A stretch of 64,000 bases of DNA from Octopus bimaculoides (taxonomy: Eukaryota). The notes beneath the pieces were generated by a model. That model was not told the origin of the DNA. It saw nothing but the letters and a program-made list of their open reading frames with translations, and ran no database searches. Both the position numbers and the translations under genes were made by a program. Where the stretch lies: the NCBI RefSeq assembly GCF_001194135.2, contig NC_068983.1, forward strand, positions 118,818,431-118,882,430, read 5' to 3'. Positions 1 to 64,000 of the stretch are shown one piece after another (position 1 is the first letter of the stretch; the number at the start of each line of letters is the position of its first letter).

Positions 1-1049
1 ATATATATATATATATATATATATACGTACATACACGCACAGTAGCATACATTATATTATATAATCACGATATACAAAACCAATGTCAATTACTATACGT
101 TTAAAATAGCATGTTCGTAGTAAGATATATATATGTTGTATCGTGTATGTGTGTGTGTGTGTGAGTGTGCGTGTGAATTAATAGAGTTTATAGATCAACT
201 GTAAGAGCCTTGCAGTAGTCGTTTCGGTTATTTTCGTTCTGAACGGAAATCCTACAATGAGTTTTATTCTTTCAGTTTGAATAAATATAGTATCAATCTC
301 CGGCAATGAAATGACGGAAATGTCTGTCACGGCATCGACCCGTAGTGCCTTGCTATATCTCCTCTGGTCTTTGCATTCTGAGTTCAGTTTCCACTCTTGC
401 CGATGGCCAAGTATAATTGCCCAGTTACGGTAGCGCTGCAATAAGTCACCATGGAATGTAGACCTACAACCACTCAAGATAAGGCTGTAACAACATGCTG
501 AAGCCATCATCTAACTGTGGATCGATGACGGCTGAATGTAAAGGAAAATATTATTACGTATGATCTTTTGCATGATCTGTAAAGTAAAACTCAGATAAGT
601 GTTTTAATAAAGCTTCAATTCCGAGTCAAAAGCTATACACTTTAATTGCTATATCGAGTGTCTGTCTTGCTCTTGCAACTATAACCATTCACAGAGCTAT
701 ATATTTCGACCTATATAGTTCGAGTACTAACCCCAGATGGAATTACAAAATTTGAACATGAAACAGTCTGTCAAGAATGTTCTATCACTACTCCCTCTCT
801 CACACCAAGCAGTGTATTGTATTTTATTGAAAAGATCGAAGATCTAATCAAGATAGAAAAGATATTCCACCGTTAAGGAGAATATTGCTGGCACCAAAGA
901 AAACAGATGTAGACAGAACAAAAGAGTGAATGACTTATAGTCTGATTTGAATAGGATGCAAAGGGTTTTAAGAAAATCACTCAAAAAACTATTTAAAGAC
1001 ATGGTACTCAAAGATTTAACAAGATCTGAAGATTCTAAACACGTCAATT

Positions 1050-1330
1050 TTTCTACAGCCAACAAAAAGCACGTACAAAACTGATAACTACTCATACCAT
1101 ACACACCTTTCTTACAATAAGAAAACCGAGCTTAGTACTTATAATAATATTAATTTAAAAGCAAAAGACATAAATACCAGCCTAAAACAGACCGTAGTGT
1201 AGAATTTTGAGCGTTATATAAACCATATATTACCTTTAAAGATCACATATATTTTATTGTTGTCAATCCCAAATTCAGATTATTGAATGCAGGCAAATAT
1301 GGATTAAATAAGGGCCAACAAAAATATTTT
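1050..1330 (+). mobile_element. Highly decayed Penelope-like element remnant (C-terminal/GIY-YIG region)
   Basis: Manual translation gives HLSYNKKTELSTYNNINLKAKDINTSLK, resembling the STELSKYIWxLKxKxINY motif of Penelope-like ORFs; many stops. Confidence 0.3.
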
Positions 1331-1453
1331 GGACACCATGATTTTAAACTGGTCCCGTCATCCCTGTTGTGGTACAACATTTCATCTGTTATCCTGAGTC
1401 AGGAGGTTTCAACTCAGGTTGAGGATTCAGACATTAATATGAGTTATTATGAT

Positions 1454-1625
1454 AAAGGAGGCGAGCTGGCAGAATTGTTAGCACGCCGGATAAAATGCTT
1501 CGTAACATTTTATCCGTCTATGTTCTGAGATCAAATTCTACCGAGGTCGACTTTGCCTTTCATCCTCTTGGGGTCGAAAAAAATAAATGCTAGTTGAGCC
1601 TATAGTAGAAAGAAATATTAATTAG
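1454..1625 (+). mobile_element. SINE family A copy (internally deleted)
   Basis: Head AAGGAGGCGAGCTGGCAGAA, B-box-like GAGATCAAATTC and GGTCGACTTTGCCTTTCATCC shared with many copies in the window. Confidence 0.85.
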
Positions 1626-1876
1626 TATGCATACTTGGAAATCTGTGTTAATTTGTTTAGGCTTAATCATAGTATTGTTCTAGAGAACGTCTGTCAAAAC
1701 AAAAGAAAATTAGAAGTTCGTTTTAAAGTAATTTGATTATAAGATGATAGTGTGATATCAAGCTGGCGGTGTAAGTTGATTGCTATTATGTACATTTAAA
1801 AATACTTTTGACAATGATTACAGATTAAAATGTTTTTTAGGATTACATAGACAATACTTTTTTCTTAGGATATGAG

Positions 1877-1975
1877 CAGTTCCAATGTAACCGACTTAGC
1901 CCCTTCCTCGAAACTGCTGGCCTTGTGCCAAAATTTGAAACCTTTATCATCATCATCATCATCATNNNNNNNNNN

Positions 1976-2023
<48 letters not shown>

Positions 2024-2244
2024 AGGAGCGAGCTGGCAGATTCGTTAACATGCTGGACGAAGTGCTTAGCGGTATTTCGCCAGTCGCTACGTTCTGAGTT
2101 CAAATTCCACCGAGGTCGATTTTGCCTTTCATCCCTTCCGAGTCGATAAATTAAGTACCAGTTGTGTACTGGGATCGATCTAATCGACTGGCCACCTCCC
2201 AAAAAACTTCGGGCTTTATACCTAGAGTAGAAAAGATTATTATT

Positions 2245-2275
<31 letters not shown>

Positions 2276-2723
2276 AGGCGACGAGCTGGCAGAATCGTTA
2301 GCACGCCAGACAAAATGCTTAGCGGCATTTCGTCGCTCTTTACATTCTAAGTTCAAATACCACCGAAGTCGACTGTACCTTTCATACCTTCGGGGTCGAT
2401 AAAATAAGAACCAGTTGAACACTGTGGTTGATGTAATCGACTTAACCACTTTCCAGAAAATTTTGGAACCATTATTTTTATTAAGGCGACGAACTGACAG
2501 AATCGTTAGCACGCTGGATGAAATGCTTAGCGGTATTTCGTTCATCGATACGTTCTGAGTTGAAATTCCTCTGAGGTCGACTTTGCCTTTCATCCTTTCG
2601 GAGGTCGATAAATTAAGTACTAGTGAAACACTGGGGTCGATGTAATCGACTCATCCCCTTCCCCAAAGTTGCTGTCCTTGTGGCAAAATTTGAAATCATT
2701 ATTACTATTATTATTATTATTAA
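1877..2723 (+). mobile_element. Head-to-tail array of SINE family A (1 tail fragment + 3 copies starting ~2023, ~2275, ~2483)
   Basis: Repeated heads AAGG(C)G(A)CGAGCTGGCAGA directly follow (ATC)n/(ATT)n tails; B-box GAGTTCAAATTCC. Confidence 0.9.
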
Positions 2724-3479
2724 TGAAAATTTGATATGCTATTTATATTCATTATGAATGAGAATGAAACATATTGTAAAAATATATCATATACTAGTTG
2801 TACCTATATCAACTGTGTTGGAAGTTTTTAAATTAATGGCTAGTATTTGAAATCTTAAATCTCCGTATAGGATCTGTATGGCGGGTTAGATGATAAATGA
2901 CTGGCAGAAAGATTAGAAGCACTGATATCTAAATGGGTCTTTGGAGCAAAGATGATTTATTTGTAGCAAAGAAGATACTGCAGGAAGGTCACACTTCTGT
3001 TTTCTTTTGTTGAACAACTTGTAGGAGGTTAAGCTGGCTGTTAGACTATAGCATTTCATTCTCTTCCATCTTAAAACGGTTTTATATTTGTCTTCGTACA
3101 CATGTTTCATTGACTGAGAATTTAGATGAAAAAAAAAAAACATTTGTATTATGTCCATTGTATTTTGTTTTTTTCTATAATTGAGGTTTTTTTGGAAGTG
3201 TAGATGAACGTGTTTATATAATTTCCAGTGAAAAAAAATTAGATGGATAAATAGAAAAGAATTTCTATTGAGAATAAAGAAAAAGAAAATTGAATTGAAG
3301 TTCTGGAAATTTCTTTCGTTAACTGGGAAATTCAGTTAAATTAAGCCATAAAAAATTTAGACAAGATTTACAAAAGCTTACAGATTTTAGCTTGAACTAT
3401 TTCCAAGAATAAGAAATAATATGTAGAGTAAACAATATGTATTTTTTAGTTTCAAGTTTACATAAGGCATGAAAAAGGA

Positions 3480-3632
3480 GTAAAATGGGTTTGGAGATAA
3501 GGTTAAAAAATGAGGACAAGAAAAATAGTAAGAAGAATAAAAAGATTAGGATCGAATGTCTGGCTGAACTACTGTAAAGAGAGTGCTTATTAGGAACAGC
3601 AAGGATTCTGAGGGAGGTTTTAGACATCTAAG
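3480..3632 (+). mobile_element. R4/Dong-like LINE extreme C-terminal remnant
   Basis: Translation ECLLGTARILREVLDI* resembles the LLGTAxILRxVL C-terminus of RLE-type non-LTR elements. Confidence 0.45.
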
Positions 3633-3904
3633 GTTGAAAAGAACAGCTGGTTGTTTTAACTAAAGCAAAGTCGAGAACAAAGCTGTGATAACAAAATAAT
3701 AATAGTAACAGTATTAGCAGCAGCACTCTGTAACACTGTAGTCTGAGATCACCTTTATAGATGCAATGAGTTTTTAGTGAAGGTGTTCTCAGATTTTACT
3801 GTTTTGCCTGTCTTACAATTTTAACAGTTAATTGATATAATATTATAAGGACATTAAGTACATTTAGTTGCTTAAAACGAATTTATATTGCTGATTTTTT
3901 TTAA

Positions 3905-4021
3905 TGTTGGTACAAGACCACACATTTGGATAGGAGGTGTATAGTCAATTTAACTGACCTAAATTTCACTGAATAGATGAAAGCAAACTTGACTCCAGCA
4001 AAGCTTGAACTCAGAATGTAG
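3905..4021 (-). mobile_element. Degenerate SINE family A fragment
   Basis: GATGAAAGCAAACTTGACTCCAGCAAAGCTTGAACTCAGAATGTA matches the reverse complement of the family A core. Confidence 0.55.
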
Positions 4022-7000
4022 TACCATGAAACTGAATAAAGTTTTTAGTTTAGTTCTATACAATCCCTAGCATCATTACTGCATTCAATAAAATTGAAAA
4101 TAATACTTAGTATTTTAGTTTTCCTAGATGTAACTAACTCCAAGAGGTTAAATCTGTGAATGTGACACAGCTTATACATATATGCATGTGTAAATGTAAA
4201 CACCCCGCTTCCCTTCGTATATATATAGTTATATATATATATATATATATATATATTCATATATCAATGTAATGTAAATAAAAAGTAACATTAAAACGAC
4301 TGGGAAATAACACTACTATGAATAAGGTGTTAGTTTAATGTTTAAATGGATGGAAAAGAATTTCTTTGAGATTCAGATGTACATTATATATTATGGAGCT
4401 GTTGGGAGAGGTACGTGTACAGAATGAAGGTCTTTGTTCCCTGTTTGCAGAAAAAAGTGGAGCATGGAAATGCTAACAGAAGTGATTGTTTAATGAAGAG
4501 ACTGTATGGAGAAAAGGGAGAGAGAGAAATGGGGAAGGCAAACTAATTCCAAATTGGGAACTTATTACATTTAATGTTTATCGACAACTTACTTCCGACT
4601 TTATTTTTTCACTTAACTACTAACGAAACCTTGCAAAAACAGATGAGATTACATCTTCAGGTTAGATCTAATGATGCAATAAAATAAAGTGTTCCCTTTA
4701 GATGTCTAAAGATTTGTCTATAGTAAATTTGAACTCGCTAACCATGTACCCGTAGTTCAATATCTTATCGATTCGGTTCTTTTTCTCCTTATATGGAAAA
4801 CAATTGAGTATGTACAGCATATTGTAGAGACAGGATAGTAACTAATTAAGTTGTCTAATATAAAGCGTTTACACAATATGAATATTGAATACAATAACGA
4901 TTATGAAAACCGTGTTTTAGTTATCCACCTCACCCCTTCTCCCCACACGCACAAAAAGAAAGGATCAAAGGCAAAGTTGACCTCAGTGAGACTCTGAGTT
5001 TAGGTTGTGAAGAACCAGAGTAAATCCCGATCGAATTCTATCTAACATTTAAACGGTGCTGCCATCTCGTCTCCTTCCTTTCCTATAAACAATACAAGTA
5101 AAAAAGCAAAGGAGTAAAACAATAACAAAGTATAAATAATAACAAGCAAATAAAGTAGCACTTTTCTCCCTGGGAAATACAGAACTCCATATCTTTCCAA
5201 TTTTCAAGTGAGAATTATAGATGAGAAAGTCAATGAGTCAGTGCCTCTTGTACTGTTACCAACACTTGTCACTGTCTCTCCCTATGTAGTTGTACGTATT
5301 ACCACATCTTTGTAAAATTGACTAGTACTTGTTAGCTGTCATTCTAATCTTGAGATGTATTAGCTCCGTTAAGTAAATTTGCTTGAGATATACTATATAA
5401 AAGAAAAAAAAACTTCTGTTGTACACAATAGATTATCAGAAGTATAATCATTACAAGATATAACAAATATCTTATTATCAGCATTAACTCAACTATCACA
5501 TACTTTCAAATCCTACGTTAAATTTCGTTTACCTTTAACGCTTGAGTGTAATTTCTGCGAGTCAAGAGACTAACATATATCTCATAAATTCTTTTTCTCT
5601 TCATCACTCTCGCTGGCATATGGGACAGCAGTTTAAATATTTCCGTGTCAAAAAAGTATTACACAACAAATATGTTACTCTGATCAAAGATCGTCGAGAT
5701 TTTGATGACACAAAGAAAACTATATTTGTCGAGAATTCCGGGAAAAAAAAATCTGTTAAAAGTAGAATCAAACTGAAATGTCATTTCAGTGCAGGAAAAT
5801 AGCACGACAGTTAAATTTAGAGAAAGGAAATATAATAATTTATAATAGTTGTAAGTAAGGGAGTGTTTCATCAAAGGAAGAATTAGGATTGGGTGACTTT
5901 AAAAAAAATACTTGTCACCGAAGAAAAATATAATGAGTAACTCAGAACACGATCATTACTGGAACTTCCAGTATAAACATGATAAAGTACTTGAACCTGT
6001 CAGGCAAATTGGTAAACCAAGTGTTGTGTAGTTAAAGAGAATTCCAAAGTAAACCACTCTTTTAAGGTACAGTTTAGATAATTTCGTTTTCTGTACTGAA
6101 GCAGAAGTTCACTTCCAAAGAACTATGGCTCTCTTCGTTTATTAGGAGTAGAAACTATTGAAAATATTGTGTTTTCTGTAAAAACACAATTGATACGTTT
6201 TGTGTTATTAAAATTTTCGTAGAAATCTTAGAACAAAACCTATCTTAAAACACATTTTTTTTCTAACTTTGCCTCCTCAGAAATTCTATTTTTAACCGTT
6301 AAATACTTTACGGTTATAAAGTAGTAGGCGGCCTCCGTCGGAAGAGGAAAGTAGGGGTTGTGTTTGTTTGATGACGTTCGGTAGCTACAGAGCTGAAAAA
6401 GTCAATAATTCATGAAATAGAGGGCAGTTCTGTTGTGTTATATTTCTCAGAACTGGGGGTGTATGTAATGTAATCGACGTTTATAACGATGAAGAATATG
6501 TTTTAAAAGTCCTTATTTTACTTTTTATCTGGTTCACATATTTTTTTTTTTACAATCTCATCAAATAAATAATTTTGTTAGTTTATTGCTTCTACTTACT
6601 GTTTCAATCCCACGTGGTATCTGATGGCTTAATAGAAAATAAACTTAGCGCAGCTCTGGAGCATATAAGTAAAACAAAGTGAATGGATCTCCTTTGGTTT
6701 CGACGATGAGTATGCCGGTTATTGGATCAACTGAACTACCTGCTCATTGTAATAACGAGTAAGTGGCTGAGTAATTCCACAGACATTTGTACTCATAACG
6801 TAATGTTAAAATTAAATCAACGTGACACACTTTGTGATAGGTGGCTCCTTGAACGACAGGTACAGTCCATCCAATGGACTTTTATACAGCTTTCATCTAC
6901 CCAATTTCAGTCACAAAGTTTGACTTAACCCAGGATTGTGGTAGAAGAGTTTTACTCAAGATGTCATGTAAAAAGATCGAACTAGAGATCTCAAGATTGC

Positions 7001-7136
7001 AAAGCGAACCTTTTAACCACTCAGAAATTGAAGAGACAAAACTAAATATTCTTCAACACTATCACTTCATCACCATAACGTAAATAAGAATGAAGTGTAG
7101 CATTTTAAAATTTAGATTTTAGAATTATGTTAAAAT

Positions 7137-7319
7137 TTTGGCACAAGGCCAGCAGTTTTGGAGGGGGGGTAAGTCAATTACATCAACTCCAGTATTTGTC
7201 TAAGACTAATTTTATCGACCCCGAAAAGATAAAAGGTAAAGTCGACCATGGCAGAATTTGAGCTCAGAAAAAAAAAGAAAGACGAAATGCTAAACGGCAT
7301 TGCCAGCTCGCCGCCTTAG
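7137..7319 (-). mobile_element. SINE family A copy with 13-bp TSD
   Basis: Ends GCCAGCTCGCCGCCTTA; flanked by ATTATGTTAAAAT at 7124-7136 and 7320-7332. Confidence 0.9.
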
Positions 7320-7349
7320 ATTATGTTAAAATAATAATTTCTTTGTTAT

Positions 7350-8750
7350 GACATCAGCAAAATGTCCGATTAGGTCCGGCACAAGAAGCTCCTAAATCGT
7401 TTACTTATGAAGTCTTTCCATTTCTCATCTATTGGATGTGAAATAGCTTAATTGCTGCTTGATTCGGTAGAGGTATTTCTAACAGATATTCTCCCAACTC
7501 AGATATACTTTAGGATTCAATTATACTTCTCACATTTTTTCCTTTTGTACATTATTAAACATCTCACTAACACTTCTAACAATGTACTCTCTCTAACTCA
7601 TTAACTTAGCTTAATCATACATCATTCACACGAAACTAGACATCTCGCACTAGATATACACTGCTTACATATATATAAATACTCTTAAAGCATCTTCCAG
7701 TAGAGACACAACAATATAATCTTCTTTATCAACACTCGGACACAATCGCTGTACCTATCGAGGAAACAGCTTTTCACTACGCATCATCTACTATTGAAAA
7801 TGCATAAATGAATAGTTAAATACCTCAAAGTCATTACAAGTGCTCGGTGACACATTCTCTTATAATCTCTCATGGTAACCTCGCATATAATTCCATTGTT
7901 AATACTGTATCTCAAATATAAGGCTTTCATTTGTGGACCAGAAACACTTTAGCTTTAATTAATTCTATAAAGTTAAAACGTAACTCACATTGGAGAACAA
8001 TTTTGCATATAAAGTGAATCGTCGCTGCTGCTACATATATAACTATTCTAAAATTATCCCTGATAAAAAGACCATCCAGTAGACTGCCGCAAGCACTGTC
8101 CCACACGAGCACCGTTTCTTCAGTCTCTTGTATTTATTCTGAAATAGCTTTTCCTCCTCTGAAATACGAAACCTCTTGCCACCTCAAATTATGTCCACCT
8201 GATGTACCCGTCTTCATCGTACCTTCAGTGGCTCACTCTTAAGGTCTTTGAGGAAAAATATTTAAAAACAAACAGAATAAAAAAAGAGCATTACTCATTC
8301 CATTCTTACCATAACTACAACCCTTTCGAATTCCCTCTCTTTCTTGCATTTTTTTAATAAGATTTAACTTACAGAAATCCAAACTAAACATCAACCAACG
8401 CATCGACCTCAGCAGATTGAGAGGTCCTGCAGAGATCATGGGCGCCGTCGCCTCTCCTCCGACTAAATAATAATAAAGAAAAATATTACTTCCTCCGGTG
8501 ATATTTAGTACCATAAAATTACCTGGGAATATGTGAAGATTTATTTTATAGTATGGTGTATGACTGTTATGAAGCAGCTCTGGATACAATAACATCTACT
8601 AGAGTAAAGAAAACTTATTTAAAAAAAGCAGAGAAAAAAAAGCGACTATTGCGCGCTTGCACCTGGGATGAAAACAGCCAGAAGACAGTGACGTCATGTC
8701 TATCAATTATTTATCAGTTATTTTTCTGTTTCAAGGCTCCTGCTTAGAAT
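7350..8750 (-). mobile_element. Ancient L1/Tx1-like LINE ORF2 3' remnant
   Basis: ORFs 8239-8595 and 7927-8112 share one frame broken by 3 stops. IFLYYYLVGG...LRSM...DFCKLNLIK resembles the post-RT FxYLWGG...GGLxxxDF region, and YVAAATIHFICK resembles the C-terminal segment. Confidence 0.45.
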
Positions 8751-9280
8751 TATTGCCGTACATACATACATACATACATACATACATGATACAATGTGTA
8801 CATATATATATATTTCAACAGCTTGCACAGGGGGATATTTCTTATATCATCAGTCGTTTGAGGATCACAATTTTCAGTACCTTGCATCAGCATCACTCGC
8901 TCCAGCAGTGTCGCTTACTATCGATGTTACCAAGGAATGTTCGAGATTCTTTTGGCTCACATCATAGTATACTCACTCTTAATCTTATCCATGTACCTGC
9001 CAGATCAACAACGCAGCGACAATCTGTTTTAATACTCACTGAAGATTTGTACATCGCTCTCAGCTTTGGTCTTTCATCCCCACCCTCTCTCTCATTCGTT
9101 CTCACACACACACTCACACACACACACGCACACTCACTCTCACGCACGTAGAATGACATCATCAAAGAGGTGAATCTAAGAAACGCTTTCATTAATCCAT
9201 CAAAGTGATGCCTTTATTCAACATCTAACCTAACAACTGAAAAAACGTGGCTGAAGACAGTTATTAGTTGAAAGCATATA

Positions 9281-9497
9281 CGATGGGGTGCTGAAAAGTT
9301 CCTGGCTTTAAGGGTATCAAGAAAGGCCTGGTTGGAGGTCCAACATCTCGAGTTCTTTTACAGGGCTTAGAAAAACTGAAGGACCGCTACAATAAGTGTG
9401 TGAATCTGAGAGGGAAATACGTTGAATAAAATCATAATCAACTCATCCTCCTGTATTTCTTTTTACCCAAAGCCAGGAACTTTTCAACACACTCTCG
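9281..9497 (+). mobile_element. Mariner-derived MITE / internal deletion derivative
   Basis: TIRs CGATGGGGTGCTGAAAAGTTCCTGGCTTT and AAAGCCAGGAACTTTTCAACACACTCTCG; TA on the left; interior encodes the transposase C-terminus GLEKLKDRYNKCVNLRGKYVE*. Confidence 0.85.
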
Positions 9498-12400
9498 TTG
9501 AAACGAACACACACACAAACACACGCAGGTACGCACATGCACACACACACACACACACACACAAACGCACGCAGGTACGCACATGCACACACACACACAC
9601 ACAGACACACACACAATAAAGACGATCAACTTGCAGAGTTGTCAGAGTGTTAGGTAGAATGCTTTGTGGTATTTGTAACTCCCAAGTCAATGACCGTTTT
9701 ATTTGTTTTCGCAGAAACTTCATCTATTCCCTAAAATACTTATTGTATGTGGAGGGCTGGAAAACTACCTAATTATTTAAGGGAACACTTGTTAGAGGTA
9801 CATCATTGAATTATTCAAGCCTGTAGTCCGTTATTACAATTCTTCAGGCCACAGCTCTCTGCATGTTGACGATTATGGAATTTAACATTAATATTGAGTT
9901 CCTGTTCTTCGATTGTATCGTGAACATCAATTTTCCATTTAAGCACAGGTAGCTTGGCGGCCTTCCCTCTGAACACATTGTTTTCCTTCCATTAAATTCC
10001 TTGCACACAATGAAAAATTCCCTTGCATCTCACATCCTGTTTCCAATCACACACACACACACACACACCCATATCCCCCACACACCCCCACAAAGAATGC
10101 GGTCGACAACACTAACACACACATCCATATACTATATATCCACCACACAGTCATGCATTATTGCACTCTGTTCACATAGCATACATTGCACAAAAAGACC
10201 TCATTCACTTCTGTTACTCACTCATATACAAATATTCACACCTACTTCTACACTAGTTGACTCTTACATTAAAGGCTTACGTACGTTTATTTCCCTTACC
10301 TTCCTCATTTCTAACTCGTTTGATGTAAAAATGCAATTCTGAACACTTCCGCCCTATTCACTTACTTTCTGTCATTCACCATGCAGCGTGACTGAAATCA
10401 ACACCAGCTTACATTTAACATTCTCTTATTTCCGTTTCTCCATTTTTACCTTGACGACGGATCACAGTACGAAGCGTAGAATTCACCTGTTTCTTCCTCA
10501 CAGCGTAATTATATTGAAGTTGTTTACTGTGCTGTTTTTTGTTCATCTTGTTTTTCTTGTGATTCTACATGAATATTGTGTATATATGTATGTATGTGTG
10601 TGCGTTAGAGAGATGAGAGAGAGAGTGTGTGTGTGTGTTTGTTTGTGCGTGCGCGTGTGAGTGTATGTATTCCTTAAGAGCACTATTGCTTCCAAAACCT
10701 TTTAGAGAGAACTGAATATGGTCCCCATGACCTTTAAATGATCAGATTGAAAATGTTAAGATTTTTAGATAAGAACTAATAATGGGGATAACTTGGAAAG
10801 ATAAATAAACACATAAATGCACTCTTTCCGCCAAATAAGAACTTTAAAATCCGTACTAGGCTGTCGTATTATGAATTGGAACGAAAGATAAGTATAAGAC
10901 TGAATACAAATGCCCCTCTATTGCAAGTCATAATCTCAGATAATCTTGTACCTGTTTCGGACAGACAGCTACGTGATCTGAGTTAGTATAGGGTACAAAT
11001 CTTCTCGAAATTACTATGTAATTCTAGCAGTAGATTTCAACTCTTAATCTTAGAGAAGATAGCCTATTATCTTATCGACACTGTCAATTAATTTCTACAA
11101 GCTGAGGAAGAAAGTTGTATGTGAGCTATTGATGATGATTCATTTTACTTAAGCACATACAATCACACATACTTACTTCTGTCTATATGTATATATACAT
11201 ATAGATAGACAGACAAACAAACAAACGAACAGGCAGACAGATAGTTATATTAGCTGCATGTTACACAGAGATCCAAAACGTGACAACGAAATTGCAGAGG
11301 GAGTTTAAAAGTCATGAACATCTTTCAGAAAGTTACAATTGTCCTTATAGTCTCAACGATATATGAAAAGTAGTATGAAATATCTATTTGCAGAACAAGT
11401 ATTCTGTCTTGCTGAATCATAACCTGATGAAAGAACATGCCTGACAGTCTTGTAAGAAATGCTGAAAGGAAACATGTCTGTACACAATTCTAGCTATCAA
11501 GATTCTGGATTGCGTTTAACTGAGAGGAGACATTTACATAATAGTTGTGGTGAAAGCGGCAGATCATAAGCAAGGCCCCAAAACTCTTACCTGTGATTAA
11601 ACGTAGACTAAATGTATCGACTGAATATTTTACACCCCATGAACATTGTGTTTCGCAGAAGAATGATTCGGAAGCACTGATATGAATCTCAACTGAATTG
11701 TGAGATCTACAGTGCAGAAATATCTCTGTTCAATGTGTCAAAGAGAAGACCTCTATATAAACATTTTGGTTTACGTGAAATTTCCTCCATATTTCTCTCA
11801 AATCGTACACTATCGTCTTGAATAAAGAAGACTACATTAGACAAAGTAGTCCACAATGGTATCGTTGCAACTAAAACGCTGCCTGTAATCAAACATGAGC
11901 GCATTTGTGTATGTCTGTTAAATGACAATATTAGTTTGTGGATACAACGATCGCTTATTACAATGCTTTTTTTTTGTGAGTGTGTGAAATCATGGAGAGT
12001 TATGGTCATGTATCATAAAATACTGTAGGATAAATGAACAAACAGGCGTGGATAGATTTGTTTACATAATCAGATATCTTGTTAAGCAGTCTGATTATGG
12101 AAACTGTTGACGCTACCGACCAATAAGATGGAAGAGAAAGAGGTTAATAAAGAAGTGGAAAGAGGAAGCTATGTTGTGGCAAAAAAAGGCATGCGTACAG
12201 ACAAAAAGACAAACAGACGAACTGAGAAAGAAGAAAATAAAAATATAATCAAAGACAAAATGAATGATAGTTATAAAGTAGAGTATGAAGAATATGTGAA
12301 GACGTACATGGTTTCGGTCATTAAGCACCGAATATGTAAAAATTATGGTTTAGACGAATAAAATGTTACACAGACACACTACCTCTCCCTCTTCCCCTTC

Positions 12401-12580
12401 TCTCTTCCTCTCTCGTATTTGCTAGTATTTGCGTACATCACTTCGTGCATCTATGTCTGTGTAACTCCTCAAAGTTTTAATTCCTTCAAGGGAAGTATAA
12501 TTCCGGTTGGGAATTGAAATCACATTACTGATTCAATTGGCAGAGAATGTTTCAACGAATGACACGAAACATAACCTAAC

Positions 12581-12630
12581 AGAAGAAGAAGAAGAAGAAG
12601 AAGAAGAAGAAGAAGAAGAAGAAGAAGAAG
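12581..12630. repeat. (GAA)n microsatellite
   Basis: Direct reading. Confidence 0.95.
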
Positions 12631-13126
12631 GTAGCAACTATGCGATCTCTTTGTTAGAAATAGCGGTCTAATCTACAAATCGCACTAAATGTCTTAAATA
12701 AACAAAAAAGGTTGGTGCAAATACGTAACCCCCAAAACGTTATGCCCGAAAAAAATAATGGGATGATCAGCAATAATACTCTCGATGATGAATCAACCAA
12801 ATGAAGGTGTCCTTGTGTTAAATAACAAGAATAGCAACAACAGATTCTGTAATAAAAGTGTATTCGATTTAGTTAATTTCTACTTCGTGACTGATATTTA
12901 TCCAATCAATCCTGGCTATATGGAATTCAGACTTGAACCTAGTAGGATTTGAACTTGCAACCCGAGCTGTCGAAACTGGATACTGCAGATATTAGTTAGT
13001 TCACTGATTTTGTCATCTATTGCCTCAATGCTAATTGTTCCTAATTTAGAAGGAAGCCCAGTAGTCTTTTGGTGTTGAGAATGGAATCGATCAAATCAAT
13101 TTTCATTCGAATATTGACACCATAAG

Positions 13127-13482
13127 AAGGCGGCGAGCTGACAGAATCGTTAGCGTGTCGGACAAAATGCTTGGTGACATTTCATTCGACTTTGCTTTTC
13201 TTCCCTTTCAGGATCGATTAAAACTGAGTATCAGTCGAGCGCTGGGGTCGATGTAATGGACGACCAAGCAGCTCCTCTAAAATTACTGACCAGCTTCTGT
13301 CAAAATTAGAGACATTTCTACCAGATTTTTATGTTCTGAATTTAAATCTCACTGTGATCAACTTTGCCTTTCATCGTTTCAGGGTCAATAACATAATGTA
13401 CTAGTCAAATACTGGGGTCGGTGTAATCGACTTGCCCCTTTTACTCAAAATTGCAGGCCTTGTGACAACATTAGAAGGAATT
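13127..13482 (+). mobile_element. Two fused partial SINE family A copies
   Basis: Head AAGGCGGCGAGCTGACAGAATCG at 13127; second core TTCTGAATTTAAATC...CTTTGCCTTTCATC followed by a tail. Confidence 0.8.
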
Positions 13483-13505
13483 ATAACATTGGTACTAAGA
13501 GTGGT

Positions 13506-13708
13506 GAATTCTTTTCTACTTTAGGCACAAGGCCCGAAATTTTGAGGGGGAGGAGCCAGTCGATTAGATCGAACCCAGCACGCAACTGGTACTTAATTTG
13601 TCGACCCGAAAGGATGAAAGGCAAAATCGACCTCTGCGGAATTTGAACTGAGAACGTAAAGACAGACGAAATACCGCTAAGCATTTCACCCGGCGTGCTA
13701 ACTTTTCT
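13506..13708 (-). mobile_element. SINE family A copy (5' truncated)
   Basis: High similarity to the reverse complement of other family A copies. Confidence 0.9.
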
Positions 13709-13709
13709 T

Positions 13710-14269
13710 AATTTTTAATATCCATAAGGACATACACAGAAGGGACAGCACAATGAAATTGAATGATTTTACATGAAATGCGATTGGGGTCCTTTTAAAA
13801 ATTCTAAACATTATATATAATAGGATGATGATAGGATACAATAAGACATAACAGATGGAGTGGAGGCGGGTTTATAACGGACCCCAACGAACCCCGCCTT
13901 ACTACTGAGTCAATGTTGTCTTACATTTGAATGATTCACCTGAGGAAGCCAAGACCCAGGCCGAACTGTGCCAGAACGGACACCAGGTAGTGATGGTCAA
14001 CCCTATCAAAAGCTTTTGATTGGTCTAAATGGACCACTGCCCCTCCCTTACCGGAATCGTTATTAATTCCCTCTATAGTGTATCGAATAAGATGGAGATT
14101 ATCCTGAATGGATCTGCCGGGGATGGCACATGTCTGTGCTCCCTCGATCAACCCATCCGCGACACACGCAAATCTTTTCGATAACACATTGGCCAAAATC
14201 TCCAGCTCTGCATTGAGCAGAGTGATGGGCCTAGAATTATCAATGCAATCCCTTTGTTCGGGTCCTTTC
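13710..14269 (-). mobile_element. Tx1/L1-clade LINE fragment: RT N-terminal domains joined to 3' UTR
   Basis: RPITLLNAELEILANVLSKRF...QTCAIPGRSIQDNLHLIRY...LDQSKAFDRVDH; the adjacent 13710-13930 resembles the 3' UTR of the copies at 15034 and 62163. Confidence 0.85.
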
Positions 14270-15033
14270 NNNNNNNNNNNNNNNNNNNNNNNNNNNNNNN
14301 NNNNNNNNNNNNNNNNNNNNNNNNNNNNNNNNNNNNNNNNNNNNNNNNNNNNNNNNNNNNNNNNNNNNNNNNNNNNNNNNNNNNNNNNNNNNNNNNNNNN
14401 NNNNNNNNNNNNNNNNNNNNNNNNNNNNNNNNNNNNNNNNNNNNNNNNNNNNNNNNNNNNNNNNNNNNNNNNNNNNNNNNNNNNNNNNNNNNNNNNNNNN
14501 NNNNNNNNNNNNNNNNNNNNNNNNNNNNNNNNNNNNNNNNNNNNNNNNNNNNNNNNNNNNNNNNNNNNNNNNNNNNNNNNNNNNNNNNNNNNNNNNNNNN
14601 NNNNNNNNNNNNNNNNNNNNNNNNNNNNNNNNNNNNNNNNNNNNNNNNNNNNNNNNNNNNNNNNNNNNNNNNNNNNNNNNNNNNNNNNNNNNNNNNNNNN
14701 NNNNNNNNNNNNNNNNNNNNNNNNNNNNNNNNNNNNNNNNNNNNNNNNNNNNNNNNNNNNNNNNNNNNNNNNNNNNNNNNNNNNNNNNNNNNNNNNNNNN
14801 NNNNNNNNNNNNNNNNNNNNNNNNNNNNNNNNNNNNNNNNNNNNNNNNNNNNNNNNNNNNNNNNNNNNNNNNNNNNNNNNNNNNNNNNNNNNNNNNNNNN
14901 NNNNNNNNNNNNNNNNNNNNNNNNNNNNNNNNNNNNNNNNNNNNNNNNNNNNNNNNNNNNNNNNNNNNNNNNNNNNNNNNNNNNNNNNNNNNNNNNNNNN
15001 NNNNNNNNNNNNNNNNNNNNNNNNNNNNNNNNN

Positions 15034-16290
15034 TCGAATGATAACATATACAAAATGAAGTGAGGAGGCGGGTTATGCTCGGACCCCACGAGCCCCGTCG
15101 CACCACTAATGCTTTGGGTTCTTCCTGCGTTGTATTCATGCGGTTCCAACCGTACGTAACATTCGTACGACATTCTTCTATCGATCTTGGAACATTTTTG
15201 CTGACAGGCAATTTTTCTCTAACCCTACTTTCCTCCTTAGGTGGAAGGTGAAGAAATTCACCAAGCCAGGGCCAGAGATGAAAATGCCTGTTATTAACCC
15301 TTTCATTCGCGTCTTCCAGATCACCTCTTTCGCAATTGCTACTATGATGAGAAAGCAATTCTTACCTTCTTTCGATAGGAAATCGGTGGGTCAGTTTTTA
15401 CTATTGACTCAGTCGATAGCTGTACTCTTTCTGTACTTGACAACAGTTATTCGGCATAAACCCACACATCTGACACCGCCAAACACTGAACAATAGCGTG
15501 CGGGACGGTTTCCGTGTCCCGCTCACATCTTGGACAGGTTGGTGGGCCAGGGCCACCATGCCTTGCGAGCTTGTCCTGGACAGGTAAGGCTCCTCGGTAA
15601 CATTGCCATGCTAAAGACTTCTGGAAGTTATCCAGTGTCTTCGGCCCGAATGTACGTTGGAACAGACTGGCCTGGCCAGCTGATTATCATCCCCCAAGGT
15701 ATCGTCACATTTCGCCTTTACCAACCCTCTATAGAAGAATGTGGTAGAATTACTACCGCAGGCGCTGCCCGAGAGATGGAATGCCTGGAGACTCCGAAAA
15801 CCATGTACTCAACTTCGATCTATGATAGTATCAGGTGAACTTCNNNNNNNNNNCCCAACTTCGATCTATGATAGTATCAGGTGAACTTCGATCCACGATA
15901 GAAACAAGTGAACTTGGGAAACATCTGTTTCGCCAGCGGAGACCACACCCAATCACCATCCAGATGGAGCCACAGATGCCTCAACCTCAGCGCATCAATA
16001 GCCAAGGCATCCCTAGCCCACCCTTTAAAGGTTGTTGGCAGCAAAGAGTGCGTCTCACAAGCGGATTCGAACCATTCCACAAGAAGCGGAAGAGCTAGAT
16101 TTCCAGCTTGTTCAACCACAAATCAGGACAGGGAACGACGGTTAGGCGGTAGGTGATGACCGATGCGATGAACACATTGGCCATCTCTGCCCTCCCTTTC
16201 AGGGATAGCCACCGCTAAGACCAGGTCTTGGCTATGTGGGCAACCCTGCTCGCTATTTCGGCCCAGTTTTTCTCTACTTGGAGGCCTAGT
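15034..16290 (-). mobile_element. Tx1/L1-clade LINE fragment: post-RT domain, C-terminus and 3' UTR
   Basis: EKNWAEIASRV...LSLKGRAEMANVFIASVITYRLTVVPCP...LFRFLW...QQPLKGGLGMPWL; VAIAKEVIWKTR. Confidence 0.85.
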
Positions 16291-16733
16291 CGACCTCGAC
16301 GGAATTTGAACGTGAAGACGGACGAAACTCTACTAAGCATTTTGCCCGGCGTGCTAACAATTCTATCAGCATTTACAATGATAATGATATCAAGAACAAA
16401 AACAATAATAATCTGAGATGGTGGTGCGTGCTCATGCGCATTCATGTTTCACAAACGCAAACGATTAAGTTACCAGTTTATCGAAATTTGATTGGTTGTC
16501 GAATAATTCTTTAGATAAGGATTAACCAGATAAAGGATGTAGGCTTGCAAATTGGAACCTGGCGACGAAAAATCATAATAGCCTGTGATAGGGACTCGAC
16601 TGACAATCCAGTTGAAGTGCTCGGAATTTGAAATATCCAGACTTCCAGGTGAAGAGAAAGCGAGTCGATGACGAGGACAGTCATTCAGAGTGGGGTTGAG
16701 AGGGATATATTTCTGAAAAGTCGGATAGAGTAA

Positions 16734-16734
<1 letters not shown>

Positions 16735-16832
<98 letters not shown>

Positions 16833-16842
16833 TGTGTGTGTG
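16735..16842. repeat. (GT)n microsatellite
   Basis: Direct reading. Confidence 0.95.
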
Positions 16843-16925
16843 AGGAATGCCTATATCACTTTGGTGATTTACAGTTATTTTCTCCTCATTTCTTGTCTCA
16901 TGAAATATTAGAATATCAGGATCGT

Positions 16926-17010
16926 ACCAGTTGCGTACTTGGGTCGAGCTAATCGACTGGCTCTCTCCCACCAAATTTAGGGCCTTGCGCCTAGAGTAGA
17001 AAAGATTATT
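16926..17010 (+). mobile_element. SINE family A 3' fragment
   Basis: GTACCAGTTGCGTACTTGGGTCGAGCTAATCGACTGG...CCTTGCGCCTAGAGTAGAAAAGATTATT. Confidence 0.8.
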
Positions 17011-17589
17011 TGTTAGACAAGTAGGAAAGGTCTTAGATCGTTAAGTTCTTGTAACTAGTGGATAATCTTACGTTTCAGGCTCCTTTCGTTTATTATAGCT
17101 TAAGAGAGAGAAAGAGAGACAGACAGACAGACAGATAGAAAGAGAGAGGAAGATAGAGAGAAAACTGTGAGAGAGGAAGAAAGGGATTTGAAGGGAACTG
17201 AGATCGTTTTGTCTGCAGGTTTGTAAATGCTTTGGCTTTGTTTATCGAGTAAACTGAAAGTGCTGAATGACGCTGAGATTGAAGGTATCTGGTGTATTGT
17301 AAAACGCTTTGTTTTCTACAACTTAAACAACTCATGCCCTCTATCGAAGGTCCATGAAGAGCGGAGCGGTCCTGTATGACACTCTGAGGAATTATGGATC
17401 CTTTCCATAACTTTTTGTGCTAGCTTGTGATAGGGTCTACCGGCATAATATTACCCTCAAATTGATGTACCCGAGATACGAACAGATCGACAGATTCGTT
17501 TAGTGTCTGCGTACCGCTGACGTATGGAATTTTGTTCAACAACTATTATCGAAACTACATCTGTCTAGTGACTATAAGTAAAAAAGGGA

Positions 17590-17860
17590 CTGTGGTATCC
17601 GAGCTGTGAAACAGCTGTTGATAAGGCTTTTCATCTTCAACAAAATTATCTTTAAGAATAAGTTGAAGCGGAAAGAGAGGTGGAACAAGAAGTTCAACCT
17701 ACCGATAAATTTCAAGAAATTTGTGCGAGAGCAGTTAGTTCAATGCTGATAAAAGCGCTAACTCTTCATTTTCTCCCAGTGACTGATGTTGTCAGAGAAG
17801 AAAAGTTTGTAAGGTGCTTATGGAAGTTGATCTTTCCTGACTTGTCAATACTCCACTGCG
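17590..17860 (+). mobile_element. Possible decayed hAT-type transposase fragment
   Basis: AVSSMLIKALTLHFLPVTDVVREEKFVRCLWKLIFPDLSI loosely resembles the hAT segment preceding the catalytic domain; weak. Confidence 0.25.
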
Positions 17861-17867
17861 GACAGAT

Positions 17868-17868
17868 T

Positions 17869-17902
<34 letters not shown>

Positions 17903-17940
17903 GTTGTTCTTCTTCTTCTTCTTCTTCTTCTTCTTCTTCT

Positions 17941-17987
<47 letters not shown>

Positions 17988-18617
17988 TTCTTCTTCTTCT
18001 TCTTCTTCTTNNNNNNNNNNNNNNNNNNNNNNNNNNNNNNNNNNNNNNNNNNNNNNNNNNNNNNNNNNNNNNNNNNNNNNNNNNNNNNNNNNNNNNNNNN
18101 NNNNNNNNNNNNNNNNNNNNNNNNNNNNNNNNNNNNNNNNNNNNNNNNNNNNNNNNNNNNNNNNNNNNNNNNNNNNNNNNNNNNNNNNNNNNNNNNNNNN
18201 NNNNNNNNNNNNNNNNNNNNNNNNNNNNNNNNNNNNNNNNNNNNNNNNNNNNNNNNNNNNNNNNNNNNNNNNNNNNNNNNNNNNNNNNNNNNNNNNNNNN
18301 NNNNNNNNNNNNNNNNNNNNNNNNNNNNNNNNNNNNNNNNNNNNNNNNNNNNNNNNNNNNNNNNNNNNNNNNNNNNNNNNNNNNNNNNNNNNNNNNNNNN
18401 NNNNNNNNNNNNNNNNNNNNNNNNNNNNNNNNNNNNNNNNNNNNNNNNNNNNNNNNNNNNNNNNNNNNNNNNNNNNNNNNNNNNNNNNNNNNNNNNNNNN
18501 NNNNNNNNNNNNNNNNNNNNNNNNNNNNNNNNNNNNNNNNNNNNNNNNNNNNNNNNNNNNNNNNNNNNNNNNNNNNNNNNNNNNNNNNNNNNNNNNNNNN
18601 NNNNNNNNNNNNNNNNN

Positions 18618-18649
<32 letters not shown>
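17868..18649. repeat. Compound (GTT)n-(CTT)n ... (TTA)n microsatellite spanning an assembly gap
   Basis: Direct reading; N run 18011-18617. Confidence 0.9.
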
Positions 18650-19075
18650 TGTAAAGAAAAAAGTTTTGAATGGTACAACAATGCACTATAATACAAAACA
18701 TGGACTATATACTTGTTGTAATTTAGTTATCTATAGTCCGATGATATTTCGGAATACAATTCCTTCTTCAGATCTTCTTAGATGGAGTCTCTGCTATCAA
18801 CTGTTTACTAACGGCTTTTCTTTTCTTTTCCCGGAAGTGTCGCAGTAGTAGTCCTACGAAGCTCCTTCCGGAATTCCTCATGAGAAGTGCGTGAGGTCGG
18901 CTATGCTTCAGTCTCGTGTGTGTTGGTATATCTGTAGCGCTGCTTCTAAGTTATGTGTTATACGTGCAGCTTCTCTTTTTTTTTGTTATAAACAATACAT
19001 GAGCATGTTATTAAGAATGAACCTACACACGTTCAGATGTAGCTAAATAATGTATTGATTACCAATCTCCAGCCT
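18650..19075 (-). mobile_element. Penelope-like element 3' remnant
   Basis: Minus-strand EAARITHNLEAALQIYQH resembles the GIY-YIG C-terminal LEAxxI motif and is followed by a hammerhead motif. Confidence 0.4.
18729..18783 (-). ncRNA. Minimal type I hammerhead ribozyme motif
   Basis: Minus strand: AUCUA-agaa-GAU CUGAAGA A GGAAU ugu AUUCC GAAA UAU C AUC-ggacua-UAGAU. Core boxes, 5-bp stem II, palindromic AUAU stem III and a split stem I are all present. Confidence 0.7.
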
Positions 19076-19079
19076 GTTG

Positions 19080-19161
19080 TTAATTTGGGGTCCTAGTCTG
19101 TGTATGAGTAATACATCCTTAAGGAAGCATTACTCATACACAGACTAGGACCCCAAATTAA
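19080..19161. mobile_element. 82-bp near-perfect palindrome (MADE1-like mini-MITE candidate)
   Basis: 39 of 41 positions pair around the centre 19120/19121; TTAA at both ends and at the centre. Confidence 0.75.
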
Positions 19162-19229
19162 GAGCACCAGAAATCTTTTGAGCGGTGTTCTGTGCTTATA
19201 TTGCCCGGGAAAGAAAAATATTTTTCCTT

Positions 19230-19270
<41 letters not shown>

Positions 19271-19299
19271 AACGTGTCAGAAAAAGTGCAATTATCAAA

Positions 19300-22200
19300 G
19301 AATGCCAAGATAATATTTCTAAACACGCCGAAGGAAATATAAGATGTTTATTGCGTGCATTACATAAAAAAAACAGGTGACTGCAGCGAACGCGCAGGCC
19401 CAAATCGAGAAAGGCTTGGGAGACGCTTTGGTACAGCTGAGGTGAGATTCCCAACTGAAAAATAAGCCAAAGGCAGTGCAATAAACAACAACTGTAAAAA
19501 GTGAAGAATTTTTGCAAATTCCGCCATACCTCGGTCGGAGGATGGTTAGAAACAAGGTAGCTGAAGTGGACATCTCTTCGCTGGTACGGCATAAAAAAAA
19601 GAAAGAACAATTCTCCAAGTGCACAAAATGAGAAACGAAAATTGGTCGGGTACGAGAATAGAATTATTAATACCCGACGATTGGATAAGTATCGAAGCCA
19701 TCCCTAGTTATTTGATGCAGTCGTGGTCAGGAAGCCGAGATGTCACATTTATGGCGAGACAAATCACTTAAAGGCTTTCTATCCTATGCAAAGAAAAGGA
19801 AAACCCCTGCTGCTGCTGCAGACACCTCAAACATAACAACATCAGTATCAAAAACAACAGCAGCAGCACCAACAGCAACAACAACTGCAGAAAAAGCAGC
19901 TGGAAAGATCCTTGCAACAACATCAGTAGCATGCGCCAGTACTACACCCGAGAAAAGCAATAACATCACCTGCACTATCGCAACAGGAAAAGTCTCATTC
20001 ACACCAGTCTTTCAGATCCCCAGCTTTAAAATGCGTGACTGTGCAGACATACCTCTCCCCGCTGCCACAAAAATTTCTTCGACAAAATGAAATGCAAGAC
20101 TAAAGACGAAGAGATTAGAGGAGGAGACACGAGAACCAAGAAAGTATTACACACCTACACTCTCTCCACCAACACAATTACCAACACCTCTAGTACTACA
20201 GACACCATCAACATTACAAACACCTCAACAAAGAAAGCATAGCAATCCAGAAAACAATAAACAATATATAATACATCGCACCCCCGCATAACGCTCCTAT
20301 TAACATAACAATTTTAGAAACAACGCAACAAACTTACAACAAACTATCTCAAGGAAAATATCTAAAGCAAAATATCCCAAAGAAATAGATTTCTGCAGGA
20401 CCATAAAAGAAATGCTTGTGGAAATACCCACAAATTGCCAGAAGGACAGAACATCTGTCTCTACACAGAAATTGGGTGATTCTCTTCACTTTCCTTCTCT
20501 CTGAGAAACATCGCCTTGTTCAGAATAGGCAGTATAAATGCACGCGACCTGGGGTCGCCATAGAAACAGGATCACCTACTGAACGATCTCAGGTCACTAA
20601 GAATAAATGTCATGGCTATCAGTGAGATCAGACTTTCCAATCGACAAGCTTCCATGCCCATTTTCGGTGACTACAAGATTTACTTATTTCTATATCAGTC
20701 AGAAATGGAGGGTGGTGGAACTGCAATGTTGTTCTGGAAAAGTCTGCATTTCAAGAAGGCAAGTAGGTGGTCCTGCATGTGAACAGTTGCGATGGGAGTG
20801 TTTTCAGACTGATGGCTGTTTATGCTTCGTCAGAGGCAGCACAACTGGATTTCTTCAGACGTCAGGAGGTTTTTCTGGGAACGTCTCCATCTTTAGTGCT
20901 AATGGATGATTGGAACGCTATCTTGGGCACCGTTTAAATTTGGTGGAGTTGGCTGTTAGAAGAGCGCGTTCAAAAGCCTCGCACACTTGCTCAGACATTT
21001 TCAACTATCTGACAGATACCGACTGAATTTTTCCAATGTGTCAGTATGAATATGAATGAACTGCATTAGGTTATCTAGGCTGTATCTAGATAAGGTATAC
21101 AGTAAACCGTTAGTTAAAGATAGTATAAGTTGTCCACTTTTTAAAATCGTCGTTTACACAGACCACAAAATCGTGATCTGCATGGTTGACCTAGATGAGC
21201 GTTGTAAGCTGAGGTCCGTCTACTGGAAGCTGAACGCATCACTCCCGGCGTGCCAAGTTTACTTTGGCTAAAGTGTAAGCGAACAGGTTGGCGCTTGTCG
21301 TCGAAGAATTGAATGTTGATGCGAAAATATGCGCCATCCCAAGGAGATCTATGATAAACTCTGATTCCTGCGGTATATCATAGACAGTGTGCACAAAGAA
21401 GCTACCATAGGTACAGCCCTGATCAATTTTGATCAACCAAAAGCCTTCAATAGAGCTGACCAACAATACTTGGCGGCCTTTTCGGTTTCGGTCCTGTTTT
21501 CTGAGGCTAGATTACTGCAATGTACAGCGATATCTGCGATATCTGTTCAGGTAAATAGTTACTTATCGGGACCTTTCAGCATCATGCAGTCGGACCGTCA
21601 ATGGTACCCCCTTTCGTCTCTTCTGTATGTACTGGCTCTAGAGCCAATACTACGCAAATTGGAGTGTTGAGAGGTACCCATGGGAGACCGTGTCGGTATA
21701 TGCGGACGACGTCACCGTCATAAAGTCGAACATCAGGCACATAGACCTGGTCGGCACTGCTCTAAAAAATACGGGGCAGTGACAGGAGCAAAAATTAACC
21801 AAGTAAAGGCAGTGGGCCAGTAGCTTGGTGCCTGGAAATGCCGACCAATAATATCATGGGATGCTAGGTGGAGGGCCCCGGTTAAATTGCTTGGGGGTCT
21901 GGTTTAGTTTGAATCTCCAGATGGAGAAGAGCTGGGATGATGTGATGAGCAAGGTGGACAATTTCGCCCGGAAATGGGCCAAGAGAAAGCTATCTCTGAA
22001 AGGTCGGACAGAGGTGGCGAAGGCATAACATCGCCTCCATCATACCTGACCGTCGTACCATGCTCCAGTTTACGTCTGGCCAAACTGGAGAGTATACCCT
22101 TTCGCTTTCTTTGGATGAGACGCGTACTATTGGTCAAGTACTCCATTTGTTGTCAACCCCGCTGAATGGAGGACTGGGCATGCTGTGGCTACTGATGCAC

Positions 22201-23005
22201 AGAAATGCGCTGAAGCTACGACATCTCCAACGCTTTCTTGATGGTGAGCAAGTGTGGTTACCGTTTAACAGACTTGCTCTGCTGCAGCTGGTCTCTTTGA
22301 CTGAGCTACAATCCTGGATCAAGAGTAAACTGAAACAGGACACCTGGCACCTAGAGTATCATCAGGTGCTCACTATCCTTTGTCAGACGGGTAATGCGGT
22401 TGGTGGAAGTTCTGACACGTGGGTTTATGTCAAGCGCCTATTGTCACGTGCAGGACGGATCAGGCTATCGATTGAGTCCGTTGTGAAGATCCTCCCGCCG
22501 TCTTCCTTTGGTCGGAAATGGAAGGAAGTGTTTATTTGTCTGGTCGCTTTTGCGAAAGAGGTTGTGTGATGGACCAAATTGAAAGTGCTGAAGATAGATA
22601 CTCTCCTCTTTGGCCAAGCCCTCGTCAGCTTCTTCAAGTTTTACTTGAAAAGGAAAGTGAGGGTAGAGAGGGAGGTGCTGCCTCCCAGCAATTCTATTGG
22701 AAGGTGGGTGACTGTGGTGAGAGTAGTCCAAGCGAACGAGCACTCGCTAAGCATACGTCTCTAGATTGAAGAAAGACGATGTGGAGAAGGCACTTGCCCT
22801 AGTGGTCAGGATGACTATAGTGTTGTGGAGTATAAACGAGCAGTTCAGGGAATTCACCTTCTTTTGGAGAATGTTTCGTTGTTAAAATTTAAATTGTTAT
22901 TGTTTTTTTCATACTATTTACATGCTTTATTGTATGTAACTCCACATTATATTGTCTTCTACTAACCTCAATATTTTTGTGATCCCTTAGTGGTAAATAA
23001 AAAAA
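19300..23005 (+). mobile_element. Degenerate, internally deleted Tx1/L1-clade LINE (ORF1 remnant, APE endonuclease, RT, C-terminus, 3' A-rich end)
   Basis: EN: IGSINARDL...VMAISEIR...MAVYAS...DDWNAIL...YLDKVY...TDHKIV...YWKLNASL. RT: FDQPKAFNRAD, PLSSLLYVLALEP, VYADDVT. C-terminus: LVAFAKEVV. Ends AATAAAAAAA followed by (ATT)n. Confidence 0.85.
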
Positions 23006-23072
23006 TTATTATTATTATTATTATTATTGTTGTTGTTGTTGTTGTTGTTGTTGTTAGTAGTAGTAGTAGTGT
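23006..23072. repeat. Compound (ATT)n-(GTT)n-(GTA)n microsatellite at the LINE 3' end
   Basis: Direct reading. Confidence 0.9.
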
Positions 23073-23289
23073 TATACGTGACTTTCGTCGTGAACGGACG
23101 CTTTTTACAGAATTCTTACAAAGATAAGAATTCGCCCTGTATGACCTAACATAAAAGATGCTTTTGTTCTTGTTTTCACTTTGGAAAATTAATAAAAGGT
23201 TTTCAGATTGATCTAGGCTCTTCCTCTTTCCGGTGGAAAGAAAGATTAATCTTTGACATTGTTTTTAAGTTGTGTATATTTCCGTTAAG

Positions 23290-24115
23290 CAACATTTTGT
23301 ATTGTTAGTTGTATTCCAGAATAGTTATATCAGCGGCAGTGCCACGTGGATATTTTTCCTCTCCTTATTACTAGAACTGCACATTTATCTATTCTAACCT
23401 CCATACCAATCGCATTACTCACAACTCTAACTGTCTCGACCAAGGAATACAAAGCTTTCTAACTTTGGTAAATAATTTCATGTCATCCATAAACAAGAGA
23501 TGGTTTATTTTCTCACCCCTGCTAAATACGTGAAATGATTTAGCTTTTCGCATGAGAGGGATAAGAGCCACCTCGAATAGTAGTGGTGAGAGTGATCTTT
23601 GGAATATTTTTTTCCACTCTAGGCACAAGGCCTGAAATTTTGAGGGAGGGAGCCAGTCGATTACATCGACTCCAGTACGAAACTGGTACTTAATTTATCG
23701 ATCCCGAAAGGATGAATGCCAAAGTCGACCTCACCGGAATTTGAACTCAGAACATAAAGACAGACGAAACACCGCTAAGCATTTCGCCCGGCCTGCTAAC
23801 GTTTCTGCCAGCTCACCGCCTTATCACTTTGGAATATTACCTTACTAATGCTGGCTTCATCTAACTTACCTTGACCTGATGATAGTACGGTTCTCCATTT
23901 TGACATACTGTTTTGTAAGAGCTAGACGATATTCTTAGCTATCTCAAATATAATGAAGCATCCTAGGATGGATGAGTGTGGCACACTCCTATATGCCTCT
24001 TCCTTCTTTTGAGGTTGCAGAAGACTTGATCTATACATCATAGGTCATTTGTCCTTTCAGAATATTTTCTATCTCTTCTTTGTTCTTCTGGCAGTAGATC
24101 TCCTTCCTCAAAATA

Positions 24116-24120
<5 letters not shown>
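23290..24120 (-). mobile_element. R4/Dong-like LINE RT fragment interrupted by a SINE
   Basis: LLPEEQ...; NSMSKWRTVLSSG; IFQ[insert]SLSPLLFEVALIPL; KINHLLFMDDMKLF; IGMEVRIDKCAVL. Confidence 0.8.
23609..23822 (-). mobile_element. Full-length SINE family A with TSD
   Basis: CTTTGGAATATT at 23597-23608 and 23827-23838. Confidence 0.92.
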
Positions 24121-24150
<30 letters not shown>

Positions 24151-24607
24151 NNNNNNNNNNNNNNNNNNNNNNNNNNNNNNNNNNNNNNNNNNNNNNNNNN
24201 NNNNNNNNNNNNNNNNNNNNNNNNNNNNNNNNNNNNNNNNNNNNNNNNNNNNNNNNNNNNNNNNNNNNNNNNNNNNNNNNNNNNNNNNNNNNNNNNNNNN
24301 NNNNNNNNNNNNNNNNNNNNNNNNNNNNNNNNNNNNNNNNNNNNNNNNNNNNNNNNNNNNNNNNNNNNNNNNNNNNNNNNNNNNNNNNNNNNNNNNNNNN
24401 NNNNNNNNNNNNNNNNNNNNNNNNNNNNNNNNNNNNNNNNNNNNNNNNNNNNNNNNNNNNNNNNNNNNNNNNNNNNNNNNNNNNNNNNNNNNNNNNNNNN
24501 NNNNNNATATATATTCTTTGCAATAACATCTATTTGCAACTTCCACATCAGCGGAAGGCGTTTTTTGTCAGTAATTATTCAATAATATTTCCATTCTTTC
24601 GATCTTT

Positions 24608-25350
24608 CACAAACCTTGTACCAAAATTTGAAGCCACTATTACTAAGGCGGCCAGCTGGAAGAATCGTTAACGCGCTGGACAAAGTGCTTAGCAGTATTT
24701 CACCCGTTTGCTACGTTCTGAGTTCAAATTCTGCCGAGGTCGATTTTACTATTCATCCTTTTCGGGTCGATAAAATAAGTATCAGTTGAACATTGGGGGT
24801 CGATGTAAACAACACATTGCCTCCCCCAAAATGGCTGTCCTTGTGGCGAAATTTGAAACCATTATTATTATTTTTAAGGTGGCGAGCTAGGAGAATCATT
24901 AGCATGCCGGGCGAAATGCTTAGCGATATTTTGTCCGAGCCTGTGCTCTGAGTTGAAATACCGCCGGGGTCGATAAATTAAGCACCAGTTACGCACTAAA
25001 GTCAATGTAATCGACTAGTCCCCGCCCCCAAATTTCAGGCCTTGTGCCTATAGAAGAAAAGATCATTGTTATTATTAAGGCGGCGAGCTGGCAAGATCGC
25101 TCGCACGCCAGGCGAAATGCACAGCAGAATTTCGTCTGGCTTCGCGCTCTGAGTACAAATGCCGCCGGGGTCGACTTTGTCGTTTATCTTTGGTCGATAA
25201 AACCAGTATCATTTGAATACTGATGTAATTGACTTATCTTCCTACAACCGAAAAAGAAAATTTTAGGGTTTGTGCCTATAGCAGAAAGGATTATTATTAT
25301 TATTAAGGTGACATACTAGGAGAATTGCTAGCATGCCGGGCAAAATGCTT
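24608..25350 (+). mobile_element. Head-to-tail SINE family A array (tail fragment, copies at ~24645, ~24877, ~25077, truncated head ~25304)
   Basis: Repeated TAAGG(C/T)GGCGAGCT heads, each following a TTATTAT tail. Confidence 0.9.
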
Positions 25351-25862
25351 ACTTGGTTATTTCTTACAGAGAAAAAGTTACAGAGGCAACATTCTGTGAA
25401 GCAAAAATTGAGTGTTGTGGTTAGTAGGGTCTAAGGGACTGGACAAAACAAGAGGGGAGGATACAAGAAGATGGTATGATCCCAGCCATCTCCGAGGAGT
25501 AGAAGTCATTATAATAGTTTGAGAAAAGGTTGAGGGAAAGACAATAGGTCTGTGGCTCAGATTTTGGAATGCGTTTAAGATACTTGATGACAGTCAGTCG
25601 GATGTGTGAGCAGCAGTAGTACCATTTTAGACGCTGGAACATGCTTCATTATAGGACTCAACTGAATTGATTGAAATTCAAGTCATTTTAGGCATTGTTT
25701 AAGTTGGTAAAGTAAATTCGTTTCACTCGAGAACTGAACTCAAATCGAAAACTCGGTCTTTAACCATTATTGCACTTGTTATCCTTTCAAGCAAAGCGCT
25801 TCAAGGAAAAAGCACGAAGCAAAAGATACAGCCTTGCTTTGAATTTCCTTCGGACCTATCAC

Positions 25863-26075
<213 letters not shown>

Positions 26076-26247
26076 CCAGTAGTTTTATTTTTATAGCGTG
26101 CTTTCACTTCACTACCGAGCGCAACTCTGTGTGCCTTGAGTATGTGCTGTGGCTTGCTGTGATGCTCTTATGGTTACTGTATTGAAAGTGTTTTGCGTAG
26201 GATGCGTGAAGTGCCCAGTAGTGCAATTTTCTGTATGTTATACATAA

Positions 26248-26415
26248 CGCAGCTGGCAAAAGCGTTAACACGCCAGAGAGAAAGCTTAGCTGCATTTCGT
26301 CTGTCTTTACGTTCTGAGTTTACATTCTGCCGAGGTCGACTTTCGGGTCGATAAAATAAGTACCAATTGAATACTGGGTTCGATGTAATCGACTTACCTC
26401 TACCCTGAAGTTACT
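26248..26415 (+). mobile_element. SINE family A copy (degenerate)
   Basis: GCAGCTGGCAAAAGCGTTAACACGCC...TTACGTTCTGAG...GAGGTCGACTTT. Confidence 0.8.
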
Positions 26416-29400
26416 GAGTCCTCGAATCATTATATAAAGAAGAAAAAATCAAAGAGTAAGTGATCAGACACCTATAAATTAATTGTGCTGTTCTAGGGAA
26501 AAGCGTGAATACAATCCATTTCCATACCTACAAAATATATAGGCATTTTCATTGACTAAAAACAATATTCCTATATCTATTTAAAATTTAAGTTACCAAA
26601 TATACTTTCACAGAAGCATTTTTGACAAATATTTAAACCACAACTTAAGTCTATAATTTCTGTTATTCTTTTAAAACATTTATATTTTCTTTAATGTACT
26701 TTTTACAACTTCATTTGACGTCAATGTACAACTTTGTATGACTTCTTGTGACGTCAATTTATATATAAATATAATTTCTGAAATATTTTGGAAGCCATAG
26801 AAAGGTAAACTGTAATACGCATGTAAGAAATTTGATGGTGATTAACTTCCCTGACAGAATATTTTATACCACCATGATGCAGCTACGTTCAAGAAGGCTT
26901 ATCAGAACCACTGACTTGTCGGTTGATTGTTCAGTACTATGTGGATCCAGACAGACATCTCCAGGTCTCTTTATATTGGACAAAAGCAATGGTTCTAAGG
27001 TTAAGAAGTGCGCTTCGCATTCATGCAGTTTCAGGCTCCATACGACAGTGGTTCACCTTGAGAAAGTGTTCTCTACTTTAGCTTCGGATTAATTAATACC
27101 TATGGAATTTGGTAAACGGAAACTCACTGTATGTGAACACACACACATAAACGCACATACAGACACACAGACACACACAGATTTTACTTGTAAGATTAGA
27201 AAAGAGCAAAGCTGCGTCTAGACTCATCAGTCGCCCCTCCCCACTAATGAATGTGTTGTTAAGAATTTGTAATGTATCATAACGAAAAGAGATTACTGGG
27301 CGTCGCATGTGTGTGTGTGTGTGTGCGTGTGCGTGTGCGTGTGCGTGCATGCGCGTGCGCCAGTGTGTGTGTGTATTGCTGCAGTTTACAGACTGAATGT
27401 TTCAGTAATGAAATTCCGGTTTTGCTAATTAGCCGATGTGTCTCGGCGGAGGATGTAAATATCGCGCCCCAACCAATACGAAAACGGTAAATAAAATAAT
27501 AAAATAAGAAACGGTATTTCACAAATGAAGTTCCGTGAGTTGTTTAGTCTTCGTCGAGTTACGAAAATCCCCCATTGTCATTCTTGCCATCATAAAATGC
27601 AGGAACTAACGATTGACCTGTTAAAACTTGTAATCAACGACGCTATTCTTCATTAATCGTGATACAAACGGCTAAATATACATAGGAATATTTTTTTTAG
27701 AAGACAAGGAATAACATTACTAATATACTTTAATAATGTAAGTGAAAGGGATTTTTAGTTCAACCAAGGAACAAATTTTATGAAAACCCATAGTTTTACC
27801 TCCTGTTAAAAAGCATATTGAACGTCAATTTTAGTTCTAAGATTAATTCATTTTGATACAAGAGGTACAAGGCTTTATATATATATATATATATATATAT
27901 ATNNNNNNNNNNNNNNNNNNNNNNNNNNNNNNNNNNNNNNNNNNNNNNNNNNNNNNNNNNNNNNNNNNNNNNNNNNNNNNNNNNNNNNNNNNNNNNNNNN
28001 NNNNNNNNNNNNNNNNNNNNNNNNNNNNNNNNNNNNNNNNNNNNNNNNNNNNNNNNNNNNNNNNNNNNNNNNNNNNNNNNNNNNNNNNNNNNNNNNNNNN
28101 NNNNNNNNNNNNNNNNNNNNNNNNNNNNNNNNNNNNNNNNNNNNNNNNNNNNNNNNNNNNNNNNNNNNNNNNNNNNNNNNNNNNNNNNNNNNNNNNNNNN
28201 NNNNNNNNNNNNNNNNNNNNNNNNNNNNNNNNNNNNNNNNNNNNNNNNNNNNNNNNNNNNNNNNNNNNNNNNNNNNNNNNNNNNNNNNNNNNNNNNNNNN
28301 NNNNNNNNNNNNNNNNNNNNNNNNNNNNNNNNNNNNNNNNNNNNNNNNNNNNNNNNNNNNNNNNNNNNNNNNNNNNNNNNNNNNTTTGTAGACGTAAACT
28401 GCTTATACGACGACGTTTTGCAACGTACTTGTTCTTCAGTAAACTGGCAGAGTGTGATAGGAAGATTTTCCTAGCAGGCCGAACGTCGGCGTGGAAACTA
28501 TCTCATTAGCTCAGAGATGAGAAACTACAATGTGGTTGTTGAATTCTCTATAAATACATAAAACTCAGCATGTGTGTATGTGTGTGTGTGTGTGTGTGTA
28601 AACTCGCATAACTTTTGAACTTTGTAACTGATTTTCTTCAGACTGGGATCATACATTACTTATGTTCCGGAGATGATTTTAGACTCTTAAACTTTTTCAC
28701 ATAATGAATAATGGGGCCTCTGAGGCCAGAAAACCCCCTTTCCTGGGATAAGTACGACTACTGTGAAGAGAGGTAACTCTTTGCGAAGTAACTTTTCTTA
28801 AAATTTGCAAAAATATTGATATTATTTACCATTTTTATTGAGATTTCATTATTAACGTACAATTACCATCTTAGTTTATTACCTCATATTTATTACCTCA
28901 TAGCAGAGAAAGTAAAAAGAACAAATGAATCGTTACATGAGACTTCAATTAGACTATCACAAAATGCTACATGTACAGCTGCTGAAAAAGCAATGGAAAG
29001 CGATGAGCAGCGTAGTTTTCACCTGGCTAGGAATCCTACATTAACAGCTTCAGCCAAGCCCGCTTACCATGTCATTTCTTTCATGTGGATTTCTCTCATG
29101 TGGTATTGATGAGCGCGCCCACAGGCTTAATTTATCGCTGATAGTTCAGCGGGATAGCGACAGCGCCGACAGCCGCAATGAGAGTATATCCACTAAGAGC
29201 TTTTTAGTGCATTCAAAAATCACACCCCACCCACTTTTCCATGACAAGTTTAGGGCCTGGAATCTTCCAAACAGACGCACATGTTGCTTAGTCGAATTAG
29301 CCCTTCATCAACTCTGCAAATGTTTTGTCGTCAATGCTGCACTTCCCCGTATCACATGTTTCAACTGAACTGTACCATATATACAAATTATGCCATTCAG

Positions 29401-31901
29401 ATCCCGAGCAACGCTGGGTTTGTCTGCTAGTCCGATGAAATGTTTTTGAAGTTATTTCATTCTTACTCTCTCTATCTCTATATCTATCTCCCCCTCTCAT
29501 TCTTCCCTCTACTGTTCTTCGCCTCTCCCTGTCACTACTATCTCTCTCTCTATCTCTCGCTGCTCGTCCTTCGCCTCTCACTGTTACTACTACTATCTCT
29601 CTCCCTCTCTACCTCTCGCTGCTCATTTTCGTTCTTCGACTCCTCAAGCTCGCACGTACTTCTTTGCCCCTCCAGTTCGTGCCTCACAGCGTTCAATACA
29701 TACACACTTCACGTCTGGCTGTACAGCCTTTTTGTTTGTTTATTTCACCGTTTCNNNNNNNNNNNNNNNNNNNNNNNNNNNNNNNNNNNNNNNNNNNNNN
29801 NNNNNNNNNNNNNNNNNNNNNNNNNNNNNNNNNNNNNNNNNNNNNNNNNNNNNNNNNNNNNNNNNNNNNNNNNNNNNNNNNNNNNNNNNNNNNNNNNNNN
29901 NNNNNNNNNNNNNNNNNNNNNNNNNNNNNNNNNNNNNNNNNNNNNNNNNNNNNNNNNNNNNNNNNNNNNNNNNNNNNNNNNNNNNNNNNNNNNNNNNNNN
30001 NNNNNNNNNNNNNNNNNNNNNNNNNNNNNNNNNNNNNNNNNNNNNNNNNNNNNNNNNNNNNNNNNNNNNNNNNNNNNNNNNNNNNNNNNNNNNNNNNNNN
30101 NNNNNNNNNNNNNNNNNNNNNNNNNNNNNNNNNNNNNNNNNNNNNNNNNNNNNNNNNNNNNNNNNNNNNNNNNNNNNNNNNNNNNNNNNNNNNNNNNNNN
30201 NNNNNNNNNNNNNNNNNNNNNNNNNNNNNNNNNNNNNNNNNNNNNNNNNNNNNNNNNNNNNNNNNNNNNNNNNNNNNNNNNNNNNNNNNNNNNNNNNNNN
30301 NNNNNNNNNNNNNNNATATCCCAGACACACCAAGACTTCACTTTTCAAGCCTTTAGCATTCCTTCAGGAATATTTCTAATTTTTATTCCCCACTTACCGA
30401 TCAACACATAGCTGAACCTTTTATGACATTTTATTTTTCGTTAATTTGAAGGCGTCAAACGACACACCTCTGCCAAAGCTGATCCATGAAGTTTGGATTC
30501 TCCCCTCCTTTATCACTTCAGGAGTGATGAAAAGGTTAAATCAATCTCAGAAGAACTGGTACTTTTGAATCATAGACCTGGAAATGTTTACTAATATGTC
30601 TATACATTCCAGCTAACCTAGCTCTGAATTAACTCGGCCACACTATTCTGCGATAGAGAGTATGTAATTACCTTAAGATGTGTAGTTAAGCTTTATCATG
30701 ATTAAAGGTGACTGCTGGGCGAGAGATAAATTTTATGGCATCTCCACCTAGTAAATTTATGAGTAGTAAAATCTGAATCTAGTGTGAAATAATCATTCCG
30801 TAGTAACACAAAGAAGGCATAACCCAGAAATGTTTTCTTATGACACTCACATACACTACGTATATTAAAACATTTACACAGGTATAGGTTAACAAGGGTG
30901 TCCTCACACACACCGGAGAAAAATGCAGGCGTGTGCATGTATGTATGTATGCATGTATCTATGTATGCATGTATGTATGTATGTATTCAGAGTCGATCAA
31001 ATTTAATATCGACTTAACTCATCACTAGATTTTTGGCCAATCTGACGACAATCACTTCTTCTGCTCCTTGGTGAATTAAATGCGGGCATATTGGTTTTTA
31101 AATGGATGCGATATTTGATATATGTGGTTATGTTGTGTAGTCCCATGATAATCGTAATGGAGCAAACCTCTGATTAAATGTATTCCAGTTATAACCATCA
31201 TGTATTTTTCCTATCTATAGGGAATCCCAGGTCACATTACGCAACGGTTCTTTTAAAAGAGTGTAGCTTGTAAACTGAAAAAGACTTGGATGCTATTTTT
31301 AATATAACTTTTTATCATGTACATGTCTCCCTCATTGCCTCACACACACACACGCACGCACGCNNNNNNNNNNNNNNNNNNNNNNNNNNNNNNNNNNNNN
31401 NNNNNNNNNNNNNNNNNNNNNNNNNNNNNNNNNNNNNNNNNNNNNNNNNNNNNNNNNNNNNNNNNNNNNNNNNNNNNNNNNNNNNNNNNNNNNNNNNNNN
31501 NNNNNNNNNNNNNNNNNNNNNNNNNNNNNNNNNNNNNNNNNNNNNNNNNNNNNNNNNNNNNNNNNNNNNNNNNNNNNNNNNNNNNNNNNNNNNNNNNNNN
31601 NNNNNNNNNNNNNNNNNNNNNNNNNNNNNNNNNNNNNNNNNNNNNNNNNNNNNNNNNNNNNNNNNNNNNNNNNNNNNNNNNNNNNNNNNNNNNNNNNNNN
31701 NNNNNNNNNNNNNNNNNNNNNNNNNNNNNNNNNNNNNNNNNNNNNNNNNNNNNNNNNNNNNNNNNNNNNNNNNNNNNNNNNNNNNNNNNNNNNNNNNNNN
31801 NNNNNNNNNNNNNNNNNNNNNNNNNNNNNNNNNNNNNNNNNNNNNNNNNNNNGATTGATTTTGCAGGCATGAAAATACTTTAACTACACAATATATAAAA
31901 C

Positions 31902-32225
31902 AGTGGAGGCGCAATGGTCCAGTGGTTAGGGCAGCAGACTCGCGGTTGGAGGATTGCGGTTTCGATTCCCAGACTTGGCGTTGCGTGTGTTTATTGAACG
32001 AAAACACCTAAAAAGCTCCACGAGGCTCCGGCAGTGGATGATGGCGACCCCTGAGGGGACTCTTTCGCCCCAACTTTCTCTAACTTTTTCTTCCTGTTTC
32101 TTGAGTAACGCTGCGATGGACTGGCGTCCCATCCAGCTGGTAGGGGGGACACATACGCCATAGAAACCGGGAAACTGGGCCCATGAGCCTGGCTAGGCTT
32201 GAAAAGGGCGCATAAAACATAAAAG
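31902..32225 (+). mobile_element. tRNA-derived SINE family B, tail variant 1, with TSD
   Basis: A box TGGTCCAGTGG, B box GTTTCGATTCC; flanks AATATATAAAAC (31890-31901) and AATATATGAAAC (32226-32237). Confidence 0.88.
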
Positions 32226-33551
32226 AATATATGAAACAATGATGTGCACATCTATTTTTTTTGATATGTTCCGACAGATTCAAACGCAGAAATGCTAGTC
32301 TCTGTTGTGTAAATCACTGAGAAGTTGTACCTTTTACACCGACAGTGTGCTCATAACACATTGGCTAACAGAAGCACTATACGGTGATTTTAGGTTAGAT
32401 AGATGAAAAATAGTTTAGTAACGTATTCAAACGTAACCAATTTGGTTAGACAGTTGGGTTATTCTCCCTGTGATCTCAAAAAGATTTTCATCTGAATACA
32501 TATAGCATTTACCAGCCTCTTATCAGAGATCTGTTATTTCTTCTGTCCACAAAGGTAATATTAACTCATGCTTATAGTGTACACTGACTCGAGCAGAACT
32601 AAATTGACTTGCCTATTTAGCATAATAGTACAAACATTTGTAAGGTGAACTAATTAATGGAAGAACAATACGCTTCAGGATAATTAGAATTGTAAGATAA
32701 GACTTTGAAATATATACTTTTAGTAGATACAGATCTGGAGAGAGATAAGACCCACCAGGTGTAAGTACACCCACAAAGGCCATAGATACTATCTCTTCCT
32801 CCAGACACAAAACAAGACTATTGTAATGTGCGTTCTTTTTCTAGTCAAATTAGCGGTAAAAGGTATATAAATAGGTATTATATTCGCATAACTGTTGCAG
32901 CTCGTAGATGGTTCCTCAACATGTACAATATATTATTTTATAATAACATCCTAAAATTTTACGGGTTAAATTAAAATGTTGGAAATTGAATTTTTTCCCA
33001 AAGGTATTTTTGGAACGTTAATAAGAGAAAACGACAGCTTCAGACCGAAATCAGATCGCATATTCTACTCACTGGAAAAAGATAAACCTTATATTCCATT
33101 GAGACATACGAAAATCAGTTGAAGAGGCTGTTTTACGTAGTCTATTTAAGGAGAGTCAGTTTAGAGGGAGCCTTCTACCCACCATCAGCGATACAAAGGT
33201 CTGATTTCGAACGCTGCACTGTTACAAGCATCAGTTATCGAATGTTATTATAGTATTTGTGGCACTGTGGCTGCTAAAATGTTGTTGCTGTAGTTGTTGT
33301 AGTCAGGCCTCGAATGCAACGTTGCACGCAACAATAGTGTCACTACCGCTTACCGCAGCAACTGCCTTTCTTTTAATAAGAATAAATATCGAAACATTAG
33401 AATATACAGAAATATATACAAAACAATATGGAAAGATAAAGGTAATCCGAGTTTGGAAAAGAAATATTTTGTAAGTAAATGGGTTTGTTTGTTACAACTG
33501 GCAAACGTGATGAAAATGGAGAAGTTCCTTTTGTACCTCAATAGTCCTGTG

Positions 33552-33969
33552 AGTGGAGGCGCAATGGCCCAGTGGTTAGGGCAGCGGACTCGCGGTCATA
33601 GGATCGCGGTTTCGATTCCCAGACNNNNNNNNNNTCATAGGATCGCGGTTTCGATTCCCAGACCGGGCGTTGTGAGTGTTTATTGAACGAAAACACCTAA
33701 AGCTCCATGAGGCCCATCCGGCAGGGGATGGTGACGAACCCTGCTGTACTCTTTCACCACAACTTTCTCTCACTCTTACTTCTTGTTTCTGTTGTGCCTG
33801 TAATTCAAAGGGTCAGCATTGTCACGCTGAATACCCCCGAGAACTACGTTAAGGGTACACGTGTGTGTGGAGTGCTCAGCCACTTGCACGTTAATTTCAC
33901 GAGCAGGCTGTTCCGTTGATCGGATCAACTGGAACGCTCGACGTCGTAAGCGACGGAGTGCCAACAACA
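33552..33969 (+). mobile_element. tRNA-derived SINE family B, tail variant 2
   Basis: Same head as 31902; 3' end GGAACGCTCGACGTCGTAAGCGACGGAGTGCCAACAACA; contains a 10-N gap with duplicated flanks. Confidence 0.9.
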
Positions 33970-34153
33970 GCCTTGTGATCGGCGGGACATCTTAGGCGAG
34001 TGTTTGTCTTTCAAGGGTTTTCTATCGATCCAAGCCTTGTGCGTGAAACTACACAGACGGAAGCATGGAACCCTACCAGATGGAATACATTTGCAATTCA
34101 AAGCACCAGTCTTATCATTGTATCAAGCTAGTTCTGATTGGGATTACTCAAAG

Positions 34154-34398
34154 CAGTGATTCTCAACAATTTTTTACGCATGAACCTCTTTGATTCCTAC
34201 TTAAACTCGAATATATTCTCCTAGCCATTTGATGTTTAAAAAATTATATTTTTGTGATTAAATATTATTAGGAATTTAATTTTAAAAATTGTGAAAATAT
34301 TTTGTGTATTGTTAAAGTATATCTAACTTATTGCACAAATTTTAACAGCAAATTCTCAGACTCCCAAAGGCCATATAGACCCCAGTTGAGAACTACTG
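34154..34398. mobile_element. hAT-Charlie-type MITE
   Basis: TIRs CAGTGATTCTCAAC and GTTGAGAACTACTG resemble the CAGTGGTTCTCAAC Charlie/MER5-type end; 8-bp flanks only partly matched. Confidence 0.6.
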
Positions 34399-34586
34399 AC
34401 CTACAGGCTATAATTATCTGTAGAATACTCAACCACTTTCACTATAATTCACTCAACTGACAGTTCAGTTGACCAAACAACTGGAATAATTATTGTAGAA
34501 CTTGACAGAGACCCATTGTGAGACTGGGTTTCTATTCTAGTGACGTTTATTTGCTGTTTCAATAAAAACCCTCGCAAATTATTCTT

Positions 34587-34854
34587 TCACTCTTTTACTT
34601 GTTTCTGTAACTTTTACTGCGGCCATGGTGGAGCACCGCCTTAAAGAGTTTTAGTTGAAGAAATCGACCCCAAGGCTTACTTTTGCAGGCCTAGTATTAT
34701 TCTACTAGTCTCTTTTATCGAACCGCTAAGTTCGGGGACACAACCACACTAACATCGGTTGTCAAGCGATGGCAGGGTAAGAAACACACGGGACTGAACC
34801 CAGAACCATGTGGTTGTGAAACAAGCGTCTTACCACACAGGAACGCTTGCGCCT
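34587..34854 (-). mobile_element. tRNA-derived SINE family C (degenerate, deleted)
   Basis: GGGACTGAACCCAGAACCATGTGGTTG...TTACCACACAG is the reverse complement of the head seen at 41007. Confidence 0.75.
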
Positions 34855-35307
34855 TAACTAGTTACTATTTGTTTAGCTTTGTTTTTCTTTTTCATCATAA
34901 CTATATCGTTTATTGGCAAAAGTCTTAGTTAATTTCAATTTCGAGATATGTTCTACTTGCTAGTAACTATAAAGGGATATCAAATTATTAATGTTTTTTA
35001 TTTTATGATTTTATTGTCAGTTGAATATTTCAGGAATCGTTTAAACTCCGAATATTTTAAATATTTAATTCAGTAACATTTGAAAAAGGAATAGCATAAA
35101 AAGTTTCCTAAATATGGGTGCTTCTATAGTTTCGTGTTAGTGACAGTATTTGTTGAAATCGTACGCTGGTGTTCGTAAGTTTATTGAAGTTCATGCCATA
35201 AAAATACATTTTAGTGAGTATGGCAAACTATTATATATACATATATATATAAACTCATAAAGTATATATTGCTCCGTTTCTTTCACTGCAAGGAGCTGTA
35301 ACTAGAT

Positions 35308-35679
35308 ATCGTCGTCGTAACACTCCGTCGGTTACGACGACGAGGGTTCCAGTTGATCCGATCAACGAAACAGCCTGCTCGTGAAATTAACGTGTAAGTG
35401 GCTGAGCACTCCACAGATACGTGTACCTTTAACGTAGTTCTCTGGGAGATTCAGCGTGACAAAGCTGGCCCCTTTGAAATGCAGGTACAACAGAGACAAA
35501 GAGTGAGAGAAAGTTGTGGTGAGAGTACAGCAGGGTTCGCCACCACCCGCTGCCGGAGCCTCGTGGAACTTTAGGTGTTTTCGCTCAATAAACACTCACA
35601 AAGCCCGGTCTGGGAATCGAAACCGCGACCCCACGACTGCAAGTCTGGTGCCCTAACTACTGGGCCATTGCGCCTCCAC
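35308..35679 (-). mobile_element. SINE family B, tail variant 2
   Basis: Reverse complement of the 33552 copy with an internal deletion. Confidence 0.9.
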
Positions 35680-35831
35680 AGCCAGACATAGTAACTATTT
35701 GTAGATAGGTGATTTGAACCTGGGAAACGCACATGTCTCAGTCTCAAAGATAATATGATAGCACGAATAAATAATCGTTTGAAGACATGAAAAATAACGC
35801 TGAATAAGAAAGAAGTGAAAAAATAATTATT

Positions 35832-36000
35832 AATTTCAAATTTTAGCACAAGGCCAGCAATTACGGGTATGGGTGCAAGTCGATTAGGGGCAAAAGGGCA
35901 AAAGCAACGTCGGTACAATTTGAACTAAGAATGTAAAGATGGAAGAAATGACGCAAAGCGTTTTGTCCGGCGTGCTAACGATTCTATCACCTCGTTGGCT
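35832..36000 (-). mobile_element. Degenerate SINE family A
   Basis: GCACAAGGCCAGCAATT...AATTTGAACTAAGAATGTAAAGA...CGGCGTGCTAACGATTC. Confidence 0.75.
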
Positions 36001-36689
36001 TGAATGAAATAATAAATACTAGCAGGGCCTGCAAAAATTCCACAGTGTATGCCAGCATATTTGAAAACATTATGTTGTTATATTAAACACAAGCAAAGAA
36101 TTGCAAAAAAAAATCTTTTGAAATGTTGCCATTTAATCAAAACGGAACGTTCAAATATATTCGAAATAAACTTGGAGGTATTGCTTATTTTACTTCCTTT
36201 AATATGCTTGATAGATTCGTACTTTATAGTTTAAGGAAATAAAAGATGAATTAAAATAATAAAGCTTATTCGTATGTATATAAAAAAAAAACACCTTTCG
36301 CTGCCCAACCACCACCAAGTCTCAGTCAATGTTATTTACCAATTGATATTATTTTCATTTTTGTCTTCATTTCCGTACAGTTCATCAATATATCTACTTG
36401 TATATCTATCAATATATCTGTCTATCAGCATATCTATTGATATAATGGACAGAAGAACGAGAAGGACACCAAAAGAGAAACAAAATTACAGATAATAAAA
36501 CCAGATTGATAAATAGAGAAATGAAATAGTGTTGTAATGTTTTAATACCTTTGTGCTTAGTGAAAGGAAGATTTAGTGCTGAGGTAAAATTCGTTGATGA
36601 ATTGAATTTTGTTTCTAGTTTGTAGCCATTTTCATTTCAGTTACGGCGTTAATTATCTGTTAGAGACGTATGTGTCTAAACGTCACAAT

Positions 36690-36860
36690 CATGGGCGGAA
36701 ATGCCATTGTTTGGTTGAGAAATTCACTACGCAACAGTGTGATTCCGATTTCTCTCCGTGTGTGCGATACTTTAGGTAAAGACTCTTCTACCGTGACCTC
36801 GGGTTGATCAAAAGCATGTGAATGAAATATGGGATATGGAAACTGTGTATCGACATGGGA
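36690..36860 (+). mobile_element. Old SINE family C relic
   Basis: ACTTTAGGTAAAGACTCTTCTACCGTGACCTCGGGTTGATCAAAAGCATGTGAATG...GGAAACTG resembles 41080-41160. Confidence 0.5.
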
Positions 36861-38773
36861 TGGGAATCAATCGGTACAGCAAACGAAAATATCTCGTACT
36901 ATTTGGATCTGAATTGGTTAGTTCACTTCATGCCTGGTTGACTTTGCTTTTTCTCCTCTTGTGAGGACAATGAAATAAATATCAGACAAAATACTGGAAT
37001 CTATATAACTGACTAAAACCCTTAAAAGCTGCAGTTCAATGACGATTGAAACATGTAAAAGATTAAGAGAGTAATATTGATACCTCTGTGGAATTCCATA
37101 ATTTGGATGCGACCAGAAGTCTGCACTGAGAAACTTCGTGCAATACAATATAACATCATAGCAAACCACGTAACAGTATGTGTAACTGAAGAGATAGAAA
37201 TATAAAGAGGACTACACAATAGAGAGTTTTGAATTGAGGTCCCCAAAGTACCTGATTAATCGCTATCAGAATATGCTGTCTGCTATAGGCTTTCACTAAT
37301 AGAGGCAAGCACCCATGGAAACGGTTTCTAGGAAAGAAGCCACCATGTTAACTAATCTTTATTTCGTGTGTTAGTCGCTTCGAATTCCTCACCCAAATCA
37401 CAAGCAATAAGCTGTGTGCAAGCTGGCAAATCTCTTGAGATTTGATTTAATCTCAGCCCTTTGGCCCTGAATGAACTAATACACAAATACGCAGACTGAA
37501 AAAGAGTTACAGCTGACATTATAATAATATAGGTTACTATTACACCTCTACAGTTAAAAAGTGGGTGAGCCCTTTCAATAAAATTCCCATTGCAAAAGTG
37601 ATATGGAAGATTGCAAACGTCTTCATTCATTTGAACTATATCATAGAGGGGTGGATTGATAACGATAAAGTATCACCTTTAGATTTCAAACGCCTGCGCG
37701 TTATTTTTAGACGTGTTAGAGAATTACTAAAATAACCTAATCTTGGCGAACTAAGTTGGATGTTTTCGATGAATGATGAGAAAAACGATGAAAAAATTAT
37801 TTTTTTCTAAAATATGTTATAAGTTAAAATTAAAATTGCACTATATTTTTGCATATGCAAGTGTGTACAAAGTGTTTATATATGTGCATGTGCTTTCATG
37901 TATGTGTACGTGTATGAGATAGTATATATTTGTGTATGGCACATACATAGCGAATGATGAAGTTCGCTTCGCAGTTATCTGGTCCCATGTTCGAACACAT
38001 TGTACGTTTTCATGGGCGAGTGCTTTCTCAGTCATAGTCTAACCAAAGGTTTGTGAACTAAATTAGACTATGTCCATTATTACAATAGATATGCTGATAG
38101 AAAAATGCTCGTCGGATTGTTCTTCTCGAGGGCATAGTCCTCGCTGATTCTGCTTGAGAATTACATACCTCTAGAATACTCAGTCATATTCAATGTATTA
38201 CAATGAGCAGGTAGTACAGTTAATTGAATAACTTGAATACTCACTATAGATTGTGACAATAGAATCATTTATTTTTTAGACACTATGCGTACAGAGTGCC
38301 GTGATATTGCGATAAACACTTTTCTTCGAGTTCGGGACCCGTATTTTTATCTGCTTGACATTCGACGTCAAAACCCTTGGACGTTATGTCTTCCACTTTT
38401 CTTTTTACTCTAAATCTTATACTTCAGGGTTAATTATCATCGTATGAAAATTTAGGTAGAGTTTTTAAGTGCTACTATTTACAAACACATACTCATACAC
38501 GCTAACATACATCTACACGCACATAAATACACACGCACATACACGTATGCACATGCATACACGTACTCATACACACATAAATGCACACTAAATGAAAATT
38601 GACCCTAACATTTTAGTAGATATGCTGGTTAGATCACAGCTTGTGAATGTCAGTATTTAGGTCATTGGTGTCGAAAGATATATGGATCGGGATACATTGA
38701 TATGAATTCAATTCAATAAAACTAGCCACTAGTTTTATTAGTCGCCACAGGATAGAAACATATACGAACTTAG

Positions 38774-38814
<41 letters not shown>

Positions 38815-39397
38815 TCGTTAGTTTGTATGCAGGTGTGTATACGTGCACGTGTGTTACTATATGTGTGATATGAACCTTATTTATATATCGTGCATATATT
38901 AACTAATAAAAATAAATGACACAATATTGTCAAAATTGTCCAAGGTAGTCATAGTCCAGATGTACACACTTCTTAGCTATCATTTCGTCGGCCACAGATA
39001 GCGTAATGTTTTCGAAGAAAATCTTTTAGGTTATCAGATTGCCCTATCTTATCCTACCATGTGGATACCCGAGTAAGATATACGACTACTCCTGCTGTTG
39101 TGGTAGATTATTTTAGATCATGTTCTTTGCGAACAAGTAAAAACAAAATGTATTTTCAATTTCTCTAGTGAGCGTCTTTCGTTTCAGTTAGTTATGTAAG
39201 TAAAAGAAAAAAAGATTAAAGCAGTAGCCTTTCTATAATTATATATATCTTCAGTGAATGTGTGGAAAAATCTGTCACATACATTATGGAACACTTCTGA
39301 TATTAATTACTTGATTGGTCAAAGATTATACTAATAATTTACGGATTTATTATGAACTTTCTTAACTTAGTTACTTTGTATATATTATTTACGTCAC

Positions 39398-40060
39398 AAA
39401 GGCGGTGAGCTGGCAAAAACGTTAGCACGCCGGGCGAAATGCTTAGTGGTATTTCATCCGTCTTTACGTTCTGAGTTCAAATTTCGCCGAGGTCAACTTT
39501 GCCTTTCTTTCTTTCGGGGTCGATTAAATAAGTACCGGTTTCGCACTGGGGTCGATGTAATCGACTTAATCTGTTTGTCTGTCCTTGTTTGTCCCCTCTA
39601 TGTTTAGCCCCTTGTGGGCAATAAAGAAATAAGAAACGTCAACACACCGGGCGAAATGCTTAGTGGCATTTCATCCGTCTTCGTGTTCTGAGTTCAAATT
39701 CCGCCGTGGTCGACTTTGCCTTTCATCCTTTCACGGTCGATGAAATAAGTATCAGTTGTGCACTGGGATCGATCTAATCGACCTATCCCCACCCCCGAAA
39801 TTGCCGGCTTTGTGCCAAAATTTGAGATCATTTACGTCTCAAAAGTAGCGAGCTGGCAGAGCTTTTAGCACGCCGGTCAAAATGCTTAGCAGTATTTCTT
39901 TCGGTTTCACATTCTGAGTTCAAATCCCGGCGAGGTCAACTTTTCCTTTCATTCTTTCGGAATTGATGAAATGAAGTACCAGTCAAGTTCTGGAGTCAAT
40001 GTAAGCAACTAACGCCCTCCTCCTGAAATCGATGGATTTGTGACAAAACTTGAAACCGTC
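39398..40060 (+). mobile_element. Three tandem SINE family A units (first with an alternative 3' tail)
   Basis: Units start ~39398, ~39632 (headless) and ~39841; 14-mer ATTTACGTC(A/T)CAAA is duplicated at 39387 and 39830. Confidence 0.88.
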
Positions 40061-40413
40061 ATGTAGATTTTATGCATCTTTACTACTTTTTTCTTCTCAA
40101 TTATCTTCGTATCACAGTTTCAAGGATGTCTGAATCTTCCACCCAGAAAGCATTCTGCAAAGTTATCTTAACAATCTAAAAGGTCAATTAAATAAAATAC
40201 TAGTGAAGTACTGTGTGGTCGATGGTATCAACTATACACTCTCTTCAAATTAACTAGTCTCGCGCCTAAATCAAAAACACTTATGATATATTAAGGTTGA
40301 AAATAGCAACTGATTTGAAACTTGAAGCAAAAGAAATAATGCAAAGGTAACATCATCAAGTGATGTAGAAGAGAAGATATTCTACATGATCTTCTCAGCA
40401 TAAAACCAAATCA

Positions 40414-40527
<114 letters not shown>

Positions 40528-40528
40528 C

Positions 40529-40911
40529 TGTGACAATTATTCGGTAGCCATGATAAAACTCCGAGTTTCGGATGTCGGGGCGGACACCCACGCCGCCATC
40601 TCTTCAGTTATCTGGCCATCGAAAAAATTCTATGAAAATGACCGTTAAACGAAGGGAAATTACTGTGTGGGGTACGCATGTGTATGTATGTACTTGTGCG
40701 CTTACGCGAATACTATGAACATTTTTACTCCCTTACCTTTACTCCTTCCCCTCACATAGCGGTCATTCTAATAGCTCTTTTGTCTTAATAACGGTCAATC
40801 ATACAGGAATTTCCCTTTGTTTAACCGTCATTTTCATAGCATTTTTTCGATGGCCAGATAACTGAAGAAATGGCAGCGTGGGTTTCCGCCCCGACATCCG
40901 ACATTGTCACA
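40529..40911. mobile_element. Fold-back element with ~102-bp inverted arms and TGTGACAAT...ATTGTCACA termini
   Basis: 40568-40669 versus the reverse complement of 40800-40901: 8 mismatches in 102 nt by manual count; terminal 9-mers inverted; flanks TATC/TATT. Confidence 0.85.
40545..40618 (-). ncRNA. Type I hammerhead ribozyme, apparently complete
   Basis: Minus strand: UGGCCAGAUAA CUGAAGA [GAUGGCGG-cgugggugu-CCGCcccgaCAUCC] GAAA CUCGGAG U U UUAUC(A)UGGCUA. 11-bp stem I with one bulge, conserved core, branched stem II, 3-bp stem III. Confidence 0.8.
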
Positions 40912-41006
40912 TATTATTTACAGATAAATTCCTCTATTTACATAATATCGAGGTCTCTTTCTTTCTTTTGTTGTCTTACCCTTTCTATCAATATATATAT
41001 ATATTA

Positions 41007-41246
41007 TAGGCGTAGGAGTGGCTGTGTGGTAAGTAGCTTGCTTACTAACCACATGGTTCCGGGTTCAGTCCCACTACGTGGCACCTTGGGCAAGTGTCTT
41101 CTACTATAGCCTCGGGCCGACCAAAGCCTTGTGAGTGGATTTGGTAGACGGAAACTGAAAGAAGTCCGTCGTATATATGTGTATATATGTATGTGTGTGT
41201 ATATGTTTGCGTGTCTGTGTTTGTCCCCCCAACATCGCTTGACAAC
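41007..41246 (+). mobile_element. tRNA-derived SINE family C (CORE-like body, TA/TG-rich segment)
   Basis: A box TGGCTGTGTGG, B box GGTTCAGTCCC, GGCACCTTGGGCAAGTGTCTTCTAC; runs into a gap. Confidence 0.88.
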
Positions 41247-41885
41247 NNNNNNNNNNNNNNNNNNNNNNNNNNNNNNNNNNNNNNNNNNNNNNNNNNNNNN
41301 NNNNNNNNNNNNNNNNNNNNNNNNNNNNNNNNNNNNNNNNNNNNNNNNNNNNNNNNNNNNNNNNNNNNNNNNNNNNNNNNNNNNNNNNNNNNNNNNNNNN
41401 NNNNNNNNNNNNNNNNNNNNNNNNNNNNNNNNNNNNNNNNNNNNNNNNNNNNNNNNNNNNNNNNNNNNNNNNNNNNNNNNNNNNNNNNNNNNNNNNNNNN
41501 NNNNNNNNNNNNNNNNNNNNNNNNNNNNNNNNNNNNNNNNNNNNNNNNNNNNNNNNNNNNNNNNNNNNNNNNNNNNNNNNNNNNNNNNNNNNNNNNNNNN
41601 NNNNNNNNNNNNNNNNNNNNNNNNNNNNNNNNNNNNNNNNNNNNNNNNNNNNNNNNNNNNNNNNNNNNNNNNNNNNNNNNNNNNNNNNNNNNNNNNNNNN
41701 NNNNNNNNNNNNNNNNNNNNNNNNNNNNNNNNNNNNNNNNNNNNNNNNNNNNNNNNNNNNNNNNNNNNNNNNNNNNNNNNNNNNNNNNNNNNNNNNNNNN
41801 NNNNTTTGTGTACATTTAAACTTAATAAAATATTATTTTACAGAATAATAGAATTAAAATTTCTTTGATTAAAACCTTTTCTAAC

Positions 41886-42410
41886 ATGGAAATATCCAAA
41901 GAGCATTTGAGGCACATAATGCTTTATGAGTACAAAAAAGGAAACTCTGCAGCCGAAGCGACTCGAAACATACACTCAGTTTATGGGAAAGAATGCTTGA
42001 ATGAAAGAACTTGCAGAAGATGGTTTGCAAAATTCAGAAGTGGAGATTTCAGCCTCGCAGATGAAGATTGAGTTTGATGATAAGCTCCTTGAGGCATTAC
42101 TTGATGAAAATCCTGCATTATCAATTGAAGAATTGTCAATAAAACTTAGTTCAAACCATAAAGCTTAGTTCATCATCATCTTCAACAACTTGGAAAGGTT
42201 CCTAAACTTGGAAAATGGGTGCCTCATGAATTGTCCAAAAGCAACCGCAAATCCAGAGTTGACATCTGTTCTCTCCATTCTCGCGAACTCATTTCGCTCT
42301 TTTTGGATAGACTTGTGACAGGTGACGGAAAATGGATCTTCTATTGAAATGTTAAACGTCGTAAACAGTGGCTTAGTAAAAGGGAAAAGGCTCAACCTTA
42401 TTCGAAGACT
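41886..42410 (+). mobile_element. Mariner transposase pseudogene fragment (N-terminal HTH to first catalytic Asp)
   Basis: MEISKEHLRHIMLYEYKKGNSAAEATRNIHSVYG...RRWFAKFRSGDFSL; GKWVPHEL; LDRLVTGDGKW; stops and frameshifts. Confidence 0.9.
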
Positions 42411-43104
42411 ACAGATCCAATCCATCACTGGAACTGTAAAAAAACTGTAAAACTTTCCAGAAGTTTATCACTTAAATATATATGAGCATGTCTAGATATG
42501 CAACTATATGCAGGAGAATACATACATAAAACATACAAATTTGCACATACATACATACATACATACATACATACATACATACATACATCAAACAAACAGA
42601 AGTACCCTGTTGTTGATGATGAAATTCCAATGAAGGAGCCTTTTATCTACGTTAGAAACCATTGGCAAGAAATCTTGAAATGAACTGGATTATGACATGC
42701 ATACATATACACACTGTTGTAGAAGTGAACTGCCCAGCGGATGTGAATGTACAATCAAAAGTTTAGGAAAAAGATTACATTTATGGTGAGTTAACGTTTG
42801 AACTTACAGCTCTTGTACCCTGAACATATATTCTCATTTGTACCTGTTATCATAAGTGCGTTGGGTTATATACCAACAAATTTGCACAGAAACCTAGAAA
42901 TAATCGATTTCATGGAGAAAGTTCAAAAGAAACTGACGCGGAGTCTTGGGTGAATGCATCGACTGTTTAACCAACACACCAACTCAACCACATGTTTACA
43001 AACACCAGATACTCTCTTAACTCAAAAAGTCTTGTCACATTTTTAGCGACCGGTTTAAACTCTCTCAAGAATTCAAATAGAACTCAAAGAAAACTCATAC
43101 ATAC

Positions 43105-43112
43105 ATACACAA

Positions 43113-43165
<53 letters not shown>

Positions 43166-43400
43166 NNNNNNNNNNNNNNNNNNNNNNNNNNNNNNNNNNN
43201 NNNNNNNNNNNNNNNNNNNNNNNNNNNNNNNNNNNNNNNNNNNNNNNNNNNNNNNNNNNNNNNNNNNNNNNNNNNNNNNNNNNNNNNNNNNNNNNNNNNN
43301 NNNNNNNNNNNNNNNNNNNNNNNNNNNNNNNNNNNNNNNNNNNNNNNNNNNNNNNNNNNNNNNNNNNNNNNNNNNNNNNNNNNNNNNNNNNNNNNNNNNN

Positions 43401-43465
<65 letters not shown>

Positions 43466-43510
43466 TACATACATACATACATATATACATACATACATAC
43501 ATACATACAT
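43105..43510. repeat. (CA)n and (CATA)n microsatellites around a gap
   Basis: Direct reading. Confidence 0.9.
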
Positions 43511-44294
43511 GTGACAATCTGGATAAGCTAAAGTTTTCAGAAAAAGACTAATTCGCACATTGCAAATACAATATGTAAATGGAACAATAAGAATATGCAA
43601 GACTTTCCTACCTAAAGTTCAAAATGTGACGTTGTTTTTGCTATCTACATTCCAACGATTGAGCTGTATATTTTTGTTATAATCCAACTCCTTCTTTACA
43701 GGATGATCTCAAATAATCCAAAGTAGAAGAGAACATAGATACACATGAGTATGTGCATGTGAATATGTGTGTGTGTGTGTGTGTGAGCGTGCGTATGTGT
43801 ATGTGCACGCATGTGTGTGATGAACCATTTCTTTCGTTATCTCTTGCCCAGAGACAATTAATATGCTGTATAACATCAAATTTGAAATAACTGCGCTAAA
43901 TTCTATTTCAATGTTCGCCCGCCTTTAAAATTCGACATTACGTCAATTTAACTTTGGCAGCCACTTCTAGTTGTCGGCTCTACCAAAATCTGTGATATAA
44001 CTTTGGACAGCCTGATCAAATTTCTGAAAGTTCTCTTTAGAAATCCGAGCAGGCGTAGTTAATATGTGTTTCCGCCGTTTGCCTGCATTCTTCACCTTTC
44101 ACCTATATTTTTAAAGGCAGCTCTGTACTGTTCATCTCCAATCCTTTGCTATGCACCATAATATCAGTTTTATTCAGACGTGCCTTATCGTTATATCAAA
44201 TACTTTCATTCTTTCATATATTACTGTATAATTACAAAAAGATGTTTATTGCTTTGTCACACATTCACGTAACAGTTGATATTTCTTATACATA

Positions 44295-44488
44295 TAAGGC
44301 GGCAAGCTGACAGAATCGTTAGCATGTCGGGCGAAATGCTTAGTGGCATTTCGTCCGTCTTTACGTTCTGAGTTCAAATTCTGCCGTGTTCGACTTTACC
44401 ATTCATCCTTACGTGGTCGATAAAATAAGTACCAGTCGAATTACCCACTCTCTCAAAGTTGCAGGCCTTGTACCAAACTTTGAAATCA
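44295..44488 (+). mobile_element. SINE family A copy
   Basis: TAAGGCGGCAAGCTGACAGAATCG head, B box GAGTTCAAATTC, and tail. Confidence 0.88.
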
Positions 44489-44499
44489 ATATTTCTCAT

Positions 44500-44884
44500 G
44501 CTGCTGGCACTCCGTCGCTTACGACGTCGAGGGTTCCAGTTGATCCGATCAACGGAACAGCCTGCTCGTGAAATTAACATGCAAGTGGCTGAGCACTCCA
44601 CAGACACGTGTACCCTTAACGTAGTTCTTGGGGATATTCAGCGTGACACAGTGTGACAAGGCTGACCCTTTGAATTACAGGTACAGCAGAAACAGGAAGT
44701 AAGAGTGAGAGAAAGTTGTGGTAAAAGAGTACAGCAGGGTTCGCCACCATCCCCTGCCGGAGCCTCGTGGAGCTTTAGGTGTTTTCGCTCAATAAACACT
44801 TACAACGCCCGGTCTGGGAATTGAAACCGCGATTCTATGACCACGAGTCCGCTGCCCTAACCACTGGGCCATTGCGCCTCCACT
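44500..44884 (-). mobile_element. Full-length SINE family B (tail variant 2) with 11-bp TSD
   Basis: ATATTTCTCAT at 44489-44499 and 44885-44895. Confidence 0.92.
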
Positions 44885-46059
44885 ATATTTCTCATAGATA
44901 CAATTATTAAACAATTTCAGCACACAACTCCACAAATAAATATAGTTTCATAGCATAGTCGTGCAATATTGCTGTATGACGATGACTCTTCGCTGACTCC
45001 CCGAGATTGGTGAAATCAGTGTGGTTTATGTTCATCTAGAGCATTTGTTAACGAATTTCTGCATATTTATTCTTAATACATCTCGGCAATTTCAGACGCA
45101 AAATATGCTGGGCACTGTAGGTTTTGAAAAGAAAAAAAGATAGAAGAGATCGTTCACTATTTTCCTCTCGTTCTGGTCTAACGACGCTCCATGTTTGTTT
45201 TCGTTCGGTTTCCTTGTATGTCTCCACTGTTCTGTTTTTGTTCCCAACCTTGACCCCACCATAAATCCCAAATTTTATTTTGGAATTTATGGGAGCAACT
45301 GTCTTCGAAGACTCATATTGTCGTTGAATGCTCGAAATGAGGAGTAGATAGACAGCCGACAACTGATGAAGGGTCGTTCTTTGTGTTACTTTTCTATTAC
45401 CTTTCCTGTTTTCCATTTTTTTGCCTCGTCGTTTGCGTATTTAACTCGTTTGTTTTCGTACTTCATGTTGTTTANNNNNNNNNNNNNNNNNNNNNNNNNN
45501 NNNNNNNNNNNNNNNNNNNNNNNNNNNNNNNNNNNNNNNNNNNNNNNNNNNNNNNNNNNNNNNNNNNNNNNNNNNNNNNNNNNNNNNNNNNNNNNNNNNN
45601 NNNNNNNNNNNNNNNNNNNNNNNNNNNNNNNNNNNNNNNNNNNNNNNNNNNNNNNNNNNNNNNNNNNNNNNNNNNNNNNNNNNNNNNNNNNNNNNNNNNN
45701 NNNNNNNNNNNNNNNNNNNNNNNNNNNNNNNNNNNNNNNNNNNNNNNNNNNNNNNNNNNNNNNNNNNNNNNNNNNNNNNNNNNNNNNNNNNNNNNNNNNN
45801 NNNNNNNNNNNNNNNNNNNNNNNNNNNNNNNNNNNNNNNNNNNNNNNNNNNNNNNNNNNNNNNNNNNNNNNNNNNNNNNNNNNNNNNNNNNNNNNNNNNN
45901 NNNNNNNNNNNNNNNNNNNNNNNNNNNNNNNNNNNNNNNNNNNNNNNNNNNNNNNNNNNNNNNNNNNNNNNTATATATATCATTTATATTATTATTTAAC
46001 TGAACGCCACGCATCCATTTCCAAGTAAGCATATATATTGTGCTACGGGAATAATATTT

Positions 46060-46254
46060 TCAGAAGTCAAAACGTATAGTAATAAGCAAACGGACAGAAA
46101 GACATACTAAATACACTGAATGCACAGACGCACAGAGCGCGAACACTGGTCACAAATTCCTCGATAACTGATGAGGAACTTGTGCGTCTATGCATTCAGT
46201 GCATTTAGTATTTATTTCTGTCGGTTCGCTTATTACTATACGTTTTGACTTCTG

Positions 46255-46255
<1 letters not shown>
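46060..46255. mobile_element. ~196-bp fold-back/palindromic element
   Basis: 46060-46134 versus the reverse complement of 46181-46255: 6 mismatches in 75 nt; inner hairpin CACAAATTCCTC/GAGGAACTTGTG. Confidence 0.75.
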
Positions 46256-46312
<57 letters not shown>

Positions 46313-47299
46313 GTATGTGCGGGTGTATGTATGTATATAAACATCCATCCATCCATCCATCCATCCATCCATCCATCCATCCATACATACATACATAGNN
46401 NNNNNNNNTATATATATATATATATATTTAAAATAGGTTCTCAAATGAAAGACTATAACAGCCGACTCGTATAGCTGAGTTTAGTAATTCGTATTTTGGC
46501 ACAGAGAAGCATTACTTAAAGTGTTACAAGATGCACGCCTGATCGTTGAGCAGTTTACTTCTACATGTTGTGGTGGTCACATCTTCATAAGGCTGATTGA
46601 TGAAGCTCGGTCCCATTAGTTGTTCGGATCTCGTCAAGTCGGTGTCTCGGTTTTGTCGCCTGTTGTTGAATAGGAGGAAATTCTAGTGGAATGAGCAAGT
46701 GTAGTCTCCTTTTCTTCTGTTAGAAATTCCATTAAATTTCTGTAATTTAAAAGGGTTCACTAACATCTGTAAAATGGAATTAACGGTTAATTGCGTACAA
46801 CTAATGATTTACTAATTACCCAAAAGAACAACAACAATTCTGTTTTCTTTAAACAGCTTGCTGTTGCAAAATGTGCCACTTCGGGAAGAGACAGAGATGA
46901 CATATATGTGTTTTAGATAAGGAAGGCGATATGTTCAAGATCATACCGAAAGAGATAATTCTCTGAAGCCGAACTCTTCATATAAAATGTTGCAGAGAAT
47001 TGGAATTTTCTTTGCCCCTAGAACAGAAAGCGTGCAGATGCTGCGTAAACCCACTATTGAAATGATTTGCTGGAAGCGTTGGAAGGGTAAAATGCTCTCC
47101 ATGAGTATATTATTTGATTGCAGGAGATGCACGTGCTCGAAACGAACGTTCCGTATGTGTAACCTGTTACATTGAAAACAATGGTATGAAGGAATAAATA
47201 ACTCACCTTAACATTGTGCGCATGAAAGGAATCGTTGGAAAATTAGGAATAAAACTTTCCTGGCTGTGTTTGGAGAGCCACCTCAGTTGAGCAGTGGAT

Positions 47300-47525
47300 T
47301 GAAGCAGACTGCTTTCCCAATCCTAACAAGGTTTAGGAAAGAGGAAGGGACATCTTCCAGATCGAACAAATTCTTACTAAAGTAGATCGTCGCTATCATC
47401 CCGTTATGGTGGCTTGGAACTGAATCAAAGATACTCAAGGAAAAATTGAATATATGTCTATATTCGAAGTAATGCATCTCCGACTCGAAATGTATGCATA
47501 CATCTATACACTTATACATGCATAT

Positions 47526-47574
<49 letters not shown>

Positions 47575-49231
47575 CACACGAGCGCGCATGACTCGCACAC
47601 ACACACACACACGCACGCGCGCACACACGTACATACATATATTTATACACATGCATAAGCATGTATCAAAACAAAGAGGAATTAATAAGGGATTAGTAAT
47701 GCAAGCGAAATACTTCTTAAGCTCTCTCAAGATAGAGGTACACCAAGCTAATAAAAAAAGTCTTACGATCGGTCTTAATCTAGGTAATCCAAATCAAAGA
47801 CCGTCGCCAGTCAAATTTCTATATACATGGTTCCAACACCCACTTCATATAGTATGTTTTTACCGAATGAAATATAAACTAATGTGTTTTATACATTCAT
47901 TTATTTATTATAGGCTTACAGCTGTTTCAGTTACGCGTCTGGGCACGTACATGACTCAACCGTATTAATCAATCAATTGATCGACTGAAAATATTGGGAA
48001 CCAACTGCCCGAATTTATCTTCGTCTGAGCCAGCACAAATCTAATGCCAACAAAAAAGAAGAAACGGTAAAGGAAGGAATTTGGCTAATGTGATATTTCT
48101 TATATAGTACTGAGTCATCAATTTTATATATCAGCCTTAAGCCATTGTTGTCGCTTGCCATCTTGCCAGGCTGCTGGTGATTGCTACTATATTTTGGGAG
48201 AATGTCAGGGAATATATGCAAATATACGAATCAAAAGGCAGCTAGGTTTCTACGTAGTGTCAACTTGAAGTATGAAAATCTATATATTTCCTACGACTTC
48301 ACATAATTAAAAACAGTTGCAAGTAATGGTTAAGGCAAGTGATCAGGAATTAGAAATAAACTATAACAAGTAAAGTAACAATAACACGAGGACTGCATTA
48401 TAATCCTAAATTATAGGACTTTTGGTACTGATGCACTAAGATATAATCTTTTAAGAGGATGGTAATGTTATATTGCACCAGTATAAACCGGAACAAAATA
48501 GAAACTGAAACCAAAATAAAAAAAAAAACAACAACAAACATCAAAATGAAAAGGAGAATAAATTGGAAGACAGAAATATAAGAACAGGGATATAGGAAAA
48601 CAAAATAGATGTCTTCTTGTAGTAGAGAGGAAGGAAAAGGAATAAAAAAGACTTCTATAATTTGAACAATTAAGAAATCTCACAAATAATATTGAATCTA
48701 AATATGCTATTGGACTAGGAATTTTTGCAGGTATAAACATATTCATGCGTTCAAATGTTTAATCATCGAAGTTTCTTGAAAAAATGTTTACCTCTTAACG
48801 CTAGCTCCTGTCATTTATTCGGAATATACTTCGACGTAACTAGTAACGATAATTCTTCTAGGTAAAATTTACATCTAGTTTTCTCTTCGTGGTAAGGTGG
48901 TGTATTGCTTAATATTGACCATTGAATTTGTTTTGTTATCTTTTTAACTTGCAAGTCGATTGAAATAGGTTACTATCCTTCTGCTAACAAGGTCTAGTGA
49001 CGAAAATGTGACATGTTCTAGATTGAACAACTTCTTACTAAACTATGCCCTCACTAATTCCTCGTTATCGCGATAAAGAGGCGTTATGGTGATAACCATA
49101 ACATGGAAATGAGTCAAACATACTTGAGGGAGAATTAAATATATCTCTATATTCAAAGTAATGCATCTCCGACACAAAATATACGTACATCTATACATCT
49201 ATATATATATATATGTACATTTATGCACTCA

Positions 49232-49271
<40 letters not shown>

Positions 49272-52200
49272 CATATGCATGCATACGCAGGACCATTTAA
49301 ATGTATCTGAAGAAAGAGAGATTAATAAGAAAGTAGTATCCAAGTGAAATACTTCTTAATTTCATTCTAGATAAAGATACAACAGGCTAACAACAAATTC
49401 TTGTGATCGGTCTTGTACTCCAGGAAATCCAAATCAAAATCCATCGGCAGTCAAATTTCTATAAACATGGTTCCAATGTCCAATATATATAGTATGTTTT
49501 TATCGAGTGGTACATAAAATAATGTGTTTTATACATCCATTTATTATAGGCTTACAGTTGTTTCAATTATGCGCTTGGGTGTGTTCATTGCCAAATATTA
49601 TCTATCAATCGATTGATCGACTGAAAATATTGAGACCCAATAGCCCAAATATATTTTCGTCAGAGCCAAAACAAATCTGATGCCAACGAAAAAGAAGAAA
49701 AGGTAAACGAGGGAATTTGGTCAATGTGGTATTTCTTATATAGAACTATTTTTAGATAATCAACCTTCAGCCATTCTTGGCTCTAGACACGGTTTAATAA
49801 TATTGACATCCAGTACAGAACTTTGATACCCTACAATTTCTAATGTCAGTGTCAGGCTGTTGGGAATTACTACTATATTTTGGGAGACGGTCAGGAAATA
49901 TATGCGAATATGCAAACCAAAAGGCAGTTATGTTTCAACATAGTTTCAACATTAAATATGAAAATCTATATATTTGTCACAACTTCGTATAATCATAAAC
50001 AATTACAAGTAATTGTTGAAGCAAGTGATCAGGAATTAGAAATAAACTATAACAAGTGAGGTAAGAATAACACTAAGATCACGTTACAATCCTGAATTAT
50101 TGGACTTTTGGTGCAGCTGCACTAAGATATAATCTTTAAAGAAGATGGTAATGTAAAATTGCTCCAGACCAAAGTGAAAATAAAAGTGGAGCAAAATAAA
50201 GATTGAAACCACAATAAAACAAAATCAAAAAGCATTAATATGAAAATGAAATTGAAAACCGAAATATAGGGTATAGGAAAATAAAATGGATGTCTTCTTA
50301 TCATCATAGAGAAGGGAAAGAGCATAAAAAATCTTCTACATTTCGAGCAATTAAGAAATTTGACAAAGCTAAATACGCTATTTTCTAAATATGCCATTGG
50401 ACTAGGAAGTTGCGTAGATGTTTCCTTATTCATGTGTTCAAATGGTTGATTATCGAAGGAATGATCGAAAAGTTTTCTGAAAAGAAAAAAATGATCAGTG
50501 GGGACATACTGTGTCCCTGGAAGATGCTTCCCTTGATTTTCACCTCTCCTAATACTTGATTCCCTGCTGTCAATTCCGTTCTCCAGCATTTGATACTATT
50601 CCATGTAAGGATTCTCATATTTTCTGCCACTCCATACATTTCCATTGTTTTTATTATCCAAGAGTGTGGTATCATATCGTATGTTTTACGATAATCAATT
50701 AAGACATGATTTTTCGTTCCCCGGCTCCTCTTTCGGCACCCTTTCTGTTCAATAGGTAGAAGCCCACTGCTTTCCAGGTATCTATACAGTTCATCGGCCG
50801 CCGCAAATTAGTATCCACATTAGCAGAAGGCACGTTATTGGTCTAAAGTTGGATGCAACATTTCCCCTTTTCAGGATCCTTGGCACACAACTCTTTCTCT
50901 TTGTCACCCAGCTGGGTACAGCGCTTTCTACAAGCACTCATCTAGCTGTTGCGCTATCCTTTCATGGAGCCCTCTCAGATTCTTCATCCAATAACCTTGG
51001 ACTCCTTTCGATCCTGGGCTCTTCCAATTTGGGAATTTATTCACTGATAATATATATGCATGCGCATGACCATATAAATGTATCACAGCAATGAGGGATT
51101 AATGAGATTAGTAATCTAAGCGAAATTCTTCTTAAACTCTCTCTGGATAAAGATATATCTGGCTAGTAAAACAGTCTTGTGAGCGGTCTTGTACATCAAG
51201 CAATCCAAATCAAAATCCATCACCAGTCAAATTTCTGCATACATCTATTTTCTTCAGAGCCAAAATAAATCGAATGTCAACGAAAAGGAAAGGTAAACGA
51301 GGGAATTTGGTCAATGTGGTATTTCTTATATAGAACTATTTTTATATAATCACCTTTAAACCATTGTTGGCTCGTCTATTTTTTTATATAATCACCTTTA
51401 AACCATTTTCAGCTCTAGACACGGTTGAATATTATTGACATCCAGTAAAGAAATTTGATACCCTACAATTTCTAATGGTCAGTCTCAGGCTGTAGGCAAG
51501 CACAACTATGGTGAATATCGGGGGATATATGCAACCATACAAACCAAAAGGTAGCTAGGTTTCTACATATTTTCAACCTGAAGTATGAAAATCTGTATAT
51601 TTGCCATGACTTGGTATTGGAGCCATGTATATAGAAATTTGACTGGAGATTGACTTTGATTTGGATTATCTGGAGTACAAACGCGATCACATAGCTCCAA
51701 TATTCATACGCATGACGATGTAAATATATTAGAACAAAGAGGGATTAATAAGAGATTAGTAATCCAAGTGAAATTCTTCTTAAATTCTCTCTAGATATAG
51801 ATACTAACAAAATTCTTGTGATCGGTCTTGGAATTTAGGTAATCCAAATCAAATACCATCGGCAGTCAAATTTTTAAATACATTGTCCCGGTACCCACTT
51901 TATAGTATATTTTTACTGAGGGATACATAAAATAGTGTGCTTTATACATTTATTTATTATAGTCTTACAACTGTTTCAGTTATGCGCTTGGGTGTTTTCA
52001 TGGCTCAATCTTATAAATAAATCGATTGTTCGATTGAAAATATTAGGAACCTATAGCTCAAATTTATTTTCGTCAGAGCCAAAACAAATCGAATGCCAAC
52101 GAAAAACAAGGAAAGGTAAACGAGGGAATTTGGTCTATGTGGTATTTCTTATATAGAACAATTTTTTTAGATAATCACTCTTAAGCCAGTGTTGGTTCAT

Positions 52201-52660
52201 CTGTCTTTAGACAATCAACCTTAAGCCATTGTCGGCTCTTGCCACGGTTGAATAATATCGGCATCCAGTAAAGAAATTTGATACCCTACTTCTAATGGCC
52301 AGAGTCAGGCTGTAGGTGGTTACCGCTGTATTTTGGGAGAATATCAAGGAATACGTGCAAATATACAAATCAAAAGGCAGCTAGGCTTCTACATAGTTTC
52401 AATCTGAAGTATGAAAATCTATATATTTGCCACAACTTCACATAATTAAAAACAGTTACAAGTAATGGTTGAACAAGTGATCAGGAATTAGAAATAAACA
52501 ATAGCAAGTAAGGTAACAATAACAGTAAGGCTGCATTATGATCCTAAATTATTGGGCTTTTGGTACAGCTGTACCAAAGATCGTAATGTAAAATTGCACC
52601 AGTATAGAGTGAAGATAAAACCGGAACAAAATAATGAAACAAAAATAAAACAAAGACAAC
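47300..52660. repeat. Diverged tandem duplication, 4 units (~47300-48800, ~48990-50490, partial ~51090-51610, ~51730-52660)
   Basis: Shared blocks such as GTAATGCATCTCCGAC, AATCCAAATCAAA, GGAATTTGG(T/C)(C/T)AATGTG and GTGATCAGGAATTAGAAATAAAC recur in collinear order. Confidence 0.85.
50490..51040 (-). mobile_element. R4/Dong-like LINE RT fragment
   Basis: SNFRPITCL; LIDYRKTYDMIPHSWIIKTMEMYGVAEN; CWRTELTAGNQVLGEVKIKGSIFQGHSMSPL. Confidence 0.82.
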
Positions 52661-52665
52661 AAGCA

Positions 52666-52799
52666 TCAGGAGTGTCTGTGTGGCAAGTAACTTGCTTACC
52701 AACCACATGACACCTTGAGCAAATGTCTTCCGCTATAGCCTTGGGCTGACCAAAGCCTTGTGAGTGGATTTGGTAGACAGAAACTCAAAGAAATTCGCC

Positions 52800-52842
<43 letters not shown>

Positions 52843-52850
52843 AATATAAT
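52666..52850 (+). mobile_element. SINE family C copy (deleted)
   Basis: CAGGAGTGTCTGTGTGGCAAGTAACTTGCTTACCAACCACATG...AAAGCCTTGTGAGTGGATTTGGTAGAC. Confidence 0.85.
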
Positions 52851-55034
52851 TAAGGGATCAGCAAATATTTGCTTCACCATATACCGAAGTTCAGAAATAG
52901 CAGCTAAAAAAGCTGAGAATCCCACAGATAGCATCACTTGTAACTCACAAAGGCAAAAACAAGAAGAAAAAACAATGAAAACTAACCAATTCCGATGTTT
53001 AACAGNNNNNNNNNNNNNNNNNNNNNNNNNNNNNNNNNNNNNNNNNNNNNNNNNNNNNNNNNNNNNNNNNNNNNNNNNNNNNNNNNNNNNNNNNNNNNNN
53101 NNNNNNNNNNNNNNNNNNNNNNNNNNNNNNNNNNNNNNNNNNNNNNNNNNNNNNNNNNNNNNNNNNNNNNNNNNNNNNNNNNNNNNNNNNNNNNNNNNNN
53201 NNNNNNNNNNNNNNNNNNNNNNNNNNNNNNNNNNNNNNNNNNNNNNNNNNNNNNNNNNNNNNNNNNNNNNNNNNNNNNNNNNNNNNNNNNNNNNNNNNNN
53301 NNNNNNNNNNNNNNNNNNNNNNNNNNNNNNNNNNNNNNNNNNNNNNNNNNNNNNNNNNNNNNNNNNNNNNNNNNNNNNNNNNNNNNNNNNNNNNNNNNNN
53401 NNNNNNNNNNNNNNNNNNNNNNNNNNNNNNNNNNNNNNNNNNNNNNNNNNNNNNNNNNNNNNNNNNNNNNNNNNNNNNNNNNNNNNNNNNNNNNNNNNNN
53501 NNNNNNNNNNNNNNNNNNNNNNNNNNNNNNNNNNNNNNNNNNNNNNNNNNNNNNNNNNNNNNNNNNNNNNNNNNNNNNNNNNNNNNNNNNNNNNNNNNNN
53601 NNNNNNNNNNNNNNNNNNNNNNNNNNNNNNNNNNNNNNNNNNNNNNNNNNNNNNNNNNNNNNNNNNNNNNNNNNNNNNNNNNNNNNNNNNNNNNNNNNNN
53701 NNNNNNNNNNNNNNNNNNNNNNNNNNNNNNNNNNNNNNNNNNNNNNNNNNNNNNNNNNNNNNNNNNNNNNNNNNNNNNNNNNNNNNNNNNNNNNNNNNNN
53801 NNNNNNNNNNNNNNNNNNNNNNNNNNNNNAAATTTAACGAAGGAAAACGAACACACGTGTTGCCTCTCTGCAAATGTCAGAAGTTATGGAGATTAAATAC
53901 GCTTTACACCGCTTAATCAGCCAAAGGAGTAAATGTAAACAACTGAATACTTGTCAGTGATTGGTTGAAATTATCGAAATAAGACAATTTTTTACATGAA
54001 ATAAATTCGAATACAAAAATATTTTTCTGTTCTATAACACAAAATAGATAAGTATATGAAGTTTGAAAGTCTTTCCGTACCAAAAACACTACGTAAAACA
54101 TTAATGAAAACTGTGGCCCCCGTTTTAAAATAGATCCCATTTCTTAAATTGGGGGGCAGAGGCGATCACACAACTTGTGTAAAGTGACGGAAAGGAGAGA
54201 AAAAAAATGCAGAATAGTTCGTTTAAAGTGTTGTGCTACAGAAATAGCTGATTTAATTCATATCTGGGATCTTAAATTTGTGGTTGATCGTTATATTTCA
54301 TGTAATTACTGTGTCAAGTTGGATCCGGGTTTTGTGTTTGTTCATACAGCTTACTTACATACTGTTACTTACGTACTATTAATGATGTCATAGAAAGGAG
54401 GTACTGCTCTCAATGTTTGTGAAGGACATTAAAAGTGACGAGTGATGCGGAGTCAGTTTTATTTACAAACGTAGTTTGCTTTCGAAGACTACATTTGCGT
54501 CATTGCTATTTTCTGTATCATTATGAGCAGCTGCATATCCCTTGTATATCACAATAATCTCACACTTTCATTGGTATAAGGCATCACTGTTCTTTGTGTA
54601 CATTCACTATCTTACGGATGTCATTCTCTTGTTATGCTTTCTCAGCATTTTTTGTTACTGACTTTTCTAGGTTAAGATCGTTTTTATGTATTTTGTTTTC
54701 TTTTATGTAACACAGATCGGCTTTAACTATAGAGAAAGAAGCGTTGTCTACCAGGACTGGCGTTTTAATTAAGGTGACCTTTAGAAACAATATAGAGATG
54801 ATAGGTCAGCAGGTAAATACAAAATGCCATTGCTACTGCAGCTCATATTTATGTTTGTGAAGGGGTGTTGGCAGGGAAGATTGTTAACAGTGGTGTTCTA
54901 TCGATGGTGGTGGTGGTGGTGGTGTAGATACATTGTTGATGTGAATGTATTGGCCATAATGGCGACAGCGCCGAGGAATTCTTCTTTAGGTCTAAATCTA
55001 TAAATAAAATATTAAACACAGTACAGGGAGCGTT

Positions 55035-55233
55035 TCTTCTTCTTCTTCTTCTTCTTCTTCTTCTTCTTCTTCTTCTTCTTCTTCTTCTTCTTCTTCTTCT
55101 TCTTCTTCTTCTTCTTCTTCTTCTTCTNNNNNNNNNNNNNNNNNNNNNNNNNNNNNNNNTCTCTCTTTCGTTTTTTCTCTCTCTCTTTCTTTCTCTCTCT
55201 CTCTTTCTCTGTCTGTCTATCTCTCTCTGTCTA

Positions 55234-55302
<69 letters not shown>

Positions 55303-55305
55303 CTT
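55035..55305. repeat. (CTT)n, CT-rich and (CTAT)n simple repeats
   Basis: Direct reading. Confidence 0.9.
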
Positions 55306-55712
55306 TCTCTCTTTTTTTTCTTTCTTTGAGAGAAATCGATTGTGTTCAGTGCTGGTGGTGGATGGACTCCGCTAGGTTTAAAATGCTTAAGAGATCTATA
55401 TTATGACGGCTACAATACGACTCCATCACAAACTGAAGGTAGAAGATTGACTGAAAAGAAAGAAGTACTACATTATCTAACACCTTTTTTTTTCATTTGA
55501 AAGACAACAGGATGTGATTTAAGGAATATTTTGGTTAATATTTCCAGCAGATTGAGCGATAACGTAGACGCTCACCTGGAGTTGAGGATGGAGATAGAAC
55601 TATTGTTGGATACTTGCTATTGTTTCAACTTCTGTATGCCGTGAGGCGTCATAAGCAGCATGTCAACTTCACATATTGAATTACGCTGTCATTTTAGGGA
55701 AACTCATCCTTC

Positions 55713-55760
<48 letters not shown>

Positions 55761-55770
55761 NNNNNNNNNN

Positions 55771-55808
<38 letters not shown>

Positions 55809-55822
55809 CCTCTCTCTCTCTC

Positions 55823-55855
<33 letters not shown>

Positions 55856-57082
55856 AACCTAAACCATTATATATGTTCAACCACCAGAGTTATTTAAAAA
55901 AAACATTCGGTAATTATACCGTACGCTTACTAATTGCAATTATAGTCGATGGCACTTTGCGGTATTTAACTATATTTAATGTGGTCAAGTCATTCCAGAT
56001 TAAATTGATCCGGTAAAAGGAAGTTTGTGCAGCGCATATAAGACCAGATGCAAATCTTCAGCTTTTCAAGTCTTCAACTTGATACGCCATGTTACTAGAT
56101 GTGATAGTGTGAGAAACTCTAGACTCCAGGAAGACAGCATGTAGCAAATACCTCTGTACCGTGATAGCCAAACTGTTAAAACTCTTATCGAAAAACTGTG
56201 TAATTATCAGAGACATTCACAAATTTACGCCATTTGCTTGTAAAAATCATGTACTACAGACATTTCTTACTTTATCTGTTTATCTCTAAGGTTGATATCT
56301 TTCTTTAATCCTTGCATATTCCAAGTTTTGAGTTTTCGAAGCTAAACTTTGACATTCTCAATAAATATATCAGTATTTTGCAAACTTTAAAACGGTCACA
56401 ACNNNNNNNNNNNNNNNNNNNNNNNNNNNNNNNNNNNNNNNNNNNNNNNNNNNNNNNNNNNNNNNNNNNNNNNNNNNNNNNNNNNNNNNNNNNNNNNNNN
56501 NNNNNNNNNNNNNNNNNNNNNNNNNNNNNNNNNNNNNNNNNNNNNNNNNNNNNNNNNNNNNNNNNNNNCCACCACCATCATCATCATCATTTCTTTTTAT
56601 CACCGGTTTTGTTGGAGCTCCTGGAGTCTTACATGCGTTGAGGGCTTGCTATCTGCAATCTCCGGTTCCATGCTATCCATTCTTTTCAGATATCTAATAA
56701 TTTCCTGATTATTCTGGCTGTGCCAAGGAGGCAAACCTTTTGTAACAGTTCTACTGAGTACTCTGTTCCAATTTCCTTTATATTCCCCTTTATACCTTTT
56801 GATACTGTTCTCAAGGATCCAACAATAATTGACACTACCTTCGCCTTCTTCATTTTCCATAGCTGGGCTATTTCGTACTTAAGCGGTTTATTATTATTAT
56901 TGTGTTGTTTTTCTTCTTCTTTCTTCTTTCTTCAAGTTTTCTTCCATTTCTCGTCGAGTGTTTTCCGTACACCTAGGGCAGAGAAGCTCATTGTATGCAT
57001 TCCCAGATTACACATGCAAATTCACAGGTAAAATATGTATTTAAAAAAATTACTAAATAAATTAATTCATGAATGGATGGTG

Positions 57083-57345
57083 TTTTCACAGCGATAATGC
57101 TCTTCTCAGTACATGAGTCGTTCCAGATAACACGATTTTTTGCCCTTCCTGTAGGGATGGTAAGCCTGGTATCATTGTCAAATAGGTCTCAATACCTTTT
57201 TGTATCATTCCTAGAGATCCTACAATCACTGGTACGGTAGTCGCCTTGAGATGCCACATTTTATCAATTTTTATTACCAAGTCGTTATATTTACTGATCT
57301 TGTCAAATTATTTCGCCGCTATATTATGATACCAAGGAATACTCA
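57083..57345 (-). mobile_element. R4/Dong-like LINE C-terminal restriction-like endonuclease fragment
   Basis: DMSIP...DKISKYNDLVIKIDKMWHLKATTVPVIVGSLG...LSGTTHVLRRALSL*. Confidence 0.8.
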
Positions 57346-57373
57346 TGTCAACTAATAAACATTATTATAATTA

Positions 57374-57444
<71 letters not shown>

Positions 57445-57572
57445 CTCCACAACTGTTTTGTCGTCAATGTTGCACTTTCCCGTATCACCTGTTTCAACAT
57501 AGCTGTAATATATATATATATATACACAAACTATACTATTTTAAGCCCGAACAACGCCGGGTATCTCTGCTA

Positions 57573-57619
<47 letters not shown>

Positions 57620-57620
<1 letters not shown>

Positions 57621-58517
57621 GTAGTCTGATCAATAAGTATCCGGACTATTACCATAGTAACGAAACTAAAGCACGCAAAGTAAAGCCGCTTCGCACAGGC
57701 TGACATTGAACTCTGCTGTACATGCGCACTAAATTTTAGCGTTCTAGCTCACTTCCGCTGTTTACAGCAGTGCTTGAAAATAGCGTGTGTAACGTGTTAT
57801 CATCGTATTCCCCGTAAGAGAGAAAGTTGACCAGAGAATCTGCTTCTAATTTCGTCAAAAGCTTAGCAGTACCTGCTCAGAGGCCTACGCAAAGTTATCA
57901 AAAAGTTTTCACCGTTCTCGACTCAGTCAAGGAGATCTTGTGCAACAGAAAGCTGAATGTCTCTTTGGTCAGCTGAAAGCAGCTTTGGCACAAGTGTTGG
58001 CAGATATGCGTCTCATACCTAAATCTTCAGTGATAATGGACTGAACTGAACTGAACTGTAACTAATCTGCACATCCTCTGATAACTTACAGATGGCGGTT
58101 CGACCATTTCCCCTCATAACTGCATGCACATCTGCGATGTTTTTCTCAGTTCTGCGGGTTGCTCGTCTCCGAGAACGTTCGTCACTCTCGACATTTTTTT
58201 CGGCCATTTTGGAAACGTCTGAACCCCTCGTACATTTGAATGGATGCACTCCTCTCTATCCACTTTCTGCAATTTTGCGTTGGCCTCTCACTAGGTATCG
58301 CCATGACAACTTTTTTCTGTTATGGTCAATGCGACGATCACACGTTACAGACAATATTTCCAAGCACTGCTGTAAACAGGGGAAGTGAGCTAGAACGTTA
58401 AAAGTTAGTGTGCGTGCACAACGGAGATCAAGGTCAAACTGTACCAAGCAACTGCACTCTGTATGCTTTAGCTTTCTTACTATGACAACAGTCCGGATAC
58501 TTATTGATCAGACCTTG
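57620..58517. mobile_element. Mariner element composed of two inward-facing 5' ends, with TA TSD
   Basis: TIRs CGTAGTCTGATCAATAAGTATCCGGACT and AGTCCGGATACTTATTGATCAGACCTTG flanked by TA; transposase N-terminal remnants on + (~57815-57910) and on - (~58330-57915). Confidence 0.85.
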
Positions 58518-59729
58518 TATATATGTAAATATACATATATATACATACATACACATGTGTGTGTTTGTGTGTGCGTGTGTGTGGTTGTATGTGGTGGGGC
58601 GTGTATATATTACTGTAACTATTCATTTAAAACCCAGTAATATAGCTGTACTAAGGAATGAGTTAAAAATCACAAAAGTTATATTTAATTCTTTAGTGTT
58701 GTAATTTCATACTGTGGAAGACCTTCATGAATTCAGAATGTAAACATAATATTTCTCAGATATTATTTATCAATTAATTTCATTTATCCCTCCGGAGTTG
58801 ACAGCATAAGTACCAGTAATAACCACCCGTACCTTTTATGTATGCATGTATGTATGTATATATGTATGTATGTATTTATGCGCCTGTGTGTATATATATA
58901 TATATATGTATACATATATATATATATATATATTTATGATTACACACACATACACACACACACATATAGACACATGTATGTAAGTATGTATATATGTCTT
59001 AATGTATGTTTTCATGTATGTATGTATGTATGCATTTACGTATGTATATGTTATATGTTTGTATGTATGAACACATGAGTTGTGGTAACGTAATAAATCA
59101 TTAATTAGGCAAATCAACGAAGGAGTCTCTACGATGTCAGTTGATCTGACATCACACTACGCTGTCTTGGAGGAAGAGTGGATTTAGTCCCTGATACACT
59201 GTGTTTAAAAGACGGGAAAAATGAAAGATGAATAGGAAAGGAAATGGAATTGGGATTGTCATGGCCAGAACTCCATGGGAATCGTAATTATGAGTTTTAT
59301 AAATTTCAATCAATATACATCATACACATGCTATGCATCATTGCCAAAATGATAATTTCGAGTTCTCAGATGGGATTGTTGTGAATCTGTTCTTAGCGAT
59401 GTCCTCTACGTTGAACATGGTATATGCATTGAATTTGACTTGCCGCTTTTATTCCGACAGTGTACATTACGCTATCGCCTGTATAACTTATTCAGAAGTG
59501 ACGTATATATTGTTAGATACTTTACATAGCTGAGACCAAATACTAAACAACCAAAATGAAAGTTTTTACCTCGCTCTCACATGAGTTGTTTTAGTATTTA
59601 AACTTAGTTTATTAAGATCAATCTTGAAGAAGCATTGAAAACTGATATAGCAGTACCATTCTATCAAATTTATAAAGTGGTGTAATAAATCTGTATATCA
59701 TTCATACTTTAAGCGAATAAGAGATATTA

Positions 59730-59943
59730 TTTTCTGCTCTAGGTACAAGGCCCGAAATTTCTGGAGCGGGAGTCAGTCGATTAGATCGACCTCAGTACGC
59801 AACTGGTACTTAATTTATCGAGCCCGAAAGGATGAAAGGCAAAGTCGACCTCAGCGGAATTTGAACTCAAAACGTAAAAACAGACGAAATACCGCTAAGC
59901 ATTTCGTCAGGCGTGCAAACGTTTCTGCCAGTTCACCGCCTTA
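59730..59943 (-). mobile_element. Full-length SINE family A with 15-bp TSD
   Basis: GAATAAGAGATATTA (59715-59729) and GAATGAGAGATATTA (59944-59958). Confidence 0.92.
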
Positions 59944-62162
59944 GAATGAGAGATATTAACAACTCGAAGGCTTTAGAATTTAAAATTGACTGGCTGCAAA
60001 CTGTAAGGATCAACTTCTACTGGAAAAGTGGCCACTAGCACATAATCCCTTGAAGATTAGATTAGAGATTTGGAAAGTGTCTTTCGAAGAAGCTTACCAG
60101 AGATATTTTTCACACACCTTATGACTGTCACTAGTGTTATGTATTTGTTTCACGTATCATTCGAATATGTGATATCATCCATATGTAAAAAAAAAACTTA
60201 TGTCTTCATATAGTAACCGGGTTTACTACAGTATTACTGGGGCTGTAGCGTAACATTTTTTTGTCGTTGAAGTGTGCTTGAAAGGTAAGAAAAATCTTGA
60301 AGGTAAGCCAGCGGCCACCAGCAGATTTTCTTGTCAGAATAAAAACATTCACTTTTACTGTTTAGTTGGAATCAGTAGCTCACAAACGGTAACCATTCGA
60401 GGAAACATATGTGTAAACAATGCAATTCTTCAAAACAGCACATTCAATACGTTCACAAAGCTTGGTGAATGCCAAAACATTATCAGGCAATGTCAATTTC
60501 TGCGCATAGTTAATGTAAGTAGTTCTCTTACATTGCAACTAAGAATAAAACATGGCTATTTGATTACATTGGTTCGTAGTATTGAAGCAGTTTGTTTCTG
60601 ATTCATGGTTTCTTTTTGGCCAGTAAAAGTGATTTATACGTTTTCTTTTTACTCTTTCATTGAATTGCTTGAAAAAATCTGATGTATTTCCAAAGAAAAT
60701 AAACAACAACGTTAACAGTTAAAGGCATACTGTCGCTGGTTTTAAAAGAAATTCTTTACATATAATAGTTTTGTTGATAAAAACTAATTACTAGAATAAG
60801 GATTTTCTCATAGCATATCAAATTCCTTGCGGAATGGTTTGAATAAGATCAATAATTCAATAGATAGAACTTCGATAAGAAAAACAAACTATTTTCATCT
60901 TTGTAAGTTGATCCATTTGAAATTTTTAGCAAAAGTATAAAGTTTCCACCTGAAAGCGAACAACTTCCTTAAGTCTAACAACAAAGCATTAAATCTTAGA
61001 GTGTGAGAAGGAACACATCAAGAAGCACTCTGCTGTTGATATTGTTTACATAATTTGATCTCCAGATAGTGGCACACAAACATATGTTTCTTAAATGTAT
61101 AACAGGCGATGAAGCAAAGAATTTCGAGTAAATCTACAATGCTAATACACTTTGTTATCAGATTAACCAAACTAAAATTGTTTTTTTTCTGAGGACCAAA
61201 TTCCCATCTGCTGCTAGCAATATTTGTTCTGAAACAGTACTAATTAACACAGTTGAGAAATTAATGCAACAAAACTTTAAAGTTGTTAACATTTTGAGAC
61301 AGGGTTGAATATTTTTTATAAATGTGGTGATCATATTGATTGCTTTTCAGAGGGTATGAGATCAGTTTTTGTAGATCAGGGTATAATCGACTCAGCCGAA
61401 TCAATATACTGCTGGTATATATACTGTATATCGCAAAGACGTTGATTATTTTTCTTGAGATGTGTGATCAATTTTTGTAGAAAAGGGTATAGTCAACTAA
61501 ATTGAGTCAATATACATTATACACACTAAAGACATGAAAGATGTAGTCAAATTAAACCTCTAGACATAAGATAACGAATTTAGATGCTACTTGATATCTG
61601 TTGTCTTCCCAAATCATTTAGGGAAAGTTTCGAAGCAATATTAGTCAATGACTAATATTGTTTTTTTCTTGACTGCATACATTTTTAAATAGATAACTTT
61701 TTATTCATGCATTAAACATTAGCACCTATAATATATTGAATGTCCAGTATATAATTTGGTTGATTCGACGACATAAGCACTAGTTATGAGGTCGATTTAA
61801 TCAACCATAATCTTTCCTAAGTCGCTGGAGGTGCATATTTGTCAGCGTGTATAACGTTATATTGTATATTTATACGTGACTTTAGGATATAAATATCAAT
61901 TTGGAAATAATACATTTCTAAATTTCTCAGAGAGATTTATACAGTAGTAACACGATAAGGTGGTGGTATGTTGTCAACTTAATGTGACAGTCCCATGAAA
62001 GGGAAAAATACTACTGCTATTTAGCCCTAGGAAGCACCGCTTCCTGTCGGCCTTTCCTGTGTCCTTATGTTTATAAAAGGGGAGATAAGCACCTCCACCC
62101 AGCAAAGCCAGCATCCAGAGACTAGTTTCTTAGTCATTGCTCGTCATCAGCCTGCTAGCTGA

Positions 62163-63660
62163 ATTTTTTTTATTACGACCATAAAGATCAATACATAGAT
62201 GGGACAGCACAGGACAATACATACAAAAAAATGTTGTGATGTGTTCGAATGATACATATTATTTAAAAATATTGATGATGAAATAAATAGTCTTTTTCTA
62301 TATGAGTAAGGGATATGCTCTGTTGCCTCAAAGACCCAGCGGCTATCTTCCTTTCATTTCCTCCTTTTTTTTTTCAAATCCGATTAAGCCGGCTCCCTTG
62401 CACCCACCTTTCTTAACACAACTTTCTATCTTTCCTCAAACACACTTCTCGACAGGGTCCTTCTCTCCAGCCCTTTCTTGCTCTTCAAATGATATCTGAA
62501 GTATTGTAGCAAAGCAGGGGCAGAAATGAAGGCCGTTGTCACGAATACTTGTATCCTAGTCTTCCACACACATTCTTTCAGCACTGAAACTGTACAGAAA
62601 AAAACATGCCTCATCTTCCTTCGAGAGTCCAGTTGGCGGTGCAATCATTATTATAGACTCAGCCGATAGATGAACTCTTCTCAGATGCGACAATACGTGT
62701 TCGACATAAATTATCAAGCCTAACAGCTCCCGACAATGTACAAAACTCTGGTCTTATCGGGAGGACCGAAAAATCGAAGCCCACATCTTGGACATGTCGT
62801 TGGCACCGACATTCCGTGCCAGGATAACTTATCTCGAACAGGTAAAGCGTTCCTATTACACTGCCAGGTCAGGGATTTTTGGTTATTATCCAAATACCCT
62901 GACCCGAAAGTTTTTTGAACAGGTTGGTAAGTTGGTTCTCATCGAACCCCAGAGCCCCTCCTAGGGCGTCATCGTTTTTATACTCTGCCAGCCCGCTATA
63001 CAAAACCGAGGTGGTATTCCCACCTAGTCCGTCTTGTGGATCAGCACGAGTGTCTGTCAACACTCCTTTGCCATTCAGTCGGATTACGTCCTTTAATGAA
63101 ACCGAGTTTAAATCGCTCCAAAGAGGCTGGTCGCGGAAAGAATGCCTCTGCCAGCGGATTCCACACCTTATCACCCTCCAGGTAGCGCCAGGGATGTTTC
63201 AGCCTCAACGCATGTCTGCGCATCATTAACCAGGGCATTACCAACCCACCCTTTAACGGTTCCTAGCAGTAGACGGAACGCCTCACAAGTGGCTTTCCTC
63301 CCTTCCACAATACGCGGAAGAGGAGTCGCTCCAACTTGTTCAGTCACGAGTCGGGGCAAGGGACAACGGTCAGGCGGTAGGGGATTACAGATGCAATTAA
63401 TACCTGTACCACCTCTGCCCTTCCTTTCAGGGACAGAGACCTTCCGGACCAGGTTCGGACTAGGGTCTCCACCCTGTCTGCCACCTAGCTCCAATTCTTC
63501 TCCGTCTGGGAGTCCGCTCCAAAACAAACTCCAAGCAACTTAACAGGACCATCTATCCAGTGACCCACGACACTAGACGATATTGACTTGCTCCGCCAGG
63601 TGCCGAGGCGCATGCCGATGGACTTGTCCTTGTTAACTTTTGCCCCTGCCACCGGCTCGT
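62163..63660 (-). mobile_element. 5'-truncated Tx1/L1-clade LINE (RT end to A-rich tail)
   Basis: GAKVNKDKSIGMRLGTWR...LLGVCFG; LSLKGRAEV; GLVMPWLMMRRHALRLKH; VLKECVWKTR; 3' end ...TTTATGGTCGTAATAAAAAAAA. Confidence 0.88.
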
Positions 63661-63696
63661 ATATATATGTATATATATACACACACGCATACAAAT

Positions 63697-63773
<77 letters not shown>

Positions 63774-63775
63774 AC
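63660..63775. repeat. (TA)n-(CA)n microsatellite
   Basis: Direct reading. Confidence 0.9.
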
Positions 63776-64000
63776 GGGCTATTACACAGTTTCTGTTTTT
63801 CAAATTTATCAAAGAGAAAAACTTTAGGACACAATAAGGAGAACGCAATCCATCTTGGAGGTTCAAAGTATCATCGAACATATCCTGGAAAATGAGTGCC
63901 AACGCCAAAGAATATCAGATTTTGGAATGAATTGTGGTGCACGAAGACATTTGATACAAGTTGTATGTGCTGAGAAAAGGCTAATTCATGTCCACAAACA

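What the first reader, a model, noticed from the sequence alone, without database searches (positions are those of the whole stretch)
40529..40911. Ribozyme-tipped inverted-repeat element: candidate undescribed non-autonomous mobile unit
Seen: 102-nt arms (8 mismatches) around a 130-nt spacer, inverted termini TGTGACAAT/ATTGTCACA, and flanks TATC/TATT next to a (TA)n tract. The right arm carries the same hammerhead on the plus strand up to CCGA but lacks ~29 nt (stem III, cleavage site, 3' stem I); the loss fits a deletion between two TCGG repeats. Inference: the ancestor had an outward-facing hammerhead at each end, so transcripts of either strand would be trimmed near their 3' ends. A read-through RNA would bury the ribozyme in a long duplex, whereas RNA started inside the spacer would not, giving a possible conformational switch. 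The TGT..ACA ends with a 4-bp TSD recall Ginger-type DNA transposons, while inverted hammerhead repeats recall Penelope-like elements; I know of no described element combining these features.
Basis: partly seen in the sequence, partly recalled or inferred. Interest (0 to 1): 0.88.

Follow-up and report, generated by a model that had tools for sequence, protein, structure and literature searches.

The report
Back-to-back retroelement tails with hammerhead motif
The inverted repeat is real, but it is most likely two truncated tail ends of an octopus hammerhead-carrying retroelement (Penelope-like type) inserted head-to-head in a TA microsatellite, an arrangement already described for such elements and not a new kind of mobile element.

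Summary
The left arm (minus strand, 40540-40623) carries a near-complete type I hammerhead: full core, a 15-bp helix I, a long helix II, a 3-bp helix III, and predicted cleavage 28 nt from the arm end. A minimal descriptor matches only this site (11 of 1000 simulated windows had any match). It has one extra C beside G12, and Rfam does not report it. A second, paralogous copy was found, read antisense into the C-terminus of an Octopus bimaculoides gene model. It has the long form of the end, so the right arm suffered a deletion, and it also abuts TA-repeat codons. Its flank resembles the window's right flank beyond the supposed terminus, which undermines the proposed termini and the TATC/TATT duplication. 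Two 5'-truncated copies head-to-head with 3' ends outward, a hammerhead near the 3' end and a (TA)n target are published hallmarks of Penelope-like elements, which make up about 6.8% of the O. vulgaris genome. No direct link to a Penelope reverse transcriptase could be made with these tools. Verdict: an ordinary, decayed member of a known kind.

The parts
40416..40527 (.). (AC)42(AT)14 microsatellite directly outside the left end; probable insertion target
   Evidence: Tandem Repeats Finder; sequence
40529..40678 (-). Left copy: 5'-truncated 3'-terminal fragment of the repeat family. Its sense strand is the minus strand and its 3' end is at 40529.
   Evidence: Inverted-repeat arm 40568-40669 plus weak extension. 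The outer 99 nt match the C-terminus of P0001 in the antisense frame (33 aa, 82% identity).
40540..40623 (-). Type I hammerhead-like motif. Helix I: 40608-40623 pairs with 40540-40556, 4+6+5 bp. CUGAAGA is the reverse complement of 40601-40607. Helix II lies in 40570-40600. GAAA is the reverse complement of 40566-40569. Helix III is ACU[CGG]AGU, 40558-40566.
   Evidence: Folding, (hammerhead-constrained -27.3 versus MFE -31.0 kcal/mol). Descriptor test, (only hit in the window; 11 of 1000 simulated windows). Not reported by Rfam.
40556..40557 (-). Predicted cleavage site GUU|UUAUC: after U17 (40557), 28 nt from the arm end at 40529
   Evidence: Inferred from the hammerhead mapping; not tested experimentally
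40538..40567 (-). 30-nt segment (helix III, cleavage site, 3' strand of helix I) that is replaced by 1 nt in the right arm
   Evidence: Present in the independent copy P0001c (CDNYSVAMIKLRVSDV identical), so it is ancestral.
40670..40799 (.). So-called spacer. The left part is (TG/TA)-like junction sequence. The right part belongs to the longer right copy: a third copy of an 18-nt arm motif lies at 40758-40775 (+).
   Evidence: 3 matches against 0.31 expected; the third is in the spacer, in the orientation of the right copy
40758..40911 (+). Right copy (minimum extent); its sense strand is the plus strand and its 3' end points right
40846..40902 (+). Truncated, dead hammerhead remnant: 5' strand of helix I, CUGAAGA (40862-40868), A at 40869 in place of G10.1, helix II. 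GAAA, helix III, the cleavage site and the 3' strand of helix I are missing.
40912..40929 (+). Possible continuation of the right copy beyond the supposed terminus (weak evidence)
   Evidence: Codon-compatibility with the flank of P0001c: 14 of 18 positions, P=0.004 (window null) or 0.022 (shuffle). The left flank gives 8 of 18.

Best explanation
This is an old, inactive insertion made of two 5'-truncated 3'-terminal fragments of one octopus repeat family, joined head-to-head with their 3' ends pointing outward. It sits at a (CA)n(TA)n microsatellite. The family carries a type I hammerhead-like motif about 28 nt from the end of the left arm. The most likely parent is a Penelope-like retroelement, or a short non-autonomous derivative of one (retrozyme or SINE-like) mobilised by Penelope enzymes. 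Proposed mechanism (inferred): the GIY-YIG endonuclease cuts both strands of the TA-rich target; reverse transcription is primed from both free 3' ends on the 3' region of element RNA; the two incomplete cDNAs (about 150 nt and at least 154 nt) are joined in the middle. That yields an inverted repeat whose 'spacer' is the extra 5' part of the longer copy plus junction sequence. The arms then diverged by 8%. The right copy lost 29 nt between short CCGA/TCGG repeats and also changed G10.1 to A, which destroyed its ribozyme. In the family's master copies the hammerhead would process element transcripts; at this locus it is a relic. What is shown: the repeat, the motif, the second copy, the polarity of the deletion and the TA-rich flanks. 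What is inferred: Penelope parentage and priming from both strands.
For: The architecture matches published Penelope-like insertions. Those show strong 5' truncation, an inverted 5'-truncated copy adjacent at the 5' end forming inverted repeats, a hammerhead near the 3' end, a 30-40 bp extension at one end only and a bias for (TA)n microsatellites (PMC8557442). Dual hammerhead motifs 100-700 bp apart on opposite strands were attributed to truncated Penelope-like elements (PMC4209133). A purified Penelope-like protein cleaves and extends both DNA strands and starts reverse transcription downstream of the hammerhead cut site on uncleaved RNA (PMC11167929). In the window, both copies have their sense 3' ends outward. 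The hammerhead-like motif is non-random and nearly coincides with the MFE fold. (AT)14 abuts the left end. A second copy, at another locus, has the same end sequence and is also preceded by TA-repeat codons IYIYTYI. The right part of the spacer carries a direct subrepeat of the right copy, so the two copies have unequal lengths, as expected for independent 5' truncation. The right copy and the second copy seem to share about 18 nt more at the 3' end than the left copy, which is compatible with a one-sided extension. The two arms are closer to each other (3 differences in the 60-nt stretch 40568-40627) than the left arm is to the second copy (at least 6 differences in 54 nt), which fits one event or one source. 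Penelope-like elements make up about 6.83% of the O. vulgaris genome, with 190 families. Rfam-type hammerheads are reported in a squid genome.
Against: No homology to any Penelope consensus, reverse transcriptase or GIY-YIG domain could be shown. The window holds no other copy. No reverse-transcriptase ORF lies beside the element. No octopus DNA could be reached in the collections, and the supplement with mollusc consensus sequences is not held. The hammerhead differs from the metazoan Penelope type described in 2014: it has an extra nucleotide 3' rather than 5' of helix II, a 3-bp helix III with a non-palindromic loop, and a very long helix I. The 29-nt difference between the arms is subterminal, so it is not the classical terminal 'tail'. 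The evidence for a one-sided 3' extension rests on back-translating one protein (P about 0.004-0.02).
Confidence: 0.6

Rival explanations
1. One reading: a self-contained non-autonomous mobile unit with terminal inverted repeats (TGT...ACA) and a 4-bp target duplication. It would be moved as a whole by a DDE transposase (Ginger-like) or would be a hairpin-type retrozyme, with a ribozyme at each tip.
For: Long arms ending in a shared 9-mer. The similarity between the two arms stops at that 9-mer on both sides. The same end sequence recurs at a second locus.
Against: The target duplication is only 3 of 4 bases in TA-rich sequence. The 9-mers are the continuation of the long repeat across an indel, not separate short TIRs. 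The second copy's flank matches the right flank for about 18 nt beyond the proposed terminus, so the terminus and the TSD are doubtful. The spacer is partly a 5' extension of one copy. No second example of the paired form was found, and no transposase relative. All hammerhead-bearing animal repeats in the papers read here are retroelements.
Confidence: 0.1
2. A one-off DNA-level rearrangement. A single truncated retroelement tail was duplicated in inverted orientation by fold-back repair or replication template switching, unrelated to the insertion mechanism.
For: Only one paired example is known. The junction contains microsatellite-like sequence (40670-40710), which is prone to replication errors.
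Against: A segmental inverted duplication would not be expected to stop at the element boundary on both sides. The outer flanks show no inverted similarity. The two copies differ in 5' extent and possibly in 3' extent.
Confidence: 0.12
3. Two independent insertions of the same family, in opposite orientation, into one microsatellite hot spot.
For: The family appears to target TA-rich microsatellites. The copies have different lengths. Microsatellite-like sequence lies between them.
Against: The arms share all six residues at which the second copy differs. That needs the same subfamily at about the same time, landing within 130 bp.
Confidence: 0.1
4. The arms are the 3' tail of a retroposon unrelated to Penelope (for example a LINE or SINE with a TA-rich tail), and the hammerhead-like fold is a fortuitous or unrelated hairpin.
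For: Rfam does not recognise a hammerhead. There is an extra C at the helix II/G12 junction. The MFE fold pairs CUGA with UCGG. TA-rich sequence follows the 3' end in all three arms, so it could be an element tail rather than a target.
Against: The full conserved core plus three helices gives P about 0.01 per window with a minimal descriptor, and the real helices are much longer. Rfam also misses a textbook minimal hammerhead at 18747-18771, so its silence is weak evidence.
Confidence: 0.08

Closest known systems
Penelope-like element (PLE) insertions with an inverted 5'-truncated copy and a hammerhead in the pseudo-LTR (Evgen'ev and Arkhipova; Cervera and de la Pena 2014, PMC4209133; Craig et al. 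2021, PMC8557442)
   Same: Head-to-head 5'-truncated copies with 3' ends outward; a hammerhead motif close to the 3' end; the copy ends downstream of the cut site, so the template was uncleaved RNA; insertion at a (TA)n microsatellite; a possible one-sided 3' extension; abundance in Octopus.
   Different: No reverse-transcriptase/GIY-YIG ORF and no consensus homology were demonstrated. Both copies are very short (about 150 and at least 154 nt). The hammerhead has a long helix I, a 3-bp helix III with a CGG loop, and an extra C 3' of helix II, rather than the usual extra nucleotide between A9 and G10.1.
Animal non-LTR retrozymes (Cervera and de la Pena 2020, PMC7229834; Li et al. 2026 preprint, 10.64898/2026.07.22.740005)
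   Same: Short non-coding repeats that carry a type I hammerhead. They are proposed to derive from the pseudo-LTRs of Penelope-like elements and to be mobilised by them.
   Different: Retrozymes are head-to-tail tandem repeats that yield circular RNAs. Here the two units are inverted, no tandem copy is present, and the unit length is unknown.
Dual minimal hammerheads on opposite strands in Schistosoma mansoni (PMC4209133)
   Same: Two hammerhead motifs 100-700 bp apart on opposite strands, interpreted as truncated Penelope-like elements. Here the two CUGAAGA boxes lie about 260 bp apart.
   Different: The Schistosoma motifs lack helix III and are thought to act as dimers. Here helix III exists in the intact arm.
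Ginger DNA transposons and MITEs (features recalled from memory: TGT...ACA termini, 4-bp target duplication)
   Same: TGT/ACA at the outer ends; inverted arms; small size.
   Different: The duplication is imperfect and lies in TA-rich sequence. The termini are probably not family termini. No transposase relative was found. No ribozymes are described for Ginger elements in the papers read here.

Membership tests
Hammerhead ribozyme, type I | Conserved core C3 U4 G5 A6 N7 G8 A9 / G12 A13 A14 / A15.1-U16.1 / H17 | tested here: met
   The minus strand has CUGAAGA, GAA, A15.1-U16.1, C15.2-G16.2 and U17. This holds for the left arm only.
Hammerhead ribozyme, type I | Three helices around the core, with helix I open | tested here: met
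   Helix I 4+6+5 bp, helix II 4+3+4 bp, helix III 3 bp with a CGG loop. The descriptor hits only this site; 11 of 1000 simulated windows had a hit.
Hammerhead ribozyme, type I | G10.1-C11.1 closes helix II directly against A9 and G12, with no insertion | tested here: not met
   There is one extra C, either between helix II and G12 or as a bulge at 11.2. The strict descriptor gives no hit (allow3=0).
Hammerhead ribozyme, type I | Scores at or above the gathering threshold of an Rfam hammerhead model | tested here: not met
   No hammerhead family was reported at gathering score or at E<=10. This is a weak test, because a textbook minimal hammerhead in the same window is also missed.
Hammerhead ribozyme, type I | Self-cleavage at the predicted site | not testable with these tools
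   Needs in vitro transcription and a cleavage assay.
Penelope-like element (insertion structure) | 5'-truncated copy with an adjacent inverted 5'-truncated copy, 3' ends outward | tested here: met
   the definition is from PMC8557442.
Penelope-like element (insertion structure) | Insertion at a microsatellite, (TA)n in several clades | tested here: met
   (AT)14 abuts the left end. The second copy is preceded by TA-repeat codons.
Penelope-like element (insertion structure) | 30-40 bp 'tail' extension at one end only | tested here: inconclusive
   The right copy and P0001c may extend at least 18 nt beyond the end of the left copy (14 of 18 positions, P 0.004-0.02). The 29-nt indel is subterminal and is not a tail.
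Penelope-like element (insertion structure) | Telomerase-like reverse transcriptase plus GIY-YIG ORF, or sequence homology of the fragment to the 3' end of such an element | not testable with these tools
   No octopus DNA or Penelope-like consensus is reachable. No such ORF is near the element, as expected for short truncated copies.
Animal non-LTR retrozyme | Head-to-tail tandem units, each with a type I hammerhead | tested here: not met
   The units are inverted. There is no tandem copy in the window.
Ginger / TIR DNA transposon or MITE | Perfect target-site duplication flanking defined terminal inverted repeats | tested here: not met
   TATC versus TATT. The right 'flank' resembles the flank of the second copy, so it is probably element sequence.
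Ginger / TIR DNA transposon or MITE | Many copies sharing both termini; an autonomous relative with a DDE transposase | not testable with these tools
   Only one further arm was found, and its DNA is not retrievable.

The most novel reading that the evidence does not exclude
The paired, inverted form is itself the transposing unit: a 'hairpin retrozyme' family of octopus in which an outward-facing hammerhead at each tip trims transcripts of either strand, and the long duplex acts as a switch or as an ADAR/small-RNA substrate. The ribozyme would be a new hammerhead variant with an extended helix I and a bulge 3' of helix II.
Probability: 0.06. Interest if true: 0.6.

Novelty: new member of a known kind. 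Interest (0 to 1): 0.2.

Why it matters
The direct importance is small. It is a worked example of how the complex tandem or inverted insertions of Penelope-type retroelements can look like a novel TIR element. It also shows that Rfam models miss hammerhead variants of this kind: two candidates in one 64-kb octopus window were both unreported. If the left-arm motif cleaves, it would add a cephalopod hammerhead variant with an unusual helix II junction. The near-perfect duplex of about 120 bp would, if transcribed, be a plausible ADAR or small-RNA substrate in an animal known for heavy RNA editing, but nothing here shows transcription. The second copy also shows that an O. bimaculoides gene model (A0A0L8HW34) ends in translated repeat and microsatellite sequence, which is an annotation caveat.

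Tried and rejected
- Rfam at gathering score on the whole window, and at E<=10 on 651 nt and on 119 nt, reported no hammerhead. I do not treat this as decisive, because a textbook minimal hammerhead at 18747-18771 is also missed.
- My first mapping of the hammerhead used helix III = UCGG...CCGA with cleavage at AUA. It needed three irregularities and was 8.4 kcal/mol worse than the MFE. I replaced it with the mapping.
- BLASTN of the element against the window found no other copy.
- Exact 21- and 23-mer scans of the metagenome, viral and prokaryote-genome collections gave nothing except two chance bacterial 21-26-mers.
- A six-frame 'spurious ORF' search of 5.8 billion proteins gave one hit. 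Its DNA is not on record.
A single-frame query was not run, because weaker hits than the 31 bits of P0001 could not be significant.
- The supplement of Craig et al. is not held. The O. vulgaris supplement has no sequences.
- The sense-frame ORFs of the arms have no Pfam match, so the arms are not a coding C-terminus.
- Apparent compensatory changes in helix II between this copy and P0001c depend on back-translation and on which pairing register is chosen. I do not use them as evidence.
- The 29-nt indel as the Penelope 'tail' was rejected, because the 9-mer beyond it is shared by both arms.
- A Pfam scan of the region upstream of the 18.7-kb hammerhead motif for reverse-transcriptase remnants found nothing.

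Full report
CONTEXT. The window is a draft eukaryotic assembly. It has 34% G+C, 5621 N and many (CA)n, (TA)n and (ACAT)n microsatellites. It also holds a SINE-like repeat present three times and a mariner remnant. The only external relative of the element is in an Octopus bimaculoides protein. The window is therefore very probably from Octopus; calling the 41008-41175 repeat an octopus SINE rests on my memory only.

OBSERVATION. The inverted repeat is exactly as described. The arms are 40568-40669 and 40800-40901, 102 nt, 92% complementary, 130 nt apart. Outside them lie TGTGACAAT (40529-40537) and ATTGTCACA (40903-40911). The flanks are TATC and TATT, and (AC)42(AT)14 lies directly to the left. 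The left arm has 30 nt (40538-40567) where the right arm has a single C, a net 29-nt difference. TCGG flanks the segment, but a clean TCGG-to-TCGG deletion would leave TAT where the right arm has G, so the fit is approximate. A transcript through the whole unit would fold into a hairpin of about 120 bp (-202.8 kcal/mol, z = -17.7).

HAMMERHEAD. The minus strand of the left arm reads as follows:
- 5' strand of helix I: UUCG-A-UGGCCA-GAUAA
- core box: CUGAAGA
- helix II: G AUG...CAU C (4+3+4 bp)
- one extra C
- GAA
- helix III: ACU[CGG]AGU
- U17, the predicted cleavage point
- 3' strand of helix I: UUAUC-A-UGGCUA-C-CGAA
- then UAAUUGUCACA to the end of the arm.
All conserved core positions, C15.2-G16.2 and a non-G at position 17 are present. 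The hammerhead-constrained fold (-27.3 kcal/mol) has the same architecture as the MFE (-31.0 kcal/mol). The two differ only in that the MFE pairs CUGA with UCGG.

A minimal type I descriptor finds only this site in the window, and finds a hit in 11 of 1000 simulated windows. An earlier, looser descriptor gave 0 of 300. The two core boxes alone are not significant: 2 found against 0.73 expected. Against the motif stand the extra C at the helix II/G12 junction (the strict descriptor fails) and the silence of Rfam. That silence is weak evidence. The window holds a second motif at 18747-18771 (-) with every hallmark of the minimal Penelope-type hammerhead described in PMC4209133, and Rfam misses that one too. 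I conclude that the left arm carries a structurally near-complete hammerhead whose activity is untested. The right arm has A in place of G10.1 and lacks GAAA, helix III, the cleavage site and the 3' strand of helix I, so it is dead.

A SECOND COPY. I translated both arms in six frames and searched 5.8 billion proteins. The idea was that copies of a repeat are sometimes read into gene models. One hit came back: P0001, UniRef A0A0L8HW34, O. bimaculoides. Its C-terminus is ...ISIYIYTYISVNII-CDNYSVAMIKLRVSDVEADALDGISSVIGPSKKML. From CDN onward this is the antisense-frame translation of 40529-40627 (33 residues, 82% identity). The rest of the protein is not encoded in the window, so this copy is at another locus. 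Four things follow.
- The element belongs to a dispersed family.
- The 16 residues CDNYSVAMIKLRVSDV, which cover the 9-mer and the whole 30-nt segment, are identical.
- That copy is also preceded by TA-repeat codons (IYIYTYI).
- The six codons just outside its CDN are compatible with the window's right flank at 14 of 18 positions (P=0.004 against random window 18-mers, 0.022 against shuffles). The left flank gives 8 of 18.
The last point is weak evidence, because it comes from one back-translated protein. It suggests that the family continues at least 18 nt beyond 40911. If so, ATTGTCACA is merely where the shorter left copy ends, and TATT is element sequence rather than a target duplication.

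THE SPACER. An 18-nt motif of the arms (AACSGTCATTYTMATAGC) occurs a third time at 40758-40775 (+). This is inside the spacer, in the orientation of the right copy, 65 nt upstream of the right arm's own copy. The right half of the spacer is therefore the 5' continuation of a longer right copy. The left half (40670-40710) is (TG/TA)-like junction sequence. The two copies have different 5' truncation points.

WHAT IT IS. The structure is two 5'-truncated 3' ends of one family, head-to-head, with 3' ends outward. A hammerhead lies near each 3' end, and the insertion sits beside (TA)n. This is the published anatomy of Penelope-like element insertions:
- strong 5' truncation;
- hammerhead motifs near the 3' ends;
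- a 30-40 bp extension at one end only;
- microsatellite targets, including (TA)n (PMC8557442).
Cervera and de la Pena reported pairs of hammerhead motifs 100-700 bp apart on opposite strands and ascribed them to truncated Penelope-like elements (PMC4209133). A purified Penelope-like protein nicks and extends both DNA strands, and it starts reverse transcription downstream of the hammerhead cut site on uncleaved RNA (PMC11167929). That explains both the head-to-head geometry and why the genomic copy ends 28 nt past the predicted cut. Penelope-like elements make up about 6.83% of the O. vulgaris genome, with 190 families. Animal retrozymes are argued to be non-autonomous derivatives of their pseudo-LTRs.

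In the 60-nt stretch 40568-40627 the two arms differ at 3 positions. The second copy differs from the left arm at 6 or more positions in 54 nt of that stretch, and at all six of those residues the right arm agrees with the left. This fits one insertion event or one source. The 8% divergence between the arms, with several changes at CpG, marks the insertion as old.

WHAT IS NOT SHOWN. I could not link the arm to a Penelope reverse transcriptase or consensus. No octopus DNA is reachable in the collections, the relevant supplement is not held, and no such ORF lies nearby. The hammerhead also departs from the 2014 metazoan Penelope consensus. Parentage is therefore an inference (confidence 0.6), not a demonstrated membership.

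RIVALS.
- A one-off inverted duplication at the DNA level (0.12).
- Two independent insertions into a microsatellite hot spot (0.10).
- A non-Penelope retroposon tail with a fortuitous hammerhead-like fold (0.08).
A single genome-wide BLASTN would separate them.

VERDICT. The deletion inference and the family status are supported. The reading as a new class with Ginger-like features is not supported. The finding is best filed as a decayed member of a known kind, of low interest. The only open point is whether this hammerhead variant cleaves.

Noticed in passing
window 18741-18780 (-), next to the assembly gap at about 17.99-18.62 kb: GAU CUGAAGA A GGAAU-UGU-AUUCC GAAA UA UC AUC. This matches the minimal Penelope-type hammerhead of PMC4209133: an extra nucleotide after A9, a G10.1-C11.1 pair, palindromic AUAU at 15.1-16.1, cleavage at UC, and a 3-bp helix I. 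Rfam does not report it. No reverse-transcriptase remnant was detected upstream by Pfam.
   Followed up: partly
window 41886-42068 (+), continuing with stops to about 42.4 kb: Remnant of a mariner/Mos1-type transposase (Pfam HTH_48, E=8e-25), about 1 kb right of the element and just after an assembly gap. It is unrelated to the inverted repeat.
   Followed up: partly
window 41008-41175 (+); also 52668-52804 (+) and 34790-34854 (-): A SINE-like repeat, preceded by a short (TA)7 tract, present three times in the window (75-82% identity). ARAGORN finds no tRNA in it. Calling it an octopus SINE is from memory.
   Followed up: partly
P0001 (UniRef A0A0L8HW34_OCTBM), residues about 423-472: The last 50 or so residues of this O. 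bimaculoides gene model are translated from a TA microsatellite plus the antisense strand of a copy of this repeat. This is probably an annotation artefact or an exonised repeat. A fresh Pfam scan of the protein found no domain, although the database lists PF28443.
   Followed up: partly
window 40537-40599 (-) and 40870-41109 (+): An AUG sits at the first bases of helix II in both arms (MAAWVSAPTS...). In the Anolis Penelope-like element the ORF also starts at stem II (PMC11167929). Here the left-arm ORF stops after 20 codons, so this is probably coincidence.
   Followed up: no
window 57581-57825 / 58312-58556; 33807-33960 / 35321-35474; 25865-26074: Other long inverted repeats: 245 nt at 80%; 154 nt at 91%; and a palindromic array of about 100 nt. 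They are probably oppositely oriented repeat copies or satellite-like sequence. Not examined.
   Followed up: no
window 40670-40710: The left part of the spacer is (TG/TA)-like microsatellite sequence. It has the opposite polarity to the (AC)n(AT)n on the left flank. It could be captured target or filler at the junction of the two copies.
   Followed up: no

What the first reader, a model, noticed from the sequence alone, without database searches (positions are those of the whole stretch)
40545..40618. Apparently complete hammerhead ribozyme forming the terminal repeat of a fold-back element
Seen on the minus strand: stem I UGGCCAGAUAA/UUAUC(A)UGGCUA (11 bp, one bulge, one G-U), CUGAAGA at 40607-40601 and GAAA at 40569-40566. 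Stem II is branched (GAUG/CAUC plus GCGG/CCGC), stem III is ACU/AGU with a CGG loop, and the GUU triplet predicts cleavage between 40557 and 40556. Established: type I hammerheads occur in Penelope-like terminal repeats and in retrozymes. GUU and the weak stem III may slow cleavage or require a dimer. Activity is inference.
Basis: partly seen in the sequence, partly recalled or inferred. Interest (0 to 1): 0.85.

Follow-up and report, generated by a model that had tools for sequence, protein, structure and literature searches.

The report
Unvalidated hammerhead-like motif in fold-back repeat
One arm of a small 383-bp inverted-repeat element carries every sequence part of a type I hammerhead ribozyme, most likely a relic of a known kind of ribozyme-bearing retroelement, but no curated model, related copy or folding result confirms it and it is probably inactive at this locus.

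Summary
They include the hammerhead (HHR) core CUGAAGA...GAAA, an 11-bp helix I, a 3-bp helix III and a GUU cleavage site.

- Helix II is one interrupted hairpin, not a branch.
- An extra C (40570) sits between helix II and GAAA.
- Only the lower arm of the fold-back has the full motif. The upper arm lacks 29 nt that hold part of GAAA, helix III, the cleavage site and the 3' strand of helix I.

Against a real ribozyme:
- No Rfam hammerhead model matches, even at E<=10 on 96 nt.
- The minimum-energy fold is not a hammerhead.
- A full transcript would be locked in a 102-bp arm-arm duplex.
- I could retrieve no relatives, so covariation is untested.

For a real ribozyme:
- A matching descriptor hits random sequence about 0.004 times per window.
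- The layout matches published truncated Penelope-like element (PLE) insertions: outward-facing motifs on opposite strands 255 nt apart, next to (AT)n, with a long bulged helix II and a palindromic helix III.

Verdict: probably (about 50%) a decayed member of the known PLE or retrozyme hammerhead world. About one third: a chance look-alike in a MITE-like fold-back. Interest is low to moderate.

The parts
40545..40618 (-). Complete type I hammerhead-like motif. Helix I 5' strand 40618-40608; CUGAAGA 40607-40601; helix II hairpin 40600-40571; extra C 40570; GAAA 40569-40566; helix III 40566-40558; U17 at 40557; helix I 3' strand 40556-40545. The predicted cut lies between 40557 and 40556.
   Evidence: Read directly. 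It is the only hit of my descriptor in the window. With the core forced single-stranded, the best fold is exactly this three-way junction at -22.0 kcal/mol. No Rfam hammerhead match.
40529..40669 (-). Lower arm of the fold-back. This is the shorter copy, and it carries the full motif and the terminal ATTGTCACA (40537-40529).
   Evidence: Inverted repeat I1 (102 nt, 92%). The gapped alignment extends it to the terminus.
40538..40567 (-). About 29 nt present only in the lower arm: AACUCGGAGUUUUAUCAUGGCUACCGAAU. It supplies the last bases of GAAA, helix III, the cleavage site and the 3' strand of helix I. It is bounded by direct CCGA repeats.
   Evidence: The alignment shows gaps of 24 + 5 nt in the upper arm. 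The CCGA...CCGA repeats were read and suggest a microhomology deletion in the upper arm (inference).
40800..40911 (+). Upper arm of the fold-back. It holds a truncated, outward-facing copy of the motif: helix I 5' strand 40851-40861, CUGAAGA 40862-40868, helix II, ending at CCGA 40898-40901. Position 10.1 is A instead of G, and one inner helix II pair is broken.
40670..40799 (.). Central 130 nt between the arms. It contains two further degenerate units of about 32 nt that match the sub-repeat found in the arms, so it reads as a continuation of the upper (longer) copy.
   Evidence: One search aligns units at 40842-40805, 40806-40774 and 40777-40736 (minus strand) with 40628-40665 (plus strand). 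In one search the only three exact TGACCGYTA matches in the 64-kb window are all inside the element (40639-40647 on +, 40757-40765 on -, 40789-40797 on -), and a one-mismatch copy lies at 40822-40830 on the minus strand.
40416..40527 (.). (AC)42(AT)14 microsatellite abutting the lower terminus. It is a possible insertion target.
   Evidence: Tandem Repeats Finder. PLEs prefer (TA)n and (CA)n targets (PMC8557442).

Best explanation
The locus is a 383-bp relic made of two head-to-head copies of the 3' end of one repeated element. The copies are truncated at their 5' ends and are 92% identical. The element lies next to an (AC)n(AT)n microsatellite.

The parent was most likely a Penelope-like retroelement (PLE) or one of its non-autonomous derivatives. 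It carried an atypical type I hammerhead near its 3' end, so the two ribozyme sequences face outward on opposite strands with their cores 255 nt apart. The lower copy still has every part. The upper copy lost about 29 nt between two CCGA repeats and has since picked up changes that break helix II.

In the parent, the ribozyme would have cut multimeric transcripts after the GUU triplet. It probably worked as a dimer, in which two near-palindromic helix III segments pair with each other.

At this locus it is probably inactive:
- there is no second intact copy to dimerise with;
- helix III is populated only about 2% of the time;
- a read-through transcript would be locked into the arm-arm duplex.

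Shown: the sequence anatomy, the fold-back, the indel, the statistics and the energies. Inferred: descent from a PLE, the direction of the indel, and any catalytic activity.
For: - All invariant core nucleotides and three helices sit in type I order.
- The motif is rare by chance: 0 of 400 random windows, 33 per Gb or about 0.004 per window, and 1.7 per Gb with the long helix I.
- When the core is kept unpaired, the best fold is the hammerhead junction at -22.0 kcal/mol.
- Helix III, ACUC-G-GAGU, self-dimerises at -12.1 kcal/mol. Two copies with open cores fold at -57.9 kcal/mol, against 2 x -25.7 for two monomers.
- The fold-back and its 29-nt indel are documented.
- Published PLE hammerheads have a large helix II, bulged bases (one in the middle of helix II in Drosophila virilis), a conserved G10.1-C11.1 pair and a palindromic helix III. 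They also occur as pairs on opposite strands 100-700 bp apart, interpreted as truncated PLEs (PMC4209133).
- PLE insertions are heavily truncated at the 5' end, often have an adjacent inverted truncated copy that forms inverted repeats, carry the hammerhead near the 3' end and prefer microsatellite targets (PMC8557442).
Against: - No Rfam hammerhead family matches, even at E<=10 on 96 nt.
- The minimum-energy fold pairs CUGA with UCGG. It lies 3.7 kcal/mol below the hammerhead fold and is no more stable than shuffles (z = -1.75).
- The helix III pair probability is 0.016.
- There is an extra C at the helix II / G12 junction. The unpaired base between positions 9 and 10.1 that is typical of PLE hammerheads is absent.
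- GUU is a poor cleavage triplet (established NUH-rule knowledge, not tested here).
- The window holds no reverse transcriptase or GIY-YIG endonuclease reading frame and no other copy of the element.
- No relatives were found anywhere reachable, so there is no covariation evidence.
- The two arms differ as much inside the motif (3 changes in about 51 nt) as outside it (5 in about 51 nt), so there is no sign of selection.
- The sub-terminal direct repeats suit a DNA transposon equally well.
Confidence: 0.5

Rival explanations
1. The motif is a chance look-alike. The element is a MITE-like or fold-back DNA transposon with long terminal inverted repeats (ends TGTGACAAT...ATTGTCACA) and sub-terminal repeats that would bind a transposase. 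One arm happens to contain a local hairpin whose internal loop reads CUGAAGA / GAAA. No ribozyme was ever involved.
For: - The arms are long and 92% complementary, and the DNA hairpin folds at -116.6 kcal/mol with z = -20.6.
- There are four TGACCGYTA sub-repeats, and the only exact copies in the window are inside the element. Three direct units of about 32 nt are aligned.
- No Rfam hammerhead hit.
- The minimum-energy fold is not a hammerhead and its z-score is unremarkable.
- The random rate implies roughly 1-10 motifs of this quality, and more than 100 at descriptor level, in a genome of a few Gb. A scan of many windows would therefore meet some by chance.
- The extended pairing beyond helix I looks like an ordinary nested palindrome.
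Against: - The per-window chance is only about 0.004, or about 0.0002 with the long helix I.
- Given a hairpin with such an internal loop, the loop would have to match about 13 specified bases in exact register.
- No clear target-site duplication can be read in the TA-rich flanks.
- There are no other copies in 64 kb, while a SINE-like repeat has about 20.
- The outward-facing opposite-strand arrangement next to a microsatellite is the published signature of truncated PLEs.
Confidence: 0.33
2. The lower-arm motif is an active hammerhead at this locus. A minus-strand transcript cuts itself after U40557, as a monomer or by pairing with transcripts from other copies. This would give 5'-OH ends at 40556 and might feed a circular-RNA (retrozyme-like) pathway.
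For: - The core is intact and helix I is long and stable at 11 bp.
- The hammerhead fold is only 3.7 kcal/mol above the minimum-energy fold, and that comparison ignores tertiary contacts.
- Dimerisation through helix III is favourable.
- Animal type I hammerheads with a weak helix III are known to work as dimers (PMC7229834).
Against: - There is no tandem or direct second copy, so no unit-length RNA could be released.
- The partner arm is truncated.
- A transcript of the whole element folds into the arm-arm duplex at -200.4 kcal/mol.
- A 171-nt transcript that starts in the centre does not form the hammerhead either.
- GUU and the extra C are expected to slow catalysis (knowledge and inference).
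- Even authentic PLE hammerheads cleave poorly in vitro (PMC4209133).
Confidence: 0.1
3. What matters functionally is the long hairpin, not the ribozyme-like core. If the near-perfect 102-bp inverted repeat is transcribed, it would act as a hairpin-RNA or small-RNA precursor.
For: The RNA hairpin folds at -200.4 kcal/mol with z = -19.
Against: There is no match to any Rfam microRNA or other family outside the flanking microsatellite and no evidence of expression. Any young inverted duplication folds this way.
Confidence: 0.05

Closest known systems
Hammerhead variants in the pseudo-LTRs of Penelope-like elements (Cervera & de la Pena 2014, PMC4209133), including the Drosophila virilis variant
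   Same: - Type I topology with an intact CUGANGA / GAAA core and a G10.1-C11.1 pair.
- Helix II longer than the canonical 4 bp and carrying a bulged base.
- A short, near-palindromic helix III that suggests action as a dimer.
- Motifs on opposite strands a few hundred bp apart, interpreted as truncated elements.
- Position near the 3' end of the unit and next to a microsatellite (PMC8557442).
- Curated models and descriptors tend to miss such variants.
   Different: - There is no unpaired base between positions 9 and 10.1. The extra base is on the 3' strand of helix II instead.
- Helix I is long (11 bp), against 2-5 bp in those variants.
- Helix III is a true 3-bp hairpin.
- The cleavage triplet is GUU.
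- No RT or GIY-YIG reading frame and no family of copies could be shown here.
Canonical metazoan type I hammerheads in non-LTR retrozymes and satellite repeats (Schistosoma, newt and axolotl, mussel, coral; PMC7229834); Rfam Hammerhead_1
   Same: Same core, type I topology, a weak helix III that needs a dimer, and residence in a short AT-rich repeat of a few hundred bp.
   Different: - The element is not in head-to-tail tandem repeats. Its copies are inverted.
- Helix II is 8 bp and interrupted, not 4 bp plus a loop.
- No recognisable loop 1 / loop 2 contact motif.
- It fails the Rfam models, whereas 235 Hammerhead_1 hits were reported in a cephalopod genome (PMC6962438).
Fold-back or MITE-type DNA transposons with long terminal inverted repeats built partly of sub-repeats
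   Same: Long inverted arms (at least 115 nt, 92%), arms of unequal length because they hold different numbers of about 32-nt sub-repeats, small overall size, and no coding capacity.
   Different: No readable target-site duplication, no other copies in the window, and no such element is known to carry a hammerhead motif (literature search).

Membership tests
Hammerhead ribozyme | Invariant core: C3 U4 G5 A6 N7 G8 A9, G12 A13 A14, A15.1-U16.1 pair, H17 (not G) | tested here: met
   CUGAAGA 40607-40601, GAAA 40569-40566, U40558 and U40557, read.
Hammerhead ribozyme | Three helices that abut the core directly (type I: helix I open, helices II and III closed) | tested here: inconclusive
   Helix I is 11 bp, helix II is 4+4 bp and helix III is 3 bp. 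One extra C (40570) lies at the helix II / G12 junction. It can be drawn as a bulge at position 11.2. The descriptor hits only when one inserted base is allowed.
Hammerhead ribozyme | Match to a curated covariance model (the Rfam hammerhead families) | tested here: not met
   No hammerhead family is listed at gathering score, at E<=10 on 1.5 kb or at E<=10 on 96 nt.
Hammerhead ribozyme | Core conserved and helices supported by compensatory changes among homologues | not testable with these tools
   There is no homologue in the window, in metagenome, viral or prokaryotic collections or by the protein route. The only paralogue, the upper arm, is truncated, and its two helix II changes are not compensated.
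Hammerhead ribozyme | Mg2+-dependent self-cleavage 3' of position 17, giving 2',3'-cyclic phosphate and 5'-OH ends | not testable with these tools
   This needs a bench assay.
Hammerhead ribozyme | The active fold is thermodynamically accessible | tested here: inconclusive
   The hammerhead fold is at -22.0 kcal/mol and the minimum-energy fold at -25.7. Helix III probability is 0.016. The dimer is favoured. The arm-arm duplex dominates in a full transcript.
Penelope-like element hammerhead | Lies in the terminal repeat of an element that encodes a reverse transcriptase plus a GIY-YIG endonuclease | tested here: not met
   No long reading frame lies near the element, and the ten cleanest ORFs in the window have no RT or GIY-YIG Pfam hit. 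Published data say most genomic copies are truncated and lack the ORF, so this lowers the claim of membership without excluding descent from a PLE.
Penelope-like element hammerhead | Large helix II, G10.1-C11.1 pair, and palindromic positions 15.2-16.2 with loop 3 | tested here: met
   Helix II has 8 bp in total, G40600 can pair with C40571 or C40570, and helix III reads ACUC-G-GAGU.
Penelope-like element hammerhead | [quoted passage not shown] | tested here: not met
   A40601 is followed directly by G40600, which pairs.
Penelope-like element hammerhead | Insertion anatomy: 5' truncation, an adjacent inverted truncated copy, and a microsatellite target | tested here: met
   The head-to-head copies measure about 141 and 242 nt, and (AT)14 abuts the lower end.
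Metazoan non-LTR retrozyme | Head-to-tail tandem repeats of 170-400 bp, each with a type I hammerhead | tested here: not met
   There is no tandem array. The copies are inverted, and only one motif is complete.
MITE or fold-back DNA transposon | Terminal inverted repeats flanked by a target-site duplication, and many dispersed copies | tested here: inconclusive
   The terminal inverted repeats are present. The TA-rich flanks make a target-site duplication unreadable. There is no second copy in the window, and the genome-wide copy number cannot be tested.

The most novel reading that the evidence does not exclude
The element is a genuine DNA-type fold-back transposon whose long terminal inverted repeats each encoded an outward-facing, functional hammerhead of a new structural variant (8-bp interrupted helix II with a 3'-strand bulge, 11-bp helix I, GUU site). 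That would tie self-cleaving ribozymes to a DNA transposon rather than to a retroelement.
Probability: 0.07. Interest if true: 0.65.

Novelty: new member of a known kind. Interest (0 to 1): 0.3.

Why it matters
If the motif is real, it adds one atypical hammerhead that curated models miss to the large and already known population of ribozymes carried by animal retroelements. It would also show again that covariance-model screens undercount such variants. It would not change how these elements are thought to work. If it is a chance look-alike, it is a useful calibration point. A motif with a perfect core and three helices turns up about 0.004 times per 64-kb window of random sequence, so genome-wide scans that rely on reading alone will meet several. 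The only reading that would matter more is a ribozyme built into the inverted repeats of a DNA transposon. Nothing here favours that reading over the ordinary one.

Tried and rejected
- **Rfam.** I searched the whole window at gathering score, then 40000-41500 and 40535-40630 at E<=10. Only microsatellite-driven microRNA noise and one weak ROSE_3 match appeared. No hammerhead family matched.
- **Relatives by DNA.** A 17-mer scan of metagenome contigs gave 100 loci and a scan of viral contigs gave 1. An 18-mer scan of prokaryotic genomes gave 27. BLAST shows all are bare seeds of at most 30 nt, so they are chance hits.
- **Relatives by protein.** I used a profile of the antisense ORF that is open in both arms. 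No candidate was found. Exact-product look-ups of two window ORFs returned nothing.
- **Other copies in the window.** blastn with word size 7 and nhmmer found none.
- **Literature.** Searches for the sequence strings found nothing. A search for hammerheads in MITE inverted repeats found nothing relevant. The supplement of PMC8557442 is not held.
- **Other CUGANGA...GAAA sites in the window.** There are 12 against 5.2 expected. The sites at 6246-6280 and 18747-18771 on the minus strand lack convincing helices I and III, so I rejected them as chance.
- **Minimal PLE-type descriptor.** A descriptor with a palindromic segment and no helix III hairpin found nothing in the window.
- **tRNA-derived origin.** ARAGORN found no tRNA.
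- **Assembly artefact.** I rejected this for the fold-back because the arms differ at 8% of positions and by a 29-nt indel.
- **Failed scripts.** Two ViennaRNA scripts crashed on an unbalanced structure string that I had written. The calculation was redone correctly.

Full report
**1. What is in the sequence**

On the minus strand, 40618-40545 reads UGGCCAGAUAA CUGAAGA GAUGGCGGCGUGGGUGUCCGCCCCGACAUC C GAAA CU CGG AG U U UUAUCAUGGCUA.
- CUGAAGA lies at 40607-40601 and GAAA at 40569-40566.
- Helix I has 11 bp, with A40551 bulged and one G-U pair.
- Helix III is ACU/AGU around a CGG loop.
- U40557 is position 17, so a cut would fall between 40557 and 40556.
- All invariant hammerhead core positions are present.

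- Helix II is not branched. It is a single hairpin, GAUG+GCGG pairing with CCGC and CAUC, with a 5-nt bulge (CCCGA) on the 3' strand and a 9-nt loop.
- One extra C (40570) lies between CAUC and GAAA. Because two Cs are adjacent, G10.1 can pair with either. The extra base can therefore be drawn as a bulge one pair inside helix II, which leaves the G10.1-C11.1 / G12 junction intact. In the nearest-neighbour model this alternative costs 3.4 kcal/mol.

**2. Is it more than chance?**

I wrote a descriptor loose enough to accept this candidate. It required helix I >=5 bp, helix II >=4 bp enclosing up to about 36 nt, helix III >=3 bp with a loop of >=3 nt, at most one inserted base before GAAA, and a non-G at position 17.
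- It finds only this site on either strand of the window.
- It finds none in 400 first-order Markov windows.
- It finds 20 in 600 Mb of composition-matched random sequence. That is 33 per Gb of single strand, or about 0.004 per window.
- Requiring the 11-bp helix I leaves 1 hit in 600 Mb.

Within one window the motif is therefore unlikely to be chance. A genome of a few Gb would still hold roughly 1-10 chance motifs of full quality and more than 100 at descriptor level. If many windows were scanned, the statistic alone does not settle the matter.

**3. Tests that came out negative or neutral**
- No Rfam hammerhead family matches at gathering score, at E<=10 in 1.5 kb or at E<=10 when only 96 nt are searched.
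- The 74-nt RNA has a minimum-energy fold in which CUGA pairs with UCGG. Its energy is -25.7 kcal/mol with z = -1.75, so it is no more stable than shuffles.
- When the core is forced single-stranded, the best structure is exactly the hammerhead three-way junction, at -22.0 kcal/mol. In the unconstrained ensemble, helix III pairs have probability 0.016.
- ACUC-G-GAGU is near-palindromic. The helix III segment self-dimerises at -12.1 kcal/mol, and two copies with open cores reach -57.9 kcal/mol against 2 x -25.7 for two monomers. This fits the dimeric mode described for animal type I hammerheads (PMC4209133, PMC7229834).
- A transcript of the whole element folds into the arm-arm duplex at -200.4 kcal/mol with z = -19. 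A 171-nt transcript that starts in the centre does not form the hammerhead either.

**4. The surrounding element**
- Arms 40568-40669 and 40800-40901 are 92% complementary.
- A gapped alignment shows that the inverted repeat resumes at ATTGTCACA (40537-40529 and 40903-40911). The element therefore spans about 40529-40911, or 383 bp.
- The lower arm has about 29 nt (40538-40567) that the upper arm lacks. These bases supply the last part of GAAA, helix III, the cleavage site and the 3' strand of helix I.
- The upper arm therefore carries only an outward-facing 5' two-thirds of the motif on the plus strand, with CUGAAGA at 40862-40868. Position 10.1 is A there and one inner helix II pair is broken.
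- The extra segment is bounded by direct CCGA repeats. A microhomology deletion in the upper arm is thus the simpler history, and the ancestor probably had a full motif in both arms. This is inference, because there is no outgroup.
- The arms differ about as much inside the motif as outside it, so there is no trace of selection.
- The centre is not random. The 9-mer TGACCGYTA has only three exact matches in 64 kb, and all lie inside the element. A fourth copy has one mismatch. Together they mark three degenerate direct units of about 32 nt on the minus strand, plus one inverted unit in the lower arm.
- The lower end abuts (AC)42(AT)14.
- There is no other copy of the element in the window.

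**5. Relatives**

I could retrieve none.
- 17- and 18-mer scans of metagenome, viral and prokaryotic collections returned only chance seeds.
- A protein-route search with the antisense ORF that is open in both arms found nothing.
- Exact-product look-ups found nothing.
- Literature searches for the sequence found nothing.

None of the collections I could search by DNA is a eukaryotic genome collection. Covariation, which is the decisive computational test, therefore remains undone.

**6. Comparison with what is known**

Cervera and de la Pena (PMC4209133) describe the hammerheads of Penelope-like elements (PLEs) as type I motifs with these features:
- a helix II larger than usual;
- bulged bases, including one in the middle of helix II in Drosophila virilis;
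- a conserved G10.1-C11.1 pair;
- a short palindromic helix III, implying action as a dimer;
- low activity in vitro;
- frequent occurrence as single motifs, or as pairs on opposite strands 100-700 bp apart, read as truncated elements.

Craig et al. (PMC8557442) describe PLE insertions as strongly truncated at the 5' end, often with an adjacent inverted truncated copy that forms inverted repeats. The hammerhead lies near the 3' end, and (TA)n and (CA)n microsatellites are preferred targets.

The present locus matches that anatomy point for point. It differs in four ways:
- it lacks the unpaired base between positions 9 and 10.1;
- helix I is long;
- the cleavage triplet is GUU;
- no RT or GIY-YIG reading frame lies nearby.

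It is not a retrozyme in the strict sense, because it has no head-to-tail tandem. The long inverted arms with sub-repeats fit a MITE-like or fold-back DNA transposon equally well. In that case the motif would more likely be a coincidence.

**7. Verdict**
- About 0.5: a decayed relic of a ribozyme-bearing retroelement of the PLE or retrozyme world, complete in one arm and probably inactive here.
- About 0.33: a chance look-alike inside a fold-back DNA element.
- About 0.1: a hammerhead that is active at this locus.
- About 0.05: only the hairpin matters.

The finding is a new member of a known kind at best. Interest is 0.3.

Noticed in passing
window 39400-40010, and about 18 further places (for example 2030-2651, 13558-13706, 23655-23821, 24646-25208, 44297-44436, 59775-59941): A SINE-like repeat of about 170 nt occurs about 20 times in the 64-kb window at 75-87% identity. 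Three copies lie side by side just upstream of the finding. From memory it resembles the abundant SINE of octopus genomes. I could not verify this, and ARAGORN finds no tRNA-like gene.
   Followed up: partly
window 41014-41204, 52668-52833, 34790-34854: A second interspersed repeat family lies directly beside the upper arm of the fold-back. The copies are 74-87% identical.
   Followed up: partly
whole window: This is a draft-quality assembly. It has 17 runs of N totalling 5621 bases, 37% G+C, and many long (AC)n, (AT)n and homopolymer-type microsatellites. The ten cleanest ORFs of at least 100 aa have no credible Pfam domain. The region looks intergenic or intronic and rich in repeats.
   Followed up: partly
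window 18747-18771 (-) and 6246-6280 (-): Two other CUGANGA...GAAA stretches each have a short helix II-like hairpin. The first reads CUGAAGA-A-GGAAU-UGU-AUUCC-GAAA. Neither has a convincing helix I or helix III, so I judged both to be chance.
   Followed up: yes
window 40572-40718 (+) and 40799-40897 (-): The strand antisense to the motif keeps an open frame of 32-48 codons in both arms (MSGR.PT.P.LQLSGHRKN.MKMTVK.REI). No relatives were found. It is probably a by-product of the inverted duplication.
   Followed up: yes
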